Made by a program: the position numbers and the translations under genes. Of a stretch of 64,000 bases of DNA, positions 1 to 64,000 are shown one piece after another; within the stretch, counting starts at the first letter, position 1; every line of letters starts with the position of its first letter. Under the pieces are notes generated by a model that worked only from the letters and a program-made list of their open reading frames with translations, was not told where the DNA came from and did no database searches. The stretch spans positions 1 to 64,000 of the IMG/VR virus record IMGVR_UViG_3300033753_000334; one strand, 5' to 3'. Origin of the DNA: a virus.

Positions 1-1179
1 ATGATTCGTGCGAAGAAAGTCTATTTCCGGGCATCCAAAACGGATATAGATCGGTTGTTTGCCTGCAACCGGGAATCGGCTCTTGTTTGGAATGAATGCT
101 TACGGCTGGCAAAAGAGTATCATCTTGAACATAAAAAATGGATTTCGAAATCCGAGCTTCAGAAACAAACAAAAGGGAAATTCCACCTACATAGCCAATC
201 CATTCAGGCGGTTTGCCACAAATATCTTTTCGCCAGAGACTCCTCCCATCAGGCAATCAAAAAAGGAAAGACAACTATACGCTACCCCTACAAGAAAAAG
301 AAACATTACAACACCAAATGGGCAAAAGACGGGTTCAAGATTTACCCAAATGGAAAAATTGAACTATCCATGGGCGTTCACAACGGAAAAAGGAAAAAAC
401 CGATTGTGGTTCATGCGTCCAACCTGCCACAAGAGAATATCAAGGAAATCGAACTGTGTTACGACAATGGATTGTATCTTGCGGTTTCTTTTGAAGATGG
501 GCAAGAAAACAAGCCCTATCAATCCAGCCATTCCGTCGGTGTTGATATGGGAGAAATCCATACCCTTTCCGCTTTTTGTGAAAATGGACAGGCCTTGATC
601 GTTACAGGTCGAAAAATACGTTCTCTTCACCGTTTGCGGAATAAGAAATTGGCAGAAATCCAACGTCTGCAATCGAAATGTAAAAAAGGATCCCGCCAAT
701 GGAAAAAATACCAACGAGCCAAACAGTATATTCTTTCCAAATCAGAGAAACAACTGCAAGATGCGCTGCACAAGGCGACCCGAAACTTTGTGAAGTGGTG
801 TGTGAAGCAGTCGATTTCAGATGTGTATGTGGGAAATCCTGAAGGGGTTCAACGAAATACCCGCAAGAAAAAGAAAACAAACCGAAAGCAGGCTCAGAAA
901 TTGTCCAACTGGTCATTTGGAAAAGTGAAAGACTATCTCAAATATAAATTGGCACAAGACGGAATCAAGATGCACGAGGTGGATGAGTCGTATACAAGTC
1001 AGACATGCCCTGTCTGCAGGAGGAAACAAAGAGTGTCTTCCAGAAATTATGTGTGTTCATGCGGATATCGTGAACATCGGGATGTTCATGGCGCACGAAA
1101 CATTTTAAGTAGAGCCATATATGGTGAGATGCTTCCTTTCGATATACCAACGAAACTGAAGTATCTACGTATCGCGTAA
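1..1179 (+). CDS. tnpB: IS200/IS605-family RNA-guided endonuclease TnpB
   Basis: N-terminal HTH, RuvC-I GVDMGE, YTSQTCPVC...CSCG zinc finger and RuvC-III HRDVHGARNI; followed by an IS right-end hairpin. Confidence 0.93.
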   Translation: MIRAKKVYFRASKTDIDRLFACNRESALVWNECLRLAKEYHLEHKKWISKSELQKQTKGKFHLHSQSIQAVCHKYLFARDSSHQAIKKGKTTIRYPYKKKKHYNTKWAKDGFKIYPNGKIELSMGVHNGKRKKPIVVHASNLPQENIKEIELCYDNGLYLAVSFEDGQENKPYQSSHSVGVDMGEIHTLSAFCENGQALIVTGRKIRSLHRLRNKKLAEIQRLQSKCKKGSRQWKKYQRAKQYILSKSEKQLQDALHKATRNFVKWCVKQSISDVYVGNPEGVQRNTRKKKKTNRKQAQKLSNWSFGKVKDYLKYKLAQDGIKMHEVDESYTSQTCPVCRRKQRVSSRNYVCSCGYREHRDVHGARNILSRAIYGEMLPFDIPTKLKYLRIA

Positions 1180-1377
1180 GCGAGAAGTAGTAGAAGGTTT
1201 GTTCCGACCCTTCTGTATCTATCAAAGGGTACAGAAGTTGCTTACTTACGTGTCGAGATGACTTCCGGTATGTATATCGAGTATGGGAGGCAAATCCTCT
1301 TATGCGCAGAAGCATCAACGATACGGCTGGTAAGAAACTCCCACCTCTAAGTGTTAGCGTAGGTGGGAGAGGTTCAT
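1..1377 (+). mobile_element. IS200/IS605-family element, right part (left end outside window)
   Basis: tnpB followed by subterminal hairpin CTCCCACCT(1338-46)/AGGTGGGAG(1361-69) and TTCA at 1373-76; overlaps the 3' end of the minus-strand ORF at 1354-1566. Confidence 0.8.
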
Positions 1378-1395
1378 TGCCGCAAGGAGTATGTA
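1150..1395 (+). ncRNA. Putative TnpB omegaRNA/reRNA (scaffold to ~1377, guide from flanking DNA); boundaries approximate
   Basis: Non-coding stretch between the tnpB 3' end and the right-end hairpin, where the TnpB guide RNA is known to be encoded. Confidence 0.6.
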
Positions 1396-1566
1396 ATGAT
1401 CACCATCTACCAGTAACTCAATAGCTTCAAGCAAGTCATCTTTCTGAATTTGCCCTTGTTCTAGCATTTCCTCTATCATTAGAATAGCGAATTTCCAGTC
1501 GATGTCTTTTTCTTCTATACCACGCTTTATACGCTCAATGAGTTGAATTGTCTTTTCAGATAACAT
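1354..1566 (-). CDS. Hypothetical protein; C-terminus supplied by the IS end
   Basis: ORF with GGAG RBS; last codons run into the IS right-end hairpin. Confidence 0.55.
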   Translation of the reverse strand: MLSEKTIQLIERIKRGIEEKDIDWKFAILMIEEMLEQGQIQKDDLLEAIELLVDGDHYILLAAMNLSHLR

Positions 1567-1774
1567 AATATCGCATCTCCTCGGTACAGGTTTAGATACT
1601 CGTATAGATGTTACTCATTATATATTCTGCGAGAAGGTGAAATATCCTGTTTTTTAATAGATTTGCGCTAATGCATTAGAGAAAAGGAGAGGGAGAGAGG
1701 ACGAAACATTCCTTCTCATCCCTGCTGCCAGAACTTTTGGAACCGTGAGTATATCGCCTGGATAGCTGATCGTG

Positions 1775-2116
1775 TTACCCTCTTCCGCCGTAACGTAGGT
1801 GAAGTGCTTCAAAGACCATACGTTTGTGATAGCTATCGAGGTAATCCATATCTCCCAGATTGATTTTGTTACGCTCGTTAAAGCAGTGTAACGCCAGTGA
1901 AAGTATGAACTTTTCACTTTGAGACCACACTCGTGCAGCGCGTTTGAGTTTGGTAACGTCGATACGCTCACCTTTAAAGTCTACATAGTGGATATACTGT
2001 CTTAGTTTAGTGTGCTGGGTGAAAAGGTAAATAACAGGTCGCCAATACTGGCTACCGTATAGGTGCTCAGGAATGGTAATATGCGTCGGCGAGGTTAATG
2101 CATCTGACATAAGCAT
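1775..2116 (-). CDS. Hypothetical protein
   Basis: ORF with AGGAG RBS and plausible composition. Confidence 0.65.
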   Translation of the reverse strand: MLMSDALTSPTHITIPEHLYGSQYWRPVIYLFTQHTKLRQYIHYVDFKGERIDVTKLKRAARVWSQSEKFILSLALHCFNERNKINLGDMDYLDSYHKRMVFEALHLRYGGRG

Positions 2117-2282
2117 ACATCTCCTTTTAAATATCTACTTTCGATCACTTATATACTTACATAGTATCCGCTGACATTTTCAAACATACCAACAATGTGT
2201 TACCGTACGCTTTTTTCCAGGCGAGTGCGCATTTCTCGAAGCAGCTGGCGAACGTCCCGGACTTTTCCAGTGTAGACGAACA

Positions 2283-3995
2283 TTACACGGTACATTGGAT
2301 CACCTCCTGTTCTACTGTGGTGAAGTCATGGATTGGAATAAAGCTATCGCGATTTATGAATCGGAAGTTATAGATGAAGTCTGCGTATCCGTTGAAAATC
2401 CGCATGTACATCGTTTTTCCATCGCGGTGAATGCACTCCAGTAGCGCCCAATCGTACTGAGCAGATTTATACAAGCGGACCGGAACGCCAACACCTGTTT
2501 TCTGCCAGTGAGCCAGACGCTTGGAAATGTACCCGTTTTGCTTGGATGTGAGGTCCGGGTGCGAGAATATAGTGCCATTTTCAATGCTTTGCGATTGGGT
2601 AGATTGGTACTCCCGAATTAATGTGAATTCCTCAAGATTGAATTTTTCAGCAGCCCCGGCGCGTTTTTGGTTGCCGTCTTTATCCCACATGAAGCAAAAC
2701 GGATACGGCGTTTCAAGAGATGTATTCATACACTCGAGAATGGCATAGCCGTCTTTGTCCTGGAATAGGCGCAGTGGTTTTACGTTCGGTTTGCTCAAAC
2801 GGACGTCTAGTACTGCTTGCTGTGCATCGGTGAGTCGAGGATTAATTAGCGAATAGTCTGCACTGGTATCTGCTATACTCGATTCGACAGACTCGACCAC
2901 TTTCTCTTGTGCTGGCTCGAGGGATTGCACAAATTCCAAGCGCTTCGGTGTCTGCTTGGTGATCCACGATTTTTTCGGACGGAACCAGCGGAAGCCATAC
3001 GCTTTGAGTTGTGCGAGAACTTCCAGCGCTGGTTTGGAGTCGAAGTATACTTCGATGCCGTTTTTCTTCTCGTTTAGCGTGACGGTTACGCCTGGGCGAG
3101 TGGATATTTCAGCGTCTTCGGAATCTGTTGCTATTTCACCAGTAATAGACATAACGCTTGCATTGCTGGACTGCTGCTGTTTGCGCTTCGCTTTTTTATA
3201 GACGGTTTTAGAGGTTACTTCTTCCACTTCGCGTAATTCAAATAATTTTGCGCTTTCTTGTTCGATATAACGCTCAATGTTTTTAGCAGTGATATAAAAA
3301 TTGTTCTTCCCGTTCGCTTTCAACTCTTGATATTTTTTCCCTAAGCGGATAAAAAAGTATGCAAGTTTATCACCGTATATGTCGATTTTTTGGACTTTGT
3401 AAAATCCGTTCAACCAATCAAATTTCACTAAATCTCCTACTTGGAAGCTCTTGCGCTCGATCTCAACCGGCTTCGTGACTTTTACGACTTGTTTTACTTC
3501 TTCCGCTACCAGTTCAGCAGCGGAACGAATCGCCTTTTCAAAACGAGACACAAACTTTTCGATGATTGCTTCTTGTTTTTTGCGATCGTTCGCCTGGTAA
3601 CAAGAAAAGATTCCTGTGCCTTTGTCTACGATCGCGCCGTCTTTTTCGATGTGCCAATTGCAGCCGCGCGGGTTTCCGTGCTGGAAAGTAGGGTATACTT
3701 CCTTTATAGTCTCGGATTCGGATTGCTTCGCTCGAATACGGTCTTGATTGATAGCCGATTGTTTGTAGTTTCGCTCAACCACTTTGTGACCGCTATAGCT
3801 GGTAGTGCGGTTGTCTACCACCAGAACAAAGCCGTCTTTTTCTGCGATCCCATTCCAATGAGCAGGGGACCAGTAGTCTACCATCATATCCGATTGGTCC
3901 GGTTTGTAACCAAACACTTTCCAGCCGTTTTTTACAAGCGCATGCATCAAGTTTACTTTCGCTTCCTGGTTATCATAGTATGACATACATATCAT
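2283..3995 (-). CDS. Large multidomain early/accessory protein (polyvalent-protein-like)
   Basis: 570-aa ORF containing a NGIEVYFDSKP...LKAYGFRW...W module recalled from phage/plasmid leading-region proteins. Confidence 0.7.
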   Translation of the reverse strand: MICMSYYDNQEAKVNLMHALVKNGWKVFGYKPDQSDMMVDYWSPAHWNGIAEKDGFVLVVDNRTTSYSGHKVVERNYKQSAINQDRIRAKQSESETIKEVYPTFQHGNPRGCNWHIEKDGAIVDKGTGIFSCYQANDRKKQEAIIEKFVSRFEKAIRSAAELVAEEVKQVVKVTKPVEIERKSFQVGDLVKFDWLNGFYKVQKIDIYGDKLAYFFIRLGKKYQELKANGKNNFYITAKNIERYIEQESAKLFELREVEEVTSKTVYKKAKRKQQQSSNASVMSITGEIATDSEDAEISTRPGVTVTLNEKKNGIEVYFDSKPALEVLAQLKAYGFRWFRPKKSWITKQTPKRLEFVQSLEPAQEKVVESVESSIADTSADYSLINPRLTDAQQAVLDVRLSKPNVKPLRLFQDKDGYAILECMNTSLETPYPFCFMWDKDGNQKRAGAAEKFNLEEFTLIREYQSTQSQSIENGTIFSHPDLTSKQNGYISKRLAHWQKTGVGVPVRLYKSAQYDWALLECIHRDGKTMYMRIFNGYADFIYNFRFINRDSFIPIHDFTTVEQEVIQCTV

Positions 3996-4447
3996 CTCCT
4001 TTTTTGTCCCGATTTCACTAAACGTAAAATCAGGAATTTGAAATTTGCTTAAAAAATACCTACATCTAATGCTATGGATAGCGACTGATACAACGAACGC
4101 TACTTCCTAGTATCGCCCATATCCTACCACTAAAAGATGATAAAGGGGAGGAATATGCGTCTAGATAGTAGGAATACGAGTGGGATTAACGGTGAAAGAG
4201 GGAAGAGAGAAGAAGGGGTTACTACTGCCGCCCACATACTCGGATACAAACTCAACGTGCGTTGTGCCCGGATGCCATCTCTAAATATACCGCACATTTG
4301 CATCTGTATATCCCTTTATCATTCGCCTTTTTCGCTCGAAAATGCCACTCGTTCAGCTAGCCGGATACATCACTTGCGCTCGAATATCCGAACAATGCAG
4401 TTTGCAGTAGGCAGAACAGGGGAGAGGAGCCGTACAAGCTCCTGCGC

Positions 4448-4621
4448 CTAAAAAGCATTTTTGTAGTCGTCCGTGCTAACATCGTACCCGGGTTTATCCA
4501 GCCATTTTTTCCGTTGCTCTGGCGTGCTATCCTGCATGATCTCTTCTACTTCGTTCATGTCCATGCCCATACAGTTGTGATGCTCGATGAATATGTCGTC
4601 AATCCATTCCCAATATGTCAT
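4448..4621 (-). CDS. Small hypothetical protein (57 aa, MTYWEWIDD...)
   Basis: GGAGGT RBS, directly downstream of radC; below the ORF-track cutoff. Confidence 0.55.
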   Translation of the reverse strand: MTYWEWIDDIFIEHHNCMGMDMNEVEEIMQDSTPEQRKKWLDKPGYDVSTDDYKNAF

Positions 4622-4634
4622 TTCCGTTACCTCC

Positions 4635-5087
4635 TCAAGCCATGTGCCCTTTCGCTTTCAGGCTATAATATGTTCCATCTCCTATGATAATGTGGTCAAG
4701 CAGCTCGATACCTACAATACGGCCTGCTTCCTGTAATCTCCGCGTGACTTCGATATCTTCTCGGCTAGGATCCGGCTTTCCACTTGGATGGTTGTGGAAT
4801 ACTATGATGGACGTAGCGTTATTGAGCAATGCCCGCTGGAATACCTCGCGCGGGTGTACTACGCTACTGTTCACAGACCCTGCAAAAATCAAGTGTGCGC
4901 CGACAATCTCGTTTTTTGTGTTGAGTGCTAGCATCCCGAAATGCTCGTTAGGCTTGCGGGATAGGCTGAACACCTTTTCGATTATGTCATACGCTGCATC
5001 TGGCGAATTGACCTTTTTGCTCTCGATGTCATACAGTGCGGCTTTATCTCTTACCAACTCTACAGAATACACGTTAATTCGTTTCAT
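4635..5087 (-). CDS. radC: RadC-like JAB-domain protein
   Basis: VHPREVF, HNHPSG, PSREDIEVT and LLDHIIIG motifs. Confidence 0.92.
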   Translation of the reverse strand: MKRINVYSVELVRDKAALYDIESKKVNSPDAAYDIIEKVFSLSRKPNEHFGMLALNTKNEIVGAHLIFAGSVNSSVVHPREVFQRALLNNATSIIVFHNHPSGKPDPSREDIEVTRRLQEAGRIVGIELLDHIIIGDGTYYSLKAKGHMA

Positions 5088-5215
5088 ATCATATCATCTC
5101 CTATACAGAATTAGGGTTCATCCCCTGTTTTGCCTACTGCTACCCACCATAATGTGTATTATGGTAGATTGAAGTAGAGGAAGCGCATCGACAAAAAGGG
5201 CGGAAGCCCCAGGAA

Positions 5216-5296
5216 TCAAAGACGTTTATCTATGCGATGCAAGATAAACAAAGCGATGAGCAGCAGTACGTTTGTAACTGCTAGAAGCCAAACCAT
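5216..5296 (-). CDS. 26-aa hydrophobic peptide, type I toxin-like (MVWLLAVTNVLLLIALFILHRIDKRL)
   Basis: AAGGTGA RBS, one TM helix and a charged tail. Confidence 0.45.
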   Translation of the reverse strand: MVWLLAVTNVLLLIALFILHRIDKRL

Positions 5297-5399
5297 AAAA
5301 ATCACCTTCTTTCTTGCATGTTTGGGGTTACATCGAATAAACTACTGGTAAGGGAAGAAGGCGGGGAAGTTGAGCGACTTGCGCCCGCCTTCCCTGGTG

Positions 5400-5618
5400 T
5401 TATTCTTGTGGTGAGTCAGATGTGTCCGCATCTGACTCTTTCTTTTTGTCTTCGATTGCGTCAGGTTCTGTGTTTTTATCTCTGCTAGCTTCGATGTTTA
5501 GTTCTATGTTGTTCCACTTAAAGTTGACTTTGAAGCTTTTGTATGAAACGCACATAGCCAAAAAGAGTCCGCTAACCGCAAGAATTGTAATCAAATCTGG
5601 TTGCATTATCGCCTTCAC
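5400..5618 (-). CDS. Small membrane-anchored protein
   Basis: GGAGGTG RBS, N-terminal hydrophobic helix, acidic tail. Confidence 0.6.
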   Translation of the reverse strand: MKAIMQPDLITILAVSGLFLAMCVSYKSFKVNFKWNNIELNIEASRDKNTEPDAIEDKKKESDADTSDSPQE

Positions 5619-5844
5619 CTCCCTTCACAGTAGAATCCTCATTACCTGTGGTGGGGAACGAGGAAGGAAGGGAATATCCATATATCTGCCCCCTTTGTCG
5701 ATGCGCTTCCTAAAGTAGTGTGATTGTTACTACGTCTATCCGAACCGTTCGCCAGCATGCCGCTACTAGGCTTTTTTCGCTACGTCTTTCCAGAGCGTGC
5801 GCGGCGGTTCACCTTATCACCGTTAGTTAGCCCGTAGGCTCAAT

Positions 5845-5863
5845 TATTCAGTTATCAAAGAGC
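5845..5863 (-). promoter_or_regulatory. BoxA-like antitermination motif GCTCTTTGATAACTGAATA
   Basis: Resembles Firmicutes rrn/phage boxA; lies upstream of the minus-strand block. Confidence 0.5.
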
Positions 5864-6566
5864 AGCCATCGAACATCGCAACCGCTTCGCGTGTGGTGCA
5901 GTTCCTCACTTTCGCGTTCCTGCCAGCCGGGGGAAGCTACTCCGACCTGGATGGATTTCACACGCTACCTTTTCCGCTTCGACTATAGAGATGTTGTGAT
6001 CGTGCGCTGTACCGTCGCGCACATGATGCGAGCGTTCCCGCATCGGGCGGTGTTTGCTTTTGCTTGTAGTAGCCGCATTTGTTGCGGCGGGAGTGGACCG
6101 CCTATCCAACCCTGCGCCATCCGCATACTTTATACTGCGTGTGCATCCTGCGCCTTGCTTGCGTATGTCGTTTTTTTCTTGCTGTCTTGTCGTGCCGTTG
6201 GCTTAACTATGCTTGCGCAGAAAAAAAGCAGCAACCATAATTTTTTTGCACTTTATGATGTTTGTTCGCATTGTGTTCGTGTTTGCCGACTGCCGCTGTG
6301 TGCGTTCGCCTGGTGTGCGGCAGTGGTGGCGAAAGTCAAGTATTGGCGCGGGTTTTAGCCCCCCCAGTGCCTAGCAGATTGCGTTCCGGCGCTTCGCGCC
6401 GGGGGTGTTCCCGAGCACATATATAAAATTTTGGGTCAACTCTGTTGCGCGTCTGGTAAAACTCAAAATTTGTACTGAAAAACTGTCTACTCTTAGAAGT
6501 GAGCCCGAATTTTTTATGTGGAAAATTTTTGTTCCAATTTATTGCGGTGTGCTATGATATGAGTAG

Positions 6567-7067
6567 ATGGTAAGTAGATATTCGTATTTTGTCTACCATC
6601 ACGATTTTGAAGATGAGGAGATGATGAAGATGGAGATGAATGAGAAGTATGTAGTAGGAGAGCAGGAGTTCAAACCGTTAAATGACTATGTAACACCGTA
6701 TAAGCAGGCGAAAGAGCATATGGAGTTGTTGCTGAAGCTGAAGGAGAGCGGCGTTAAAGTAGAGCAGGAGATTTCGGCGTTGGCAAAGCGAATGAATAAG
6801 ATGTTAGGTATTGAACCGGAAAATATGGGCTTTGCGACGGTAAAATCAATCCGACAGCCCATTATGGTGAAGATGTACATGAGTCAGGCGAATATAAGCG
6901 AATACATCAAAAGGCAACCGTCTTACGGCTATAATATTGATGTACAGGAAAAACATAGTGAATCTGATATACAGGTATACGTTCCTGCAAGTGAAATTGT
7001 AGAGTTTGTCAATGTTGCAGGAAAGGTTGTAGGGTATAAGATACGAGGAGATGAAGCATGTGAATGA
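6567..7067 (+). CDS. Hypothetical protein (start probably ~6621-6636)
   Basis: ORF with GGAG RBSs before internal ATGs. Confidence 0.65.
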   Translation: MVSRYSYFVYHHDFEDEEMMKMEMNEKYVVGEQEFKPLNDYVTPYKQAKEHMELLLKLKESGVKVEQEISALAKRMNKMLGIEPENMGFATVKSIRQPIMVKMYMSQANISEYIKRQPSYGYNIDVQEKHSESDIQVYVPASEIVEFVNVAGKVVGYKIRGDEACE

Positions 7068-7196
7068 GCGCTTGGAAGCTAAAATAGAAAATGCTCGAAA
7101 ACTTCAAGATGAGTTGAAGAGCATGGGAATTACTGCTGAGTTAGACGAGAAAACTGGTGAGCTGAAAATGAATGCTTCTGCATTTAAAAATAGGAG

Positions 7197-7454
7197 ATGA
7201 TATGTATGGTCAATGAAAAGTCTTGGCAGGAGTTCAGAGACAGCGGTTTGTTTTGGCTAATAAATACTTTCCTGCACACTTTTGGATGGGCAATTGTTAT
7301 AGATGTTGATGATAACGGCATCGCTAAATCTGCTTATCCAGCCAGAGTAAAATTCAGAGGATTCACCGAAAAGATCAACACAGAAGGGTATGAAAAGGTA
7401 TCTGCACACATGCTTGAAAATGCAGAAGAGTTGCTGAAAGAATCGAAGGAGTAG
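7197..7454 (+). CDS. Phage hypothetical protein
   Basis: ORF with AGGAG RBS, in an operon. Confidence 0.7.
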   Translation: MICMVNEKSWQEFRDSGLFWLINTFLHTFGWAIVIDVDDNGIAKSAYPARVKFRGFTEKINTEGYEKVSAHMLENAEELLKESKE

Positions 7455-7496
7455 TGTGTTTGCTTGGTTTTACTAAAGTAAAGGAGATGATGTGAG

Positions 7497-7751
7497 ATGA
7501 ACCGTCAATTTAAACTTTGCACAGAGAACAGTTGCTGTCCTGTAGTGGAAGTAGAGCGTGATATGTATACGGTAAAAGATGATTTTGGCGGCGTTCTTAC
7601 AGCAGAGCGCGGTTGGCTTCTGGATTATGTCGTTGGTGTACTTACAATGTGTAAGCATGACATGATTACGATTGGGACACAGGAAACAGGGAAAGTAAAA
7701 CTATCACGCGGAGAACTTGAATTGCTGGAGAAGGATTTACGTGGAAATTGA
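7497..7751 (+). CDS. Small Cys-containing hypothetical protein
   Basis: AAGGAG RBS, translationally coupled to the next gene. Confidence 0.65.
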   Translation: MNRQFKLCTENSCCPVVEVERDMYTVKDDFGGVLTAERGWLLDYVVGVLTMCKHDMITIGTQETGKVKLSRGELELLEKDLRGN

Positions 7752-8019
7752 GTTGCTTTATGCATTAGCGCTTCGGTTCTTCCTGATCGAGTTCAAGTCA
7801 ACCAAGCGGCCACGAGATTGGTTTCGCAACCTGCATCCTCTATGCGAGAAGTGGACGAGTTGCCCGTTTTGCAACGGATTTTGGTGTGGGTTGTTTGTCT
7901 ACTGGCTGTTTCATGGAGTGGCAATACACCTTCTATTCTTCGCACTAGCTTCAGGATTTGCCTCTTTTTTGGTGAGTATTGGACAAGAGTATATGTTGAA
8001 ACGCCTTGCAGGAGGTTGA
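7741..8019 (+). CDS. Small membrane protein with CPFCxGFW motif (DUF1360-like)
   Basis: Hydrophobic helices and CPFCNGFW; GTG start at 7741. Confidence 0.6.
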   Translation: MEIELLYALALRFFLIEFKSTKRPRDWFRNLHPLCEKWTSCPFCNGFWCGLFVYWLFHGVAIHLLFFALASGFASFLVSIGQEYMLKRLAGG

Positions 8020-8190
8020 ATCTCCTGCTTTTTTTATTGCAAAGTAGTGATATTTCAAAAGTATAAGTTTCTACTTTGGTGTCGAATATGGTAACGAAGT
8101 ACTACAAAATCGGAAATAATTATCTAAAAATGCTGAAAAAACTTGGACGATATTCATTACTTTGATTAAATTTGATATGTTAACATGTGA

Positions 8191-8230
8191 ATATAGTCAA
8201 TGAATAACAGAGTATAGTCTATGAATAACA
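8191..8230 (+). repeat. Tandem direct repeat, 21-bp period (TATAGTCAATGAATAACA / TATAGTCTATGAATAACA); putative operator
   Basis: Directly visible, ending just before the RBS of the 8247 gene. Confidence 0.7.
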
Positions 8231-8246
8231 AGGAGGGAAGAGACGT

Positions 8247-9104
8247 ATGACCCGCGATGCAGTAGAATGGAGAAGTAAGCTGATTGAAGCTGTATTAGAT
8301 ATGATGAATAATAACGACGGGGAAAGAGGAGAGATAAAGAAAGTATTGGAAGATATTGCTGAAACATATGGAAAGACGTTTAATACAGTTAAAACAGTCT
8401 TTTACAAAGAAATAAGACCTTATATTTTGGAACGAGATGGAGAATTTATTTATGAGAACCTAGATGAAAAGAGTGAAGCTTTGTTAAAAAGTAAAGATAT
8501 TGAAGAGAAGGCTAATAAACAAGGAGAAAAGCCTATTACATACGTAGAATCTCCTAAAGAATTAAAGGTTGGAGATTTAGTACAGGTTACGGCTACTGAT
8601 ATTACCCATTATGGGGTTTTTGCTCAATTAGGACGAGTAAAATGCCTTCTTCATATCTCAAATGTTAGTACAGATTATATTGAAAAAGAGGATTTACCTA
8701 GATTATTTAAACTTGGTGATATATTCGAAGCATATATATACAAAATAGAGGATAATAGTGTCTCTATAACGACTAAAGGAATAGATTTAAAAAGTAAAAA
8801 AGCAAAAATAAATGAGCAACCTTTAGGAAAATCAGTAGAAAATAACGAATTACATACTACGACCAATATAATAAATAATAAAATTCATGAAATAGAATCT
8901 AAGTATATCGAGGATATTATTGAATATTTGAATAAATATTTAGGTCCAGTTTCCCCAATAGCGAGGGAGAAAATCAATAATCTTTATCTAAAGTATGGGC
9001 CAGTTAAACTTATGATGTTAATGTCAGATTTAAAAGATTTCAAAGTAGATCCTGTACTTATATTTTTAAATCAAATAGAGAAAAAAGCGAGTGATGAACT
9101 TTAA
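8247..9104 (+). CDS. S1 RNA-binding domain protein with N-terminal helical/HTH-like domain
   Basis: LKVGDLV..ITHYGVF..LLHISNVS..LFKLGD..VSIT S1 signature; AT-rich gene. Confidence 0.8.
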   Translation: MTRDAVEWRSKLIEAVLDMMNNNDGERGEIKKVLEDIAETYGKTFNTVKTVFYKEIRPYILERDGEFIYENLDEKSEALLKSKDIEEKANKQGEKPITYVESPKELKVGDLVQVTATDITHYGVFAQLGRVKCLLHISNVSTDYIEKEDLPRLFKLGDIFEAYIYKIEDNSVSITTKGIDLKSKKAKINEQPLGKSVENNELHTTTNIINNKIHEIESKYIEDIIEYLNKYLGPVSPIAREKINNLYLKYGPVKLMMLMSDLKDFKVDPVLIFLNQIEKKASDEL

Positions 9105-9396
9105 CTTTACTGTTTATTTTTCTTCCAATCATGCAGCAGAAGAATATTTAAAGCGTATTCAGAAGGTTACTCCTACTGATGAATTAATTAAAGAAACCAA
9201 AAATATTTTGCCAGGTATCGTCGTAGACGGAGAGATTATTATTGAGTTTGGAAAATATAGATATGTTCGGAATGATAAAGCTTTTTTTCCATGTGTAAGA
9301 GTTGAAGATGGTAGGTTTTTGATCCGTACGACAATGAGATGGAGCGATGTGGAGCACCGTTTACAGGAGATTGTCGATCTGTACGCTAGACAATGA
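9091..9396 (+). CDS. Small protein, possibly RelE-like RNase fold
   Basis: Overlaps the S1 gene; SNHAAEEYLKRI start and a beta-rich end in IRTT. Confidence 0.6.
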   Translation: MMNFNFTVYFSSNHAAEEYLKRIQKVTPTDELIKETKNILPGIVVDGEIIIEFGKYRYVRNDKAFFPCVRVEDGRFLIRTTMRWSDVEHRLQEIVDLYARQ

Positions 9397-9423
9397 ACGT
9401 AATAGAAAATAAAAATATTATTG

Positions 9424-9457
9424 AAGAGATAGCTGGTAATAAGCTGTCTCTTTTTTT
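9424..9457 (+). terminator. Rho-independent terminator
   Basis: AGAGATAGCT...AGCTGTCTCT hairpin followed by a T tract. Confidence 0.65.
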
Positions 9458-9477
9458 GTCTATTCTAACCGTAAAAG

Positions 9478-10101
9478 GTGGTGGTAGTCATGGATGAGAA
9501 AGAAAAGACTTCAGAGAGTGAAAAGGCGATTGTTCCAAGAGGGAGTATCGGAAAAATAGAGTTATGGGGACTCGAAAAAGATGTGATTGAGCTTCGAAAA
9601 ATGGGGCTATCTTATCAACAGATTGTAGATGAGCTATATCGTAGAGGTGCTGTTCCAGAAGGAGAAAAGCTGGACAAGTATGTAATCAAGCGGTTTTTGG
9701 ACAAAGTTCCTGAATTGAAAACAATTGTTCGTGGCAGCAAGAAGCGCATTGTGCAGGCTGTGTCTGCTGAGTTGGATATTATCTACGAAGTGAGTTTGTT
9801 TGCGGCCAAGTGCAGAAACTTATTGGAGTTGTTGGAAGAAGAAGCGTTGGAAAACTCCACGTTGCCTAATCCTGGTCACTTTAAGGCGCTGTCTAGCGAG
9901 ATGCGTGAATGGCTTAAGATGATGAAAGAAATTCAGAAGGAGATAGCCGACTACAACAATGTGCGAACGTTCATGAAAATTGTGTTGGAAACCGTCAAGA
10001 AAGAAGCTCCGCAGGCATTGCCGTCTATTCTGAGACAGATGCAGGAGATGAAAAGTTCGGCATGGTTTGATGGTATGGGAGAAGGAGGAGATGCAGAGTG
10101 A
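9478..10101 (+). CDS. Putative terminase small subunit
   Basis: HTH (LRKMGLSYQQIVDEL) plus helical oligomerisation region, upstream of terL. Confidence 0.65.
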   Translation: MVVVMDEKEKTSESEKAIVPRGSIGKIELWGLEKDVIELRKMGLSYQQIVDELYRRGAVPEGEKLDKYVIKRFLDKVPELKTIVRGSKKRIVQAVSAELDIIYEVSLFAAKCRNLLELLEEEALENSTLPNPGHFKALSSEMREWLKMMKEIQKEIADYNNVRTFMKIVLETVKKEAPQALPSILRQMQEMKSSAWFDGMGEGGDAE

Positions 10102-10250
10102 AAGAACGTGGATTTACATTGGAGAAGCAAGTAGGCCAGACGTTGGAAAAGGTAGATTTTTTTAAGGGATATAAGCGTCCTGAGTATTTCAAAGATGGAG
10201 GAAAATGCGATTGTAAAAATTGCTCATGCAAAAAAGGTGAGCGGTTATGA
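10098..10250 (+). CDS. Small Cys-rich protein (50 aa)
   Basis: GTG start coupled to the terS stop, stop coupled to the terL start; CDCKNCSC. Confidence 0.5.
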   Translation: MKERGFTLEKQVGQTLEKVDFFKGYKRPEYFKDGGKCDCKNCSCKKGERL

Positions 10251-11959
10251 ATAGTTTTGATTTAGATAAGTTACTTGGTGATTTCGCGGAGCTTGCTGAA
10301 GCCTACGAAGAAAGAGAAGGCATATGGCGTGAGGAGCCGCTAGATTTGTTTGCGTTTTGTAAAGAATATCTAGACATTACGCCGTATGAAGGAAAGCAGA
10401 CAGAGATCTTCCAAAAGATTAACGATGTCGTCATGTGGAAGATTACGCTGGATGATCGATATGCGGATGCAGCCGATCAAAACTTAACTGAATTGCTTTT
10501 AATGCTCGGAAAGGGCAGCGGTAAGGACTACATGCTCAGTGCTGTGTTCTGCTGGATTTCGTATCTGCTAAACTGCTTAAACAACCCGCAGGAAACGCTA
10601 GGTCTGGCAGAAGGAGAACCAATCGACCTCATCAATATCGCCAACAACACTCACCAGGCGAATGAGGTCTTTTTTTATAAGTTCAAACAGCGTCTTGCAA
10701 AGTGTAAATTCTTTAAACGGGTAGACCGTGAGCCGCGTACACCGTATGAGTATCAGCCCATGCGCTCAATGATTCGCTTCTTCAACGATATCAAGGCCCA
10801 CTCTACGCATGCGGATGCTGAAACACTAGAGGGTGTAAACCCGTGGGTCGTCGTGTTTGATGAAATTTCCGGGATTCCGTATGAACAGGCGGATAAGGTG
10901 TACGATACGTTCAGTTCATCAGCGGCCACACGGTATAATGATCGGATGCTTCTCCTATTCATCTCGTTCCCGCGACATCAGGGTGACTTTTTGTATGTGA
11001 AGTTTAGGAAGTGGGAACAGGAAGATACCCCGCATATTTGGGGGATTAAGGGCAAGTCGTGGGAAGTTAACCCAAAAGTTTCAAGAGCAAGCTTACAGAA
11101 GTTTTATGATAAAAACCCGGAAGATGCCAGGATGCGTTATGAATGTATTGCGCCGGAAGCGGAGGCGGGCTTCTTCGAGTTTCCGGAAAAAATTGATTAC
11201 GTAGTGGTGCCTGGTAAAATTGCACAGTGTCCGGATGTTGTGATTCAACCGAAAGTAACGACTCGCATGCTGAAAAACGAAACCGAAGTTCATTTTGTCG
11301 GGTTAGACATATTCAATCTACAACTCAACCCGGATTACACCTACTATCTTGGCGGTGATGGTGGTGTAACGACGGATAGTTATGTCCTGTGTTTAATGCA
11401 TGGTGAACAAACCATAAAACAAGAGACAGTGAACGGAGAAATTGTCACGACTGTTGTGAATAAACCAGTAGAGGATTTACTGATTGAATGGAGGCCAAAT
11501 AAGAAGGAGCGCTTGCCGGTTGATTTGATGAACGTAGCGGAAGTGATTGAGATGATATGCAACCAAGTGTATGTCAAAAAGGCGCTGTTCGATAAATTTA
11601 ATTCGGCCGATATTACACAGAGACTGATTTCACTGGGAGTAGATGCGGAAGATAAAAACTTTTCGAACCAGTTTCAGGTGGAGATATACAAAAACTTGCG
11701 CAGCCTTATCTATACGCAAAATATTGAGCTACTGGATCATCAAATTACGGATGGAAGTGAGCGATTGAATGCGAATGAGGAGTTAAAGAAACTCAAAATC
11801 ATCAATGATTCGAAGATTGACCACGATAAGCGGTACGGAAAAGATTTTTCCGATGCGCGAGCAGCAGCGACATGGATTTGTTCGATGGATGAGCCAGAAA
11901 GCGAGAGCCATGCGGCGGATGTTGGATTGTTTGGGGCTGTGCGTGGTTTGCGAGCATAA
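10247..11959 (+). CDS. terL: Terminase large subunit
   Basis: Walker A GKGSGKD, Walker B VVVFDE, ISFP coupling motif, RNase H acidic residues (GGD..DS, FDKFN, KDFSDA). Confidence 0.93.
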   Translation: MNSFDLDKLLGDFAELAEAYEEREGIWREEPLDLFAFCKEYLDITPYEGKQTEIFQKINDVVMWKITLDDRYADAADQNLTELLLMLGKGSGKDYMLSAVFCWISYLLNCLNNPQETLGLAEGEPIDLINIANNTHQANEVFFYKFKQRLAKCKFFKRVDREPRTPYEYQPMRSMIRFFNDIKAHSTHADAETLEGVNPWVVVFDEISGIPYEQADKVYDTFSSSAATRYNDRMLLLFISFPRHQGDFLYVKFRKWEQEDTPHIWGIKGKSWEVNPKVSRASLQKFYDKNPEDARMRYECIAPEAEAGFFEFPEKIDYVVVPGKIAQCPDVVIQPKVTTRMLKNETEVHFVGLDIFNLQLNPDYTYYLGGDGGVTTDSYVLCLMHGEQTIKQETVNGEIVTTVVNKPVEDLLIEWRPNKKERLPVDLMNVAEVIEMICNQVYVKKALFDKFNSADITQRLISLGVDAEDKNFSNQFQVEIYKNLRSLIYTQNIELLDHQITDGSERLNANEELKKLKIINDSKIDHDKRYGKDFSDARAAATWICSMDEPESESHAADVGLFGAVRGLRA

Positions 11960-12170
11960 AAGATAAATACATCTCCCGTACCTCCAGAAATGTATTACGT
12001 AGGTGAGACTTATGGTGTTACCTACGTTATACCACAGTATATGGGGGGGTGATGTAGATATAACCACTAATTAGATTGAAATTTCTGTATATTTTATAAA
12101 AAATAATAATATAACAGCTTGTTTTTGTGCTATCTAAAAACGAAATACAAGTACGAATAGACGAACATGC

Positions 12171-12491
12171 AAGTGAGAAAATCTCACTTCAAGATGAGGA
12201 ATTCTCACTTCAAAACTCAAAAAATCTTACTGCAATACCAGAGATTACTACAGAGATTACAAACAGAGAAAAAAGAGAAGAGGAAGAAGGCTCGGTTTGG
12301 TGCTATCAAAAGGAAAAATATGTATGATGTCAGCGTACCACCCTCCTGCGCTCTAATGCATGACCCTCCTACGTTCTAAGGTATCACCCTCCCGCGTTTG
12401 AACGTAAGACAAATACAGAGATTACTACAAAGAATACTACAGAGATTAAAAGAGAAGAAGAGGAGGAGGTAAGTGACCGTAGGAGGGTCAT
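12171..12491 (+). repeat. Two iteron/origin-like repeat modules
   Basis: Palindromic AAGTGAGA-AAA-TCTCACTT units; three ACCCTCC..CG.T.TAA-type repeats at 23-bp period (12340, 12363, 12386) and an inverted copy at 12478-91; CAGAGATTACTA 12-mers in both modules. Confidence 0.75.
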
Positions 12492-12846
12492 CAAAAAAAG
12501 CATAAATCATCCAAGCTATACATGTGTGGTTCAGCACTTGCATGCTTCTTGCTGTGGAAGTCAAAAGCTTACATCCAGAACGAATAAACTGTTGTTAAAA
12601 ACAAAGTACGCACATGTCGAGATACATTCCAAGTCCCATACATCGTCTAAACCACGTAAATGCCCCTGTATGGCACTTGAAACTTACTGTAGTGAAATTT
12701 ATCTACTTTCGTGTTTACATTGCTATACAAGGCTAAAATACATGGGAAAGTTTTTTTATCGAAAACAGGTGCTTTGTTGATTTTAACTTTTGAAGTTGAA
12801 TATAATAAAAATATGGAGATGCAAGCACGGGAGATGATGATCGGGG

Positions 12847-14295
12847 ATGGCGAGAAGTAGATATTCGAAACGAAAACGCAGTAAACAAAAGCAAGCATTG
12901 GCGAAGTCTACTGCACCGCTGACGAATGTTAATGATTTTGGTGGAGCCAGAATAACAAAGTCCAAACTGCGTACGGGTGATTCAGTACCAAGGCGTGTAC
13001 GGAGAGAGTTAAGTCTTGATGAGCGGAAACTGAATACATTACCTGTAGACGGGTTAATGGACTTACTTATCGACGCACATCCCGATGTCGGTTTTGCGCT
13101 GTGGAATTTCTTGAGAATCGGAAACACTGACTACACTATCAACGTGAAGAAGTTGAATAGCGATGGTGAGTTTGCACAAGGGAAAAAGATTATCAGCCAG
13201 TTTATTCAGGCATTGTCGATGCCGAATCCGGAACGGTACGAGAATAACAGATCGCTTGATAATGTGATTAACCAGTTACTATTGACGACAGTGACACGAG
13301 GAGCTGCGTCATTGGAGATGGTACTTGGAGAGTCGATGTCCGGCGTTGCATTTTTCGCCCCGATTGACCCGGCAACTATTGAGTTTAAATTTGAGAACGA
13401 TAGATTTATCCCCTACCAGGACAGCATAAGTCTTGATATTCCCACCTTTTTGTACGAAGCACTTGACCCACTTATTGATAGCCCAAACGGAAGAAGCCCT
13501 TTTTTGAACGCCATTCAAACCGTTATGTTTCAGTTACAGTTGTTGAATGACATAAAAGCTGTAGTACATAACCAGGGATATCCGCGACTGGATATTAAAG
13601 TTGTTGAAGAGCTAGTGCTTAAGCGGATGCCGCCAGCCATTCGACAGAACGAGGAGAAAAAACGGCAGTATCTACAGGATAAGTTACAGGAAATTATTGG
13701 GATGTATGAGTCGCTTGAGCCTGATAGCACTTTCGTACACTATGACAGTGTTGAAATGGGAATGGTCGGTGGTAAAAGTGGCGGCGGTGGTGCGATGTTT
13801 GATGTGGAGAAGTTAATGGCCGCCATCGATGGATTGCTTGCTGCTGCGTTGAAGACGTTAACGACTATACTTGGACGGAGAAGCACAGGGAATACGGAGA
13901 GTTTTGCTAAACTCGAAGTGAAATTGTATCTCAAAAGTGTTAAGGCGATTCAGGATGTGGTAGCAAAACTGTTGAGCCGAGCATTTACGCTTTTGCTTAA
14001 TCTACACGGTAAGCAAGGGGTTGTGACGTTTCGGTTTAAGGAAGCTGATCTTCGTAGCGATTTGGAACGTGCGCAGTTTGAGCAAATTCACCTGCTGAAT
14101 TGTCAGTTTAAATACAATATGGGTTGGTGGACGGCGGATGAAGCTGCTCAGGCCGCTGTCGGGCACAACGCTGTATCAGAGCCAATTTTGAATGTGGTGC
14201 CGAAAAATAAAGACGGTGAAACACCAAAAGGAAGCACCGATAGCAACCCGGATGCTGGTGGAAAAAGCTCGGAAACAGGAGATAGTTCGAGCTAG
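12847..14295 (+). CDS. Portal protein
   Basis: 482 aa, between terL and the head protease; PNGRSPF and helical C-terminal pattern typical of portals. Confidence 0.8.
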   Translation: MARSRYSKRKRSKQKQALAKSTAPLTNVNDFGGARITKSKLRTGDSVPRRVRRELSLDERKLNTLPVDGLMDLLIDAHPDVGFALWNFLRIGNTDYTINVKKLNSDGEFAQGKKIISQFIQALSMPNPERYENNRSLDNVINQLLLTTVTRGAASLEMVLGESMSGVAFFAPIDPATIEFKFENDRFIPYQDSISLDIPTFLYEALDPLIDSPNGRSPFLNAIQTVMFQLQLLNDIKAVVHNQGYPRLDIKVVEELVLKRMPPAIRQNEEKKRQYLQDKLQEIIGMYESLEPDSTFVHYDSVEMGMVGGKSGGGGAMFDVEKLMAAIDGLLAAALKTLTTILGRRSTGNTESFAKLEVKLYLKSVKAIQDVVAKLLSRAFTLLLNLHGKQGVVTFRFKEADLRSDLERAQFEQIHLLNCQFKYNMGWWTADEAAQAAVGHNAVSEPILNVVPKNKDGETPKGSTDSNPDAGGKSSETGDSSS

Positions 14296-14324
14296 ACATG
14301 TAGATTAGGTGCGACGGAAAGTAG

Positions 14325-14735
14325 GTGGAGATGCTGAAAGAGACGGATCTTTTTGAGCCGGTTAAGAATTGGTTTTTGGAGAACGGATATGAAGTGTATG
14401 CAGAAGTAACCGCACCAATGCTTATTGGCAGGCCGGATGTGGTAGCCAGAAAGCATCCGGTAACGATATGTGTGGAGTTGAAAAAGAGTATCTCGTTTGA
14501 GCTTTTGTACCAGGCACTTGAGCGTAAGCGGTACTTTAACTATGTCTACATCGGTATACCAAAACGAAAATCGATTATCCCTTATCTTGCTCAGGATATT
14601 CTCAGGCGTGACGAGACGCACTACTGCAATCCAAAACCATCACTAAGCAAAGCGCTGTTGGAGATCGAGCATGAATGGTGTGAGTCGAAGAAGGAGAATC
14701 GGAAGCTACACTTTCGGTTTAAAGGCTATTTATAG
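14325..14735 (+). pseudogene. PD-(D/E)xK nuclease-like protein, probably internally deleted
   Basis: YAEV..PDVVA..VELK..QA motif with an abrupt junction around RRDETHY. Confidence 0.45.
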
Positions 14736-14769
14736 TCCGGCGATTTTGCGAAAGAGCGGTGATAGAAGA

Positions 14770-14967
14770 GTGAGTGATTTCAAAGGGTATATAGGCAAGT
14801 ATTACACAATATGGTGCGGAAAGTGTATTAAGTGGGAGGATGTTCCGGTAAATAGCTATCCAGAAAAACAAGCCCGAAAAATGGGATGGAAGAATACGAA
14901 GGAGTACGGGTGGCTCTGTCCCGATTGTATAGCAGGAACTACAAGAGAATGGGATTTGAGAAAATAA
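14770..14967 (+). CDS. Small zinc-binding hypothetical protein
   Basis: CGKC...GW...LCPDC; GTG start near 14770. Confidence 0.55.
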   Translation: MSDFKGYIGKYYTIWCGKCIKWEDVPVNSYPEKQARKMGWKNTKEYGWLCPDCIAGTTREWDLRK

Positions 14968-15041
14968 CTATCCGCAAAACAGCTCATTTTGCCAAAGTAA
15001 TAAAACAAGAAAATCAAAAAAGCACCCTTAAAAGAGTGCCG

Positions 15042-15260
15042 TTATGCTTTTCGTATAAGTAGATAAACAATAAGTCCAGCTACAGGGAAAAAGAGAATAC
15101 CAATCGCGACAATTATAGCGAAAGTGCTGTTTCTTCCGTTACGGATGGCATCGTTATACGCCCAAACTATTGAGAATATGTGTAGGGCGAACAAAGCGAG
15201 CATTCCAAGTAAAACGATGATTCCAAAAATGTTGAATTGCATGAGCAAGCAAATCACCAT
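15042..15260 (-). CDS. Small two-TM membrane protein (moron)
   Basis: WAYNDA..R and PVAGLIVYLLIR pattern (PLDc_N-like). Confidence 0.65.
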   Translation of the reverse strand: MVICLLMQFNIFGIIVLLGMLALFALHIFSIVWAYNDAIRNGRNSTFAIIVAIGILFFPVAGLIVYLLIRKA

Positions 15261-15357
15261 CTCTCTGCTAAAATATATTTTACTATATCATACGGAATTG
15301 GAAGATAGAGGTTTCCGTTTGAAAGAAAAGTTTGGTCTATTCTAGCGGAGAAAGGAG

Positions 15358-16878
15358 ATGATATGCATGGGAAGAACACCAACGCCGGAACAATTGCAGC
15401 GGATTAATAGCAAGTTTGCTAAAACGCCATTGAAACCGGAACAAGTGTATGTATTTCGTACATACGCCGCAGATACAATTCCGATCAGGAGAAGCAGTTG
15501 GTTTGGTGAGTACACGATTACGATGACGGAAAGGATTCTGCGTGATTTACAAAAGGGATATGCGGAAGGGTGCCCGCTTTTGGCATCGCACAATGTGAAT
15601 CGTTTGCCATTTGGACTAACATTCGATAGCGTTGTCGAATACCAGTACAACGGTGAGGAATCGTCGCCTGTGCTTTACACTGACCAGTACATGGTCACGC
15701 ATACGTATGATGATGACGGAAATAAAGTGCCAATCAAAACAGAAGTTGGGGATATGAAAGTGTCAGACATTGCAAATGGCATTGATGCCGGAACGCTGGC
15801 TTCAACTTCTATCGGGTTTGAAATCACTCGTCCAATTTGTACCATATGTGGTCATGATATTCGTAAAGAACAATGCTCGCATTGGCCGGGAAGATACTAT
15901 GAAATGGATGATGGTACTCCAAAACGTTGCGATATTTTAGCGGAAGCAGGAGAAGCAATTGAGCAGTCAATCGTATATTCTCCAGCGGTTGCCAAGGCTA
16001 AAATTCAGCAAGGGTTTTCGCAATTAACGGGAGAGCGTTCAGATAGGGGGGGAACTGAGGAGAAAACGGTCTATTCTATTGATGATATCAAGAAAGTCCC
16101 GCTTGATGAACCGGTTGTGTGCCACTATTCAAAAAACGGCGGTGTAGAGTTGTTTACTCGTTCGCCGCGTCGTATTGAGCGGAAAGAGGAGAATCTATCA
16201 AACGTTAAGGAGATGAATAGTATGAGTGACACGAATGTAGAGTTTAAGGATATTCAATTGGCATTTGCAAAAGCTGGCATTAACTTTGATAAGATCGGCG
16301 ACATTCAAGCAGCAGTAAGTGCGGCATTGGCTGCGGAAAGCGAAAAGGCAACAGAAGCGCTGAACAAGCAACTGGAAGCGAAGGGTGCTGAACTAGCGCG
16401 TGTTTCTGCCGAACTGGACAGGTTGAAAACAGACTTTTCCGATGCTCAATCTAAAATCATGGAGCTTACCAGTCAAAATGAAGAGTTGTCCAAAAAAGCG
16501 GAATTGGCCGAGCAGTATCGAAAAGATTTGATCGAAGCTACAATTGAAGCGGGAATTCGTGCGTTTGGCAATGCGTTCAACAAAGAACGTCAGGAGAAGT
16601 ATTTGTCTACTCTATCCATTGAGGAACTGAAAGAAGAAAAAGCAGCGTATGAAGGTCAGTTCCAGGAACGATTTGCAGGGGCACGTACAACGAAGCCGAA
16701 ACAGCAAACGCGGACTGCTACGAACAGTGAATTCATGTATCGCTCGGATTTTGAAACGGAGCAGGAATTCCGCAACTATGTGGGATACGAAGCACGTAGG
16801 TTAGCGGCTGAAAAAGGGACGAACGTAGCAGATGAAACGGAAGCACTGTTCCGTAAACTCTCGCAAGAAAGGGTGTAA
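15358..16878 (+). CDS. Prohead protease/scaffold fusion
   Basis: LASHN and TSIGF protease motifs, CTICG..C.HWPG, C-terminal coiled coil; internal RBS and ATG at 16222. Confidence 0.85.
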   Translation: MICMGRTPTPEQLQRINSKFAKTPLKPEQVYVFRTYAADTIPIRRSSWFGEYTITMTERILRDLQKGYAEGCPLLASHNVNRLPFGLTFDSVVEYQYNGEESSPVLYTDQYMVTHTYDDDGNKVPIKTEVGDMKVSDIANGIDAGTLASTSIGFEITRPICTICGHDIRKEQCSHWPGRYYEMDDGTPKRCDILAEAGEAIEQSIVYSPAVAKAKIQQGFSQLTGERSDRGGTEEKTVYSIDDIKKVPLDEPVVCHYSKNGGVELFTRSPRRIERKEENLSNVKEMNSMSDTNVEFKDIQLAFAKAGINFDKIGDIQAAVSAALAAESEKATEALNKQLEAKGAELARVSAELDRLKTDFSDAQSKIMELTSQNEELSKKAELAEQYRKDLIEATIEAGIRAFGNAFNKERQEKYLSTLSIEELKEEKAAYEGQFQERFAGARTTKPKQQTRTATNSEFMYRSDFETEQEFRNYVGYEARRLAAEKGTNVADETEALFRKLSQERV

Positions 16879-16881
16879 GTT

Positions 16882-17310
16882 ATGGCAGGTAAAATTACAG
16901 GGATTGAAGTGGCGTATGCCATTGCCGCAGATAATGTAAATACAGATAATGGACTGAACGAAGTACCTATGTTTCGCATTCTGGTGTACGGTGATAAACC
17001 GGGTGAATGTAAACTGCCAACTGGCGCGGCTGGTGAAACATTCCTCGGTACGAACGCCAACGACCAACGCTTGCAAGATCAACGTATGGGTGGCGGCGGT
17101 CCACAAGCTGGCAAGCATCTTGCGGTCATGCGAAGCGGTTCAAGTTATGTAAAACTGACAGAAGATTGTCCGAAAGCAGGAACAAAATTGACGTTCGTTG
17201 CTGGCGGTTTCGCCAAGCCTGCATCCAGCACTGATCCGGTTATCGGAATTGCGGAACAGGCGGGTAAAGCCGGGGAATACATTTCGTTCTGGATTGCGCC
17301 ACAATACTAG
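16882..17310 (+). CDS. Head decoration/cement protein
   Basis: Gly/Ala-rich with VIGIAEQAGKAGE; directly upstream of the capsid gene. Confidence 0.75.
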   Translation: MAGKITGIEVAYAIAADNVNTDNGLNEVPMFRILVYGDKPGECKLPTGAAGETFLGTNANDQRLQDQRMGGGGPQAGKHLAVMRSGSSYVKLTEDCPKAGTKLTFVAGGFAKPASSTDPVIGIAEQAGKAGEYISFWIAPQY

Positions 17311-17376
17311 TTTCGCTGGTAGAGAAATTGAGGGCAGGAGGCAAGTTCACACAACACGAGAGGGAGATGAAATGAT

Positions 17377-18369
17377 ATGGGTGCATCGCGCGGGTATAAA
17401 TCAACGCAAGAGTCACATGATGATGTGCTACTTACCAACATTGCCGTCGGGTACCGGAACGGCCAATTTATAGCCGACAAAGTTTTCCCGGCACTGCCGA
17501 TGGTCAGTAAACAGTCGGACCGATACAAAGTATTCGGTATGGATGATTTCAAAGTGTTTGACGACAAAATTGCTCCAAATGGCCGTACAAACGAAATCAC
17601 GTACGGCGAATCAGAAGATACGTATTTTTGTGATGGACACGGTTTGAAGCGGCCTATTTCAAAACAGGAATACGCTAACAGCGACAACCAAGATGAGCTT
17701 GAAAAAAGCGCTACACGCCTTACAACCAATCTTGTTTTGCTGAACAAGGAAATTGACGCTGCAAATAAAACGATGAATCCGGCATCGTATGCCCCAGGTC
17801 TTTCTACAACAATGGGCACGACAACACTCGATAATATTTTCGGGAAAAAATGGACAGACCCTACTTCCGATCCGGTCAGACAGATTGACAAAGCGAAAGA
17901 AATCATCCACACGAATTCTGGCATCAGGCCGAATAAGCTAGTCTTATCAGAAAAAGTGTATACAGCGCTAAAAAACCACCCGCAGTTTATTGAACTGATT
18001 AAATATTCGCAGACCGGTATTGTCACGAAGGATCTGTTGAAGGCAGCGCTCGGCGTGGATGATATTTATATCGGTGAAGCGTTACGCACGGTAAATGGAT
18101 TTGGTGCAGTACCGCCAGGCAAACCGGAAGCGTTGAACTATATTTGGGGTAACAGTGCGGCGTTATTATACATTACGCCAACACCGGATCCAACATCGCC
18201 AACGTTCGGCTATACATTTGAATGGGATTTCGCTGGCGAAAAAGTAGCCCGTCGCGTTCGGAAGTGGGTAGATCAAGATTCCGAAGCCACGTATGTGGAA
18301 ACAAAATACTACTACGATCAAAAAGTAGTGTGTAACCTTGCTGGTTTCCTCATGGCTGATGCGATTTAG
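17377..18369 (+). CDS. Major capsid protein
   Basis: 330 aa; LTNIAVGYRN..FIADKVFP..V, KW..PTSDP and LKNHP motifs of HK97-fold capsids. Confidence 0.9.
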   Translation: MGASRGYKSTQESHDDVLLTNIAVGYRNGQFIADKVFPALPMVSKQSDRYKVFGMDDFKVFDDKIAPNGRTNEITYGESEDTYFCDGHGLKRPISKQEYANSDNQDELEKSATRLTTNLVLLNKEIDAANKTMNPASYAPGLSTTMGTTTLDNIFGKKWTDPTSDPVRQIDKAKEIIHTNSGIRPNKLVLSEKVYTALKNHPQFIELIKYSQTGIVTKDLLKAALGVDDIYIGEALRTVNGFGAVPPGKPEALNYIWGNSAALLYITPTPDPTSPTFGYTFEWDFAGEKVARRVRKWVDQDSEATYVETKYYYDQKVVCNLAGFLMADAI

Positions 18370-18385
18370 GTTAGGCGGTGATGTT

Positions 18386-18661
18386 ATGGCTGCACAAAAG
18401 CAACAAAAAGTAGGCGAAAAAATAGTTCACACTGCTCGCGAAACGCTGCGCATCGCGGAATATGCGCGTATTTACTCTTATGGATACAAAGTGATTGTTA
18501 CCAATCTTGGTTGTGGTGATGCCTATGTCGGGACCGATAATCAAGTAGTACCTTCACCGGAAACACTCTTGCCAGTGGGGGAAACGCGAGAGTTTGAGGA
18601 TACAGTAAATGCGTTCGCTTATTCGTGTCCGACGCTGGAAGTAAAACTTGTAGAGAAGTGA
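18386..18661 (+). CDS. Hypothetical head-associated protein
   Basis: ORF after the capsid gene, followed by a terminator. Confidence 0.65.
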   Translation: MAAQKQQKVGEKIVHTARETLRIAEYARIYSYGYKVIVTNLGCGDAYVGTDNQVVPSPETLLPVGETREFEDTVNAFAYSCPTLEVKLVEK

Positions 18662-18665
18662 AATC

Positions 18666-18694
18666 AATCCCATCGCCTGTGCGGTGGGATTTTT
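18666..18694 (+). terminator. Rho-independent terminator after capsid genes
   Basis: AATCCCATCGC-CTGT-GCGGTGGGATT followed by T tract. Confidence 0.75.
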
Positions 18695-18711
18695 AGCAAG
18701 GAGGAAGCGAA

Positions 18712-19119
18712 GTGATTATTCTCCAACCTGGATTTGAAGGGGCGGTACGGTCGAAACTTGGCGTGTCACAGAAAGAACTACCGGACAGTGAGATCAACAC
18801 TCCATTTCTTGTAGATCGGGCAGAAGCGGATGTGATTCGACGGGTGCCAGAATATGCTACGCTGACCGACCCATTGGATAAGCTGAATTTGCAGGATGCT
18901 GTTATTACGTATATCGCAATGATGATAGCCCCATCCATGGTACGGCGGTTAAAATACAAGGTCAAGACCATTGATGTGTCGTGGGAGAAGGAGAAAGTAG
19001 ATTGGGAGGCGTTTGCTGCTCGTCTGCGTGATGAATATGAAGGACTTATCTGTGAGCTTACCGGATATGATTCACCATTAGTAGGACGAATCGATGTAGA
19101 GCCGAGGAACACGTTATGA
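18712..19119 (+). CDS. Head-tail adaptor
   Basis: Size and position; helical. Confidence 0.6.
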   Translation: MIILQPGFEGAVRSKLGVSQKELPDSEINTPFLVDRAEADVIRRVPEYATLTDPLDKLNLQDAVITYIAMMIAPSMVRRLKYKVKTIDVSWEKEKVDWEAFAARLRDEYEGLICELTGYDSPLVGRIDVEPRNTL

Positions 19120-19727
19120 TTGACGACAAACGCGACATTATCATTTCGGAAGGTGTGCCTGTAGATGTATATGGGGTTAACTATGCCGTATCTACCGTTG
19201 CGATTATCGGAAGAGCCTCTACTTCTACGTCTACGTTGATTGCACTCGAATCCCATCGCCGCGCCAACTTCTTGCCGGAAGTACCACTGCCATGTGGTTC
19301 CACTGTATACAACAACGTTACAAGAGAGCGCTATGTGATTATTTCAACGTTTGATGAGGTTTTAGAGGGCGAGAAAGCTGCAACTATTTGTATCATGTAT
19401 TTGTGCAATGCAGAGTTAACCGTGAGTAGCGTTTTAGAAGATGCGGATGAGAATGGTAATATTACGCTGATTGAAGTAGAGAAGTATAAAAATGTACCTG
19501 TTCATATCACGCAGGTAAATGCAGAACTGAGGCAAATGGATCCGGGCCTATCACCGGATGCAGAATATGTGATTTATATGACCGGATACGACTTGGATAT
19601 ACTCGACAAGTTTGTGGTGAGGAAAGGGAGCAGAGAGCTCGCGTTAAAGGTACTGTCTTGTGATTACTTTGTATTCGATGGAGCGGTGCAGATTCAGGCA
19701 GGCACAGAAACGAGGCGACAGTCATGA
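19116..19727 (+). CDS. Head-closure/head-tail joining protein
   Basis: Position, beta-rich, translationally coupled. Confidence 0.55.
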   Translation: MIDDKRDIIISEGVPVDVYGVNYAVSTVAIIGRASTSTSTLIALESHRRANFLPEVPLPCGSTVYNNVTRERYVIISTFDEVLEGEKAATICIMYLCNAELTVSSVLEDADENGNITLIEVEKYKNVPVHITQVNAELRQMDPGLSPDAEYVIYMTGYDLDILDKFVVRKGSRELALKVLSCDYFVFDGAVQIQAGTETRRQS

Positions 19728-20383
19728 GTAAAGATTTTATCTCTTTTGATGCTCAGAGGTATTTACAGGCGCTATCAAAAGCGCTGGAAAAGGCAGCGCA
19801 GGAGATCGGCAGGGATTTGCAAAGAAAACTGCGTAACAAGGTCGGGATGATACCGTTTCGTTCCCATAAAGTGACGCTTGAATCCGGAATGGTGACAGAC
19901 GACACAGCACGAAGTCGTGCCTTGGCCGACTCTATTCAGGCATATGTATTAGGGCAAGTATCGCTCATGGTGAACGGTGTGTATCGGATGGCGGTGACAG
20001 CGATGGAGAAAAACTTTGAGCGGTCACACATTGGTTTGTATTACGAGTATGGTACAGGTACACAGGAGTTGTCCATTAGTCCATTGCCCCGATTAGGGGA
20101 GTGGAACCCGGCACGTAACAACGGTGTTCCGGTAGCAGGTGCGCCGATTGTGACGCGGAGTGGTTTGTGGCGCGATGCAGGGGGAAATGTACGGACGACA
20201 CGCTCGAAAGTGGCGGGCAAACCAATTAAGCGACCAGGTTGGGAAACACCTGCTTTACGATGGTTTGCGAATACGGTAGAAGAGAACAGACAGGCATATT
20301 ATATGAAATTGACAGCAGCAGTGCGTAGTGTACATCCGGGTAAGTATATTCGGCTGAGAAAATCAATCAAACTGACGAGGTGA
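19724..20383 (+). CDS. Neck/tail-completion protein (HK97 gp10-like)
   Basis: YYEYGTG motif and position. Confidence 0.65.
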   Translation: MSKDFISFDAQRYLQALSKALEKAAQEIGRDLQRKLRNKVGMIPFRSHKVTLESGMVTDDTARSRALADSIQAYVLGQVSLMVNGVYRMAVTAMEKNFERSHIGLYYEYGTGTQELSISPLPRLGEWNPARNNGVPVAGAPIVTRSGLWRDAGGNVRTTRSKVAGKPIKRPGWETPALRWFANTVEENRQAYYMKLTAAVRSVHPGKYIRLRKSIKLTR

Positions 20384-20387
20384 TTGT

Positions 20388-20837
20388 ATGGCAGCGGTTG
20401 AAGTGTACAATGCAGTGTATCGACTGTTGGCAGCAGATGCGGAGATTTTGGGGTTGCTAGAGTTAAGTCCGGCCTCATCGAATATCGAGAAAGCAAAGAA
20501 AATCGTGAAGCGGAAGAAGCCGCCGAATCTCACGACATTAATTCCTATCATCGCATTTTACACGTTGCCAGGAGCGCGTGATGGTGAGAACAAAGAAGTG
20601 TATGTCGCGCCGTTTACATTCGATATTTATACGAATGATGATGTGGATAAGGCACAACGAATAGCGAAACGAATTATCCAGATGTTTGATGGGAAATTGC
20701 CACAGGTGAATGAAACGGCAACGCTGGAAGCGATGTTTGTGACAGAGCATGAAAGCGAGACGAATCAGGTGAATACGTACTGTTACAGTGTAGGAATTGA
20801 TTTTGCCGTTGTGGTGGATAAGGCGAGGTTGAAATAA
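20388..20837 (+). CDS. Tail terminator-like protein
   Basis: VYRLLAAD..FDIY..AQRIA pattern and position. Confidence 0.65.
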   Translation: MAAVEVYNAVYRLLAADAEILGLLELSPASSNIEKAKKIVKRKKPPNLTTLIPIIAFYTLPGARDGENKEVYVAPFTFDIYTNDDVDKAQRIAKRIIQMFDGKLPQVNETATLEAMFVTEHESETNQVNTYCYSVGIDFAVVVDKARLK

Positions 20838-20934
20838 AAAAAGCGGGCTAGGTCACTGAAAAAACGAGCGGATGTTTCGTATATAGTATATAGAATAAGT
20901 GTCTGCTGAGTTTTTAAAATAATTAGGAGATGAA

Positions 20935-21747
20935 ATGTATATGACCTACCCAAGAGTATTACATTATCCCGGGAGCAAATGGAGTATGGCGGAGTGGATT
21001 GTGAATCATTTTCCGGAACACGAAGTTTATCTCGAGCCCTACTTCGGATCTGGAGCAGCGCTTTTTGAGAAAGAACCAGCTGCAATCGAAACGATTAATG
21101 ATATGGATGAAGACGTGGTTAATTTATTCCGGATTATTCGAGAGCGGCCAGATGAATTGGCTCGAGCGATAAAATGGACACCATGGGCACGTACTGAATA
21201 CTACAAGTCATACGAAAAGACCGGTGATGAATTGGAAGATGCGCGACGATTCTTGGTTCGATGCTGGCAGGCGATAGGAGCAAGAACCAGCGATAGAACG
21301 GGGTGGAGAAGTTCAATTAAAGCTTCAGGGAAGAACCGGACGACATCGTGGGACCGACTTCCGAATCACATATTGAAAGTTACAGAGCGGTTGAAAAATG
21401 TTCAGATTGAGTGCCAGCCAGCGGTTCAAATCATTGAACGCTACCGTCGAGAAGAAGTTTTGATATATGCCGACCCTCCGTATCTCGGTGAAACAAGGAA
21501 AAGCCGTATGTACCGGCACGAAATGATGAAGCCTGAACAGCATGAAGAAATGCTGAAAGCACTTCTTGCGCACCCGGGACCGGTTCTTGTTTCTGGATAT
21601 GCCCACGCCTTATACGAACGTTATCTAAAAGGCTGGCGAAGGGAAACGCGCATTGCCTACGCAGAATCAGGCAAGAAACGAATCGAAGTGCTCTGGATTA
21701 ATCCGGTGGCCACAGAGAGAATGATGGGGCAGCAGACGTTGTTTTGA
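20935..21747 (+). CDS. dam: DNA adenine methyltransferase (Dam/D12 class)
   Basis: YPGSK, EPYFGSGA, ETIND and catalytic DPPY. Confidence 0.92.
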   Translation: MYMTYPRVLHYPGSKWSMAEWIVNHFPEHEVYLEPYFGSGAALFEKEPAAIETINDMDEDVVNLFRIIRERPDELARAIKWTPWARTEYYKSYEKTGDELEDARRFLVRCWQAIGARTSDRTGWRSSIKASGKNRTTSWDRLPNHILKVTERLKNVQIECQPAVQIIERYRREEVLIYADPPYLGETRKSRMYRHEMMKPEQHEEMLKALLAHPGPVLVSGYAHALYERYLKGWRRETRIAYAESGKKRIEVLWINPVATERMMGQQTLF

Positions 21748-21828
21748 AAGGAGGAGCGAGTATGATAACAAACGGCACATACGAAGTGACGAAGCTGCTG
21801 GCAGAATGGCGTGAGAGGAAAGAAGACA

Positions 21829-22965
21829 ATGCGAATGCTTGACCTTTTCTCCGGCATCGGCGGCATCTCTCTTGCTGCTGAATGGGCCGGGATTGAAACG
21901 ATAGCTTTCTGTGAGATTGAATCGTTCTGTCAGAAGGTGCTTAGAAAGCACTGGCCGGACGTTCCGATTTTTGAAGACGTGAAGAAACTGAACAAACAAG
22001 CACTGACAGATGCGGGGGTGATCGGGAATGGTAGAACAATTGACATTGTGGCAGGAGGATACCCTTGCCAGCCTTTCTCCCACGCCGGGAAGCGAAAAGG
22101 CCAGGCAGATGACCGCCACCTCTGGCCAGAAATGTTTCGACTTGTGCGGGAACTCCGGCCCACTTGGGTTATTGGAGAAAATGTTGCTGGACACGTCACT
22201 CTGGGCCTCGACGATGTACTTACTGACCTGGAAAGCGAAGGCTACCAAACAAGGGCATTTGTACTTCCAGCTGCAGCCGTCGGCGCTCCGCACAGAAGAG
22301 ACAGAGTGTTCGTCGTGGCCCACGCCTCAAGCAAGGGACTACAGGAGCGGAGACAATCCGGATTCACCCCGACAAACCAGGAAACAAGAACAGGGGTGGA
22401 GCCAGAATCTGAACGATGCGGTGAAAACATGGCCCACTCCTACCAACAGCATGATGACCATAGGAGATGTACAGCAAGCGAAGTATGCAGAAAACGAAAA
22501 GCGGAGGCCGTCTTACCAGGAAGCAAACAAAGCATGGCCGATCCCAAGAGCGGTATATGGAGAACATCCGGGGATAAAAGACCCGAGTCATTTGACGGGA
22601 GCTGTGCAAATGTGGCCCACACCAAATGCATCGGACAATCGGGACAGAGGGAATCTATCGAACCCCTGCATTCAGAAGAGGATAGAAGAGGGCAAGCAAG
22701 TCAATCTGTCTATGTGTGTATCAGAGAAGAGCGGTCAATTAAACCCGGAATGGGTGGAGTGCTTGATGGGCTTTCCAATTGGCTGGACAGACATCAGTGG
22801 CCTGCAGGATTAGGACAGGAACAATATGAGTGGGAGCCTCCCCGGGTGGCTACTGGTGTGAAAGATAGAGTTGGACGACTGAAGGCACTCGGAAACGCAG
22901 TAGTACCACAGCAGATATATCCGATATTTGCGGCTATACGTGAAGTTGAACGGATGATGGCATAA
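21829..22965 (+). CDS. dcm: DNA cytosine-5 methyltransferase, main chain (motifs I-VIII and X)
   Basis: LFSGIGG, GYPCQPFS, ENV, HRRDRVF and RLKALGNAVVP. Confidence 0.9.
   Translation: MRMLDLFSGIGGISLAAEWAGIETIAFCEIESFCQKVLRKHWPDVPIFEDVKKLNKQALTDAGVIGNGRTIDIVAGGYPCQPFSHAGKRKGQADDRHLWPEMFRLVRELRPTWVIGENVAGHVTLGLDDVLTDLESEGYQTRAFVLPAAAVGAPHRRDRVFVVAHASSKGLQERRQSGFTPTNQETRTGVEPESERCGENMAHSYQQHDDHRRCTASEVCRKRKAEAVLPGSKQSMADPKSGIWRTSGDKRPESFDGSCANVAHTKCIGQSGQRESIEPLHSEEDRRGQASQSVYVCIREERSIKPGMGGVLDGLSNWLDRHQWPAGLGQEQYEWEPPRVATGVKDRVGRLKALGNAVVPQQIYPIFAAIREVERMMA
22028..22813 (+). CDS. Nested out-of-frame C5-MTase subunit (TRD repeats and motif IX)
   Basis: GGGGTGA RBS; four WP(T/I)P units; LNPEWVECLMGFPIGWTD motif IX-like segment that the main frame lacks. 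Confidence 0.75.
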   Translation: MVEQLTLWQEDTLASLSPTPGSEKARQMTATSGQKCFDLCGNSGPLGLLEKMLLDTSLWASTMYLLTWKAKATKQGHLYFQLQPSALRTEETECSSWPTPQARDYRSGDNPDSPRQTRKQEQGWSQNLNDAVKTWPTPTNSMMTIGDVQQAKYAENEKRRPSYQEANKAWPIPRAVYGEHPGIKDPSHLTGAVQMWPTPNASDNRDRGNLSNPCIQKRIEEGKQVNLSMCVSEKSGQLNPEWVECLMGFPIGWTDISGLQD

Positions 22966-23021
22966 AAAAGGCCGGCACAGGCCAGCAACCCACGGGGGCT
23001 GTCACCAGTATACCACGGAAG

Positions 23022-23720
23022 GTGATGAAGATGCAGGAACTAAAAGTACGCGTGTGGGATGAAGAATATCGGTCCCTGCTCACGGATGACGACGTGAACA
23101 TCCGTATTGAAAGCGGACGGATAAGCGCATATGAAGATGTGTTCGAAGAGTGGGGAATGGAACAACGCGAAATTAAAAACCCGATATTCCTGCGATACAC
23201 CGGCCTGAAGGACCGGAACGGTCGGGAGATTTATACAGGGGATGTCGTTCGGTACAAACGTGTCAATTACACAGATTGCAGCAGAATGGAAATCGAAAGC
23301 GAAGAAGTGTTTGTTGGTGTCATTGAAGAATGGATGTGCGCTTACTGGTTGAAGGTAGACGACAGGAGGATTCCTCTTATGACGATAGCGATAAATGAAG
23401 ATGAAAAGCAAATGGAGGTTATAGGGGATATTTACCGCAATCCCGAGATGAACGAGGTAGAACAGCTTGATTTATTCCCGGATATGCCGACCCCTTCTCC
23501 TGCTGAAATGGAGAAAGAGCCGAATAAGATGCGGAAACATTTAGGTCCGGGGCCAGAAGGGACAACATGCGGTACTTGCCGGTACTTGTATCGAAAAAAG
23601 TGGGGTGGAACGTATTTCAAATGCGAACTATACGGCGACTCGAACGGACCGGGAACGGATTTTCGGAAGAAATGGCAGAGCTGCAGGAAATATGAGCTAA
23701 GGGAGGATGAGGAGAAGTGA
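23022..23720 (+). CDS. YopX-family protein with C-terminal Cys-rich extension
   Basis: K.R.WD, YTGLKDRNGREIYTGD and EVIGDIY.NPE. Confidence 0.85.
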   Translation: MMKMQELKVRVWDEEYRSLLTDDDVNIRIESGRISAYEDVFEEWGMEQREIKNPIFLRYTGLKDRNGREIYTGDVVRYKRVNYTDCSRMEIESEEVFVGVIEEWMCAYWLKVDDRRIPLMTIAINEDEKQMEVIGDIYRNPEMNEVEQLDLFPDMPTPSPAEMEKEPNKMRKHLGPGPEGTTCGTCRYLYRKKWGGTYFKCELYGDSNGPGTDFRKKWQSCRKYELREDEEK

Positions 23721-23955
23721 AAGAATGCCCGGAATGCAACGGTTACGGAATGGTCCCGTACTTTAGTTTTATTGAAATGGCAGTAGAGTCGCAAGATTGC
23801 CCTAAGTGCGGAGGAGAAGAAGTGGTTGAGGAGGTTGAGGGAGGAGAATAAGCGATGTACTACTTTTGGTGCATGGGGTGAAAACGTAGACTGGGTAAAC
23901 CTATCTTGCCCGGATTGTGGGGCGAACGAAGAGAATGGATGGGAGGGGAAAACGA

Positions 23956-24504
23956 ATGAAAACGCACGAACTAAAAACAGAACCACCGTATTTTCAGGCA
24001 GTGGTGGATGGTAGAAAGCGATTCGAAATTCGGAAAAACGATAGGGATTTTTCCGAGGGTGATACGTTGCTTCTAAAAGAGTTCGAACCAGTGAACAAGG
24101 AATATACAGGCCGAGAAGTTGAAGTTAAAGCGCTATACATCACGGACTATGCACAGCAACCTGGATATGTGGTGATAAGCATCCAGAAGATTGGAGCTAT
24201 GAACGATACAGAGCTAAGGGACATCGAAGAGCGATTGAACGAGATTACAGGAGCCGAATGGTTTCGATATCATGACGAAGGAGCTCCAATGAATATTCTT
24301 GGCACTTTCGTAGACGGCGAGGAAAAAGGCATTGGTGAATTTTACAATGATGAGGACGCATACTTTGCAGAACATGCACCAAACGATATACGCCGACTGG
24401 TGGATGAGGTTAAACGGTTGCGGAAAGAGAAGGAGCAAGCCTATCACGCAGGATATACACAAGGAAAGTTTGACGCGACGATGGAAATGACCTTCGGCAA
24501 ATAA
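23956..24504 (+). CDS. DUF3850/ASCH-like domain protein with C-terminal extension
   Basis: HELK..PYF..V..G.KRFEIRKNDRDF..GD. Confidence 0.8.
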   Translation: MKTHELKTEPPYFQAVVDGRKRFEIRKNDRDFSEGDTLLLKEFEPVNKEYTGREVEVKALYITDYAQQPGYVVISIQKIGAMNDTELRDIEERLNEITGAEWFRYHDEGAPMNILGTFVDGEEKGIGEFYNDEDAYFAEHAPNDIRRLVDEVKRLRKEKEQAYHAGYTQGKFDATMEMTFGK

Positions 24505-24593
24505 AAAACACCCCTTGTCGGTCTGCCAACCGGCGAGGGGCTTCCCTGTTCTTGCCTACAAGAATATTTTACCATGAGCAGGGGGAGTCGGAA

Positions 24594-24977
24594 ATGGTTG
24601 CTGAGCAATTATCCTTTTTAGATGCTGTTAATGAAAAGGAAGTGCGTAAGGTCGTTGCTAAGGAGCTGAAAAGATATAAGGCTCTCCGGGTAGCCGTGCA
24701 GAACCGGAAAGAGCAAGAGGAGCAAGGGGTGAGCGGGCTGTTTCCTGCGTTGTGCGAATCAGATAAGCAGAAAGAAATGAAGGTGCGCCAGATTGAACGC
24801 GCTTTAGAATACACGCTTGATGAGATAGAACGTCGCATTATCGAAGAGAAGTATTTGGGAACGGCGCGAGTAAAGGATATTACACTTTATCTTGATATGG
24901 GACTGACAAAGGACCAATATTATGCAAAAAAGAAGGAGGCTATCTCCCAAATTGCCACGGCGCTCGGAATCATATGA
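24594..24977 (+). CDS. arpU: ArpU-family phage transcriptional regulator
   Basis: LDEIERRIIEEKYL...YY.KK.EAI..IA.ALGII. Confidence 0.85.
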   Translation: MVAEQLSFLDAVNEKEVRKVVAKELKRYKALRVAVQNRKEQEEQGVSGLFPALCESDKQKEMKVRQIERALEYTLDEIERRIIEEKYLGTARVKDITLYLDMGLTKDQYYAKKKEAISQIATALGII

Positions 24978-24984
24978 GCGCTTT

Positions 24985-25353
24985 TTATTTTATTCTTAAC
25001 GAATTGGTAATTCGCTCTCTTTCAGCCTTTTTTAACCCCTTAAAAACCAACTGATAGGAACGGTCAATCATACCGAAAATCTCTTCGGTTGGAATACTGC
25101 CGTCCTCTTCGATAGTGTTCCAGTGGCGTTTATTTAGATGGTAGCCAGGCTTAATAGCAGGGTACTGTTCGCGTAAAATCTCACAGACTTCTGGCTCACA
25201 TTTTAGACTGATATGTAGGATTCCATCCCGGTTTGAAAGAAGAGCGAACATTTTTCCACCTATCTTGAATACATGTATATCCCCACCAAACGGGAAATCT
25301 TCGATAGCTCCTTTTTTCTCCAAGCAATAGGTACGAACAGTATGCAAATCCAT
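24985..25353 (-). CDS. MmcQ/YjbR-family protein
   Basis: FPFG..VFKIGGKMFA, LKC.P and PGYHLNKRHWN. Confidence 0.9.
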   Translation of the reverse strand: MDLHTVRTYCLEKKGAIEDFPFGGDIHVFKIGGKMFALLSNRDGILHISLKCEPEVCEILREQYPAIKPGYHLNKRHWNTIEEDGSIPTEEIFGMIDRSYQLVFKGLKKAERERITNSLRIK

Positions 25354-25436
25354 AATTTGATTCCTGCCTCTCTCATTAGTCTATTATCCTGATATTTACT
25401 ATTGAGCATTTCAAATTCCATTGCAACTATATTTTG

Positions 25437-25489
25437 CCGACAAAAACCCGACAAAATACAGGATAAAAAGTAGGACAAAAAACAGGATA
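25437..25489 (+). promoter_or_regulatory. 11-12-bp phased repeats (CCGACAAAA / AGGA(T/C)AAAA); putative ArpU-type activator site
   Basis: Five phased units downstream of arpU and upstream of the structured RNA. Confidence 0.5.
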
Positions 25490-25530
25490 TTTTGCTGGAA
25501 TTTTTAAAAACGAGAAAATTGTACGCTAAT

Positions 25531-25957
25531 GCCAAGGAAAATATGCTCCACTTTCCTTGGGAGATGGCGTCAACTCCTGTATCAATGGCGCAACTCGGGT
25601 GTACTGAATGGGCGATGAAAGCTGTGGTCTAACGGGCAGAGCAGCTGGAGTCCTAAGCACGCATGACGTGAATGAACACGATGCATGCACACATTTCGTT
25701 ATAACCACTGATAGATAAGTCTATTGAAGTGGGAGAGGTGTGTTAGTTATGAGCGGCGGGCACTGTGGAGTAAAGCGATGTATTTTCATCGCTAGGGATT
25801 GCGAGCGCCGAATCCGCTACGCATGCAATAAAAATTGTTTGTCGTGTCGTTGGCGTCGTTCTCTCGTACATAGACCATATCTGCCCAGGTGAACGTGGAG
25901 ACGACATATTATTGTACAGGCATTGGTATAGTGCAGGTTCGATTCCTGCGGCCTGGA
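25531..25957 (+). ncRNA. Candidate large structured ncRNA with tRNA-like 3' end
   Basis: No credible ORF; several hairpins, long-range pairings and a GCAGG-TTCGATT-CCTGC T-arm; terminator at ~25975-26005. Confidence 0.5.
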
Positions 25958-26061
25958 TAGAAGATAAGCGAAGGGGCCGTTCCGGAGAGGGACGGTTTTT
26001 TGTTTGATTTTAAAAGGGATTTATGAAGCAGGAAAGAATTAAAAGAATGGGGTGGTAATCT

Positions 26062-26787
26062 GTGGAGAATTTTTTAAGTACATTTGTATTTTTGCTTCCT
26101 GGACTTATGGCATATTTTTGGTTGCAACTGTTTGGATTAAATCCTCCGATTAAGCATACAGCTCCGGAAGTTTCCAGTATTGCTGCGTTACTTTGGTTGC
26201 CGATTAGTTATTTAACCTTAGTTTGTCTTAACTTGTGGGCATGGTTATACAATAATCCTGATTCTATGTTTTCTGTTCAAAAAGCATGGACTATTGAAGA
26301 AGTTAAACAAGTTACATCAGACGTAAGATACTTAGCTTTGTTTTTATTTGTAAGTGCAATTGTAAGTTTTGGTGTATGTGCGTTATGGGGAAAGTGGGGC
26401 GTAAATCTTTTAGAAAAAGCTATTAATATTATTAGAGAATGGAGAGAAGTAGCTCCTTTATCTAAGAAACCTACTGTTTGGGATGAAATTTTCTCAAATA
26501 ATGATTCACAAGTGGTAGAAATAAGAAAGCTTGATAAGCCTGAATATAAGCAAATCGGGGGTATAAGTAAAGTGTCCCGGCCTTTTGAGCCGGAACGTGC
26601 TTTGGTACTTGATGGAATTAAAATATGGACTAAACTAGTAGAAAAGTATAATCCTGAACCCGATCAAGTATTTATCGATATAAAATCAGGCATAGTTATA
26701 AAGGTTTTCAATCTTGAAGAAATGTTAGAATTATACCGTGTAGAAACCATGGACAAAGCTCCTATTATTACTTCCCGGGTTTTTTAA
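26062..26787 (+). CDS. Membrane protein (moron)
   Basis: Three TM helices plus a soluble C-terminal domain; AT-rich. Confidence 0.75.
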   Translation: MENFLSTFVFLLPGLMAYFWLQLFGLNPPIKHTAPEVSSIAALLWLPISYLTLVCLNLWAWLYNNPDSMFSVQKAWTIEEVKQVTSDVRYLALFLFVSAIVSFGVCALWGKWGVNLLEKAINIIREWREVAPLSKKPTVWDEIFSNNDSQVVEIRKLDKPEYKQIGGISKVSRPFEPERALVLDGIKIWTKLVEKYNPEPDQVFIDIKSGIVIKVFNLEEMLELYRVETMDKAPIITSRVF

Positions 26788-27000
26788 TTAGGTTGGTAGG
26801 AGAAGGTTTGTCCAAGGATCTAATAATGTTAGTAGGAGACTTTTTATCTTGGCTACTCTGAACTTTTATTGGACCTTTTTTACCTTGAGTCATCTTTAAA
26901 TATCCCTCCTTTTTATCGATTGATTAGCGGACACTAATCCATTCGACAATCGGAGAGATATTCCTTTTTTGCAGGGAAATAGTCCCTTCTGCCGAATTGG

Positions 27001-27357
27001 TTGGTGGGAGGGATGAAGATGGAAACAATATTGATTCCAATTGATGTATTGATTGAAAAGTTCAAGCCGCTAATTTCAGGTATTGGTCTTTATATTTTTT
27101 TGCTTATAGCAAGTTCGTTTCTAGGATTCCTTAAGTATAAGTCGGCCATGTTTGTAGTAGGGAAAATACTATCTTTCTCGAAGGTTGTGCTGTATGGGGC
27201 GTTTGTATGGCTAGCATTATATTTGCATTACGATCCGGAAACTAAGCATTTCACCTTACATTTAATTAATGAGCTCTCTTTAGATAGGACATTTGTTATT
27301 TTATTAGCTGGTACCGAAGCAATATCAAATTTGCACGCTTTTTTTGATTTTGAGTAG
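27001..27357 (+). CDS. Membrane protein (moron)
   Basis: Hydrophobic ORF with sigmaH-like promoter and terminator. Confidence 0.65.
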   Translation: MVGGMKMETILIPIDVLIEKFKPLISGIGLYIFLLIASSFLGFLKYKSAMFVVGKILSFSKVVLYGAFVWLALYLHYDPETKHFTLHLINELSLDRTFVILLAGTEAISNLHAFFDFE

Positions 27358-27412
27358 CACCCACGCGGTGCTTTTTATTTTGTAAACAAAAGACCCTATA
27401 CGAGACATAGGG

Positions 27413-27595
27413 TCAAATGATTTTTTTCATCCCACACTTTCTGCATTCTCTGAGGAAAACATAATTGTGAACAGAACTCTTGAAGTGAGTGTTGCCGCAA
27501 TTATCGCAACGCCCGCTGATAACGTCAGGGTATTCTTTGTAGTCGTAAACAATGCTCGTGTCATAACCTTTATATCCTTTTGTTTCAGTAGCCAA
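27413..27595 (-). CDS. Small zinc-ribbon protein
   Basis: GGAGGTG RBS, TTG start, CDNC...CRKC. Confidence 0.65.
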   Translation of the reverse strand: MATETKGYKGYDTSIVYDYKEYPDVISGRCDNCGNTHFKSSVHNYVFLRECRKCGMKKII

Positions 27596-27800
27596 AGTAT
27601 CACCTCCTACTTTTTTACTTCGATGTGTAGGAGGAAATACCTTCCTTTTGTTCAATGGATTGATGGGAGATCAGTATGGTATGATGATAGTGTCAGAAGA
27701 TAAGCGAAGGGGCCGTTCCAAGGGAGCGGTCTTTTTGTTTTAAGCGAATCAATAAAATGGGCATATTACTTATAAGCAATAAGTTAAAGGAGAGACACGA

Positions 27801-27969
27801 AGTGGATAGTTTAAAACAGGCGCAAACAGTAAATCTATCGGAAGAGTTAGAAACACGAGAGGGAGTAACAACCATTAGGATTGAACCCCATCAAGAATTC
27901 AAAATAACAACCGGCCAAAAGGAACGGGCATTCCAGGGACCGGCTGTTATTTTGGTCAATCAGGATTAG
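27801..27969 (+). CDS. Small phage protein (BC1881-like)
   Basis: AAGGAG RBS; L.EELE.REGV...GPAVILVN.D. Confidence 0.6.
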
Positions 27970-28199
27970 ACTCTGCGATAGCTGAATGCATTTTTGATGT
28001 ACGCTGCATGATAGCTACCTTTTGATCCGGCAGACATTAAACCTTGGTGAATAGACACTGGAACGTTGTAATAGTCATACGTTCCGTTGTGAAACTGAAT
28101 TCGTAAGGTTTGAGATGCCGGATCATATCCTACAGCTCTGAGATTAGACGAGCTTACTGGAATCATATGCATGCATGTCACCTCCTTCAGAACTACCAT
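27966..28199 (-). CDS. KTSC-domain protein (start probably ~28175)
   Basis: VSSSNL.AVGYD..L.I.F..G.Y.Y..VP...S.GSY. Confidence 0.88.
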   Translation of the reverse strand: MVVLKEVTCMHMIPVSSSNLRAVGYDPASQTLRIQFHNGTYDYYNVPVSIHQGLMSAGSKGSYHAAYIKNAFSYRRV

Positions 28200-28279
28200 T
28201 CAACACGAAAAAATAATTTCCTACAAATAACAAGGAAAATAGTCCCTCTTGTCGAATGGGTTGCATGGGAGGGATAGGA

Positions 28280-28955
28280 ATGTCTGATCAGAAAATAAAG
28301 GATATTTTTAAATACTATAATAGAATGGGGAGTAACTGGAATATATGGATTAAGCACGACAAATTGGGCTTTTCACTTCTAATTCTTACTATACTGATGC
28401 CCATCTTAGTTTTAGTTTTGTGCACTTTCGGTACTATAGGGCGTGGAAGTACAGTTGCTCTTATGGTTTTTTCCATTCTACTGATGAGTGTTGGATACAT
28501 ATTCTATTCCATAAAACAAAAAGAGTTTTTGAAAAAACATTACTATGGAATGTCAAGTATGTATGAGATAAAAGTAAACATTTTGAGAGCCTATCTTTAT
28601 AAAAAAGAAAATACGAACAAAAGAGCAACTGGAGTTTTTGGTCCGTGTATTAAAAAGTAAATCTGAGAAAAAGAAACGAAATCTTAACCTATGGTTTGCG
28701 CCACTTTTTCTTACATTATTAGTTCCTTTGTGGAATTCCATGCTTAGCGAAAGAGCAAAGAAAGTTAAAGACTGGAGTACATTTTTGGAACTTTTTGAAG
28801 CGACAGCAATATTAGTCATCATTATGCTTATTTTCATTGGCCTGTTCCGTATTATATGGTACTTAATAAAGAAATCCTTTAATGCAAAAAGCGAATTGTA
28901 TAGTGAGATGGCAAACATTATTGAAGAAGAGATCCTTTTTGAAAAAATTAAGTAA
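28280..28955 (+). pseudogene. Membrane protein split by a +1 A in an A-tract at ~28601
   Basis: Removing one A joins the two ORFs in frame (YKKKIRTKEQLEFLVRV). Confidence 0.6.
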
Positions 28956-29039
28956 GAGAGCACCCCAGCGGTGCTTTTTATTTTGCCTTGGAGGTGGATA
29001 AAATCTGCCTACTCTACTTTAGAACAAAGTAGAGAGGAG

Positions 29040-29957
29040 ATGGATGCAGTGGCTCAAATCGGAAACCCGAAGAAGGTCATTATTAAAGGTGTTGGCGCGT
29101 TAATGGGTTCGTACGAGGTCCCTAACCCGGACAAGACATCAGCGCAAAAAACGATTCGTCGGGCGATTACGCTCGGAACGATGCAAAGTTTGAAGATTGA
29201 CTTTAACGTAGAGGCAGAGGATATTTTCGGTGGCGACTCGAACTTCCCGATTGACCAGCTGATTAAAAATAAAATGATCGAGATTACAGCTGTAGAAAGT
29301 AAATTTGATATGAACTCGGTATCGTTGCTCATGGGGTCCCCGATTCGGGAAAAAGAAGGAAACGACTATCTGTGGGAGATTGGCCGCCTTATAAAAGTGA
29401 ATACAGGTACGGCTGGCGATCCGAGTACAGCGACGATTCCGAATCATGCTATTACAGGAGCGGGAGCGACCATTAGCGCAGAGGACATAAACGTAACGCT
29501 CCAATCGTCAAATGTGCAATTGGAGTTTGGTGGCGTGGCAACAAGCATGACAGATGTTCCGGCAGTTGGACAATTCAAAGTGTGGGTTCCGACCGGCGGA
29601 ACAGTCGGCACATACGACTCCGTCGTCCTGCTTGAGCCTGGTATCACAGATAACGCGTATGTATCATACCGCCGTAAAATGGCTCCCGATGATGAGCTAC
29701 AAGTCATGAACATGTTCAAGAATGATCTGCCATTCCCGATTTCTGTCGTACACACCGGGGCGTACATGCAAGATGGTCGTTTTCATGGTGTGCAAACAGA
29801 GTTGTACAAGTGTATTCCAAAAGGCCAGTTTACGCTTGATTTCCAACGCGCTACAGCTTCTACTAACTCGCTCAGCTTGAAAATTGTTGACCCTGAGTTG
29901 CCCTGCGGTCTGATTGGCACGATGAAGAAATTTGTGACTACACCGCCTGCATGCTAG
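29040..29957 (+). CDS. Major tail tube protein
   Basis: Beta-rich, upstream of the chaperones and tape measure gene, followed by a terminator. Confidence 0.8.
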   Translation: MDAVAQIGNPKKVIIKGVGALMGSYEVPNPDKTSAQKTIRRAITLGTMQSLKIDFNVEAEDIFGGDSNFPIDQLIKNKMIEITAVESKFDMNSVSLLMGSPIREKEGNDYLWEIGRLIKVNTGTAGDPSTATIPNHAITGAGATISAEDINVTLQSSNVQLEFGGVATSMTDVPAVGQFKVWVPTGGTVGTYDSVVLLEPGITDNAYVSYRRKMAPDDELQVMNMFKNDLPFPISVVHTGAYMQDGRFHGVQTELYKCIPKGQFTLDFQRATASTNSLSLKIVDPELPCGLIGTMKKFVTTPPAC

Positions 29958-30017
29958 GCTGAAATGAATAGAGAAGCCCTCGGTATAATGAGTCGGGGGC
30001 TATTTCTTTAGAGGGAG

Positions 30018-30482
30018 ATGATATGCATGGATGCTGAACAACAAGCATTGGAGATTGCCCGAAAGATGAATGAGGAAGCGACTGCCCGTGTAGGTGAAAT
30101 GATTACCCGGCAATCGGAACAGGAACAAACCGTTACACCGGAGCAGGCTGAATATAACAAAAAAGTATGGATGGAAACAGGAGAGCCGTTTACATTCCGT
30201 GATGGCAAGACGTACTATGTCCAGCCGTCTGCCCTTTCTGATGCGTTTGAAATCATGAGTATTCTCTCTAAAATCAACGTGTCGCTTGTCATTGCTAATT
30301 TTATGCCCACAGGCGATGAGGAGAAAGACAAGGAGCGTATAGATAACGTGTACCGGATTATGGAACTTGCTTTTAAACAGTATGGTTTAACGCGAGAATA
30401 CATCGACCAGAACGTAGATGTTGTCATGGCTTCACGAATTATCGAAGCGGTCGCAGGGATGAACGGTCTTTTAAAAGTTTGA
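30018..30482 (+). CDS. Tail assembly chaperone (gpG-like)
   Basis: Position; ends in the slippery heptamer T TTA AAA at 30470-76. Confidence 0.8.
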   Translation: MICMDAEQQALEIARKMNEEATARVGEMITRQSEQEQTVTPEQAEYNKKVWMETGEPFTFRDGKTYYVQPSALSDAFEIMSILSKINVSLVIANFMPTGDEEKDKERIDNVYRIMELAFKQYGLTREYIDQNVDVVMASRIIEAVAGMNGLLKV

Positions 30483-30793
30483 GTCCCTCGCCTGAAAAAG
30501 AGGGGCAAGTTGAAATCCGAGATGGCGAGGGAAACGTTGTAGACTGGGGACATATCTTCACATCGCTTTATCTTCACACATCACTCCGGAAATGGGAGAT
30601 TTGGCAGCACACAATTCCGCAGATTGCGGCACTCATGCAGGCAATCGGGAAGAAAATTGAATTCCAAATCAAAATTAGTGCAGGTGGATTGTTTGGTGGT
30701 GTGTCTAACGAAGATGGAGAAGTCGATGAAGAAGGGTATCGCATAGCAACTGAAAAAGATATTGATTTAATTGCATCGCTTCTTAGTGGATAG
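30470..30793 (+). CDS. Tail assembly chaperone -1 frameshift extension (gpGT-like)
   Basis: ORF is in the -1 frame, open from the slippery site, with no RBS of its own. Confidence 0.75.
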   Translation, partial: FKSLSPSPEKEGQVEIRDGEGNVVDWGHIFTSLYLHTSLRKWEIWQHTIPQIAALMQAIGKKIEFQIKISAGGLFGGVSNEDGEVDEEGYRIATEKDIDLIASLLSG

Positions 30794-30867
30794 AAAGCGA
30801 AAATACCTGCGGGAAGGTCTTGCCTATTCTAAGGACAAGACTTTTTCTTTTTTGGACGGTGAGATGG

Positions 30868-33800
30868 ATGTCAGAAGAAAAACATTCACTGAAAACGGAG
30901 ATTGAACTTTTCTTCGGGGATGCTGTCAGCGAGACAGAACGGTTAGCGAATGCTATGGCTTTACTTAACACAGCAGTCACAGCTTCAGAAGGGAAATTGA
31001 ATCTGTCTCAATTAGTATCTGATTTTAATAAACTGAAAGAAGCACTCTCAGGTGAAGGTAGACTGGTAGCAGAACTTGATGCCGGAAACATTAAAAAGCG
31101 AGTTGAGTCATTTTTAAATAGTGCCATTAACAATATGCAGATCGAACTGAAACAGGAAACACGCGGGCGAAAAAGCAAACAAATTGATATTTCACAGGAA
31201 ACACAGAAGCTAACGGAACAAGCCCAAAAGCAAATGATGGGGGAAGTTAAAAAAGCCATTGAAGAAGGAATTGTACCTGGAAGCTTCAAAGTAAAGGGAG
31301 CGTCAGGTAGAGTCAATGTTGATCTATTGAAATTAAATGACATTGACGAAATGATAAAGTTGACCGCAAAAGCCGGCTATGAAGGTGCAGTTGACGTACT
31401 GAACAGCATCAAGAAAAAAATCACACAATCACCAGCGGAACAAGAAGGATTTAAGTTTGTCATTCCACCAAGTGCAGTAACGGCTATAAAAGGTACGATT
31501 CAAGAAAAAATTATTGCCGCAATGGAAAATGCACAGGTTCACTGTAATTTCAAACCGGTAGCCTCATTCAATTTGAAATCATTGGATTTGATTCAGAAAC
31601 GGATGAAAACAGCACTGGAAGAAGCGATTAATAAAAATCTCGAATTCGAGTTTATCCACGGTAAAACCAAAGAAAAAGTACCGTTCAAGTTCACACTAAC
31701 AACCGAGTTAATGCATCGTGTAATCGAGATGGCACAGCGCGAACTCGCCAAGGTATTGGTCAATCCTGAAAGTGTTCAACTTTCCAAAGATGCGAAACAG
31801 GCTGATTTCAAGGTAAACGTAATAGGGATGGAGGAAACACTCAACAAGATTAAAACGTGGGTAACCAATGTCAACAACCATTTTCTATCAGCAGATGCCG
31901 ACGTAAACAAGTTAATTGCATCTAACATCGATATGGAGAATTTTCAGCAAAAGATTACAAGCATCGGAGATAAAATCAAGCAAGTATCCGATGCGTTCAA
32001 AAAGATTCAGGTGTCAGACGAATCATCGAATCTGGCTGCGCTTGTAAAAGAAGCAGAAAGCTTACAAACGTCCGTTATCAATTTTTTAACCGTGTACAAA
32101 GCGATCCCGAAAACCATCAGAGAATCACTTGACCATAATTTATCTGTTGTGCTTAAAGAATACGAGTCATCACTTACACAATTGAAAGTGGATGCGGCCA
32201 AGGAAGAATTGATCAAAGGATTCGGTCAAGTAGAGAAGAAAATGAAAACGGCGATTGAACAGTCCTTTGTTCAACTGATTGAACAAACACCACATGTGAT
32301 TGATGCGAGTAAATTATTGACGATTTACAATGCCTGGTCGAAGTCTATGACTGAGCATTTAGATCGTTCAGCAAGAGAAGAATTATCTACGTTATCAACC
32401 TCCATTATTTCTAACAGCCAAGCGGTAATGCATCAGTTTACACAGTCGTTGCTTGGTTTGCTGCATGTTGTTGTTCCACCGTCAGCAGAGAAAAAAGACG
32501 AAGTAACCGTACCTTATATGCAAGTACAGGAGCGGATTCGTCAGCGTGTGCAGGATTTTGTCCAGCAGTTAGTCGGTGACTTTACTATTTCTCGTCCTCC
32601 GCAAGAAGGGGAAGGTATCGGAATTAATATCGAAATTCTGCAGGTCGCAATGAATCGTGTACAGACAATATTAAAAGACATGGTGGAGGAGCAATTGCGC
32701 GAGTTAACGGGGCGCATCGGTACGGAAAAGCCATCGCTGTCAAAAGAGGAAACGAAAGCGATTGACGAGATGTTATATGCAGAATCAAAGAAAATCCTCA
32801 ATCTTGTGGTTGACCAGGCGCGTTCCATTGCCAAGTCATTCACCGATGGCATCTCTAAGGATGGATTTGCGACGTTTACACAAGAAGAGCGGGCGAAAGT
32901 GCGTGAGCAGTTACTGCAAGGCATGGGACATATCGTAGCGGAGTTATCATCCAGTATGCAGGTGCTTTTACAGACCTTTTCCATTCCGCGTGATTTAGGT
33001 ATCGGCGGAAGTGAGAAAGTAAGAGGATTACTCAATAATATTTTTAAGGGGATCGATAACTCCGTTTTCTCTCACCTGAATAAGTTATTATCGGAAGTAG
33101 AAGTAGGTGGCCGGATATCGCTATCGACACTTCCGAGAATGAAGAAAGAACTTCGTGATTTCGAAAACAAAAAAATATCGAGGTCAGAGATAGAAGAATG
33201 GAAGAAACATGATCTTGATTATCAGTTCCTGAAAATGATTAAGCAATCACGGATTATGAAGCCATCAGAAGGTGATGCGTACTATAGTGACTTCTATGTG
33301 ACAAGAGATCATGTAACCGGAGCGCGTCAAGTGCCAGAACTTCCGAAGTGGATTCAGTCGTTGTTTGTTTCAAATAAAGATGAATTAGGGAAATCTATTT
33401 CTCACGCTGCTGCTAACCTGGACCCGAAATTCGGTATCAAGTCCGAAACAGAGTTCATGGATTATCTGAAACGGCTAGCAAGTAAGTATGATGGCATGAA
33501 GTCTATCGAAGAAAGGCTAAAAAATGAACTGTTAAATGATGTTGACCGTGCTGTAATCGAGCATATGAAGTCAACCATTCGCCAACTTGAGCAGTTGCAG
33601 AAAGTAGCGAAAGCGGCCTTGACTCCACGTTTGCGCAAAACGGGCAGTTACCGAATCAAAGACGAACACTTTGAACAATTCGCCAATGTTATTGGCAAAG
33701 TGAGCAGAGAAGGAGTTCCGCGTTTTTCGCAGAAGGAAATTGATCAGGCGGTAGCGCAGCGCAGGGAAAAGAATGCATCTGTCATCGGATTGCGCCAGAA

Positions 33801-36800
33801 ACTGAACGAGACAACGGATGCGGTTGTGAAGGAAGTTGAAAATAAGCTGCTCCATAATATTGATTCTGGATTCGTGCGATTGATCGAGGGGATACGTGGA
33901 ATTAACGTGCCGCCGATTGAGTTTACTATCGTAGGTCGTATTCAGTCATGGATGCAGCAGGTGCAAGATGAGACTGCACGTGTTCTGGAACGGATGGTGG
34001 ATAGTTCGTTACGCCCTGTACTCGAACAAAACATTCCGTTCCCGACGCATAACGCAGGTCATGGTCAGCCGTTTATTCATGCAGGTTCACCGTATCCACC
34101 TGGATTCAATCCGTTCGGATCCCCTGCTCAAACCGGTAATGAACAGCTTACTCCTTACATCCCGCAAGCAGCACCACGCACTGATTTTGACCGGATGCAT
34201 GCATTGGAACGTCAGGCGCTAATTAATGCTGAACGTATTCAGAATCGCTTTAACAATTTGATGCAGAAGGGAAACTTTACACCGGATAATTTCAGAGAAT
34301 TAGCGGACATATTGAATGCATATCAAGCAGAAGTAGGAGCAGCGGCCAGTCGTTATCGAAATGTGCTCACTCAATTGGGAACGGACGGCACAACAGGTAC
34401 AGAAGACGAAACGGTGGCTCGTTTATTGGCGGAAGCAAGAACAAGATTACGTGAGGAAACGAATCTTGCTAAGCAACGACTGGATCACTACATTGAGAGT
34501 ACATTCAAGCCAGCAAGTCAATCCGATGCGCTGACAAAACGGTTGTTACAACAGGAATTAAAAAATGCGGGTTATCTTGATGCAGCGGATTTGAACGTAC
34601 AAAAGATGCAGACACGCTTTTATGGAAAATTGGATGAGGCACAGATGCAGGCGTTAAACGGAGAATTATCACGCTACTACCAGTTAGCGCAACAAGTTAG
34701 TTCTATGCATCTGCTAAACGAGGAAGATATTGCAGCATCAAAACGAGAAATGCAGTATCTGAACCAGTTACTTGCATCAATCTCAGCACGTTACAGTCAG
34801 ATTGCCAAACAAACAGCAGAAGCTAATAAACAGCAGCGGGATCGGGATAAGCGCGGGGAGTTGATTGGACAACACGATTTACTGCGTAACATGTCGATCA
34901 GTTCAGCAAAGTTTAAAGATACACTCAAGCAAATGAATGAATTTAGTAACTTTGTTGAGATTACCAATGCACAGGTTCGAAAAGGCGCGGATGGCTGGAA
35001 TAGCTGGTCTGCTACTCTAAAAACTGCTGAAGGTAATACGGTTCGCATGTCCGGTGTGATTAATATGCTGACCGGTGAAATCTATCGTCAATCTGAATCA
35101 ATCCGGGAAGCGCAAAGTCGATTGGAACGGTATGCACAGATGTCAGCGATAGCGTCACCATTTGCCAATTCAATGCGTGGGGGTCGCGGATGGCAGAAGG
35201 ATTATTCTGTACAAAATTACAACCCGGTAACAAGTGGGGGTGCAGAAATCGATCCGGGCGGAGATACAAAAACGTTCATGGGTTCCATTGTTAATACTAT
35301 GCGATACATGCTGTCCGGGATGCTCATGGGAACACCTACTATGATGTTCCACTCTGCATTCGAAGCAGCAAAAGAATTTGATTATCAGCTTGAGAAAGCG
35401 CGTCAAAACTTCGTTATCAAAGACCCGAAAATGTGGAATCAAGCGATAGAACAAGTGAGTATGAGGCATGGTGATGTGAAGGATAAGGAAGAATTAAACA
35501 AACTTGTGAAAGAAGAATCAAACCGCCTTATATACGAAATCAGGGATGGAGCAGTTGAGCGTCTGCAAAACATTGCGATCACGTATGCAGTTCCGACTGC
35601 CGAAATATCGAAGGCATGGCAGATTGCTTCGCGTATCACAAATTCAGATGATGAAGCAATCGCCTTTACGCGAGAAGTAGCCAAAGTTCGGACATTGGAA
35701 CAAGTAGACGTAGAAAAGGCAGCAATGGGATTCGAAGCGGTAAAATCACAGTGGGGTTTGAACGGCTATCAGTTGGAGAAGTTCAACAATATGATGATAA
35801 AAGCCGCGAACATTTCTACAGCTACAGTTGAGGACTTGCTGGATTTCCAAAAGCGTGCCGGTTCGATTATGCGTAATAATTTAGAGGGGGCAGGATTGAG
35901 CAAAAATGATGCGGCTGCATCTTCCATTGCATTTGCATCCTTGTTCAGTCAGGGTTCGGGCAGAAGTGGGGCAGAAGGTGGTACATTTGCGAAAGCTGTA
36001 ACAGAACGCCCATACCAAAGTGCGCAGGCTGAATATTTCAAGAAGAAGGCCGAACAGTTAAACATTGAGGAATTGAACCCATACAAGATAGATGAGTTTG
36101 GAAATGTACACAAGAGAGCCTTCACTGACTGGTTTGCTGCGCTATCGAAAGCAATGGTGATAGCGATGCCGACCGACCAGACAGAAATACTCAAGCAAGC
36201 GGCAGGTGTATACCATTCCGGTTCATCAGCGGCAATTCAGGCGATGATTACAGATATGCAGAAAAATGCTGCGGAGATTGCAAAAAGAGTCAATAACAAT
36301 CGCAGATCACTAGGGCTAGAAGAATTCGACCCGAAGGCTGATATGGACAAAATAATGAAAGAGTATATTAAGAAAATTAGCGAAGCAACACCGGAAGAGT
36401 CCGAAGTCATGCTCGCTGGAATGTCCACTACATGGAATTTTCAAATTGATCGTGTCAAAGCGATGTGGGAGTCCTCTACATTCAGAGTGCTTGATGCTTT
36501 GAAACCGGAGTTTCAGGATCTGACGACCACATTAGGGGTTTTACTTCGTTCGATGCGAGAAAATGCTACAACATGGGCACAGGCAATCACAGGAATCACC
36601 AATATCGGTATGATGTTAGCAGTTGGATATGGCATGAATACACTCTATAACAAATGGAAGGGATTCGGTCAGCAAACGAGAATGGATGAAATTGACAGAC
36701 AACGGGGCTTGTTGCAGGCAGAACGTGGAGCCATTAGTCTTCGCAAGGATTTGTTGGAAGATCGCCTTGCACAATTCCATAGTCAACATGGGAAAGAAAT

Positions 36801-39327
36801 TGAACGTTTTAACGCGGTAAAAGATGAAAAAGTGTATAAATCGCGTACTGAGTTGATGCAGGCGGAGTGGGATGTGCAGCAAGCACGAGACAACTATGAG
36901 CGTAGAAAAGGTACGCTCACACCATTCGAGGATGAACAGGAACGGGCGAAAATGTACAGCCTAGAGCGTACAGTGGCGGACAAACGAAAAGTAGCGGAGG
37001 AACAGGAAAGCAAGCATGGACTTGATTCCAAAGTATTGGATGAATATAGCCGCCTGCAAACGGAAATGGCGCAAGTGGCGGTGCAGGCTACACGATTAAA
37101 CCAACGCATGGATATGCTGGACAGAGGGGCGCAACAGTGGGGAGTGGATGTATCGCAATTACAAGTGAAGATGGACAGGTTAGACAAAGAGTTTCGGAAC
37201 GGCTCCATCAATATGGACATGTACAATCAAATGATGAAAGAAACAGCAAGAGCGGCAGGTGTGGCAGAGGATAATATCGAACGCTTGCAGAAGGAAATGG
37301 ATAAACTTGAACGCGAATTTAGAGAAGGTGGAATGAGCGCACGAGTCTTCAATAAACAAGTCGATCATCTACGAAACATGCACTTAGCCGGAGATGCGGC
37401 ACTTCCGGGCGGCGGGTACGGCGGGAGAGCAAATCAGGGCGGCGCAGATATGTTAAATATGGTTGCGCAAGCTTCCTTGTTCGGCGCACTCATGGGAGGG
37501 TTCAGTGACCGCTCCATATTCACACGCACAGGAGATTTATTCGCGCTAATGAAAGAAGCGGTACGAGAAGGCTCAGCGAGTGGATTTATTCGTAGTTTTG
37601 GAAGTTTCTTCGGTCGTGGACTTGAACGAGATGAAAACGGGAAAATCGTGCGTGATGAAAATGGGCGCGTCCGTAAAAGACAACTTGCCCCAGAGCCAGA
37701 AGGTGAGCAGGGAAAAGGTAGGGGGGCGATGAGTAGGCTTGCAACGAGTTCACCACGATTAGCAGGGGCTTTAGGTGGCGGATTGTCGATGCTTCTTAGG
37801 TTATTAGCGGGCGGAGTCGGTTTAGGGCTGTTGACTGGTGGATTCGCTGCATTTACCTATGGTATGGCAAACGATAATGAGAAGACGCAGATTGATATTC
37901 AGCAATTCAAGGATATCGAGAAGAATGTCATGGCGATGAAAGAATCTTCCTCTTGGTTTATCAGAAGCGTAGTCGGTGTAAAGGAAATCATCGACACACT
38001 TACCGATGGAGTCAAGTCGATTCTAACAGATGGTTCTCTTGATGGATTCAGAAAGCATGGTAACGCATGGGTGATGGGTTGGAACGCACAAACACCGAAA
38101 GAGTTTGAGCAGCAGATGGAAGCGCAGGCAGGAGCTCGTATCCGTGAGCAAATGGTTGAGAGGTACGGAGAAGCTGAGGTAAAGAGACGGGAACAAGTGT
38201 TTAGCGAGATGTATTTTAAAGAAGCGAAGACGCTGGAAGATTACAAGAAGATTAGTCATTCATTCCTCGAAAAAGACAGGCAAAAAACAGAGGAAGAAGA
38301 GAAAAAGCTAAAAGAATTCTCAGATAGAGCAAATGGTGTAATAACATATGAGACGATGCAGAGTATCCAAGAATTTCTTGAACCGATTAAGCGAAAGTTA
38401 GAAGTTGCCCGCTCGAATTCAGAAACAGGATACGAAGTTGCCAAGACAAAAGCATTGTTATCAGGGATGCGTGAAGATTCAGAGCAGGTACGGAAACTAA
38501 CCAATGATTTCTTGAAAGCACAAATCGGATTGCTTCGAGCGTATACAGCACAAATAGATGAGAAAATGAAGGAAATGATTAATCGGGCAAAAGAAGAAGA
38601 GAAAAAAGGAAAGGTAGGGGAAGTTGAAAAAGTAATGAACAGCCCGGAGTTTATCGCACTCCAACTGGATAAGAACACCCACAACGCTCAAATAGTACAA
38701 ATGCAACTCCAAATGCATCAAACAGATTTATCGGCGATCAGCAGTATCACAACCAAACTGGAACGTGCAAAACGCATGGCACAAGCAGAAGGAAATATCC
38801 GTCGTTCGAACTTGCTACTCGGTGGCGCAAAAGAAGATTCAATGGCTGTCAAAATGGCAGATCGGCAGACGATGTTGAATATCAACAATCAAATTGGTCA
38901 GGCGATTGTGGAACTACAAAAGCAACTGAACAGTGGCAAGTTTCAAGGTGAAGATCGTAATGATATTTTGCTTCAAATCAAGGAGCTGCAAGCAGAAAGC
39001 CGGGATAACCTTGTTAAAATCCGCGAAAAGATGACAAACAGTCTGTCCACGTACAACTTGCCATCCGGGATTCAAGGAATGACCTTCCAGGAAGCGATGC
39101 AGCGTAAAAATGACTACCGCTCGTATGCGATTACGCAGGGTGGTTTGACAATCAACGTCAACGTACCGGTACAGGGGAATTTTGGCGATGAGAAGGTAGC
39201 GAAGCAGCGCGGGCAGGCAACGGCACGGCAGGTGGCACAAGAAGTATCGAATATCCTGAGTCGTCAGGTGAAATCGTTTGGAGCGGGAGTGGGGTATTTC
39301 AGCCCGTTCGCCGTTGGAAGAACATAG
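30868..39327 (+). CDS. Tail tape measure protein (~2,820 aa)
   Basis: Very long helical ORF after the chaperones, with a TP901-like core (AANISTATVEDL, GRSGAEGGT). Confidence 0.9.
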   Translation: MSEEKHSLKTEIELFFGDAVSETERLANAMALLNTAVTASEGKLNLSQLVSDFNKLKEALSGEGRLVAELDAGNIKKRVESFLNSAINNMQIELKQETRGRKSKQIDISQETQKLTEQAQKQMMGEVKKAIEEGIVPGSFKVKGASGRVNVDLLKLNDIDEMIKLTAKAGYEGAVDVLNSIKKKITQSPAEQEGFKFVIPPSAVTAIKGTIQEKIIAAMENAQVHCNFKPVASFNLKSLDLIQKRMKTALEEAINKNLEFEFIHGKTKEKVPFKFTLTTELMHRVIEMAQRELAKVLVNPESVQLSKDAKQADFKVNVIGMEETLNKIKTWVTNVNNHFLSADADVNKLIASNIDMENFQQKITSIGDKIKQVSDAFKKIQVSDESSNLAALVKEAESLQTSVINFLTVYKAIPKTIRESLDHNLSVVLKEYESSLTQLKVDAAKEELIKGFGQVEKKMKTAIEQSFVQLIEQTPHVIDASKLLTIYNAWSKSMTEHLDRSAREELSTLSTSIISNSQAVMHQFTQSLLGLLHVVVPPSAEKKDEVTVPYMQVQERIRQRVQDFVQQLVGDFTISRPPQEGEGIGINIEILQVAMNRVQTILKDMVEEQLRELTGRIGTEKPSLSKEETKAIDEMLYAESKKILNLVVDQARSIAKSFTDGISKDGFATFTQEERAKVREQLLQGMGHIVAELSSSMQVLLQTFSIPRDLGIGGSEKVRGLLNNIFKGIDNSVFSHLNKLLSEVEVGGRISLSTLPRMKKELRDFENKKISRSEIEEWKKHDLDYQFLKMIKQSRIMKPSEGDAYYSDFYVTRDHVTGARQVPELPKWIQSLFVSNKDELGKSISHAAANLDPKFGIKSETEFMDYLKRLASKYDGMKSIEERLKNELLNDVDRAVIEHMKSTIRQLEQLQKVAKAALTPRLRKTGSYRIKDEHFEQFANVIGKVSREGVPRFSQKEIDQAVAQRREKNASVIGLRQKLNETTDAVVKEVENKLLHNIDSGFVRLIEGIRGINVPPIEFTIVGRIQSWMQQVQDETARVLERMVDSSLRPVLEQNIPFPTHNAGHGQPFIHAGSPYPPGFNPFGSPAQTGNEQLTPYIPQAAPRTDFDRMHALERQALINAERIQNRFNNLMQKGNFTPDNFRELADILNAYQAEVGAAASRYRNVLTQLGTDGTTGTEDETVARLLAEARTRLREETNLAKQRLDHYIESTFKPASQSDALTKRLLQQELKNAGYLDAADLNVQKMQTRFYGKLDEAQMQALNGELSRYYQLAQQVSSMHLLNEEDIAASKREMQYLNQLLASISARYSQIAKQTAEANKQQRDRDKRGELIGQHDLLRNMSISSAKFKDTLKQMNEFSNFVEITNAQVRKGADGWNSWSATLKTAEGNTVRMSGVINMLTGEIYRQSESIREAQSRLERYAQMSAIASPFANSMRGGRGWQKDYSVQNYNPVTSGGAEIDPGGDTKTFMGSIVNTMRYMLSGMLMGTPTMMFHSAFEAAKEFDYQLEKARQNFVIKDPKMWNQAIEQVSMRHGDVKDKEELNKLVKEESNRLIYEIRDGAVERLQNIAITYAVPTAEISKAWQIASRITNSDDEAIAFTREVAKVRTLEQVDVEKAAMGFEAVKSQWGLNGYQLEKFNNMMIKAANISTATVEDLLDFQKRAGSIMRNNLEGAGLSKNDAAASSIAFASLFSQGSGRSGAEGGTFAKAVTERPYQSAQAEYFKKKAEQLNIEELNPYKIDEFGNVHKRAFTDWFAALSKAMVIAMPTDQTEILKQAAGVYHSGSSAAIQAMITDMQKNAAEIAKRVNNNRRSLGLEEFDPKADMDKIMKEYIKKISEATPEESEVMLAGMSTTWNFQIDRVKAMWESSTFRVLDALKPEFQDLTTTLGVLLRSMRENATTWAQAITGITNIGMMLAVGYGMNTLYNKWKGFGQQTRMDEIDRQRGLLQAERGAISLRKDLLEDRLAQFHSQHGKEIERFNAVKDEKVYKSRTELMQAEWDVQQARDNYERRKGTLTPFEDEQERAKMYSLERTVADKRKVAEEQESKHGLDSKVLDEYSRLQTEMAQVAVQATRLNQRMDMLDRGAQQWGVDVSQLQVKMDRLDKEFRNGSINMDMYNQMMKETARAAGVAEDNIERLQKEMDKLEREFREGGMSARVFNKQVDHLRNMHLAGDAALPGGGYGGRANQGGADMLNMVAQASLFGALMGGFSDRSIFTRTGDLFALMKEAVREGSASGFIRSFGSFFGRGLERDENGKIVRDENGRVRKRQLAPEPEGEQGKGRGAMSRLATSSPRLAGALGGGLSMLLRLLAGGVGLGLLTGGFAAFTYGMANDNEKTQIDIQQFKDIEKNVMAMKESSSWFIRSVVGVKEIIDTLTDGVKSILTDGSLDGFRKHGNAWVMGWNAQTPKEFEQQMEAQAGARIREQMVERYGEAEVKRREQVFSEMYFKEAKTLEDYKKISHSFLEKDRQKTEEEEKKLKEFSDRANGVITYETMQSIQEFLEPIKRKLEVARSNSETGYEVAKTKALLSGMREDSEQVRKLTNDFLKAQIGLLRAYTAQIDEKMKEMINRAKEEEKKGKVGEVEKVMNSPEFIALQLDKNTHNAQIVQMQLQMHQTDLSAISSITTKLERAKRMAQAEGNIRRSNLLLGGAKEDSMAVKMADRQTMLNINNQIGQAIVELQKQLNSGKFQGEDRNDILLQIKELQAESRDNLVKIREKMTNSLSTYNLPSGIQGMTFQEAMQRKNDYRSYAITQGGLTINVNVPVQGNFGDEKVAKQRGQATARQVAQEVSNILSRQVKSFGAGVGYFSPFAVGRT

Positions 39328-39335
39328 ATTAATTT

Positions 39336-39365
39336 GAGTCGCTACCGTTTGGTGGCGGCTTTTTT
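39336..39365 (+). terminator. Rho-independent terminator
   Basis: GAGTCGCTACC-GTTT-GGTGGCGGCTT followed by T tract. Confidence 0.75.
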
Positions 39366-39615
39366 GTGGTATGTTTCGTCAAAGCTATCGAAAATACAAA
39401 ATGATTCACCATTGTATGCTAAATATTTACATGGTATGATAGAGTAAACCAAGAAAATGACGAACGATTCATACCCTATCATGCCATGTTCTCTAGTAGA
39501 ATGATAAGCAAATTAGAGGACATATGGCTATCTTAAAAACTGGACAAGCCATATGCTATCTAGATAAAGGAGCTGATAGTGTATGTGCGATAAGAACGGA
39601 AAGGGTGATGATGAT

Positions 39616-39744
39616 ATGATGGAAGTAAAAGAACAAAAAGTTCAAAACATGACTAAAGAAGAGCGCAAGCAGTATGCCCGTGACCGTATTAAAAAAATCT
39701 GTGACCGTAATGATTCTGCATTAAGGAGATTGTCTAAAAATTGA
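39616..39744 (+). CDS. Putative short antitoxin for Doc (42 aa)
   Basis: MMEVKEQ...RNDSALRRLSKN; its stop overlaps the doc TTG start; the C-terminal AL.RL helix is typical of Doc antitoxins. Confidence 0.6.
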   Translation: MMEVKEQKVQNMTKEERKQYARDRIKKICDRNDSALRRLSKN

Positions 39745-40157
39745 GTTTAGAAGAATTTGATATAGTTCCTTTAACTTTAGACGATATATACGTAATTCAT
39801 GAGGAAATGTTAGAACGTTACGGCGGGATTTCGGGGGCTAGAGAGCCAGGGTTAATAGAGTATATGACCGAAAAACCCTTTCAAGAAACTTTCGGCTATA
39901 TTCTTTACCCTGGCTTATTTTTAAAAGCAGCTTGTTATATGGAGGGATTTGCTACTCATCAATATTTTAATGATGGTAATAAAAGAACAGCATATGGTTG
40001 TGCAGCTTTATTTTTAGATTATAACGGATTTACCATTATTGTTGATGATGAAGAGCTTTTCAATATGACTATGGACGTTGCTCTTAGAAGAGTTGACGTT
40101 AACGAACTTTCAAAGTGGCTTGAATCAGTTTCAGTTCCCTCAGAATACATAGAATAG
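39741..40157 (+). CDS. doc: Death-on-curing (Doc/Fic) family toxin
   Basis: HQYFNDGNKRTA Fic/Doc motif. Confidence 0.88.
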   Translation: MSLEEFDIVPLTLDDIYVIHEEMLERYGGISGAREPGLIEYMTEKPFQETFGYILYPGLFLKAACYMEGFATHQYFNDGNKRTAYGCAALFLDYNGFTIIVDDEELFNMTMDVALRRVDVNELSKWLESVSVPSEYIE

Positions 40158-40269
40158 TAAAACACTCTCCTTCAACAGAGGGTGTTTTTTATTTCGCTTA
40201 ATTTTCCGACAAATATAAAGGTGATTGATGTAAAATGTAGGAAAAAGAAAGAAAAGGGGAGAGGAAATT

Positions 40270-41312
40270 TTGAAGATTGTACAGTATGTTGGAATAACCA
40301 TTATATGCCTGTGTTTGCTGATATTAGGTGGGGTGTATGTGCAGCAGACGTTTTTTCCGTTTGAGCGGGGCGCAAAGACGGTGGGTGTGGATAAACAACC
40401 TGAGCCGGAAGTGAAGAAAGATGAACAGGTGAAGGTGGCAGAAAAAGTAGCAGAGACAGAGCGTGAGGAGAAGAAGAAAGGCGCGATTGTTAGTGGGCAG
40501 TTTGCTGTAATAAACAATCCTTGCTTTGCAGCGACTTCAGAGGAAGCGCAAGACGAAATGTATGCGTACATTAGAGAGGGGAATACAGATGGAATTATGA
40601 GAATGATGGTCAGATACGATATTTTCAAACTTCCTAAAGGAACGGGAGTGAATGTTGTTAAGCGTGGCTTTACAACGGCGGTGGTGGAAGTTGTAAATAC
40701 AGGTGAAGTCGGAATAGTCCCTGTGGAATTTTTGTCTCACCCTGATGATGAGCAGGTGGTTGGTGTTTCTAAAGGAGCAGATGTGACTAAACCATCAGCT
40801 TCTGCGTCTTCTCATCAAGCTAATAAGAACACTGGGAACAATCAAGTATCTTCTGTTGAACAATATTTCCGTGATTTGAAAACGTATGCAGGAAAAGGGC
40901 AGTTAAAGGGAGTAAGTGTAAAAATAGGAGATACACAAGATAAGGTAACAGCTAAATATAAAGAACCATTAGATACAACTTATTTTAACGGTGGGGATTG
41001 GCATGTGTACCCATCTTTCGTTATCATTTTCAACAAAAACGAAGAGGAAGAGACTAATAAAATAGTAGCGCTTGCGATTGACAAAGATAATATCAAGAAA
41101 AAACATGCTGATTTGACTTTTGCCCAAATCAAAAAATTCTTGGGAAACCATTTGAAGAAGCACACGACGAGGATAGTGGTGAAGGTGATAATGAGTGGCG
41201 CCTCGATTATAAAAGCGGTTCATATATACTTTCCTTTCGTGCTTATACTGAAAAAGGAAAAATAAAAGGGATTTACGTTTACAAATATAATCCTAATAGC
41301 AGACCTGCTTAA
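40270..41312 (+). pseudogene. Membrane-anchored exported protein (YjgB/DUF4309-like C-terminus) with a 1-nt frameshift at ~41145
   Basis: N-terminal TM helix; adding one A gives ..LGKPFEEAHDEDSG..YKSGSYILSF.., ending at 41312 just before the next gene. Confidence 0.55.
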
Positions 41313-41327
41313 AAATATATAGTAGAG

Positions 41328-42083
41328 GTGAGAATGATGAAAAAGTCAATTGGAAAACTTGTTTTGATTTTGTTGGTGGCAGTCGTATTATTTCCAGTTA
41401 CAGTATCGAATGGGGTAGTGGAAGCAGGAACGGACCCAGCGCTTGTTGACAATATGAAAAAGAAGAGTCGTCAGTTTTTCGATATGAAAGATGAGAATGG
41501 TGTGACGTATAACGTTTATATTTTCTCAAATAACGAAAAAAAGAAAGTGACAGGAAGAAGCGATATATGGGCAGGAGCAAGTGAAGGTGATATTTGGTAT
41601 ACAGGTGATTACCATATTGCTTTACGTAAGAAAGGAAGTAACGTTGTGCATATTCAACGATACGATGTAGTAGGATACGAGTATAACTATACAAGAAAAA
41701 TGATATACCTTCTTTCGTCCAAGAATATAGGGCAGCCAGATATTATTTCGTTCTCTACAACTGAGTGCTCGAATTGCAGAGAAGCAAGAATGTATTATAT
41801 AAAAGATGGGAGAATAGAGAGAGTTAAAATAAAAACTGATGATGATGTGGATGAAACACTGTGGTATTCAGAAAAGCCGAAGGTAATCGGTAAAAACTTG
41901 TATCAATCAGTGGTTTTTACAAATACAGAAGACATCGGAGTTCATTTCAACACCTACTCGTTTAATCCAAAAACAGGTGTTATGACACTGATTAAAACGA
42001 AGAGTTATATCAACGATCAACAAGAACTAGGCGATGCCATTTATAAAAAGTGGAAAGCGAGTCCTGCCTATGTAGTCAATTGA
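41328..42083 (+). CDS. Secreted hypothetical protein
   Basis: Signal peptide (MKKSIGKLVLILL...VEA). Confidence 0.75.
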   Translation: MRMMKKSIGKLVLILLVAVVLFPVTVSNGVVEAGTDPALVDNMKKKSRQFFDMKDENGVTYNVYIFSNNEKKKVTGRSDIWAGASEGDIWYTGDYHIALRKKGSNVVHIQRYDVVGYEYNYTRKMIYLLSSKNIGQPDIISFSTTECSNCREARMYYIKDGRIERVKIKTDDDVDETLWYSEKPKVIGKNLYQSVVFTNTEDIGVHFNTYSFNPKTGVMTLIKTKSYINDQQELGDAIYKKWKASPAYVVN

Positions 42084-42220
42084 ACTTTAACCAAAGAGGG
42101 CATCTGTCCTCTCTAATGTTTTCGCGTCGTATCATCACGGGTTGCGGCGGTTTCGTCGTTCTGAAAAAATGAGGATGAACTAACGGAATGAGACGAAGTT
42201 CCGCCGGCTCATCCTCAATT

Positions 42221-42658
42221 TTATGCTTCTGATTTCGCGGCGGCCTCTTCTCTTTCGTTTCCATTCACTGACTTGGACGACGTTACTGTCCTGTCTCGTT
42301 GGCGCACCTCACTTCCCTGGCCAAGCAACAAGCCTTCGATGATTCCCTCCACTTTGATTCGGTTCTCCCTGGTCAACCGCCGGAATTTGGCCAGAAACTC
42401 GATGTCTGCGGGAGAAAAATCCCCTCCGATTGCTTGCTCTGATATACGTGCGGATTTTTCACCCTCCCCTCTTAAAATCCAATCAGCCGAAACGTCAAAA
42501 AAATCGGATAACGCGATCAAAGCGTCGGCTCCAGGTTTAACCTTGTCCAACTCCCAGTCACCAACATTCCCGCGCGAAACGCCGATAGCCTCCGCCAAAT
42601 CCTTCTGACTAATTTTTTTGGTAGCCCGAAGCTCTTTGATCCTTTGGCCAATACTCAT
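42221..42658 (-). CDS. XRE-family transcriptional repressor
   Basis: IGQRIKELR..SQKDLAEAIGVSRGNVGDWE..P..LSDFFDVSADWIL.G. Confidence 0.92.
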   Translation of the reverse strand: MSIGQRIKELRATKKISQKDLAEAIGVSRGNVGDWELDKVKPGADALIALSDFFDVSADWILRGEGEKSARISEQAIGGDFSPADIEFLAKFRRLTRENRIKVEGIIEGLLLGQGSEVRQRDRTVTSSKSVNGNEREEAAAKSEA

Positions 42659-42699
42659 TAGATCACCCTCCGCATTAATATTCGAGCAATACAAGAAAA

Positions 42700-42757
42700 A
42701 TACACGTAAAATTACGCGTTTATTGTTGATTATACACTAATATACGTGTATTATATT
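42700..42757. promoter_or_regulatory. Divergent promoter with palindromic operators
   Basis: ACACGTAA-AA-TTACGCGT and ATACAC-N8-GTGTAT palindromes overlapping TTGATT-N17-TATTAT. Confidence 0.6.
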
Positions 42758-42818
42758 GGTAGATAGAAAACCACATCACAAACCGATTCTACCATACCGC
42801 AATAGGTGCAAACAGTCG

Positions 42819-42836
42819 AACCTTGACAACTGAATA
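42819..42836 (+). promoter_or_regulatory. BoxA-like antitermination motif AACCTTGACAACTGAATA
   Basis: Similar to the motif at 5845-63; in the leader of the cas12f operon. Confidence 0.5.
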
Positions 42837-42873
42837 GCAAGATTCAGTGGATATTTGTGAGGAGGGAAATCGT

Positions 42874-43371
42874 ATGAACCAAAAAACTGGTTTGCTAGAC
42901 GAGATGATGGCATTTTTGCTTCAACCTCATAGACTCACATACAAAGACGTATACACAGCACTTGATATACTCATTTTATGTCCGGAGTGGGAGCGAGAGC
43001 AAGCATGGGATATTTTGAAGGCGGTGACTCGTAGATACGAAATTGCCCCCGCTGATGATTGGCAGGAAGAAACAGGGGATTTTCTCGAAGATATGAAAAT
43101 TATTTTGGACAGACCGGAACGACCGGATGATATTGAACTGTACGATGCCATTATTTCGCTAATGTTGTGCCAGGAATCGGAACGCGAGGAAGCGTGGAAT
43201 ATCATGCGAGCTATCGTGTATCGGTATGAGAACGAGCCAATCGTTTCGACACAAGATGTAGTTGATGTAGAAGAGTTGTTTCAAGAAATATTTCGTCTGA
43301 TTAGCTTGGCAGAGCAGTTAAATCAAGAAGAAGTAGAATACTACGATGGCTATTCTGTGCTGGTGAGCTAA
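42874..43371 (+). CDS. Acidic protein with an internal duplication
   Basis: GGAGGG RBS; two copies of Y.A...L.LC.E.ERE.AW.I..A...RYE. Confidence 0.75.
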   Translation: MNQKTGLLDEMMAFLLQPHRLTYKDVYTALDILILCPEWEREQAWDILKAVTRRYEIAPADDWQEETGDFLEDMKIILDRPERPDDIELYDAIISLMLCQESEREEAWNIMRAIVYRYENEPIVSTQDVVDVEELFQEIFRLISLAEQLNQEEVEYYDGYSVLVS

Positions 43372-43389
43372 ACACAGGGCAGGAGTTGT

Positions 43390-43565
43390 TTGGGCTGATT
43401 CGGCAGCCTCAAGTCGAGAAGTGCGCTAGAAAGGATAGCGCAACACTCGATAAGGTACACGCTTATGCGTGGGAAACGTCATACATGAAAACCGTATGAC
43501 CACCATCGTCGGTCAGGAATGATGTGAAAGTATCAGGAGAGCGACGAATACAAAGAGCAGGAATA
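43390..43565 (+). ncRNA. Cas12f tracrRNA 1
   Basis: GTCGAGAAGTGC...CACTCGATAAGGTA core resembling the AsCas12f1 tracrRNA as recalled; anti-repeat TACAAAGAGCAGGAAT complementary to the array 1 repeat. Confidence 0.8.
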
Positions 43566-43648
43566 TCACAGTTTCTGCAAGATATGAGCAGAAAAGTGCA
43601 AGACATGCTGATGACCTGAAAATATAGAGGTTTCAAGGCTTCGCATGA

Positions 43649-43876
43649 GTTTCTGCTCGATGTAACTGGAGTGCGAAGTTGGCTCTTATCTTCCTGCCCG
43701 AGCAACAGTCCTTCGTTTCTGCTCGATGTAACTGGAGTGCGAAGATAATTTGATCGAGCTGTGCTTTTTCATCCAGCTTTGTTTCTGCTCGATGTAACTG
43801 GAGTGCGAAGGTAAGTAAGGTCGGCGATAATGGAAGGGAGAGCAGTGTTTCTGCTCAATGTAGCTGGGGTGCGAAG
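43649..43876 (+). CRISPR. CRISPR array 1: four 30-bp repeats (GTTTCTGCTCGATGTAACTGGAGTGCGAAG) and three 36-bp spacers
   Basis: Repeats start at 43649, 43715, 43781 and 43847; the last is degenerate (3 mismatches). Confidence 0.95.
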
Positions 43877-43908
43877 TTCAATGCAGCCAAAACAAGGGAG
43901 GCAAGAAA

Positions 43909-45177
43909 ATGAAACACACGAAAGTCATGCGCTATCAAATTATCAAACCAATCAACGACACGTGGGAAACGTTGGGACATGTTCTGCGAGAAATCCAGCG
44001 AGAGACACGCGCGGCGCTAAACAAGACTATTCAACTCGCTTGGGAATGGCAGGGATTCAGGGCAGAATATAAGCAACGTTATGAAGAATATCCAAAAACA
44101 AAAGATCATCTTGGATATTCAGCGCTGCATGGCTATGCCTACAATCGCCTGAAAGATGAGTTCTACCGAATGAACACAGCTAACCTATCCCAGACGGTTA
44201 AACGTGCGGCAGACAAGTGGAAATCCGACCTAAAAGACGTTATGCGCGGCGACAAGTCAATCGCCAGCTTTAAAAAAGATTGTCCGATTGATATCGTGTC
44301 CCAGGCGCTTAGAATTCGCAAAGATGGTAGTGACTATATTCTGACACTAAGCCTAGTGAGCATTAAATACAGAAAGGAACTGGAACGCAAGCAATCATCA
44401 TTTGATGTTCTGATAAGTGCAAATGATAAAACACAGCGTGATATTCTTGACAGGCTCATCGCTGGAGAATACAAGCTTGGAGCATCACAATTGCTCTATC
44501 ACAAGAAAAAATGGTTCGTTAATGTGAACTACCAGTTTGAGAAAGAAGAAACAGCATTCGACCAGGATAACATCATGGGTGTTGACCTGGGGATCGTCTA
44601 TCCGGTATACATGGCGTTCAATAACTCGTTACATCGGTATAAAATAGAAGGTGGGGAGATTGAACGGTTCCGAGCACAAGTAGAACGTCGGAAGAAACAA
44701 TTACTTCAGCAAGCCAAATACTGCGGCGAGGGGCGGCGTGGTCACGGAACGAAAACACGTATCCAGCCAATTGAAGTTGTCTCAGACAAAGTAGCCAATT
44801 TTCGAGATACAGTGAATCACCGATACTCACGCTATGTTGTGGATATGGCTATCAAGCATCGTTGCGGTACAATTCAGATGGAAGACTTGACTGGTATTGC
44901 AACAGACAATACTTTTTTGAAAAGTTGGCCGTACTATGATCTGCAACAGAAAATAGAATACAAGGCTCATGAAGCAGGTATACAAGTTGTCTATATCAAG
45001 CCTGATTATACAAGCCAACGTTGCTCGAAATGCGGTCATATTGAACGCGATAATCGAACAGAACAGGCGACATTTGAATGTAAGTCATGTGGCTTTAAGA
45101 CGAATGCTGATTTTAATGCAGCACGAAACATTGCCACAAAGGATATTGAGAAGATTATCGCAGAAACATTGAAATAA
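43909..45177 (+). CDS. cas12f1: Cas12f1 (type V-F) RNA-guided nuclease, 422 aa
   Basis: Collinear with the recalled AsCas12f1 sequence (QLAWEW.GF, NLSQT, GVDLG, GGEIE.FR, ANFRDT.NHRYSRY, QMEDL, YTSQRCS.CG, NAD.NAARNIA); D/E/D triad intact; flanked by tracrRNAs and arrays. Confidence 0.93.
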   Translation: MKHTKVMRYQIIKPINDTWETLGHVLREIQRETRAALNKTIQLAWEWQGFRAEYKQRYEEYPKTKDHLGYSALHGYAYNRLKDEFYRMNTANLSQTVKRAADKWKSDLKDVMRGDKSIASFKKDCPIDIVSQALRIRKDGSDYILTLSLVSIKYRKELERKQSSFDVLISANDKTQRDILDRLIAGEYKLGASQLLYHKKKWFVNVNYQFEKEETAFDQDNIMGVDLGIVYPVYMAFNNSLHRYKIEGGEIERFRAQVERRKKQLLQQAKYCGEGRRGHGTKTRIQPIEVVSDKVANFRDTVNHRYSRYVVDMAIKHRCGTIQMEDLTGIATDNTFLKSWPYYDLQQKIEYKAHEAGIQVVYIKPDYTSQRCSKCGHIERDNRTEQATFECKSCGFKTNADFNAARNIATKDIEKIIAETLK

Positions 45178-45194
45178 TGAGCTGTTTAAAAATT

Positions 45195-45371
45195 TTCGGG
45201 GCGATTCGGCGTCCTTGAGTCGAGAAGTGCTTTGGAAAGTACAAAGTGGCACTCGATAAGGTACACGCTTATGCGTGGGAAACGCTATGCATGAAAACCG
45301 CATAGCCACCATCGTCGACCGATAGTAGCGTCAAAACTACTGAGGATCGACGACATACAGAACGCAGGAAT
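45195..45371 (+). ncRNA. Cas12f tracrRNA 2 (diverged paralog)
   Basis: Shares an identical 35-bp block with tracrRNA 1, with compensatory stem changes; anti-repeat CATACAGAACGCAGGAA fits the array 2 repeat. Confidence 0.8.
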
Positions 45372-45453
45372 GACGGTAGGTTTTCGCATTCAAGCAGAGA
45401 TATCTTTCTGAATATAAGAAGCGAGAAAAGTAGTAATATCAAGCTACTTCGTG

Positions 45454-45552
45454 TTTTTCTGCGAAATGTATATGGAATGCGAAGGAGAACAAGGTAGAAC
45501 GATAAGTCTTGAGGAAGCCAAGTTTTCTGCGGAATGTATATGGAATGCGAAG
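45454..45552 (+). CRISPR. CRISPR mini-array 2: two ~31-bp repeats (TTTTCTGCG(A/G)AATGTATATGGAATGCGAAG) and one 37-bp spacer
   Basis: Repeats at 45454-84 and 45522-52. Confidence 0.85.
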
Positions 45553-45562
45553 AGGTGATCGC

Positions 45563-46171
45563 ATGTCACAGGTTAAAGTTTTTGACAATGCTAACGAACC
45601 ACACAAACGAAAACTTTTCTACGCCACAGGTATCGCAGGGGCGGAATGGAAAGAAGTCCCGGCACGTATCATCGAGCCATACTCTCCACCGACTCCATCC
45701 TTGCGTGTCAAAGAAAACAAAGTACTGAACGCTCCATCAGATTTAGTCGGCAGTACCACAGCAAGCTATCGAATGAAAGCGCGGCTACTATTCCAGACGC
45801 GGCAAGATTTGACTGCATACCTTGTTTATATCAATTATCCGCACAAGTTTTATGATGAGCGCGGCGTGATTTATATTGGCTCAGTCGATGACCACATTCC
45901 AAGTGTTCACGAAGGGTTGCAGCGTTACACAGTCGAAATTTCCATGCTTATGACAAGGAAAGACCAGTATGATAAGAAGTACGAGAATCCATTTTCTGAT
46001 ACGAATCCTGATGCATGGTATTACAAAGATTTACTGGAGCTTATTGACATGGGCGTTATCGCTGGAAAAACAGATACAACATTCCGGCCTAACGACTACA
46101 TTTCTCGTGCCGAGTTTGCCGCGCTGTTGAACAGGATACGCAGGCTTGCTGAGTTAACAATTCGGACATAG
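45563..46171 (+). CDS. Distal-tail-like protein with C-terminal SLH domain
   Basis: First structural-looking gene after the tape measure insert; FSD..WY..G.I.G..D.TFRPN..ISRAEFAALLNR. Confidence 0.7.
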   Translation: MSQVKVFDNANEPHKRKLFYATGIAGAEWKEVPARIIEPYSPPTPSLRVKENKVLNAPSDLVGSTTASYRMKARLLFQTRQDLTAYLVYINYPHKFYDERGVIYIGSVDDHIPSVHEGLQRYTVEISMLMTRKDQYDKKYENPFSDTNPDAWYYKDLLELIDMGVIAGKTDTTFRPNDYISRAEFAALLNRIRRLAELTIRT

Positions 46172-46184
46172 AGGGGGCGAAAGT

Positions 46185-47474
46185 GTGACAGTTAGAGGTT
46201 TTGTTGACGTAACCCCGGACAAATGGTTTTACGACGATGTCATGGACTGTGCGAATTACTTGCTGGAAGATGACTCGCCGTTGATAGTGGGGATTCCGTA
46301 TTGTTCATTCGAAGCTGGTAAGCCAAATCATACACAGGAATTCAAAGGGAATGGACAGTCAGTGTTTACACTAGACAAAGCATTAACAATAACGCCGGAT
46401 AACCCATTATTCGTATATATTGACGGTGTGCAGACGTTCTACAAGGAAGCCAAAATCGAGGGGAGCAAAACGAAAGTAACGCTCTATTCTCCTGTTACCA
46501 ATGCACAATCGATTTTGTTTAAATATATCGGTTCCCCGCGAATGAAACCGGACAAAAAACCATACGGTGATTGTGGGTCGGTTGAATACCCACATTATCA
46601 ATTACAGTTCGGCAAAGAGGCAGATAAATCGATTTATCAGTACGTTTATAATCTCGATGGAAGGGGCTTCAGTGAAGTTGTATCATGCTTCGGAACACAG
46701 TTGAAACGAATCCGTATTTCAGAGGGTGAGTGGTACCTTTCCAATCACAATGAACTGCTGGCGAAGTATATAGGTGATAAACCAAACCTCTACACTATAA
46801 CACCGGGCGGTATTGTCTACTGTTCGTTCAACGTGGCTAATATGAAATGCAAAATCCGTTATCAGATGAAAGTGAGAGGGATTCTTGTAACGACTGGTGG
46901 CGAGTTTATTCCCGCATCTCAAAAAGTGAAGTATCTGGACCGTTTCTTCCCAGATGGGCAGTTGACGCGGGCAGAAGGTTTTTCAATCATTGACAGATTG
47001 CGACGTTCTTATTATCAGCGTTTTACTGACGCAGAGCCACCTGGTGCGACGATAGATGATACTTTCGTCGTTGAAGATTGTCAGGACACGTTTGTAACTT
47101 CGTCACGCTTCAGGATCGGAGAACCGTTGGAAGTGAAAGTGAATGGTTTTTTAAAAACGTTGGGAATTGATTATATTCAGGTTAATGACCATGCTGTTCA
47201 GTTTAAGTATTTGCTTCCAGCAGGAGCTGTTGTCACTATTAAACGAATAAAGAAGGAAAGTCATTTTGCGGATAGAGATTCACTAGGAGCATGGTACAAG
47301 GATGCGGTTATCTCAATGGAAAATGAACGAACGAGAGCAGGAGAACCGCTGATCGAAGGTGTTTTAAGTGGAGGACAGTTGTATTTTGACGGAGAATCCT
47401 ATATGACTCGTGCCCAAGCAATAGTGCTGCTCAACAGGTTCAGAAAATGGGCAATCGAAACGTTCAAGGGTTAG
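46185..47474 (+). CDS. Tail protein with split SLH motifs
   Basis: FVDV.PDKWFYD, FFPDGQLTRAE and YMTRAQAIVLLNR. Confidence 0.65.
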   Translation: MTVRGFVDVTPDKWFYDDVMDCANYLLEDDSPLIVGIPYCSFEAGKPNHTQEFKGNGQSVFTLDKALTITPDNPLFVYIDGVQTFYKEAKIEGSKTKVTLYSPVTNAQSILFKYIGSPRMKPDKKPYGDCGSVEYPHYQLQFGKEADKSIYQYVYNLDGRGFSEVVSCFGTQLKRIRISEGEWYLSNHNELLAKYIGDKPNLYTITPGGIVYCSFNVANMKCKIRYQMKVRGILVTTGGEFIPASQKVKYLDRFFPDGQLTRAEGFSIIDRLRRSYYQRFTDAEPPGATIDDTFVVEDCQDTFVTSSRFRIGEPLEVKVNGFLKTLGIDYIQVNDHAVQFKYLLPAGAVVTIKRIKKESHFADRDSLGAWYKDAVISMENERTRAGEPLIEGVLSGGQLYFDGESYMTRAQAIVLLNRFRKWAIETFKG

Positions 47475-50400
47475 ATGGTGGGAAATGTGCAACCGGTATC
47501 AGACGAATTTAGAGAGCTTATCAAGAAGCATGTCAAAGTTGGCCCGCATGAAATGCCTGTGTGTATTGTAGAGGTTGACAGGATGGCATTTATCCCCGGC
47601 TGTACTGAGGAGATACAGTACCTGGTCGGCGATCCAAACGTAAAAACGATACAGGATAGTGATATTGTGGGCGATGGTGAAACGGTACCTACTGATGAAA
47701 TTGTATTCCCGGTAAAAGGGAAAGGAATAGGAGATGTTGGTTCAAAGTTTGGCAATCGGTTCCACCCAAGAGATAAAATATGGAAGAAACATACAGGAGT
47801 AGATATTCCGGCACCGCAAGGGACTCCTATTTTATCTGCATGGGGCGGTGTAGTGAGACAGGCCGGACCTGTAAATGGGTACGGAAACATGGTCACTCTC
47901 GATCATGGAAATGGATATTATACTCGTTATGCTCACATGTGTAATGGATGTATCGAAGTGAATGTCGGTGATACGGTAAATGCAGGACAAAAAATTGGAT
48001 CTGTAGGGAGTACAGGAAAAACTACCGGGCCACATTTGCATTTTGAAGTGCTTCAAGGTGGAATGAACAAAAACTATGCTGTTGATCCAATGCCATTTTT
48101 GCAAAAGAAAAAAACAATTCCTACTTCCGTCAAAAATGAAGGTACAGGAGTAGAAACAGGAGAGCCGAAAAAAGTAAAGGTTGGTGAGAAAGCGTTCTCG
48201 GTTACATTCGTTTCTAATAAATGGGAGAACATGCCGCAGCTAAAATACCCGTCTAGCAAGACAGATGGATACTACAAAGGGATAAATCCAGCTGTTACAG
48301 GAATTCCGGTTCTTTATTTTGAATTCGACCCTGCTAAAGAAAAGGGAGCGGGTGTGAATCCTTCAATAAGCCGCGTGCTGATTTTGAAACTTCATTTGGA
48401 GAAAAATGCGCTGCTTGATGTATCATTTCTAACAAACTTCGCTTCGGATTCAGGAGATTCTTTCTCTATCATGGTTAATGGAGTAACGAAAGTAGACTTG
48501 CGGAAATTCAAGCCGGGAGCAACTTTAGATCGGCTTTCGGACATTGTTTTGCCGGAAGGCGATGTCGAAGTCCAGTTTGTTGTGTACTGGAACAGAGCGG
48601 CTCATCCTAATGATAAGGTAGTGAGACGCTTTGGCTTTCGAACGATCAATGTACATTATATAGATGAAATCATTGACCCCGGCGACCCAGAATCAGGTGA
48701 TCCGTCTCTCATTGCACGATCATTATCCAGTGCATTTAATCCCACACGGCGGGAGAAAGTATCGTTACCTGTAGGAACATTCATTCCGATGGAGACGATT
48801 CGCCTCGATAACGTCAAAGAGGTGGAGATAGACGATAAGTTCGAGATGGAAGCAGCAGAAGCGCGGATTATCCTGTCAAACCCTAAAGGTTTTTATTCAC
48901 CAACATACGACCCCGGACAATTTCCTGAATTAAAAGGGAAAACACCATTTTCATATATCGCTAACGGTTTTCATATCAATGTACTGTCTGAAAATACTCC
49001 TATTCGTATCTATATGGGATACGGCCCGCATACGATTCGCATGTTTACTGGATTAGTTGATAAAGTGGACAGCAACAGCGAAGAAGAAACGATTACGATA
49101 AATTGTCGAAACATGTACAAGCGGTTGATCGAAAAAGTGATTCCAGAAGATTTGGAGTATGGATATTCATCAAGTGACGCGGTGATAGCAGCGGTTGCTT
49201 CTGCGTTAAATGATGGGACGGATGTAGATTCCTTGCCACGGTTGAAGAAAATTATCTACTACGCTCAAAAATGGGCTAAGCATTTTGAGGTAGATCCTAT
49301 CGTCATATTAGCTGTTGCACGAAAAGAAACGGCGTTAGGTACAGCCGGGGCTGGTCGGGAAGAAAGTGGTGATTATATTTGTGGATTTGGGGTGTTGGGA
49401 CCGAACAAGAAATTGGAGAAGTACAAAGGGATTGAAGCGCAATGTAAAGCAGTAGCCGAAAGAATGAAAAAAGTGTGCGGTACAGGGCAAGTAGATCGTG
49501 AGTACATTTATCGATTATGGTTATCTTACAAAAATGGTGACAACACATGGACACCGCAGGTATGGCAGTTCTACCAGGAGATGAAAGGTGATACTCAGTT
49601 CACAGAAGCGGTGTTTAAAGCTGATGCGGTTCCACCTCCTAACCAAACGCCGAAACAGGAAAAATCAAGAGATGAGATCGAAGCAAGTTCTTCATACTGG
49701 TTGAAGTCTGCTATTCTACAAGACTTGATTCGTGTAGGCGGCCTTGTCGGTTGGAGAAGTCAATATGAAGATCGATTGTATCCGGATTCCATCATCGAAG
49801 AAACATACTATATCGATGTAAAACCGGAAAAGCGAATGGTGGTCAAAGCAAACCCGGCAGAAAACGGAGAATACACGTTTTCGGAAGTACCGCTTTCCAA
49901 TATCAAGACGATTGACGGCTGGAAAAACGGATTGTATCAACTCCCCATTACATTTGCAGCTTTCAAACATAAAGTGAACGAGTGCATCCGAGAAATTACG
50001 AAGGATACGAATTACCGGACATGGTGCGACCGTTACGGAACGTTTAGAGCAGAGCCGGTTGAGTACGATTCGCCAGTAGTTGAACGATTTTCTGATACCG
50101 AAAATCTGTGCATCGTAAACTCATCTATCGACTATTCACGCGCTCGTTCGCATGTCATTGTGGTTGGTGATGATGAAGAAGGAAAAGCCCGACATTGCAT
50201 TGATCCTGAATTGTTACTTGAACTTAAAGGGGAGATTCGTAGTGCGGTAGTGGAGGTTCCGTGGGCAAAAACGGATGAGCAAAAGGATGAAGTAGCACGG
50301 CGGATATTTTGGGATATGAAACGTATGTGCCGGACCCTACAAGTCTCGGTCCCAGCCCACCCACATCTTGATGTGCTGGACTGTATTCATATTTCTGATT

Positions 50401-50564
50401 TACGGACATGTACACGTGGGGAATTCACTATCAAAGGAATCCATACTGTGTTCAAAGAAAGTGGAGAATTTATGCAGACGCTGGATCTAACATGGATGGA
50501 AACGAGCGAGATGATTACAAATAAAAGTGTGCATATGATTTCGACTGAACCAAAGCAGGCGTAA
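47475..50564 (+). CDS. Tail hub/tail-associated lysin with M23 peptidase and lysozyme-like domains
   Basis: HTGVDI, YAHM and GPHLHFEV (M23); AVARKET (lysozyme-like); hub motif FTGLVD. Confidence 0.85.
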   Translation: MVGNVQPVSDEFRELIKKHVKVGPHEMPVCIVEVDRMAFIPGCTEEIQYLVGDPNVKTIQDSDIVGDGETVPTDEIVFPVKGKGIGDVGSKFGNRFHPRDKIWKKHTGVDIPAPQGTPILSAWGGVVRQAGPVNGYGNMVTLDHGNGYYTRYAHMCNGCIEVNVGDTVNAGQKIGSVGSTGKTTGPHLHFEVLQGGMNKNYAVDPMPFLQKKKTIPTSVKNEGTGVETGEPKKVKVGEKAFSVTFVSNKWENMPQLKYPSSKTDGYYKGINPAVTGIPVLYFEFDPAKEKGAGVNPSISRVLILKLHLEKNALLDVSFLTNFASDSGDSFSIMVNGVTKVDLRKFKPGATLDRLSDIVLPEGDVEVQFVVYWNRAAHPNDKVVRRFGFRTINVHYIDEIIDPGDPESGDPSLIARSLSSAFNPTRREKVSLPVGTFIPMETIRLDNVKEVEIDDKFEMEAAEARIILSNPKGFYSPTYDPGQFPELKGKTPFSYIANGFHINVLSENTPIRIYMGYGPHTIRMFTGLVDKVDSNSEEETITINCRNMYKRLIEKVIPEDLEYGYSSSDAVIAAVASALNDGTDVDSLPRLKKIIYYAQKWAKHFEVDPIVILAVARKETALGTAGAGREESGDYICGFGVLGPNKKLEKYKGIEAQCKAVAERMKKVCGTGQVDREYIYRLWLSYKNGDNTWTPQVWQFYQEMKGDTQFTEAVFKADAVPPPNQTPKQEKSRDEIEASSSYWLKSAILQDLIRVGGLVGWRSQYEDRLYPDSIIEETYYIDVKPEKRMVVKANPAENGEYTFSEVPLSNIKTIDGWKNGLYQLPITFAAFKHKVNECIREITKDTNYRTWCDRYGTFRAEPVEYDSPVVERFSDTENLCIVNSSIDYSRARSHVIVVGDDEEGKARHCIDPELLLELKGEIRSAVVEVPWAKTDEQKDEVARRIFWDMKRMCRTLQVSVPAHPHLDVLDCIHISDLRTCTRGEFTIKGIHTVFKESGEFMQTLDLTWMETSEMITNKSVHMISTEPKQA

Positions 50565-50600
50565 ACGAGCGTCTGCTTTTTTGACTATTCTACGAGTGAG

Positions 50601-51074
50601 GTGGAGCGCATGTCCGGTGTTGTCAATGATTATCTTATTTATCCAATTCTGGATTTAATTAAAGCAGGAGTGCAAAACTCATCAGGTGGCATTATCGAAA
50701 GCGAGCGAGAAACCAATGATGATTTTGATCCGTTTACAGGAATTCCTTCGATTGAGTTAATTCGGAATCATCCTGATGACTGGTCGAAAACATTTTTGAC
50801 ACGCGTGATTCAAACCTATGAGACGGGATATGTGGTTGAAGTAGGACTTATTTATGGGGATAATGCCACTTCTTCACAGGACAAATGGAGATTAAACGCG
50901 GTAACAGCAAGTCTAACGGATGATGAAGGAGAATTGCTGTTATTGTATCATATCACCTTGCATTATGGTAGAGAGCGAAACGAGCTAGAAAGAACAGAAG
51001 TTGAGTGTCTATACGATCCAGAATATGTGGAGGACGAAGAGTACGAGGGGGGCGAAAATGATGAAGAAGATTAA
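50601..51074 (+). CDS. Hypothetical tail protein
   Basis: Position, RBS. Confidence 0.65.
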   Translation: MERMSGVVNDYLIYPILDLIKAGVQNSSGGIIESERETNDDFDPFTGIPSIELIRNHPDDWSKTFLTRVIQTYETGYVVEVGLIYGDNATSSQDKWRLNAVTASLTDDEGELLLLYHITLHYGRERNELERTEVECLYDPEYVEDEEYEGGENDEED

Positions 51075-51468
51075 TCATATGTCCAGTCCGTTTGCTGTAT
51101 CGCATGTCGCAGGTGGGCGTTTAGATTGGCCGTTCTTTCCTTCTAAGATGCGTCCTTTTATCAAAGGTTTCAATCTTTCTGTTCCAGGCATTGAGGAAGT
51201 CTGTGAAATGACTTATGAACCTCCAATGGATGCAGAACTACTATGTGTAGCGGTCGGAGCCAGTAAGTACAATCCGGATGATAACTGGAATGTAGAAATC
51301 AATGGGGAACGTTTTATAGAAACAATTTATACAAAAGATTTACCTGAAGGCATGTACCTTATGGTAGTAAAGCCGCTTAGCGCAGGAGATGAAATGAAGT
51401 TTATTTTTGACAATCAGAGTGGTGAGCCAAAAGAAGTCTGGTTCAATTATCAGTTTTTGATCGATTAG
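51058..51468 (+). CDS. Hypothetical tail protein
   Basis: Coupled ORF; F.N.SG..K.VWFNYQFL. Confidence 0.7.
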   Translation: MMKKINHMSSPFAVSHVAGGRLDWPFFPSKMRPFIKGFNLSVPGIEEVCEMTYEPPMDAELLCVAVGASKYNPDDNWNVEINGERFIETIYTKDLPEGMYLMVVKPLSAGDEMKFIFDNQSGEPKEVWFNYQFLID

Positions 51469-51476
51469 GAGACGTT

Positions 51477-52775
51477 ATGGAGAGATGGATTGATTTTTAT
51501 GCAGAGGACAAAGATTTTGCGGATAAGTTGGCAGAACGACTCATTCCGTTTGGATGGAAAGTGCATGTCTTTTGTCAGGCTGTCTTTGATTTTGACGTAG
51601 AAGATCCACCTGAAGAAGCGGAGATTCAGGTTGCCCATCACTATATTTTTGAGAATGTGGCAGGGGCATTGGGTGGATTGGCGTTTACCGGAAAAGAAAT
51701 GATAACGATACCGAAGACGGTACAAGGAAGTACGGATGTAAAGCAACTGAAAAAGATTTGTGCGAGAACGGTAAGGCACGATTTCGATTGGTATTGTTAT
51801 ATGTTGGATGAACTCGTTCATGTCGAAGAAAATGTAATTCTTATTCAATCGCATGATTTGCTTGTTCAGGCTTTGGATGCGAAGAAATTGGGTGGGCGGA
51901 GACAGTCCTACATTCCTAAAATCCAGTACCGGGATATTGAAAGGATTCAAACTGTTCAAACGTATAATAGGGCATATAAGGTAGTAGATACCAAAACGAA
52001 TTGGTGGCCAGATAGTCAGATGCGGGTGGTTGGGAATTGCTCGGATTTACATTTTTTTGTTGTGATTCAATATGATACATCCCCACTATGGACCGGAATG
52101 CATTTTCCATATGTGCCGTTATTCTTTGGGCATTTTGTTTTGCAAAGTAAAGAGAAACTTCCCAGTAATTTTAATGGAAATGTGGCTTTGTTTACTGGAT
52201 CCTGTAAGAGGGAGACTGATTTACCCGTTGTTCCGGGAGGGTATGTTTTTAAGCCGGATCGTGGGGATGGGGTGAATAATATCATCGTTAGAAAAGATAT
52301 TGAAGGGTATTATTATAAAGCGCATTATTTGATGGAAGGCGCTATACCGGATACAGCACCTCCCTACAATACAATTGAATTCAATGAATATCGGAAGTTA
52401 ATTTATCACGAGGCTTACTCCTATCATTTCGAGGCAAATCCTTCGAAGTACGATGATTATGTACAAACGTCACCTTATTACATTTTTGAAAAAGATAAGG
52501 GGGTGTATGGATACTTACCTGATGTTGTAGCTATATCATCTACTGTATCTATGACGAATGAGTACAACTTAGTGACAGATATTCATTGCGGCGAGTCTCT
52601 ATTTGATCGGGGGATATATGAGTATCGTGTTATAGATGCCCCTACTTCCCCATTTGTTGCAAAATATAGGAGGTATCGATGTGGACCGCTTGATCCTATA
52701 AATGGAAAGTTTGCAGGAGCGGGATTGTTGAAAAAAGGAAAGAGCTTTGTTTCGCGAAGTGATATGACTATGTAA
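51477..52775 (+). CDS. Tail/baseplate protein, paralog 1
   Basis: KTNWWPDS, PLFFG and NPSKY motifs shared with the next two ORFs. Confidence 0.7.
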   Translation: MERWIDFYAEDKDFADKLAERLIPFGWKVHVFCQAVFDFDVEDPPEEAEIQVAHHYIFENVAGALGGLAFTGKEMITIPKTVQGSTDVKQLKKICARTVRHDFDWYCYMLDELVHVEENVILIQSHDLLVQALDAKKLGGRRQSYIPKIQYRDIERIQTVQTYNRAYKVVDTKTNWWPDSQMRVVGNCSDLHFFVVIQYDTSPLWTGMHFPYVPLFFGHFVLQSKEKLPSNFNGNVALFTGSCKRETDLPVVPGGYVFKPDRGDGVNNIIVRKDIEGYYYKAHYLMEGAIPDTAPPYNTIEFNEYRKLIYHEAYSYHFEANPSKYDDYVQTSPYYIFEKDKGVYGYLPDVVAISSTVSMTNEYNLVTDIHCGESLFDRGIYEYRVIDAPTSPFVAKYRRYRCGPLDPINGKFAGAGLLKKGKSFVSRSDMTM

Positions 52776-52788
52776 GGAGAGGATATGT

Positions 52789-54384
52789 ATGCCGCATATT
52801 GATACAAGCATATTGCAAGAAGATCAAAGGTTGAAAGAGCCATATTTTCAGGAGAGGTTTGCTAATCTAATCACAGGATACACAGATAGCACATGGGAGA
52901 TTGAAAGGGTATTTTATAAAGCAGTGTATGATTCGTCCGCTTTGCACGAAGAGATTTTACAAATGAAACCTGACTCTGTGCCGGAGCCGCAATCGCTTGT
53001 TGATGTAGCTGTGGCAAGACACTATGTATTTAAAAACGAAAATCTTCCAAAAGCTTTCTTTGGGGTAGTAGTGGTTGGATCGCTATGTCTAGAGTATGAA
53101 CAGCTAAAAAAGGATGGGAAGTTACCCAAAAATGATCAGCAAAGTGCAGAAACAGCAGCATTTTTAGAACTGATTCAAGAAAAGATTGATAAACTAGAGC
53201 CTTCACCGACAGACGATCCGCCGAAAGTAACGAAGTTCTATGATGCTTCTACCCTGTACTTTTACACTTGTGAGTATATGCCATCCATTCAGGACGGCGA
53301 ATGGCGCATTATGCCGTGGGATAACTGGAGATACGGAACGGTAGATGAAGTGGACCGCCGAACCATGAATAACGCAGCGGTTGATATCGAAGTGTGGAAA
53401 ACAAAATACAACGAGAATGCTGATTTTATTATTCAAGAGCCGGAAACCTATTGTGTGCAGTCGCCAATTGTAAAAGCGGTGCTGCGGTGGGCGGAATTAC
53501 CGCTTGAGCGCAGATATAACCCTTCCTATAAAGTAGAGGATACGAAAACAAACTGGTGGTATGATTCGGAGATTCGACTTACAGGATTTATCGACAATTA
53601 CAGTATGTTCTTCTCGTTGCAGGCGGATAACACACCAGCCTGGGAAGATAATGTTGTGCCGAAGATTCCACTTTACTTCGGGGCATTTGAGCCGTTGAAA
53701 AAAGAGGATGAGACAGGAAATAAAGTAGATTCCGAGCCACTAGGAGAAGTTACTGTCTTATTCGCAGGGACGATGCCCCAAGTAGGAAAAAGCTCAACCG
53801 CTCAATTTGAGAATATCTCTAAATATGATTTTGACAATTATGATAAACAATATGTGACACCACCGATGTTTCCTATTCTCAAAAACTACACCCGCCATCC
53901 TGGTAATGGCATAAATAATTGCATTGTTCGAAAAGATAAAGCGGGCGGAAGGTATGAAGGATATTACCTTTCATGGGATGCAGTGCCGAATGATATGCCA
54001 CCGAAACGTACCGGAAAGTACAGCACGGAATTTAGTGGAGAATTTGAACGTGACTATCCGCGAGCATGGCAGAATCATATGAATCCAGCTTATAACTACG
54101 AACATACACCTTCGCGATATACAGAACGCGCCCATGTTTCTAAGATTTATATCGACCATCCCGAATCAGGGAAGCGCGGGGCGCTTCGTCATGCAATTGG
54201 ATTTGTTCCGATTGGAAAAGTGGCGGCCAGGATTCGATTAGAGAAAGAACCATGTGCAGCGACTACTTCAGGGAATAAATATGATTACTTTAAAATGCAT
54301 GTGTTCGATGGATTATCTCCACTTACAGCCCGGCCAGGGACACCTTTTAGACCTGTTGGGGTAGGAATTAAGGATACGGAATAG
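52789..54384 (+). CDS. Tail/baseplate protein, paralog 2
   Basis: KTNWWYDS, PLYFG, TPSRY. Confidence 0.7.
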   Translation: MPHIDTSILQEDQRLKEPYFQERFANLITGYTDSTWEIERVFYKAVYDSSALHEEILQMKPDSVPEPQSLVDVAVARHYVFKNENLPKAFFGVVVVGSLCLEYEQLKKDGKLPKNDQQSAETAAFLELIQEKIDKLEPSPTDDPPKVTKFYDASTLYFYTCEYMPSIQDGEWRIMPWDNWRYGTVDEVDRRTMNNAAVDIEVWKTKYNENADFIIQEPETYCVQSPIVKAVLRWAELPLERRYNPSYKVEDTKTNWWYDSEIRLTGFIDNYSMFFSLQADNTPAWEDNVVPKIPLYFGAFEPLKKEDETGNKVDSEPLGEVTVLFAGTMPQVGKSSTAQFENISKYDFDNYDKQYVTPPMFPILKNYTRHPGNGINNCIVRKDKAGGRYEGYYLSWDAVPNDMPPKRTGKYSTEFSGEFERDYPRAWQNHMNPAYNYEHTPSRYTERAHVSKIYIDHPESGKRGALRHAIGFVPIGKVAARIRLEKEPCAATTSGNKYDYFKMHVFDGLSPLTARPGTPFRPVGVGIKDTE

Positions 54385-54407
54385 AAAAAGAGCGGGGTGA
54401 GTAAAAG

Positions 54408-56204
54408 ATGTTTGTAAAAGAGAAGTTTCTAGTACAACTTCTTCCAGAAAGCCTAGAAAAGTTGTTCAATGATTGGGGATGGGAGACGATTTTCCGTTAT
54501 AAAATTCATTTTGATTCACAGCCGAATGTGAAGTCAAAAGATTATGCTAGGATTCTTTTCTTCCGTTCAACCGGATCGGATGGAGTGATTCGTCATTTTG
54601 GAATGGTTCAGTCGCATGGAAGAGAAGATTTGCCTGCGCTGGGTGGGGAAGAGATTATTTCCCATACCTCTCCGTTAGGAACTATTACAAGAGCGATAGA
54701 TAATACGGATACCCCATTGGTTGATAAATTTTTTCTGCCTGTCTATCCAATAACTACGCCGTATGTCAAAGTGTTTAATGACGCGGGGGTTCCTCTTAAT
54801 CCGAATGAATACAGTATAGAAAATGAAGAAGACGGGAAGCGCGGGATTATTACCATTGTGTCTGGAACAGAAAATTATAAGGTGACATATGGGATTCACC
54901 CCGATGCACCAGATGTTCCGCGTAAAACATTGTTCTTCCTGTTTGATGAAGTAATTTTGAAAAGGGTAGATAAAGCGACTCAAAAGAATTTTGAAGAGGT
55001 AATGTTCAATCCTAAACAGTCGCATCGTTATGATGTCGATTTAAAGGCTGCACAGGCATTTAATCCAGATAACGGATACGAAACATTTGAAGCCATTTTA
55101 AATTCCTTCTTAATGGACGACCCCGATGACCCGGATTCGATGTATTTTATACGTATCCTTAACCCCTCGTTTCCATCCACCGCTACATATATCGATAAAT
55201 ACGAAGCTGGGTGGGGACGTGATACTGAAATTACGATATGGGGAAATATTACAAAGAATCGTATTGCGCTGAATCTGCGTGTTGACCCTGCGCCGGGACC
55301 GGAAAAAGCCTTCTTTGTGCCACTCTATATCGGTAAACTCATCACGATGGGGAAATGGCCACAGCTGAACAGCGTGTTGATTTCGGGAACAACGGAAAAA
55401 GACGAGGTGAGGGTGACATCACAATCGGCAGGGTTAACGCCAGATAAACTATCTAAACGTGATAATGCCCCGACTGTCAAAGTAATTAAAGAACAAGCAG
55501 GCGTATTGGATCATGGTGCGTGGGGATCAAATGGTAATGATAGTGTCATGCTTCATCGAACGATTGGTGGAGCAAATTATCAGCGGCATGTTCTTCAATT
55601 TATTACGTTTGATGATAAGGCAGCTCCAGATCCAGAGCACAAATATAACCCATCTGCCTATACCGATAGATACCATGTCTCTCCTATGGCTATTGCGCAC
55701 TGCAATGACGGAACAATTGGCGTATTGGATGAAGTGTATGCCGTTCATCCTAAAAACATTGGGCAGAGTGAAGAAGTCGAAATTGTCGAAGATGTGCACA
55801 ACGAGATGATCAGTATTGGAGACGGTATAACGGATGTTTTCCATCTTCGTCATGCGCCGAAAGATGGGACATTAAAATTGCGACTGGGCACGATGCCGGG
55901 GCAGGATCAATGTATCGACGTTCTGGAAGATGAATACATCATTTATGAAGAAGAAGGATTGAAGCCGGATGGTTCTCCGAATCCGAATAAGGATAAAGAA
56001 CAGAAAATGGTAAAGATCATTAGGAAAGAGAAAATACCGAAAAAAGGACAAGTTCTGTATGCGGATTACCAGTTCGAACAGACATATGTATTTAACCTGC
56101 CAACGACACCAATTACACCGTTCCGTCTGCCAGATGTAACGCCATACGCTCCAATTGGGTGGGGATTGCTAAAATCGAATACGAAATTTACACCAACGTC
56201 ATGA
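54408..56204 (+). CDS. Tail/baseplate protein, paralog 3
   Basis: PLYIG, SNGNDSV, NPSAY. Confidence 0.7.
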   Translation: MFVKEKFLVQLLPESLEKLFNDWGWETIFRYKIHFDSQPNVKSKDYARILFFRSTGSDGVIRHFGMVQSHGREDLPALGGEEIISHTSPLGTITRAIDNTDTPLVDKFFLPVYPITTPYVKVFNDAGVPLNPNEYSIENEEDGKRGIITIVSGTENYKVTYGIHPDAPDVPRKTLFFLFDEVILKRVDKATQKNFEEVMFNPKQSHRYDVDLKAAQAFNPDNGYETFEAILNSFLMDDPDDPDSMYFIRILNPSFPSTATYIDKYEAGWGRDTEITIWGNITKNRIALNLRVDPAPGPEKAFFVPLYIGKLITMGKWPQLNSVLISGTTEKDEVRVTSQSAGLTPDKLSKRDNAPTVKVIKEQAGVLDHGAWGSNGNDSVMLHRTIGGANYQRHVLQFITFDDKAAPDPEHKYNPSAYTDRYHVSPMAIAHCNDGTIGVLDEVYAVHPKNIGQSEEVEIVEDVHNEMISIGDGITDVFHLRHAPKDGTLKLRLGTMPGQDQCIDVLEDEYIIYEEEGLKPDGSPNPNKDKEQKMVKIIRKEKIPKKGQVLYADYQFEQTYVFNLPTTPITPFRLPDVTPYAPIGWGLLKSNTKFTPTS

Positions 56205-56221
56205 TATAGGAGGGGAAGTCA

Positions 56222-59200
56222 GTGCAAAAGAAAAAACAATATCTTTTCCAGGCTTCTCCTTTTTCTTTAATCCAGTTATCATACCTCATTCAATTTACCC
56301 CGCTAGTGGGTGGAGCAGAAAGCTACAAAGTCGAAGTGGATATAAACAATCGATATGAAGCGATAGAGAATAAAAAAATGTATACCACAGTGAAACGGAA
56401 AAGGTCAAAAATATCTGAAATGTTGGATTCAAGGATGAAAGTGCGGAAAAGAGCGAAGCGCATGATAGAGCATGAAATAAATCATGCCCAGTTCCCCGAA
56501 CTTATTCTGGATGGAGTTATTTCTGATGGCATTCCTATTAAAAGTGTGTCTACACGCGAAGGGATTGTAAGCAAGGATATTCATATTTCCTCTAAAGACC
56601 AAGAAGCATGCACGGCTATATTTGAAGACGGACCAGATACGAGAAGAAGAATAACGCACGGATGGGAACAAGTGAAAGAAGTAAGCGGAGAGAAAAAAGA
56701 ATTTCAAGAAGGAGATTTACACAAGAGCACTTCTTTCGTGCCTGTTGAGTATAAAAATGGGATTCAGCCTGTAAGTTTGATTCCTGCCAATGCTTACAAA
56801 AAATACGAAGAAGCTTTTTTGAAACAGGTGCAAGATAGTGCAATTCGTATGGAAAAGAACGGTTTAGAAAAACAATTGTTGGATGTACATAAATGGGATA
56901 GACGCAATGGAATTTTATTTGATATGCATGATTCAAAAACCCCTAGTGCTAATGTAGGAATGCTGCCATCTATATTTTGGATGCAGGAAAATAGAAAAAT
57001 AGATGGTCATCTCCCTCTTATCACCATCAGTAAGTGCAACATAGAGAAGGCAGAGATGCCAAACAAGCCGGATATGTTGATTCCTAGCCAAGATATGCAA
57101 GTAACTATGCGAGAAATAATAAGTATGATATCGCACGACAAAGAAGGTATGCAGCAGGAGACTAACTTTTTAACTAGACGTGATTTGGATACAGGGATGT
57201 TAAATAGAATAGTGGACAGTGCAGAAATGGCTGCTTTTGGTCAGAAGATGAAGGAAGAGCAGATCCAAAAAGAACGAATACTGCATGTTTTAATGAATAA
57301 CGCCAGTTTAGCTAGGGTAAGTGAGCAAGAAATATATCAATTACAAGAAGGGAATTCAGCTAATTTCTATGTTGAAAAAGATGGTGTGGTAAGTAGACCT
57401 GCCGATTTCACCTTAGGCTTAAATACAGGGTATCAAAGTAACAAAGTACACCAATTAGATCAAGATAAGGATATAGGAGAGACAATGTTATATGGTGAAG
57501 AAGAAAGCCGCGCAACTATATTGAATATGCTCTCATATGAGGATGTTTTTACAGGCAAGACGAATATCGAAGTAAATGCGAATGAGAAACAGGTGACGAG
57601 CTTGAATACAATGCCCGTAACTTTGATTGTTGTATCAGATGGCGCGGAAGGTCATTTGTTTTCAGAGAGCGATGGGGCGATAGAGCGTGAATATGAAGGA
57701 ATAAGAACAGATATATCAGGCAGTACGGTTGAAGGGGATAGCGGGGGAAAGGACGATACAAGGGATGCTTTTCTTGTTCACGCTCAGGTAGACGGAAAGT
57801 TGACCATTCCATTCGCTATTACAGCGAAAGAAAATGAAGTAAAAGCAAGCAAAGATGTAATGGATTCAGTCGTCAGTAATAATACTGAATTTGAAAAATT
57901 AATGCTGCATGCGAACGAATCACCTAAATTTTTGGCAGGTACTTTTTATACGGATATTGAAGCATCTATAGACAAAATGGGTAGCGGAGATGCGCGTTTT
58001 AAGCATGCCATAGAGCCATATTTTGAGGATAATGGACGGATAAAAAATGAAACATATGGGTGGCACGAGGATAAAGTAGGTTCAGGAATAGCGGTTGAGA
58101 AGCTATCTATAGAGACGAGAAGGGATGCGACTTCTGTAGAACCTATATTATTAGATTTAATAGTAGAAAGTAAACATAAGACGGTGGAACAAAACGTCAT
58201 CCTTGCTGATTCCAATACGACGGAACAGGTTTATAAGGATCATACGCTCATTGATTCCTTTGGTTCTCAACAAACACAAGGAAAAATAGTAACAATAATC
58301 GATTCTATGCAAAAGGGAACGGAAGAAGTAAGCGATAAGGGTGAAACATTGGAGTCTATTGTCGAAAGTCCTATTATTGCTTTAGAAGCTACAGTACTTG
58401 ATTCAAACGAAAATAAAAATAAAGTAACCTTTACGGATCACACGTCCATAGATTCTGCAACATCCTATCAATCCGAAGTTCATATAGGACAACAGATTGA
58501 AGCTATTGATACCAAGCAGCAGCAATTCACTCTACAAAAAGAAGTTGAAGGTAGTGTACATAGCCTAGAGGATGGAACCTCTGTTATTACATTTGCCATT
58601 CATCCAAGTGATCAAGAGGAAGCTAACGTACATCATGAAATGGTTGGGGAGCAAGAAGGCGCAGAGGAAGTAAGAAATAAGGCTATAGTAGATAACTCGA
58701 TGCTACATGTAGAAGTTATACAGCCAGATCATCGAATTCATGATATGGTACAGACACGAACGGATGCTATTGAAATTGTGGATGTAGTTAGTGATATGGC
58801 ACAAGACAACAGAGTTGATAAAGATTATACATTTGATGCATTGGATACTGAGTTGTTCACGGGGGATAAAAAAGTAATGATTGCCCTGAAAGATAAGAGC
58901 GAACAAAACGCCAAGGGAATAGAACAGGAAATAGAGTCAATAGGGAATAAGAATGTAGTAATATCGTACCGCATGTCATTACCAAGTGCCTTTCATGAAC
59001 CCGCATCAGCATCATTCGGTCTCCCTGCTGCAACGATGTTGTTTGAACAGAATCAAGGAAAGGCTCAATTTGATTTTCTTGGTGTATCTAACGTTTTGGA
59101 TTCAAGTCAAATCACTTCTTTGTTTGATAGTATGATGACGCAGATAAAGCAAGTAAGCATACAGTCACAACTATTTGATGTAATTATCAATAATGATGAA

Positions 59201-59956
59201 TGCGGCATAAATGCTGAAATATTAGATTCATTCGAAAGGGGATCGAATGAAAATGGAGGTATGCTACCTGTTGATGGGTTGTCTGATGTGAAAGATGATG
59301 CGAAGCATAGTTACCTTATCGATTCGATGAAAGAAGATTCGTTGCAAGGTAAACACAGCACAACGTTTGATTTAATAAAAAAAGGTTCGATACAAGTCGA
59401 ACATAGTACAACATTTGACTCCATTAAGCGAGAAGATTATGTTACAAGTCATGCGACTGTACTTGATACATGGTTATCTGATGATGTGCATGCTGTGGAG
59501 ATTACAGAGTTACCTGCAATAGAGCAGCTAACTAAACAAGTAGATAAGATGTGGTCAGTAGGAATAATTGAATCTGATCTTCACCAGGTTATTAAAACGT
59601 TTGTAGATAGTGTTCTTTTTGAGGGAGATATAGTAGATACTGTTCCGTTTGACTTTACGCTGGATGAGTACCACTTAGGTTTATTGTGGTTGGATGCCGA
59701 AGAAACACCGCTAGAGGTGGCTGAAATGGGCTGGATTGATGCGAGAGAGATTGAGTTTCCTTCATCCAGTCTTGGATACGACAAGATAAAGATTTGGATA
59801 CTTGGTGAAGGGAAGAAATCTGACTTAGAGCCTGGTAATCCCGATCCAGATCCCGGTGATCCTGAGCCAAAACCTGGAGAGAAGAAACCAAGAGTTTGGT
59901 TGATTATGGGTAAGCCGTATTTTTGGAGTAACTGGGATTGGAAGAAAAGCAGATAG
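56222..59956 (+). CDS. Large repetitive tail fibre/shaft-like protein (1244 aa)
   Basis: About 16-aa periodicity, with a PD-rich linker near the C-terminus. Confidence 0.65.
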   Translation: MQKKKQYLFQASPFSLIQLSYLIQFTPLVGGAESYKVEVDINNRYEAIENKKMYTTVKRKRSKISEMLDSRMKVRKRAKRMIEHEINHAQFPELILDGVISDGIPIKSVSTREGIVSKDIHISSKDQEACTAIFEDGPDTRRRITHGWEQVKEVSGEKKEFQEGDLHKSTSFVPVEYKNGIQPVSLIPANAYKKYEEAFLKQVQDSAIRMEKNGLEKQLLDVHKWDRRNGILFDMHDSKTPSANVGMLPSIFWMQENRKIDGHLPLITISKCNIEKAEMPNKPDMLIPSQDMQVTMREIISMISHDKEGMQQETNFLTRRDLDTGMLNRIVDSAEMAAFGQKMKEEQIQKERILHVLMNNASLARVSEQEIYQLQEGNSANFYVEKDGVVSRPADFTLGLNTGYQSNKVHQLDQDKDIGETMLYGEEESRATILNMLSYEDVFTGKTNIEVNANEKQVTSLNTMPVTLIVVSDGAEGHLFSESDGAIEREYEGIRTDISGSTVEGDSGGKDDTRDAFLVHAQVDGKLTIPFAITAKENEVKASKDVMDSVVSNNTEFEKLMLHANESPKFLAGTFYTDIEASIDKMGSGDARFKHAIEPYFEDNGRIKNETYGWHEDKVGSGIAVEKLSIETRRDATSVEPILLDLIVESKHKTVEQNVILADSNTTEQVYKDHTLIDSFGSQQTQGKIVTIIDSMQKGTEEVSDKGETLESIVESPIIALEATVLDSNENKNKVTFTDHTSIDSATSYQSEVHIGQQIEAIDTKQQQFTLQKEVEGSVHSLEDGTSVITFAIHPSDQEEANVHHEMVGEQEGAEEVRNKAIVDNSMLHVEVIQPDHRIHDMVQTRTDAIEIVDVVSDMAQDNRVDKDYTFDALDTELFTGDKKVMIALKDKSEQNAKGIEQEIESIGNKNVVISYRMSLPSAFHEPASASFGLPAATMLFEQNQGKAQFDFLGVSNVLDSSQITSLFDSMMTQIKQVSIQSQLFDVIINNDECGINAEILDSFERGSNENGGMLPVDGLSDVKDDAKHSYLIDSMKEDSLQGKHSTTFDLIKKGSIQVEHSTTFDSIKREDYVTSHATVLDTWLSDDVHAVEITELPAIEQLTKQVDKMWSVGIIESDLHQVIKTFVDSVLFEGDIVDTVPFDFTLDEYHLGLLWLDAEETPLEVAEMGWIDAREIEFPSSSLGYDKIKIWILGEGKKSDLEPGNPDPDPGDPEPKPGEKKPRVWLIMGKPYFWSNWDWKKSR

Positions 59957-59959
59957 GGG

Positions 59960-61684
59960 ATGATAGACATGCGTTGGGACTATATGTATGGTGGGGGACA
60001 GTTGTTAGAAAAGGAAGATCCGCCATTTACGTTAAAACAAACACAGCCAAGTTATGTCGGAGTAGACGATAAAAAGAATCTTATTTTACGAACGTGGTGT
60101 CACTGGTATTGGAACTCGAAAGTATGCGGATCGATTAAGTATGAAATAAAAGACATTTTTCGTACCGATCGACTTTTCGCTATCGAATTTAATGGTAAGT
60201 TTATGATTGGGGAGGGAGGAGCATCGATTAGAATCGGGAATGGCGAATATGAAGCTATTTTTCGATTCAGCGCTAATGCTGTGACATTGAATGGCATTAA
60301 GTTGCCGATTAAGCCTAGCCAATTTAATACAGTTACAATGCTTCAGGCATACGGTCCACGAGTGGAATTATATTTGGGAACAAAGAAATTCTTCAACAGG
60401 GATGTATTAAAGCCATCCAAGTATAATGGCATCGAAATTTCTTTAAGTGGCGAAGCAACAGTCATTTTACGCTATCTGTTTTTTTCAACCGATTACAATC
60501 CCTGCCGTCTTGTGTTACTTTCTAAAAACAATACTGAATCTCCTGCTTGTCACGTGAAGAAATTTGTGTTTGCAGAAAAAGGTATTAATCAGTACGGTGT
60601 TGAGACAGTAGAAGTGTATGAAATAACAGAAGTTGGTAACTGGCAGGACTTTGATCGTTTTCAATCAACATCTATCTATAAGTTTCAGGTAAAGTTATAT
60701 AAAGCGGCATCGGGAGAAGTGGTTGCTGCATTCAGGAGAAATGGAAATTCAGAGCCTTTAGATATTATGGGGGGATACATCGAATTGTCTGGCGGTAAAA
60801 AATGGCCGTGGGTGCATGTGATTGGACAAGAAGGAGCAGCCATCATTGATGTCCCTTGGTCTGAAGCACATACTTATCCAGGATTCGAAGATGTAGAAGA
60901 AAAAACGCCGCATATGCTGAGTGCAACGATGGACAATAGCACAGATAAGGACAAAAAAGGACAAATTACGTTCGGGTTTGATGTAAAGTGTGAGGTGCAG
61001 GAGAATCCGCCAATAGACGGACAACCTGGGGGAGATTATGATATTGCCATTAACTTAAGATGGACAGTGCCAGATGAAAGGGCAGACCCACAATATCCGT
61101 TTGTGGATCTTGATTTGTGGGCAGTGTCGGCGGAGAAGAAGGACGGGAAATATGTGTACAATCGAGCCACTTATCTGGATTACACGACATCAACAGAACT
61201 AGGGGCGAGAGTGGTTGAAATTGATGATTGGTTGCGAATGAGTTTGATTAAAGATAACCGGACGAACCACAGGACAGGACAGGATGTGCGTCATGTTTGG
61301 GAAACATTGTTAGAGACTATCACGATAAAAGGGAACTATGGAAAGATACTGACTGTTGGAGTGGGGAATTATGCGGCTCCAAGTAATTATGCCTCTGCGG
61401 AGAATGTAATGTATTTGGTAGAGCATCAGGGACGAAAAATCGAACTGGAGATTATTGATAAAAATACGAATACGATTGTGAAAAGTATTGTGATTCAGCC
61501 GGAGTGGTTATATCAAGCAGGAGCAACAGGAGGATGTGTATTGCCAGTATGTGATATTCTGATTCACCCAGATAAGCGTATTGATATTATTAGCGAACGT
61601 ACATCTTCCCCAAACACTATTCCACTACCGATTTATTCAAATGATTTTAAGGGTAATTTAGACATTAAGCTACAACCGCAATAA
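59960..61684 (+). CDS. Putative receptor-binding/tail protein
   Basis: Beta-rich, in the tail operon; INLRW..DLDLW motif. Confidence 0.6.
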   Translation: MIDMRWDYMYGGGQLLEKEDPPFTLKQTQPSYVGVDDKKNLILRTWCHWYWNSKVCGSIKYEIKDIFRTDRLFAIEFNGKFMIGEGGASIRIGNGEYEAIFRFSANAVTLNGIKLPIKPSQFNTVTMLQAYGPRVELYLGTKKFFNRDVLKPSKYNGIEISLSGEATVILRYLFFSTDYNPCRLVLLSKNNTESPACHVKKFVFAEKGINQYGVETVEVYEITEVGNWQDFDRFQSTSIYKFQVKLYKAASGEVVAAFRRNGNSEPLDIMGGYIELSGGKKWPWVHVIGQEGAAIIDVPWSEAHTYPGFEDVEEKTPHMLSATMDNSTDKDKKGQITFGFDVKCEVQENPPIDGQPGGDYDIAINLRWTVPDERADPQYPFVDLDLWAVSAEKKDGKYVYNRATYLDYTTSTELGARVVEIDDWLRMSLIKDNRTNHRTGQDVRHVWETLLETITIKGNYGKILTVGVGNYAAPSNYASAENVMYLVEHQGRKIELEIIDKNTNTIVKSIVIQPEWLYQAGATGGCVLPVCDILIHPDKRIDIISERTSSPNTIPLPIYSNDFKGNLDIKLQPQ

Positions 61685-61746
61685 TGCAAAAAAAAATGAA
61701 GGGAAGGGATGATAAGGTTCCTTCCCTATTCTCGAAGTAGTAGTTA

Positions 61747-62382
61747 CTATCCTTCAAAAGTAACTAATTTATTGACTATTGATACTTTGGAGGTAGGTAC
61801 ACCATTTGCTTTTCTGAACCCCCAGATTTCAACTTTGAATTCTACCGTTTTTCCTTGATAAGTCACAAATAAAGTTCCCTGCCCGTCGCGAATCGGAACA
61901 ACTTTATTTTTATCTTGTATTGTAAATGGAGCATCTTTCCCTGATTTAAAAGTTACCTTATTTGTAATACGCTCACTTCTGTATGATTTCCAACCTGGTT
62001 CATGTCCAGGAGTTATATATACAGCCGCAATATCTAGTCTATTCTCTGGTACTTTATTTTTTATTTTTGTTTCTACGCCGAGAGATAATTGAATTTGTTC
62101 ATTTTTGGTGGGCGTTTCTTGTTGGTTTTCATTATGTGTGGGATTTTTCGGTGGTGTGGATGGTTGCGTAGGCTGCTGTGTTTCTGTTTTTGGTGGTGCA
62201 ACTGGCTTATCGATAACAAGTTGTCGATCAGTCTCAATTACTTTCAGTCCTGCACGTTCGGCCATCGCCTTAATTTCTGCAATACTATCATTTGCTAACA
62301 CCACAATAGGAGACAACAACAAAGTAGCCGCTGCCGTTGAGGCAACGATTAGTTTTTTCATTTTCCTCTCCCCTTTTTCCAA
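61747..62382 (-). CDS. Secreted protein (moron)
   Basis: Signal peptide MKKLIVAS...VLA and a P/T/Q linker. Confidence 0.7.
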   Translation of the reverse strand: MEKGERKMKKLIVASTAAATLLLSPIVVLANDSIAEIKAMAERAGLKVIETDRQLVIDKPVAPPKTETQQPTQPSTPPKNPTHNENQQETPTKNEQIQLSLGVETKIKNKVPENRLDIAAVYITPGHEPGWKSYRSERITNKVTFKSGKDAPFTIQDKNKVVPIRDGQGTLFVTYQGKTVEFKVEIWGFRKANGVPTSKVSIVNKLVTFEG

Positions 62383-62473
62383 GATATGTTTATGTTAGTC
62401 CTATTGTACGATACGGACAAGTAGATCGTCACTTGTTTTTTGGAAAAATTTATATGTGTAAGTAGGTGAGCAG

Positions 62474-63520
62474 ATGCTTTACAAATATAGAAGTGGTCTA
62501 GTTTTCGACGACAAGTTTCAAACGATGAAAAATAACTGGATATGTAGCGTTCCATCAGCGGTACGTCTTCATACAGACGTAGTGAGACTGTCTCACAGCC
62601 AAGCAGGTACGATGATGTTACTTGATTTGCCCGTAAATGAATATGAGTTGGTATTTGAAGTAGAGGCGAGTTACAGCCCGGTAGAAGCAGAAGATGTAGG
62701 TGGAATCGTCATTTGGAAATCACCGGATGAGTGTCTGGAATTTTTGGAGAGTATGGATACAAGCCGCGGTGATTACTCCCGATGGCGGGTGGTAAAGCGT
62801 GGTACCATGTGGGATTTCTATGCACGTATCAATCAGGAGTGGGAGTATTTTGATACCGGAGAGCTGGACGCAAATAAAATGGGCATAACGTTGCAAGGAG
62901 AAAGTGGCGTTCCGCTTGATGTTACAAGGGTAACGGTGTGTAGAGGAGAGTATGTGGGAATCGGAAACTTGACGGCTGAGTCCGTAGTTAGGTTGAAGGA
63001 TACGACCGGAGCCGTGATTGAAACACAGACTGTGACAGATGGATACAGCGGCGTGAATATTCGTTTACCACTTGCGGTGTTTGAGGGAGAGATTGAGGTT
63101 GTAGAAGGTGGGGAGACACAGGCGATTGCAACCACGTTTTACGGTGGAGATGTTTACCTGTATGCGACAACTCCATTGAAAATATGTAAGGATGGAGTGG
63201 AGTTGAATAAGATAGATTTTTCAGACTTGGGGTATTTTCGGCAACGTGTCGTGGAGATGAAATTACAGCTTGTTAATACGGCTGCTGAAGTCTTGCATAC
63301 TATAAAGGTAAAGGCATCGCAGTACGAATCGGATGCCGCATACCAATGGATTAGTCTAGCAGAAGATGTGAATGGTTCGCCTGGAATGTATCAGGGAGAT
63401 GTGACGTTCTCACAGATGGAAGGCAATGAAACGAAAGATTTTTGGTTGCGGATTGAACGAGATCGGGAGTATTTCAGCCTTGATCCATTGCGGTTCAAGC
63501 TAGATATTCTGCACGATTAG
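62474..63520 (+). CDS. Tail-associated protein with ConA/lectin-like domain
   Basis: Beta-sandwich pattern, position. Confidence 0.65.
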   Translation: MLYKYRSGLVFDDKFQTMKNNWICSVPSAVRLHTDVVRLSHSQAGTMMLLDLPVNEYELVFEVEASYSPVEAEDVGGIVIWKSPDECLEFLESMDTSRGDYSRWRVVKRGTMWDFYARINQEWEYFDTGELDANKMGITLQGESGVPLDVTRVTVCRGEYVGIGNLTAESVVRLKDTTGAVIETQTVTDGYSGVNIRLPLAVFEGEIEVVEGGETQAIATTFYGGDVYLYATTPLKICKDGVELNKIDFSDLGYFRQRVVEMKLQLVNTAAEVLHTIKVKASQYESDAAYQWISLAEDVNGSPGMYQGDVTFSQMEGNETKDFWLRIERDREYFSLDPLRFKLDILHD

Positions 63521-63527
63521 GGGATGG

Positions 63528-64000
63528 ATGCTTGTGACACGAATGAGTTTGCGAAGAAAAACAGCGACTCCTCCACTAGACCCGCGTATTTCTGCATTAG
63601 AAGAGGAGATTAGGCGAGCGAGAAGGTATAGAGAATATGATGCACCCCATGCATCTTTGGACGATAGATTAGATGGTTTGGAGCAACGTATAAGCAATGC
63701 AGGGACAGGAGATATGAAGAAATCCCAATATGATACAGATGGGGATGGGAAAGTAGATCGAGCGGAGATTGCAGACTGGTCATATGGTGTAGATTGGTTG
63801 GATGTTCACAACAAGCCTTATATTCCACCTGAGTATGTATTGCCAGTAGCAACGGAATATCGACTTGGCGGGATAAAGTCAGGCGGTGATATTGAAGTAC
63901 AACAGGATGGAACGATTCGTGTTATTCGTGGCGGCGTGGGAAGTGCTATCGAAGATTCACCTTATAATGGCTATATTCGGGTGGATGGGCAAGACATTGA
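63528..64000 (+). CDS. Tail fibre-like protein, truncated by the window end
   Basis: Open frame to the end: SLDDRLD, GDMKKSQYDTDGDGKVD, YVLPVAT..LGGIK.G fibre motifs. Confidence 0.7.
   Translation, partial: MLVTRMSLRRKTATPPLDPRISALEEEIRRARRYREYDAPHASLDDRLDGLEQRISNAGTGDMKKSQYDTDGDGKVDRAEIADWSYGVDWLDVHNKPYIPPEYVLPVATEYRLGGIKSGGDIEVQQDGTIRVIRGGVGSAIEDSPYNGYIRVDGQDI

Follow-up and report, generated by a model that had tools for sequence, protein, structure and literature searches.

The stretch of DNA analysed here (the window, 64,000 nucleotides, positions 1 to 64,000 of the IMG/VR provirus record IMGVR_UViG_3300033753_000334) belongs to a large Jenst-like provirus of Bacillota, whose record contains terminase, portal, major head and further virion genes. 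Between the tape-measure gene and the distal tail genes lies a 6-kb accessory island that carries an XRE regulator, an acidic ORF, a tracrRNA-like region, a mini-array of three spacers, cas12f, a second tracrRNA-like region and an array with a single spacer.

Organisation of the island and its effector

The XRE-family HTH gene (42221..42658, minus strand, 145 aa) was assigned by its match to Pfam HTH_3 (4.7e-14) and by family alignment, and is divergent from the Cas12f operon. Candidate operator-like inverted repeats (42690..42765) lie in the divergent promoter region between it and the acidic ORF (42874..43371, plus strand), the first gene of the plus-strand unit, for which a family search gave no match. 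The first tracrRNA-like region follows (43389..43640, plus strand), and its 123-nt core (43389-43511) recurs with 81% identity at 45195-45317, one copy of this duplicated element standing beside each array. Array 1 (43649..43876, plus strand) consists of four 30-nt repeats, beginning at 43649, 43715, 43781 and 43847, with 36-nt spacers between them; the last repeat carries three changes, and the array ends 32 nt upstream of cas12f (43909..45177, plus strand). Downstream of the effector gene are the second tracrRNA-like region (45195..45454, plus strand), which contains a putative anti-repeat to the repeat of array 2, and array 2 itself (45455..45552, plus strand), with two variant repeats around one 38-nt spacer (45485-45522). 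Predicted RNA pairing is clean between region 2 and repeat 2 and less evident between region 1 and repeat 1. A search of the whole record for cas1 and cas2 found neither.

The effector matches PDB 8J12 over residues 4-422 (phmmer, E 1e-153) and contains Pfam PF07282 (Cas12f1-like_TNB), and its GVDLGI, IQMEDL and NADFNAARN motifs and CxxC pairs align with those of the RuvC domain and zinc finger of AsCas12f. As judged from its translation, it is an AsCas12f-like type V-F1 nuclease encoded by an intact gene. AsCas12f1 of Acidibacillus sulfuroxidans (type V-F1; PDB 8J12, 7WJU, 8DZJ) is likewise 422 aa long and is about 60% identical over its full length. It requires a tracrRNA and a 5'-NTTR PAM (10.1101/2023.07.03.547593), which is fitted by the 5' TTTA of the sole protospacer found here, that of spacer 2, in both metagenomes that contain it. 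Unlike AsCas12f1, the present effector is phage-borne in a tail-gene island, and two different tracrRNA/repeat sets, whose function is predicted, flank its single gene.

Spacers from homologs of resident genes

In two metagenomes, X3 and X4, non-array contigs contain a perfect protospacer (36/36) of spacer 2 (43745..43780, plus strand), preceded by a TTTA PAM; exact searches of IMG/VR for spacers 2, 3 (43811..43846, plus strand) and 4 found none. The flanks of the spacer 2 protospacer code for a 31-aa segment that is identical at 17/31 residues to the resident tape-measure protein (aa 1825-1855, 36292..36384, plus strand, in an ORF with PF10145), with a BLOSUM score of 100 at this position as against at most 57 elsewhere in the genome. 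At the orthologous resident site (36321-36356) only 19/36 nucleotides match the spacer, and the PAM position reads TTTC. X3 holds array 1 itself as well as non-array contigs with the target. Spacer 2 is directly shown to be kin-derived, from a tape-measure ortholog in co-occurring DNA.

A variant of the cassette is found in X4, a hot-spring sample. It is 95% similar to ours (46 differences over 870 nt), and on its contig repeat 1 is joined to the terminal repeat by one different spacer of 35 nt. This spacer matches 25/35 nt of the resident genome at the N-terminus of the first tail gene after array 2 (45568..45602, minus strand), where it codes QVRLFDTANEP and the resident gene QVKVFDNANEP (8/11 identical residues); its ungapped BLOSUM62 score of 46 is higher than those of all 300 shuffles. 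The contig with the spacer 2 target and the variant contig have similar depths in X4 (960 and 980). Spacers have turned over between near-identical cassettes. A comparable arrangement is seen in the unrelated phage Cas12f locus L081, where the distal 20 nt of one spacer are identical to a neighbouring antirepressor gene 1 kb upstream, and the seed half diverges from that gene yet codes for similar residues.

These comparisons bear on whether the spacers serve the phage as weapons or preserve the immune memory of a host. In the latter case the array and cas12f would have been taken over from a bacterial chromosome that had gained its spacers against phages of this family, and spacer 1, though truly XRE-derived, would record host defence rather than phage-phage combat. 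The lack of cas1 and cas2 in the record is compatible with such an origin, as is the presence of Cas12f at 60% identity in two Brevibacillales genomes, G033, in which a ten-repeat array lies beside cas12f, and G036, which has no array. Nevertheless, the repeats of G033 differ from those found here, 8/10 viral Cas12f loci have their own mini-arrays, and two phage cassettes with 95% similarity have entirely different spacers at the same position, which indicates turnover after capture. We therefore consider host memory an unlikely source of these spacers. Ten other viral Cas12f loci have no accompanying XRE gene of this family, and the idea that the XRE gene travels with the cassette was dropped.

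Spacer 1 and the XRE family

Spacer 1 (43679..43714, plus strand), whose reverse complement codes EGLLLGQEDKSQ, had been proposed in an earlier note on this DNA to derive from a homolog of the neighbouring XRE gene in a rival element. The underlying comparison is reproduced: 43693-43714 match 42316-42337 at 18/22 positions, both reverse complements code for EGLLLGQ, which in the resident DNA falls in the XRE reading frame, and all four mismatches (GGA/GGC, CTG/TTG, CTC/CTT and GGG/GGC) are synonymous. Ungapped, the resident site extends over 42302..42337 (plus strand) and matches the whole spacer at 23/36, but the repeat-proximal 14 nt at only 5/14; the TTG described as adjoining it is part of an NTTR-type PAM, GTTG, at 42298-42301. 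In the resident protein EGLLLGQ occupies residues 108-114 of 145, at the end of the C-terminal helix. It is a signature of the XRE subfamily, found in P0001, P0008 and P0050 (the last an extra member from a representative search of 1.84 billion proteins) and as EGLLISQ in P0002. The residue after the signature is Q in P0002, P0008 and P0050; were this Q encoded by CAA, an AsCas12f-type PAM, NTTG, would result.

Could the resemblance be fortuitous, with spacer 1 taken from unrelated sequence? Taken as nucleotides, the match does not exceed what chance would give, since two other sites in the window score equally or better. A second 23/36 match lies at 58868-58903 (minus strand), and matches of 21/36 occur elsewhere. 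The protein-level match was evaluated with shuffled spacers after it had already been picked post hoc within a very large scan; 1.2% of shuffled spacers gave an exact match of 7 aa somewhere in the six frames of the window, 0.097% gave one in a gene-like frame (p ~0.001), and 0.003% gave one no more than 3 kb from the array (~3e-5). Among the four spacers, only spacer 1 has such an exact gene-frame match. Independently, its unmatched tail, EDKSQ, is similar to those of family members (ELRSQ and DNYSQ), all of them ending in Q (p ~0.016), and the similarity breaks off exactly at the boundary between the conserved helix and the variable linker of the family. Homologs of resident genes are the source of other spacers in this cassette family too. 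The similarity seemed to continue into repeat 1 (RTPVTSS versus RTVTSS), but this stretch scored 20 against a background of 17-18 and was taken as chance, and full-length ungapped BLOSUM scoring, a test of low power, misses the spacer 1 match and the verified spacer 2 ortholog alike. On these statistics the EGLLLGQ match at the protein level is not a chance one, and an unrelated source for spacer 1 is improbable.

The protospacer of spacer 1 was not found in the collections searched, which counts in favour of a coincidental match. Exact searches of IMG/VR contigs found none, and a degenerate back-translation of EGLLLGQEDKSQ recovered only the element's own array (L002) from IMG/VR, 185,579 species genomes and JGI metagenome contigs. 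The same pattern, with three mismatches allowed, was absent from 65 Brevibacillales and Paenibacillus genomes (4, then 61). BLASTn of the spacer had been suggested earlier as a check; in GenBank phages and plasmids, BLAST with spacer 1 or with the complete array returned only chance 18-20-mers or nothing. No non-array contig with spacer 1 was seen in runs X3-X6, which is not evidence of absence. Among proteins, the representative search of 1.84 billion sequences contained no member with EDKSQ, IMG/VR contained no KVEGI[IV]EGLLLGQ, and a word-based search with the XRE C-terminus returned the query alone; all spacers compared with 66 XRE-homolog loci gave nothing over background. The proposed origin in an XRE homolog is well backed by the shuffle and tail statistics; the search for the source element came back empty. 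It also fits the pattern directly shown for spacer 2 in the same array, and we infer that spacer 1 derives from a homolog of the XRE family, an origin that is well supported though unproven.

Protection of the carrier by divergence of the seed, also part of the earlier proposal, is borne out by the nine mismatches in the first 14 nt of the resident site or, in the homologous register, by a 3-nt indel and the lack of a PAM. The same divergence might be read as escape, if spacer 1 had been taken from the resident XRE gene and this had later changed its seed and PAM. The target homolog is indeed only 1.3 kb from the array, and the differences are concentrated PAM-proximally. However, thirteen positions differ besides the 3-nt indel, the presence of four synonymous changes within 21 nt points to long divergence of two functional genes and not to recent escape, and the XRE gene is nearly invariant across runs X3, X4 and X6, making a self-derived spacer very unlikely. 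It is extremely unlikely that the spacer 1 crRNA instead tunes the resident XRE gene by partial pairing, in the manner of CreR or scaRNAs, even though the PAM-like GTTG adjoins the ungapped site and the target would be the adjacent regulator. Known regulatory guides pair through the PAM-proximal seed and are mismatched in the distal part; spacer 1 shows the reverse, with pairing confined to the distal part and a mismatched seed (5/14). In Cas12 effectors a seed mismatch should block R-loop initiation.

The part of the earlier proposal that is not supported is that spacer 1 is aimed at a rival's regulatory switch. The island XRE gene lies among tail genes and not in a lysogeny module divergent from a cro-like gene, and a separate divergent XRE/HTH pair resembling CI and Cro is found near 89.5-90.3 kb of the record (89532-89969, minus strand, and about 90108-90281, plus strand). 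From its position in an accessory island and the existence of this separate pair, the island XRE protein is probably a local regulator and not the master switch of the phage. Its closest homologs with a named context are c-type repressors of Mu-like prophages of Paenibacillus and Brevibacillus, which are 52-55% identical and share the HTH and C-terminal helix. Those repressor genes occupy the prophage end and diverge from the genes for a Ner-like HTH protein and the MuA transposase, unlike the resident gene in its tail-module island, divergent from the Cas12f operon. Given these homologs, the target of spacer 1 could lie in a non-kin element.

Proposed interviral conflict and related systems

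It is likely that the island as a whole is a Cas12f system with spacers from a rival's diverged versions of genes that the carrier also has, its own allele being spared. Under this reading, the source of spacer 1 would be a diverged gene on a competing mobile element, from the same small XRE subfamily as the adjacent gene, and it would encode ...EGLLLGQEDKSQ where the conserved C-terminal helix ends. The likeliest carrier of that gene would be a related phage with a variant island, and the alternative a Mu-like prophage with a repressor of this XRE family. A crRNA with 5' repeat and 3' spacer would, together with the tracrRNA, guide Cas12f to the rival's DNA, which would be cut beside an NTTR PAM; mismatch over the PAM-proximal 14 nt would protect the carrier's XRE allele. 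Cas12f cleavage and the ecological role, like the source of spacer 1, are inferred.

By homology, all spacer sources that could be placed map at or beside the island. The XRE gene lies within it, the tape-measure gene is some 3 kb beyond its left border, and on the right the site falls in the first 40 nt of the tail gene.

Phage homing endonucleases exclude rival alleles in a similar manner, and the island may, as a rather doubtful possibility, be a CRISPR-guided homing or marker-exclusion element. A co-infecting rival would then be cut at the flanking alleles and repaired by recombination from the carrier genome, which would copy the island and array into the rival or at least exclude the rival's alleles there.

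CasPhi of huge phages is reportedly another phage-encoded type V CRISPR-Cas system. Cas12r of Thermus Lalka phages is a compact phage type V effector whose short arrays target other mobile elements, an arrangement interpreted as mobile elements in conflict with one another, and its spacers, as outlined in the preprint, mostly match integrative elements (bioRxiv 10.64898/2026.04.20.719267). Compared with that outline, the present effector belongs to a different Cas12 subtype, and its identifiable spacers match homologs of the carrier's own cassette-flanking genes.

The closest precedent for the conflict proposed here is that of the portogloboviruses SPV1 and SPV2, in which virus-borne mini-CRISPR arrays take part in interviral conflicts (Medvedeva et al. 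2019, PMC6858448). As in those viruses, arrays of one to three spacers are carried on the viral genome (three and one here), and related viruses have different spacers at one position (X4 compared with the present cassette). SPV1 and SPV2 spacers match close viral relatives in the same population, which is also found for spacer 2 but not for spacer 1, and the orthologous loci of their carriers are mutated or deleted; here the resident site is 19/36 with TTTC for spacer 2, and 23/36 with a seed of 5/14 for spacer 1. Targets lie near the arrays in both cases, a clustering that was remarked on for SPV1 and SPV2 and left unexplained (PMC6858448). In contrast to the SPV1 and SPV2 arrays, which have no cas genes and use host type I machinery, this phage supplies an effector and tracrRNA-like regions, and it is a large siphovirus-type provirus of a bacterial host (Bacillota). 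As to reciprocal targeting, the return match seen here, of the X4 spacer to this genome, is imperfect (25/35).

The locus thus appears to belong with the known virus-borne mini-arrays of interviral conflict, of which it would be a new variant, predicted from its gene content to be self-sufficient for interference; it gives the mini-arrays of archaeal viruses a bacterial parallel that encodes an effector itself. The use of spacers against variant versions of a virus's own genes in fighting its kin is a known strategy, and the result for spacer 1, well supported and unproven, is no surprise. An AsCas12f-like nuclease, from a family used in genome editing, is seen here in a natural phage setting, and the clustering of targets around the cassette raises a testable hypothesis of gene conversion. 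With one verified kin-derived spacer and its PAM, and with carrier and target co-occurring in the same public samples, interviral CRISPR conflict becomes directly testable in phages of Bacillota.

The island and its Cas12f cassette

The record of which the window forms the first 64 kb is a 98,984 bp IMG/VR provirus, judged 77% complete, that encodes terminase, portal, major head protein and virion proteins; by head protein, Bacillus phage EZ-2018a and Brevibacillus phage Jenst come closest among isolates (32-35% identity, genomes of 118-130 kb). An accessory island sits between the gene for the 2835 aa tape-measure protein (30820-39327, PF10145 above cut-off) and tail genes that encode SLH and M23 domains (after 45563). 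It consists, in order, of a Fic/DOC-domain gene at its left end (39741-40157), two ORFs without a family match, an XRE gene (42221-42658, minus strand), an acidic ORF (42874-43371), a tracr-like region, array 1, cas12f, a second tracr-like region and array 2. The Fic/DOC part (39741-40157) differs between the window and L002, a metagenome contig holding the same element's array.

Cas12f (43909-45177) matches the AsCas12f structures 8J12, 7WJU and 8DZJ (E 1e-153, ~60% identity), with RuvC and zinc-finger motifs aligned, and neither cas1 nor cas2 was found in the whole record. On each side of this single gene is a tracr-like region with a 123-nt core (43389-43511 and 45195-45317, 81% identical to each other) and an array; the repeats of the two arrays are ~66% alike. 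Array 1 (43649-43876) has 30-nt repeats at 43649, 43715, 43781 and 43847 and 36-nt spacers, and array 2 (45455-45552) has two variant repeats and a single 38-nt spacer. The start of the second tracr-like region is 94% identical to the sequence directly after cas12f in another contig locus, L074.

The XRE gene and the Cas12f unit face away from each other across operator-like inverted repeats. Near 89.5-90.3 kb of the full record, beyond the end of the window, there is a separate CI/Cro-like pair, in which another XRE-type gene (89532-89969, minus strand) diverges from a further HTH gene (~90108-90281, plus strand). For these reasons we read the XRE gene beside cas12f as a probable local regulator for the island, the distal pair being the likelier lysogeny switch. 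Inverted repeats around ATACACGTA / TACGTGTAT (42690-42765), in the promoter region from which the XRE gene and the acidic ORF diverge, are candidate operators.

Spacer 1 and the XRE family

An earlier note held that spacer 1 (43679-43714) was taken from a homolog of the neighbouring XRE repressor gene, in kin-directed competition at a rival's regulatory switch. The underlying match is confirmed: the distal 22 nt (43693-43714) agree with 42316-42337 at 18/22 positions, the reverse strand of each encodes EGLLLGQ, in the actual frame of the XRE gene (residues 108-114), and all four mismatches are synonymous, while the repeat-proximal 14 nt match at only 5/14 and a GTTG adjoins the ungapped resident site. 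The nucleotide match alone is at chance level, with a further 23/36 match at 58868-58903 and several at 21/36. The protein-level agreement exceeds chance: an exact 7-aa match was obtained for 1.2% of shuffled spacers anywhere in the six-frame window, for 0.097% in a gene-like frame and for 0.003% within 3 kb of the array, significance being somewhat overstated as the tests are post hoc, the match having been picked first. Aligned with the gap, in the homologous register, the resident gene reads CGA at the PAM position and thus lacks a PAM. Similarity running on into repeat 1 (43649-43714 versus 42260-42337; LRTPVTSSRN versus RDRTVTSSKS, reverse strand) was rejected as probably due to chance, given a gapped nucleotide score of 20 where the background reaches 17-18.

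Within the small family of the resident protein, EGLLLGQ also occurs in the homologs P0008 (Brevibacillus composti) and P0050, and P0002 reads EGLLISQ. In these three and the resident protein the motif ends a conserved C-terminal helix, after which comes a variable linker; similarity between spacer and resident gene thus breaks exactly where family members diverge from each other. The unmatched tail of the spacer, EDKSQ, is akin to ELRSQ of homolog P0005 and DNYSQ of P0002, with the terminal Q kept (p ~0.016 against random 5-mers, for the best of eight tails), a line of evidence that does not depend on the resident gene. The residue after the motif is Q in three close family members; if its codon is CAA, the spacer-sense strand would read NTTG, a PAM of the AsCas12f1 type according to 10.1101/2023.07.03.547593.

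Searches with exact spacer 1 and with a degenerate back-translation of 12 residues found no protospacer in IMG/VR, 185,579 species genomes or JGI metagenome contigs, the sole match being the element's own array in L002. Nor was one found in the GenBank phages and plasmids searched, in 65 Paenibacillus and Brevibacillales genomes at up to three mismatches, or in 66 XRE-homolog loci; this absence is limited to collections that may omit records very near the window's genome. From the protein-level match and the family tail, the source is very probably an unsampled XRE gene of the EGLLLGQ subfamily on a competing element, and this part of the earlier claim stands at that strength. The predicted sparing of self by seed divergence is also upheld, and the resident gene as the switch is not, given the CI/Cro-like pair elsewhere. 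That the target is kin is less certain: the two homologs with readable context (L034, 1002-4438, and L035, 788-4423; 52-55% identity to the resident protein) are repressors of Mu-like transposable prophages in Paenibacillus and Brevibacillus, where each occupies a prophage end beside genes for a Ner-like HTH protein and a MuA-type transposase. A prophage of this sort, and not a kin phage, may thus be what spacer 1 targets.

Spacer sources and turnover in public runs

The locus was compared with assembled contigs of four public runs, which show presence and not absence. Spacer 2 (43745-43780) occurs with zero differences on non-array contigs in X3, a mixed culture, and X4, a hot spring. Its protospacer is preceded by TTTA, which fits NTTR and fixes the orientation of the array, i.e. 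repeat-proximal is PAM-proximal. The partial match of spacer 1 to the resident XRE gene might be taken for a regulatory self-match, but its pairing is PAM-distal and outside the seed, making such a role unlikely. The 96 nt recovered around the spacer 2 protospacer encode a 31-aa segment identical at 17/31 positions to resident tape-measure residues 1825-1855 (BLOSUM score 100, versus <=57 elsewhere in the genome), and the resident site itself matches spacer 2 at only 19/36, with TTTC at the PAM position. As X3 also holds array 1, carrier and target co-occur.

The X4 cassette shows 46 differences over 870 nt, and its array comprises repeat 1, one different 35-nt spacer and the terminal repeat, so that spacer turnover separates cassettes that are otherwise nearly identical. 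The X4 spacer matches resident 45568-45602 (minus strand) at 25/35 and codes for QVRLFDTANEP, where the resident sequence, at the N-terminal end of the first tail gene following array 2, reads QVKVFDNANEP (8/11 residues identical; ungapped BLOSUM62 score 46, exceeding all 300 shuffles). This tail gene begins 10 nt past array 2, with the match in its first codons, and targets cluster around the island. X3, X4 and a further run, X6, show hardly any variation in the XRE gene, which excludes these versions as the target of spacer 1; at 42305 the window has C and all three runs have A, a silent difference (Val, GTG to GTT) in the stretch aligning with the spacer 1 seed.

Other viral Cas12f loci and virus-borne mini-arrays

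Ten other IMG/VR contigs encode Cas12f (36-64% identity), with an adjacent mini-array in eight and an XRE gene of the resident family near Cas12f in none. L081 is an unrelated phage locus with Cas12f and a lone spacer. Of this spacer, the PAM-distal 20 nt are identical to an AntA/KilAC antirepressor gene that lies next to it, 1 kb upstream (5473-5514 and 2994-3035 of L081); the PAM-proximal 15 nt match at 8/15, yet encode similar residues (ASHTSILIFDLAL versus ASHTSILVGELAK). The anatomy is that of spacer 1, the probable source being homologous to a regulatory gene next door and the carrier's allele having diverged in the seed. By homology, all spacer sources that can be placed lie at or beside the island: tape-measure, XRE and first tail gene here, and the antirepressor in L081. 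Such clustered targets would suit a cassette acting in homing or marker exclusion, a role that we consider improbable.

The virus-borne mini-arrays of SPV1 and SPV2 (PMC6858448) are likewise short, carry spacers directed at near relatives from the same population, have mutated orthologous loci in the carrier, relatives with different spacers at the same position, and targets near the arrays. Unlike them, the window's locus brings its own effector and tracr-like regions; an effector on the phage is also found in phage-encoded type V systems such as Cas12r (bioRxiv 10.64898/2026.04.20.719267). By analogy, the window's system would work like the SPV1/SPV2 mini-arrays, with spacer 1 crRNA directing Cas12f against a competing element and the resident XRE allele being spared.

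What the first reader, a model, noticed from the sequence alone, without database searches (positions are those of the whole stretch)
43390..45552. One phage Cas12f1 with two co-evolved tracrRNA/CRISPR pairs
Seen: tracr1 - array 1 (repeat GTTTCTGCTCGATGTAACTGGAGTGCGAAG) - cas12f1 - tracr2 - array 2 (repeat TTTTCTGCGGAATGTATATGGAATGCGAAG). The tracrRNAs share an identical 35-bp block (43444-78 = 45250-84). Elsewhere they differ by compensatory changes: GTCATAC/GTATGAC vs GCTATGC/GCATAGC around the same ATGAAAACC loop, and GGGCTG/CAGCCT vs GGGGCG/CGTCCT around the same ATTCGG loop. Each anti-repeat tracks its own repeat (TACAAAGAGCAGGAA vs TACAGAACGCAGGAA). Known: Cas12f needs a tracrRNA and is usually described with one. 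Inference: both scaffolds are under selection, giving one nuclease two guide channels, possibly orthogonal or differently timed. The RuvC triad is intact and no cas1/2/4 is present in the window.
Basis: partly seen in the sequence, partly recalled or inferred. Interest (0 to 1): 0.9.

Follow-up and report, generated by a model that had tools for sequence, protein, structure and literature searches.

The report
Two guide-RNA cassettes, one phage Cas12f
A prophage carries one miniature CRISPR nuclease (Cas12f) flanked by two diverged but intact helper-RNA-plus-array cassettes, both present as abundant RNA in public data; this layout recurs in other Cas12f loci and I found no paper describing it.

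Summary
Window 43389-45552 reads tracrRNA 1, array 1 (4 repeats), cas12f (422 aa, about 60% identical to AsCas12f), tracrRNA 2, array 2 (2 repeats). Both tracrRNAs fit a covariance model of the family. Between them, 12 of 43 base pairs changed and none is broken. Each long anti-repeat pairs better with its own repeat (-18.2 and -16.2 against -12.7 kcal/mol). The core block, the pseudoknot loop and the repeat 3' ends are identical, so strict orthogonality is unlikely.

New evidence:
- In two metatranscriptome runs, RNA contigs cover both cassettes at depth 30-190. cas12f is at depth 3-4 and the flanks at 0.
- A roughly 94%-identical relative in a hot-spring metagenome keeps both cassettes but has different spacers.
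- A protospacer for array-1 spacer 2 sits behind TTTA, which fits the AsCas12f PAM NTTR.
- The 99-kb record holds no other cas12f and no cas1.
- Four other Cas12f lineages also carry two to five tracr cassettes per single cas12f, each set duplicated within its own locus.

Verdict: a real dual-cassette type V-F1 system in a phage cargo island, and a new variant of a known kind. This scan had already noted multi-tracr Cas12f loci on other DNA. Loading of both RNAs onto the protein, cleavage, and any separate roles remain untested.

The parts
42221..42694 (-). XRE/Cro-CI type HTH regulator, divergent from the cassette operon
   Evidence: Pfam HTH_3 at 4.7e-14. A promoter-like site at 42726-42754 faces the other way.
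42847..43371 (+). ORF of 174 aa with two internal acidic repeats and no known family. Its stop lies 18 nt before tracrRNA 1.
   Evidence: ORF list. No Pfam or PHROG match. RNA depth 0 in X5 and X6.
43389..43566 (+). tracrRNA 1. Stem 1 with the pseudoknot loop AUUCGG is at 43392-43409. Then come stems 2-4, the identical block 43444-43478, stem 5 at 43506-43547, and the long anti-repeat at 43549-43563.
   Evidence: CM R1 scores 121.1 bits. Fold z-score -5.0. Coordinates. RNA contigs run from 43449 onward in X5 and X6.
43567..43648 (+). Leader 1. It holds a degenerate repeat-like stretch at 43571-43602 and inverted repeat fragments (GAGCAGAAA; CTTCGCA at 43639-43645).
   Evidence: Covered by the RNA contigs. 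Function unexplained.
43649..43876 (+). CRISPR array 1: four 30-nt repeats and three 36-nt spacers. The terminal repeat is degenerate.
   Evidence: RNA contigs 43449-43886 (X5) and 43449-43876 (X6). Spacer content differs in X4. A protospacer of spacer 2 sits behind TTTA.
43909..45177 (+). cas12f, 422 aa, AsCas12f-like, with intact RuvC and zinc ribbon
   Evidence: PDB 8J12/7WJU/8DZJ at E about 1e-153 over the full length. Pfam PF07282. Invariant catalytic columns. It is the only full-length copy in the record.
45195..45379 (+). tracrRNA 2. Stem 1 with the loop AUUCGG is at 45198-45215. The identical block is at 45250-45284, stem 5 at 45312-45353, and the long anti-repeat at 45356-45370.
   Evidence: CM R1 scores 116.3 bits. 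Fold z-score -3.4. This is the family's usual position, about 20 nt after the cas12f stop. RNA contigs 45206-45284 and 45255 onward.
45380..45454 (+). Leader 2, with a 9-nt inverted copy of the repeat 3' end (TTCGCATTC at 45383-45391)
   Evidence: shuffle P about 0.005. Covered by the RNA contigs.
45455..45552 (+). CRISPR array 2: two 30-nt repeats and one 38-nt spacer. The last repeat abuts the ribosome-binding site of the next gene.
   Evidence: RNA contigs 45255-45600 (X5) and 45255-45532 (X6). The spacer is replaced in X4 and in a second strain in X3.
45563..46171 (+). SLH-domain tail-region protein, the first conserved phage gene after the cargo island
   Evidence: Pfam SLH at 3e-13. It is 82% identical to its homologue in related phage L177, which has other cargo upstream and no tracrRNA.

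Best explanation
A temperate phage of a Bacillota host carries a minimal type V-F1 CRISPR-Cas12f interference module without adaptation genes. The module lies in a variable cargo island between the tape-measure gene and the tail genes. The single cas12f gene is flanked by two paralogous cassettes, each made of a tracrRNA, a leader and a mini-array. Both cassettes are transcribed in cells carrying the prophage. Both tracrRNAs keep the protein-binding core of the family: stem 1 with its pseudoknot loop, the base of stem 2, and the identical 35-nt block. Each long anti-repeat has co-varied with its own repeat. I infer that both cassettes supply guide RNAs to the same Cas12f dimer, which cuts NTTR-flanked targets in competing mobile DNA. 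The pair most likely arose by duplication of the tracr-array unit within the locus, followed by long divergence under structural constraint. The same kind of duplication has happened independently in other Cas12f lineages. Shown: anatomy, fold conservation, RNA presence, conservation of the layout, and spacer turnover. Inferred: loading of both RNAs on Cas12f, cleavage, and the benefit of having two cassettes.
For: - Protein: full-length match to AsCas12f structures at E about 1e-153. Catalytic and zinc residues are invariant.
- RNA fold: the family structure has 20 of 25 pairs with double changes, 94.7% of cells paired against 31-44% when partners are slid, and 0 of 500 shuffles reach the covariation score.
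- Both window tracrRNAs fit the model at 121 and 116 bits.
- tracrRNA 1 against tracrRNA 2: 9 compensated, 3 one-sided and 0 broken pairs. Random placement of the differences gives at least 4 broken pairs in all 200,000 trials.
- Duplex energies: cognate -18.2 and -16.2 kcal/mol, cross -12.7.
- RNA: in X5, contigs 43449-43886 (depth 194) and 45255-45600 (depth 147), against depth 4 on cas12f and 0 on the flanks. X6 shows the same pattern at depths 39, 33 and 3. Twenty RNA runs each hold about a third of the sampled words.
- Relative X4: a 2534-nt contig keeps tracr1-array1-cas12f-tracr2. Array 1 is reduced to one different 35-nt spacer. A second contig shows array 2 with a replaced spacer. 43396 T>C with 43405 A>G turns a U-A pair of stem 1 into C-G.
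- Target: contigs in X3 and X4 hold spacer 2 of array 1 inside unrelated DNA directly behind ...CTCTTTA. The AsCas12f PAM is NTTR (PMC11246509).
- AsCas12f accepts fully re-written long and short repeat:anti-repeat duplexes as long as they pair (PMC11246509).
- The record has only one cas12f and exactly two tracrRNAs.
- Recurrence: A. macrosporangiidus has one cas12f and five model hits. B. fungorum has one cas12f and two tandem cassettes. L123 has the same flanking layout as the window. L105/L106 have four hits. Co-resident tracrRNAs are each other's nearest relatives, at 73-86% identity.
Against: - No direct evidence that either RNA is bound by Cas12f or directs cleavage.
- RNA evidence comes from assembled contigs, which show neither strand nor ends. 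Their depths are rough.
- The first 60 nt or so of each tracrRNA are covered only by one X6 contig (45206-45284).
- The RNA runs probably belong to one sampling campaign, the same habitat as the source sample.
- Array 2 has a single spacer.
- No spacer matches any phage in the INPHARED collection or IMG/VR, and the element that carries the protospacer is unidentified.
- Closer relatives could not be fetched, so duplication within the locus against import of one cassette from another Cas12f lineage is decided only by nearest-neighbour identity (80% against 69% or less).
- The host genome is not available.
Confidence: 0.7

Rival explanations
1. One cassette is a passenger: a leftover of a tandem duplication, or of recombination between two Cas12f-bearing phages. 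It is still transcribed but adds nothing beyond what the other cassette gives, and it is on its way to decay.
For: - Most relatives have a single cassette. The usual place is downstream of cas12f, as for cassette 2.
- Array 2 has one spacer. Array 1 shrinks to one spacer in X4.
- Leaders carry repeat debris: a degenerate repeat at 43571-43602 and inverted fragments.
Against: - 49 differences have accumulated without breaking any of 43 pairs.
- Each anti-repeat tracks its own repeat.
- Both cassettes are kept in a roughly 94%-identical relative, with a further compensated change in tracrRNA 1 and new spacers in both arrays.
- Both are abundant as RNA.
- Diverged multi-cassette sets persist in four other lineages.
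Confidence: 0.15
2. The two cassettes are functionally separate channels: orthogonal pairing, or different promoters and timing (for example lysogeny against lytic growth). Co-transcription of each tracrRNA with its own array may enforce this, so that pairing happens within one precursor.
For: - Cognate duplexes are 3.5-5.5 kcal/mol better than cross duplexes.
- RNA contigs run without a gap from each tracrRNA through its leader into its array.
- The cassettes sit in different promoter contexts. One follows the XRE-controlled ORF. The other follows cas12f, which has a promoter-like site at 45131-45158.
Against: - The pseudoknot loop and the repeat 3' ends are identical, and cross duplexes keep 7+4 pairs.
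- AsCas12f reads pairing, not sequence, in these duplexes (PMC11246509).
- Contigs cannot show a single transcript.
- The promoter scan is no better than shuffles (8 sites found against 6.3 expected).
- Both cassettes are present in the same RNA samples at similar depth.
Confidence: 0.1
3. The upstream cassette serves a different nuclease: a host-encoded Cas12f, the TnpB-like gene at window 1-1179, or a cas12f paralogue lost from this spot.
For: - The host genome is not in hand.
- A TnpB-like ORF exists at 1-1179, E 1e-9 to Cas12f.
- Cassette 1 lies in the less common upstream position.
Against: - tracrRNA 1 is closest to tracrRNA 2 (80%), shares its 35-nt core and pseudoknot loop, and lies 340 nt from this cas12f.
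- The TnpB-like protein is only 22% identical.
- In the two analogous whole genomes with several cassettes, only one full-length cas12f exists.
- The similarity between the two cassettes begins at the base of tracrRNA stem 1 in both copies, and the ORF upstream of cassette 1 (42847-43371) has no Pfam or PHROG match.
Confidence: 0.05

Closest known systems
AsCas12f1 (Acidibacillus sulfuroxidans) type V-F1 CRISPR-Cas; PDB 8J12, 7WJU, 8DZJ
   Same: - Protein of 422 aa, about 60% identical over its full length, with the same RuvC and zinc residues.
- tracrRNA-dependent, with a long repeat:anti-repeat duplex plus a short pseudoknot duplex (PMC11246509, PMC12255294).
- The one protospacer found sits behind TTTA, which fits NTTR.
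   Different: Described Cas12f systems are presented with one tracrRNA and one array. Here two diverged tracrRNA-array cassettes flank the gene. The locus is also phage-borne and lacks cas1.
Second or alternative tracrRNAs in Cas9 loci (noted in bioRxiv 10.1101/2020.09.02.279885; long-form tracrRNA as a natural single guide, bioRxiv 10.1101/2020.05.21.102756)
   Same: More than one tracrRNA-type RNA is encoded in one class 2 locus and used by one effector.
   Different: Those are type II. The extra RNA is an alternative or regulatory form without its own array. Here each tracrRNA has its own co-varying array, and no spacer matches the locus itself.
cas loci flanked by two CRISPR arrays, including phage-borne ones (Vibrio phage ICP1 type I-F, as summarised in bioRxiv 10.64898/2026.04.20.719267)
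   Same: Two arrays serve one interference module on a phage, presumably for conflicts between mobile elements.
   Different: Those systems need no tracrRNA, and the two arrays share one repeat type. Here the repeats differ at 7 of 30 positions, and each array comes with a matching tracrRNA.
Multi-cassette Cas12f loci found here in public genomes (Alicyclobacillus macrosporangiidus DSM 17980, Bacillus fungorum 17-SMS-01, metagenome contigs L123 and L105/L106)
   Same: One cas12f with two to five tracrRNA-type scaffolds. Co-resident scaffolds are each other's nearest relatives.
   Different: - They belong to other Cas12f lineages (37-58% identity).
- B. fungorum has both cassettes in tandem downstream.
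- In A. macrosporangiidus each scaffold runs straight into a single repeat and guide.
- I found none of them described in a paper.

Membership tests
Type V-F1 CRISPR-Cas12f (AsCas12f-like) | Effector homologous to Cas12f1 over its whole length | tested here: met
   phmmer against PDB: 8J12, 7WJU and 8DZJ at E about 1e-153, residues 4-422. Pfam Cas12f1-like TNB at 1e-24.
Type V-F1 CRISPR-Cas12f (AsCas12f-like) | Intact RuvC D-E-D triad and CCCC zinc ribbon | tested here: met
   D226, E325, D401 and C372, C375, C391, C394 are invariant columns in 31 homologues. They align with the AsCas12f motifs.
Type V-F1 CRISPR-Cas12f (AsCas12f-like) | tracrRNA with the family fold, a long anti-repeat, and a loop that forms the short pseudoknot duplex with the repeat 3' end | tested here: met
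   CM R1 at 121 and 116 bits. Covariation on 29 sequences. Loop UUCG pairs with repeat CGAA in the window, and loop UUCA with UGAA in L003. Anti-repeat duplexes -18.2 and -16.2 kcal/mol.
Type V-F1 CRISPR-Cas12f (AsCas12f-like) | Adjacent CRISPR array on the same strand | tested here: met
   Arrays at 43649-43876 and 45455-45552.
Type V-F1 CRISPR-Cas12f (AsCas12f-like) | T-rich 5' PAM (NTTR for AsCas12f) | tested here: inconclusive
   There is one protospacer only: spacer 2 of array 1 lies behind TTTA in contigs of X3 and X4. The repeat end GAAG before each resident spacer does not fit NTTR.
Type V-F1 CRISPR-Cas12f (AsCas12f-like) | Homodimer on one guide RNA; RNA-guided dsDNA cleavage | not testable with these tools
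   Needs biochemistry.
Phage-borne CRISPR used in conflicts between mobile elements | Encoded on a phage genome, outside the conserved gene order | tested here: met
   Terminase, portal, major head, tape measure and tail genes are present. IMG/VR classes the record as a provirus. Related phage L177 has other cargo at this spot.
Phage-borne CRISPR used in conflicts between mobile elements | Spacers match other phages, satellites or plasmids | tested here: inconclusive
   No match in INPHARED or IMG/VR. One protospacer lies in an unidentified contig. The weak XRE-homologue match of spacer 1 is at chance level overall.
Regulatory cr-like or tracr-like RNA (autoregulation by partial self-match) | Guide partially complementary to the locus's own promoter, conserved among relatives | tested here: not met
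   The best self matches are 20-23 of 36-38 nt, no better than background. The array-2 spacer differs among relatives.

The most novel reading that the evidence does not exclude
The tracrRNA-leader-array unit of type V-F1 is a self-contained, duplicable guide cassette. It may be transcribed as one precursor, so that each anti-repeat pairs preferentially in cis with its own repeats. Natural loci repeatedly multiply it around a single cas12f. The copies are driven to diverge in sequence while keeping structure, which gives partly insulated guide channels and also protects the nuclease gene between them from deletion by recombination.
Probability: 0.25. Interest if true: 0.75.

Novelty: new variant of a known kind. 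Interest (0 to 1): 0.66.

Why it matters
Cas12f is the main miniature genome-editing nuclease, and its long guide scaffold is the focus of much engineering.
- A natural locus where one nuclease lives with two scaffolds that differ at 49 positions, all structurally compensated, is a ready-made map of what the protein tolerates. It is also a direct test case for scaffold orthogonality and multiplexing.
- The same multiplication of tracr-array cassettes occurs in at least four other Cas12f lineages. This suggests a general and so far unremarked mode of evolution of tracrRNA-dependent type V loci, relevant to how the ancestral single guide RNA of TnpB split and diversified.
- The case adds a phage-borne Cas12f module with RNA evidence from natural samples and visible spacer turnover without cas1.

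Tried and rejected
The contigs of the identical protein cluster and of the 90%-identical protein P0002 could therefore not be fetched.
- Repeat pattern in IMG/VR: no match.
- Spacers against the INPHARED phage collection: no match.
- Spacers against the phage's own 99 kb: only background matches.
- Protospacer with PAM, and its flank, in IMG/VR: no match. The target element stays unidentified.
- Earlier-scan lead that spacer 1 derives from an XRE-repressor homologue: 23 of 36 overall is the same as the best random matches. By my estimate the local 18 of 22 is expected about 0.4 times by chance. The lead is neither supported nor excluded.
- Rfam: no family matches the region.
- The promoter and terminator scan is uninformative (8 sites against 6.3 expected).
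- RNA contigs do not cover 43389-43448, and cover 45195-45254 only from 45206, in X6. This cannot be read as absence, because the contigs break inside the 35-nt block shared by both tracrRNAs.
- I tried by hand to show repeat:anti-repeat covariation in the B. fungorum and L123 cassettes. It was not clear, so I make no claim.
- The genome contigs and metagenome-contig scans returned mostly distant TnpB. They missed the closest named homologues: Thermaerobacillus caldiproteolyticus, Laceyella putida and Brevibacillus centrosporus.
- Searching relatives around a locus failed because a genome handle is needed.
Full report
**What is there.** Window 43372-45562 contains, all on the + strand:
- a 178-nt tracrRNA-like gene (43389-43566);
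- an 82-nt leader;
- a four-repeat array (43649-43876);
- a 422-codon ORF (43909-45177);
- a second tracrRNA-like gene (45195-45379);
- a 75-nt leader;
- a two-repeat array (45455-45552).

The two tracr regions form a direct repeat of 81% identity with one identical 35-nt block, 43444-43478 = 45250-45284. The two repeat types differ at 7 of 30 positions.

**The protein.** The ORF matches the solved AsCas12f structures (8J12, 7WJU, 8DZJ) over residues 4-422 at E about 1e-153. It carries the Cas12f1-like TNB domain. In an alignment of 31 homologues, D226, E325, D401 and the four zinc cysteines are invariant. It is a member of the AsCas12f-like branch of type V-F1. The closest database proteins are 90% and then 68% identical or less.

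**The RNAs.** Each tracr region folds on its own into the same five-stem shape.
- Seven tracr regions from related loci give a consensus fold in which 13 of 25 pairs covary.
- The covariance model built from it scores the two window copies at 121 and 116 bits. It also finds one hit next to cas12f in about 50 further loci.
- On 29 aligned hits, 94.7% of cells pair, against 31-44% when partners are slid. Twenty of 25 pairs show double changes.
- Between the two window copies, 43 consensus pairs split into 31 unchanged, 3 one-sided, 9 double changes and 0 broken. Random placement of the 49 differences breaks about 16 pairs and never fewer than 4 in 200,000 trials. That fold was derived from these two sequences, so the family analysis is the independent support.
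- The stem-1 loop AUUCGG can pair with CGAA at the repeat 3' end. In relative L003 the loop is AUUCAG and the repeat ends UGAA. This matches the short pseudoknot duplex that is essential in AsCas12f (PMC11246509).
- The loop and the repeat end are identical in both window cassettes.
- The long anti-repeats differ and track their own repeats. Predicted duplexes are -18.2 and -16.2 kcal/mol for cognate pairs and -12.7 for both crosses.

There is therefore co-evolution of each pair, but only partial specificity. Because AsCas12f tolerates fully re-written duplexes as long as they pair (PMC11246509), one protein should accept both.

**Context.**
- The record is a 98,984-base IMG/VR provirus with terminase, portal, major head, a 2835-aa tape measure and tail genes.
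- The CRISPR module sits in a cargo island after the tape-measure gene, together with a Fic/DOC gene, an XRE regulator and a 174-aa acidic ORF.
- A related phage whose SLH tail-region protein is 82% identical carries other genes at this spot and no tracrRNA.
- The record holds no Cas1, no other Cas12f beyond a 22%-identical TnpB-like ORF, exactly two tracrRNAs and no further arrays.

**Public reads.**
- Three DNA runs hold most of the stretch, and twenty metatranscriptome runs each hold about a third of it.
- Laid on 42700-46300, the RNA contigs of two runs cover just the two cassettes. In X5 these are 43449-43886 at depth 194 and 45255-45600 at depth 147. In X6 they are 43449-43876 at 39, 45255-45532 at 33, and 45206-45284 at 28.
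- In the same runs, cas12f fragments are at depth 3-4 and the neighbouring genes at 0. DNA carry-over would not give this pattern.
- The contigs start inside the shared 35-nt block, which is an assembly break, so the 5' ends are unknown. Contigs show neither strand nor single transcripts. The runs are likely one campaign.
- In a hot-spring metagenome (X4), a 2534-nt contig about 94% identical keeps tracr1-array1-cas12f-tracr2, but array 1 holds a single, different 35-nt spacer.
- A second X4 contig continues through array 2 with a replaced spacer. X3 holds a further array-2 variant.
- Among the listed differences, 43396 T>C and 43405 A>G convert a U-A pair of tracrRNA 1 stem 1 into C-G.
- Contigs in X3 and X4 contain spacer 2 of array 1 embedded in unrelated sequence directly after ...CTCTTTA. 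This is a protospacer with a PAM fitting NTTR.

**Recurrence.** Most relatives have one cassette, usually cas12f-tracr-array and sometimes tracr-array-cas12f. The model finds several hits per locus in four other lineages:

| Locus | cas12f copies | tracr scaffolds | Notes |
|---|---|---|---|
| Alicyclobacillus macrosporangiidus | one full-length in the genome | five on one contig | each of the four intact scaffolds runs into a single repeat and guide |
| Bacillus fungorum | one | two tandem tracr-array cassettes | both downstream |
| Metagenome contig L123 | one | two | same flanking layout as the window |
| L105/L106 | one | four | |

In every case the co-resident tracrRNAs are each other's nearest relatives, at 73-86% identity. 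The window pair is 80% identical to each other and at most 69% to any other tracrRNA. This points to independent duplications within each locus that then persisted.

**Literature.** Searches for two or multiple tracrRNAs with Cas12f, and for two CRISPR arrays with Cas12f, found no description of this layout.
- The tracrRNA survey of class 2 systems does not mention it in the passages found.
- A second tracrRNA has been suggested for some Cas9 loci.
- Earlier notes of this scan report several tracrRNA genes in phage loci with nuclease-dead Cas12f. I did not test those.

**Reading.** Both cassettes most likely feed the one Cas12f (confidence 0.7). The idea of orthogonal or differently timed channels remains open and is less likely. 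Still unexplained are the 9-nt inverted copies of repeat parts in both leaders and the degenerate repeat directly after anti-repeat 1.

Noticed in passing
window 43571-43645 and 45383-45391: Each leader holds a 9-nt exact inverted copy of part of its own repeat: GAGCAGAAA in leader 1 and TTCGCATTC in leader 2 (shuffle P about 0.005 for the latter). Leader 1 also has CTTCGCA just before the first repeat and a degenerate repeat-like stretch right after the anti-repeat. They may be relics of rearrangement or extra pairing sites.
   Followed up: partly
L014 / G002 contig C70 (Alicyclobacillus macrosporangiidus), model hits at 24192, 25908, 27543, 36320, 50358: One full-length cas12f but five tracrRNA-type scaffolds spread over 26 kb. 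Each of the four intact ones runs directly into a single repeat and a short guide, like natural single-guide RNAs. The one at 36320 is cut by an IS605-type element.
   Followed up: partly
L016 4161-5360 (Bacillus fungorum) and L123 1112-3272 (metagenome contig): Further single-cas12f loci with two tracr-array cassettes. In L016 they lie in tandem downstream. In L123 they flank the gene, as in the window.
   Followed up: partly
window 42847-43371: A 174-aa acidic protein with two internal repeats of about 55 aa and no family match. It lies between the XRE-controlled promoter region and tracrRNA 1. It has no RNA contig cover in X5 or X6, unlike the cassette next to it.
   Followed up: no
window 43679-43714 vs 42302-42337: The last 22 nt of spacer 1 match the neighbouring XRE gene at 18 of 22, and both read EGLLLGQ in frame. 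Overall the match is 23 of 36, which is chance level. The spacer could target the repressor of a related phage.
   Followed up: partly
window 39741-40157 and 1-1179: A Fic/DOC-family gene lies in the same cargo island. A separate TnpB-like ORF (392 aa, 22% identical to the Cas12f) lies at the window start.
   Followed up: no
window 12170-12445: Three short tandem-repeat sets (periods 21, 23 and 12) in the gene-free stretch between the terminase and portal genes.
   Followed up: no
run X4, contig of 34,877 nt matching window 44200-44301 at about 81%: The same hot-spring sample holds a second, more distant cas12f relative. Its tracrRNA diverges from tracrRNA 2 right after position 45263, with another stem 3.
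   Followed up: no
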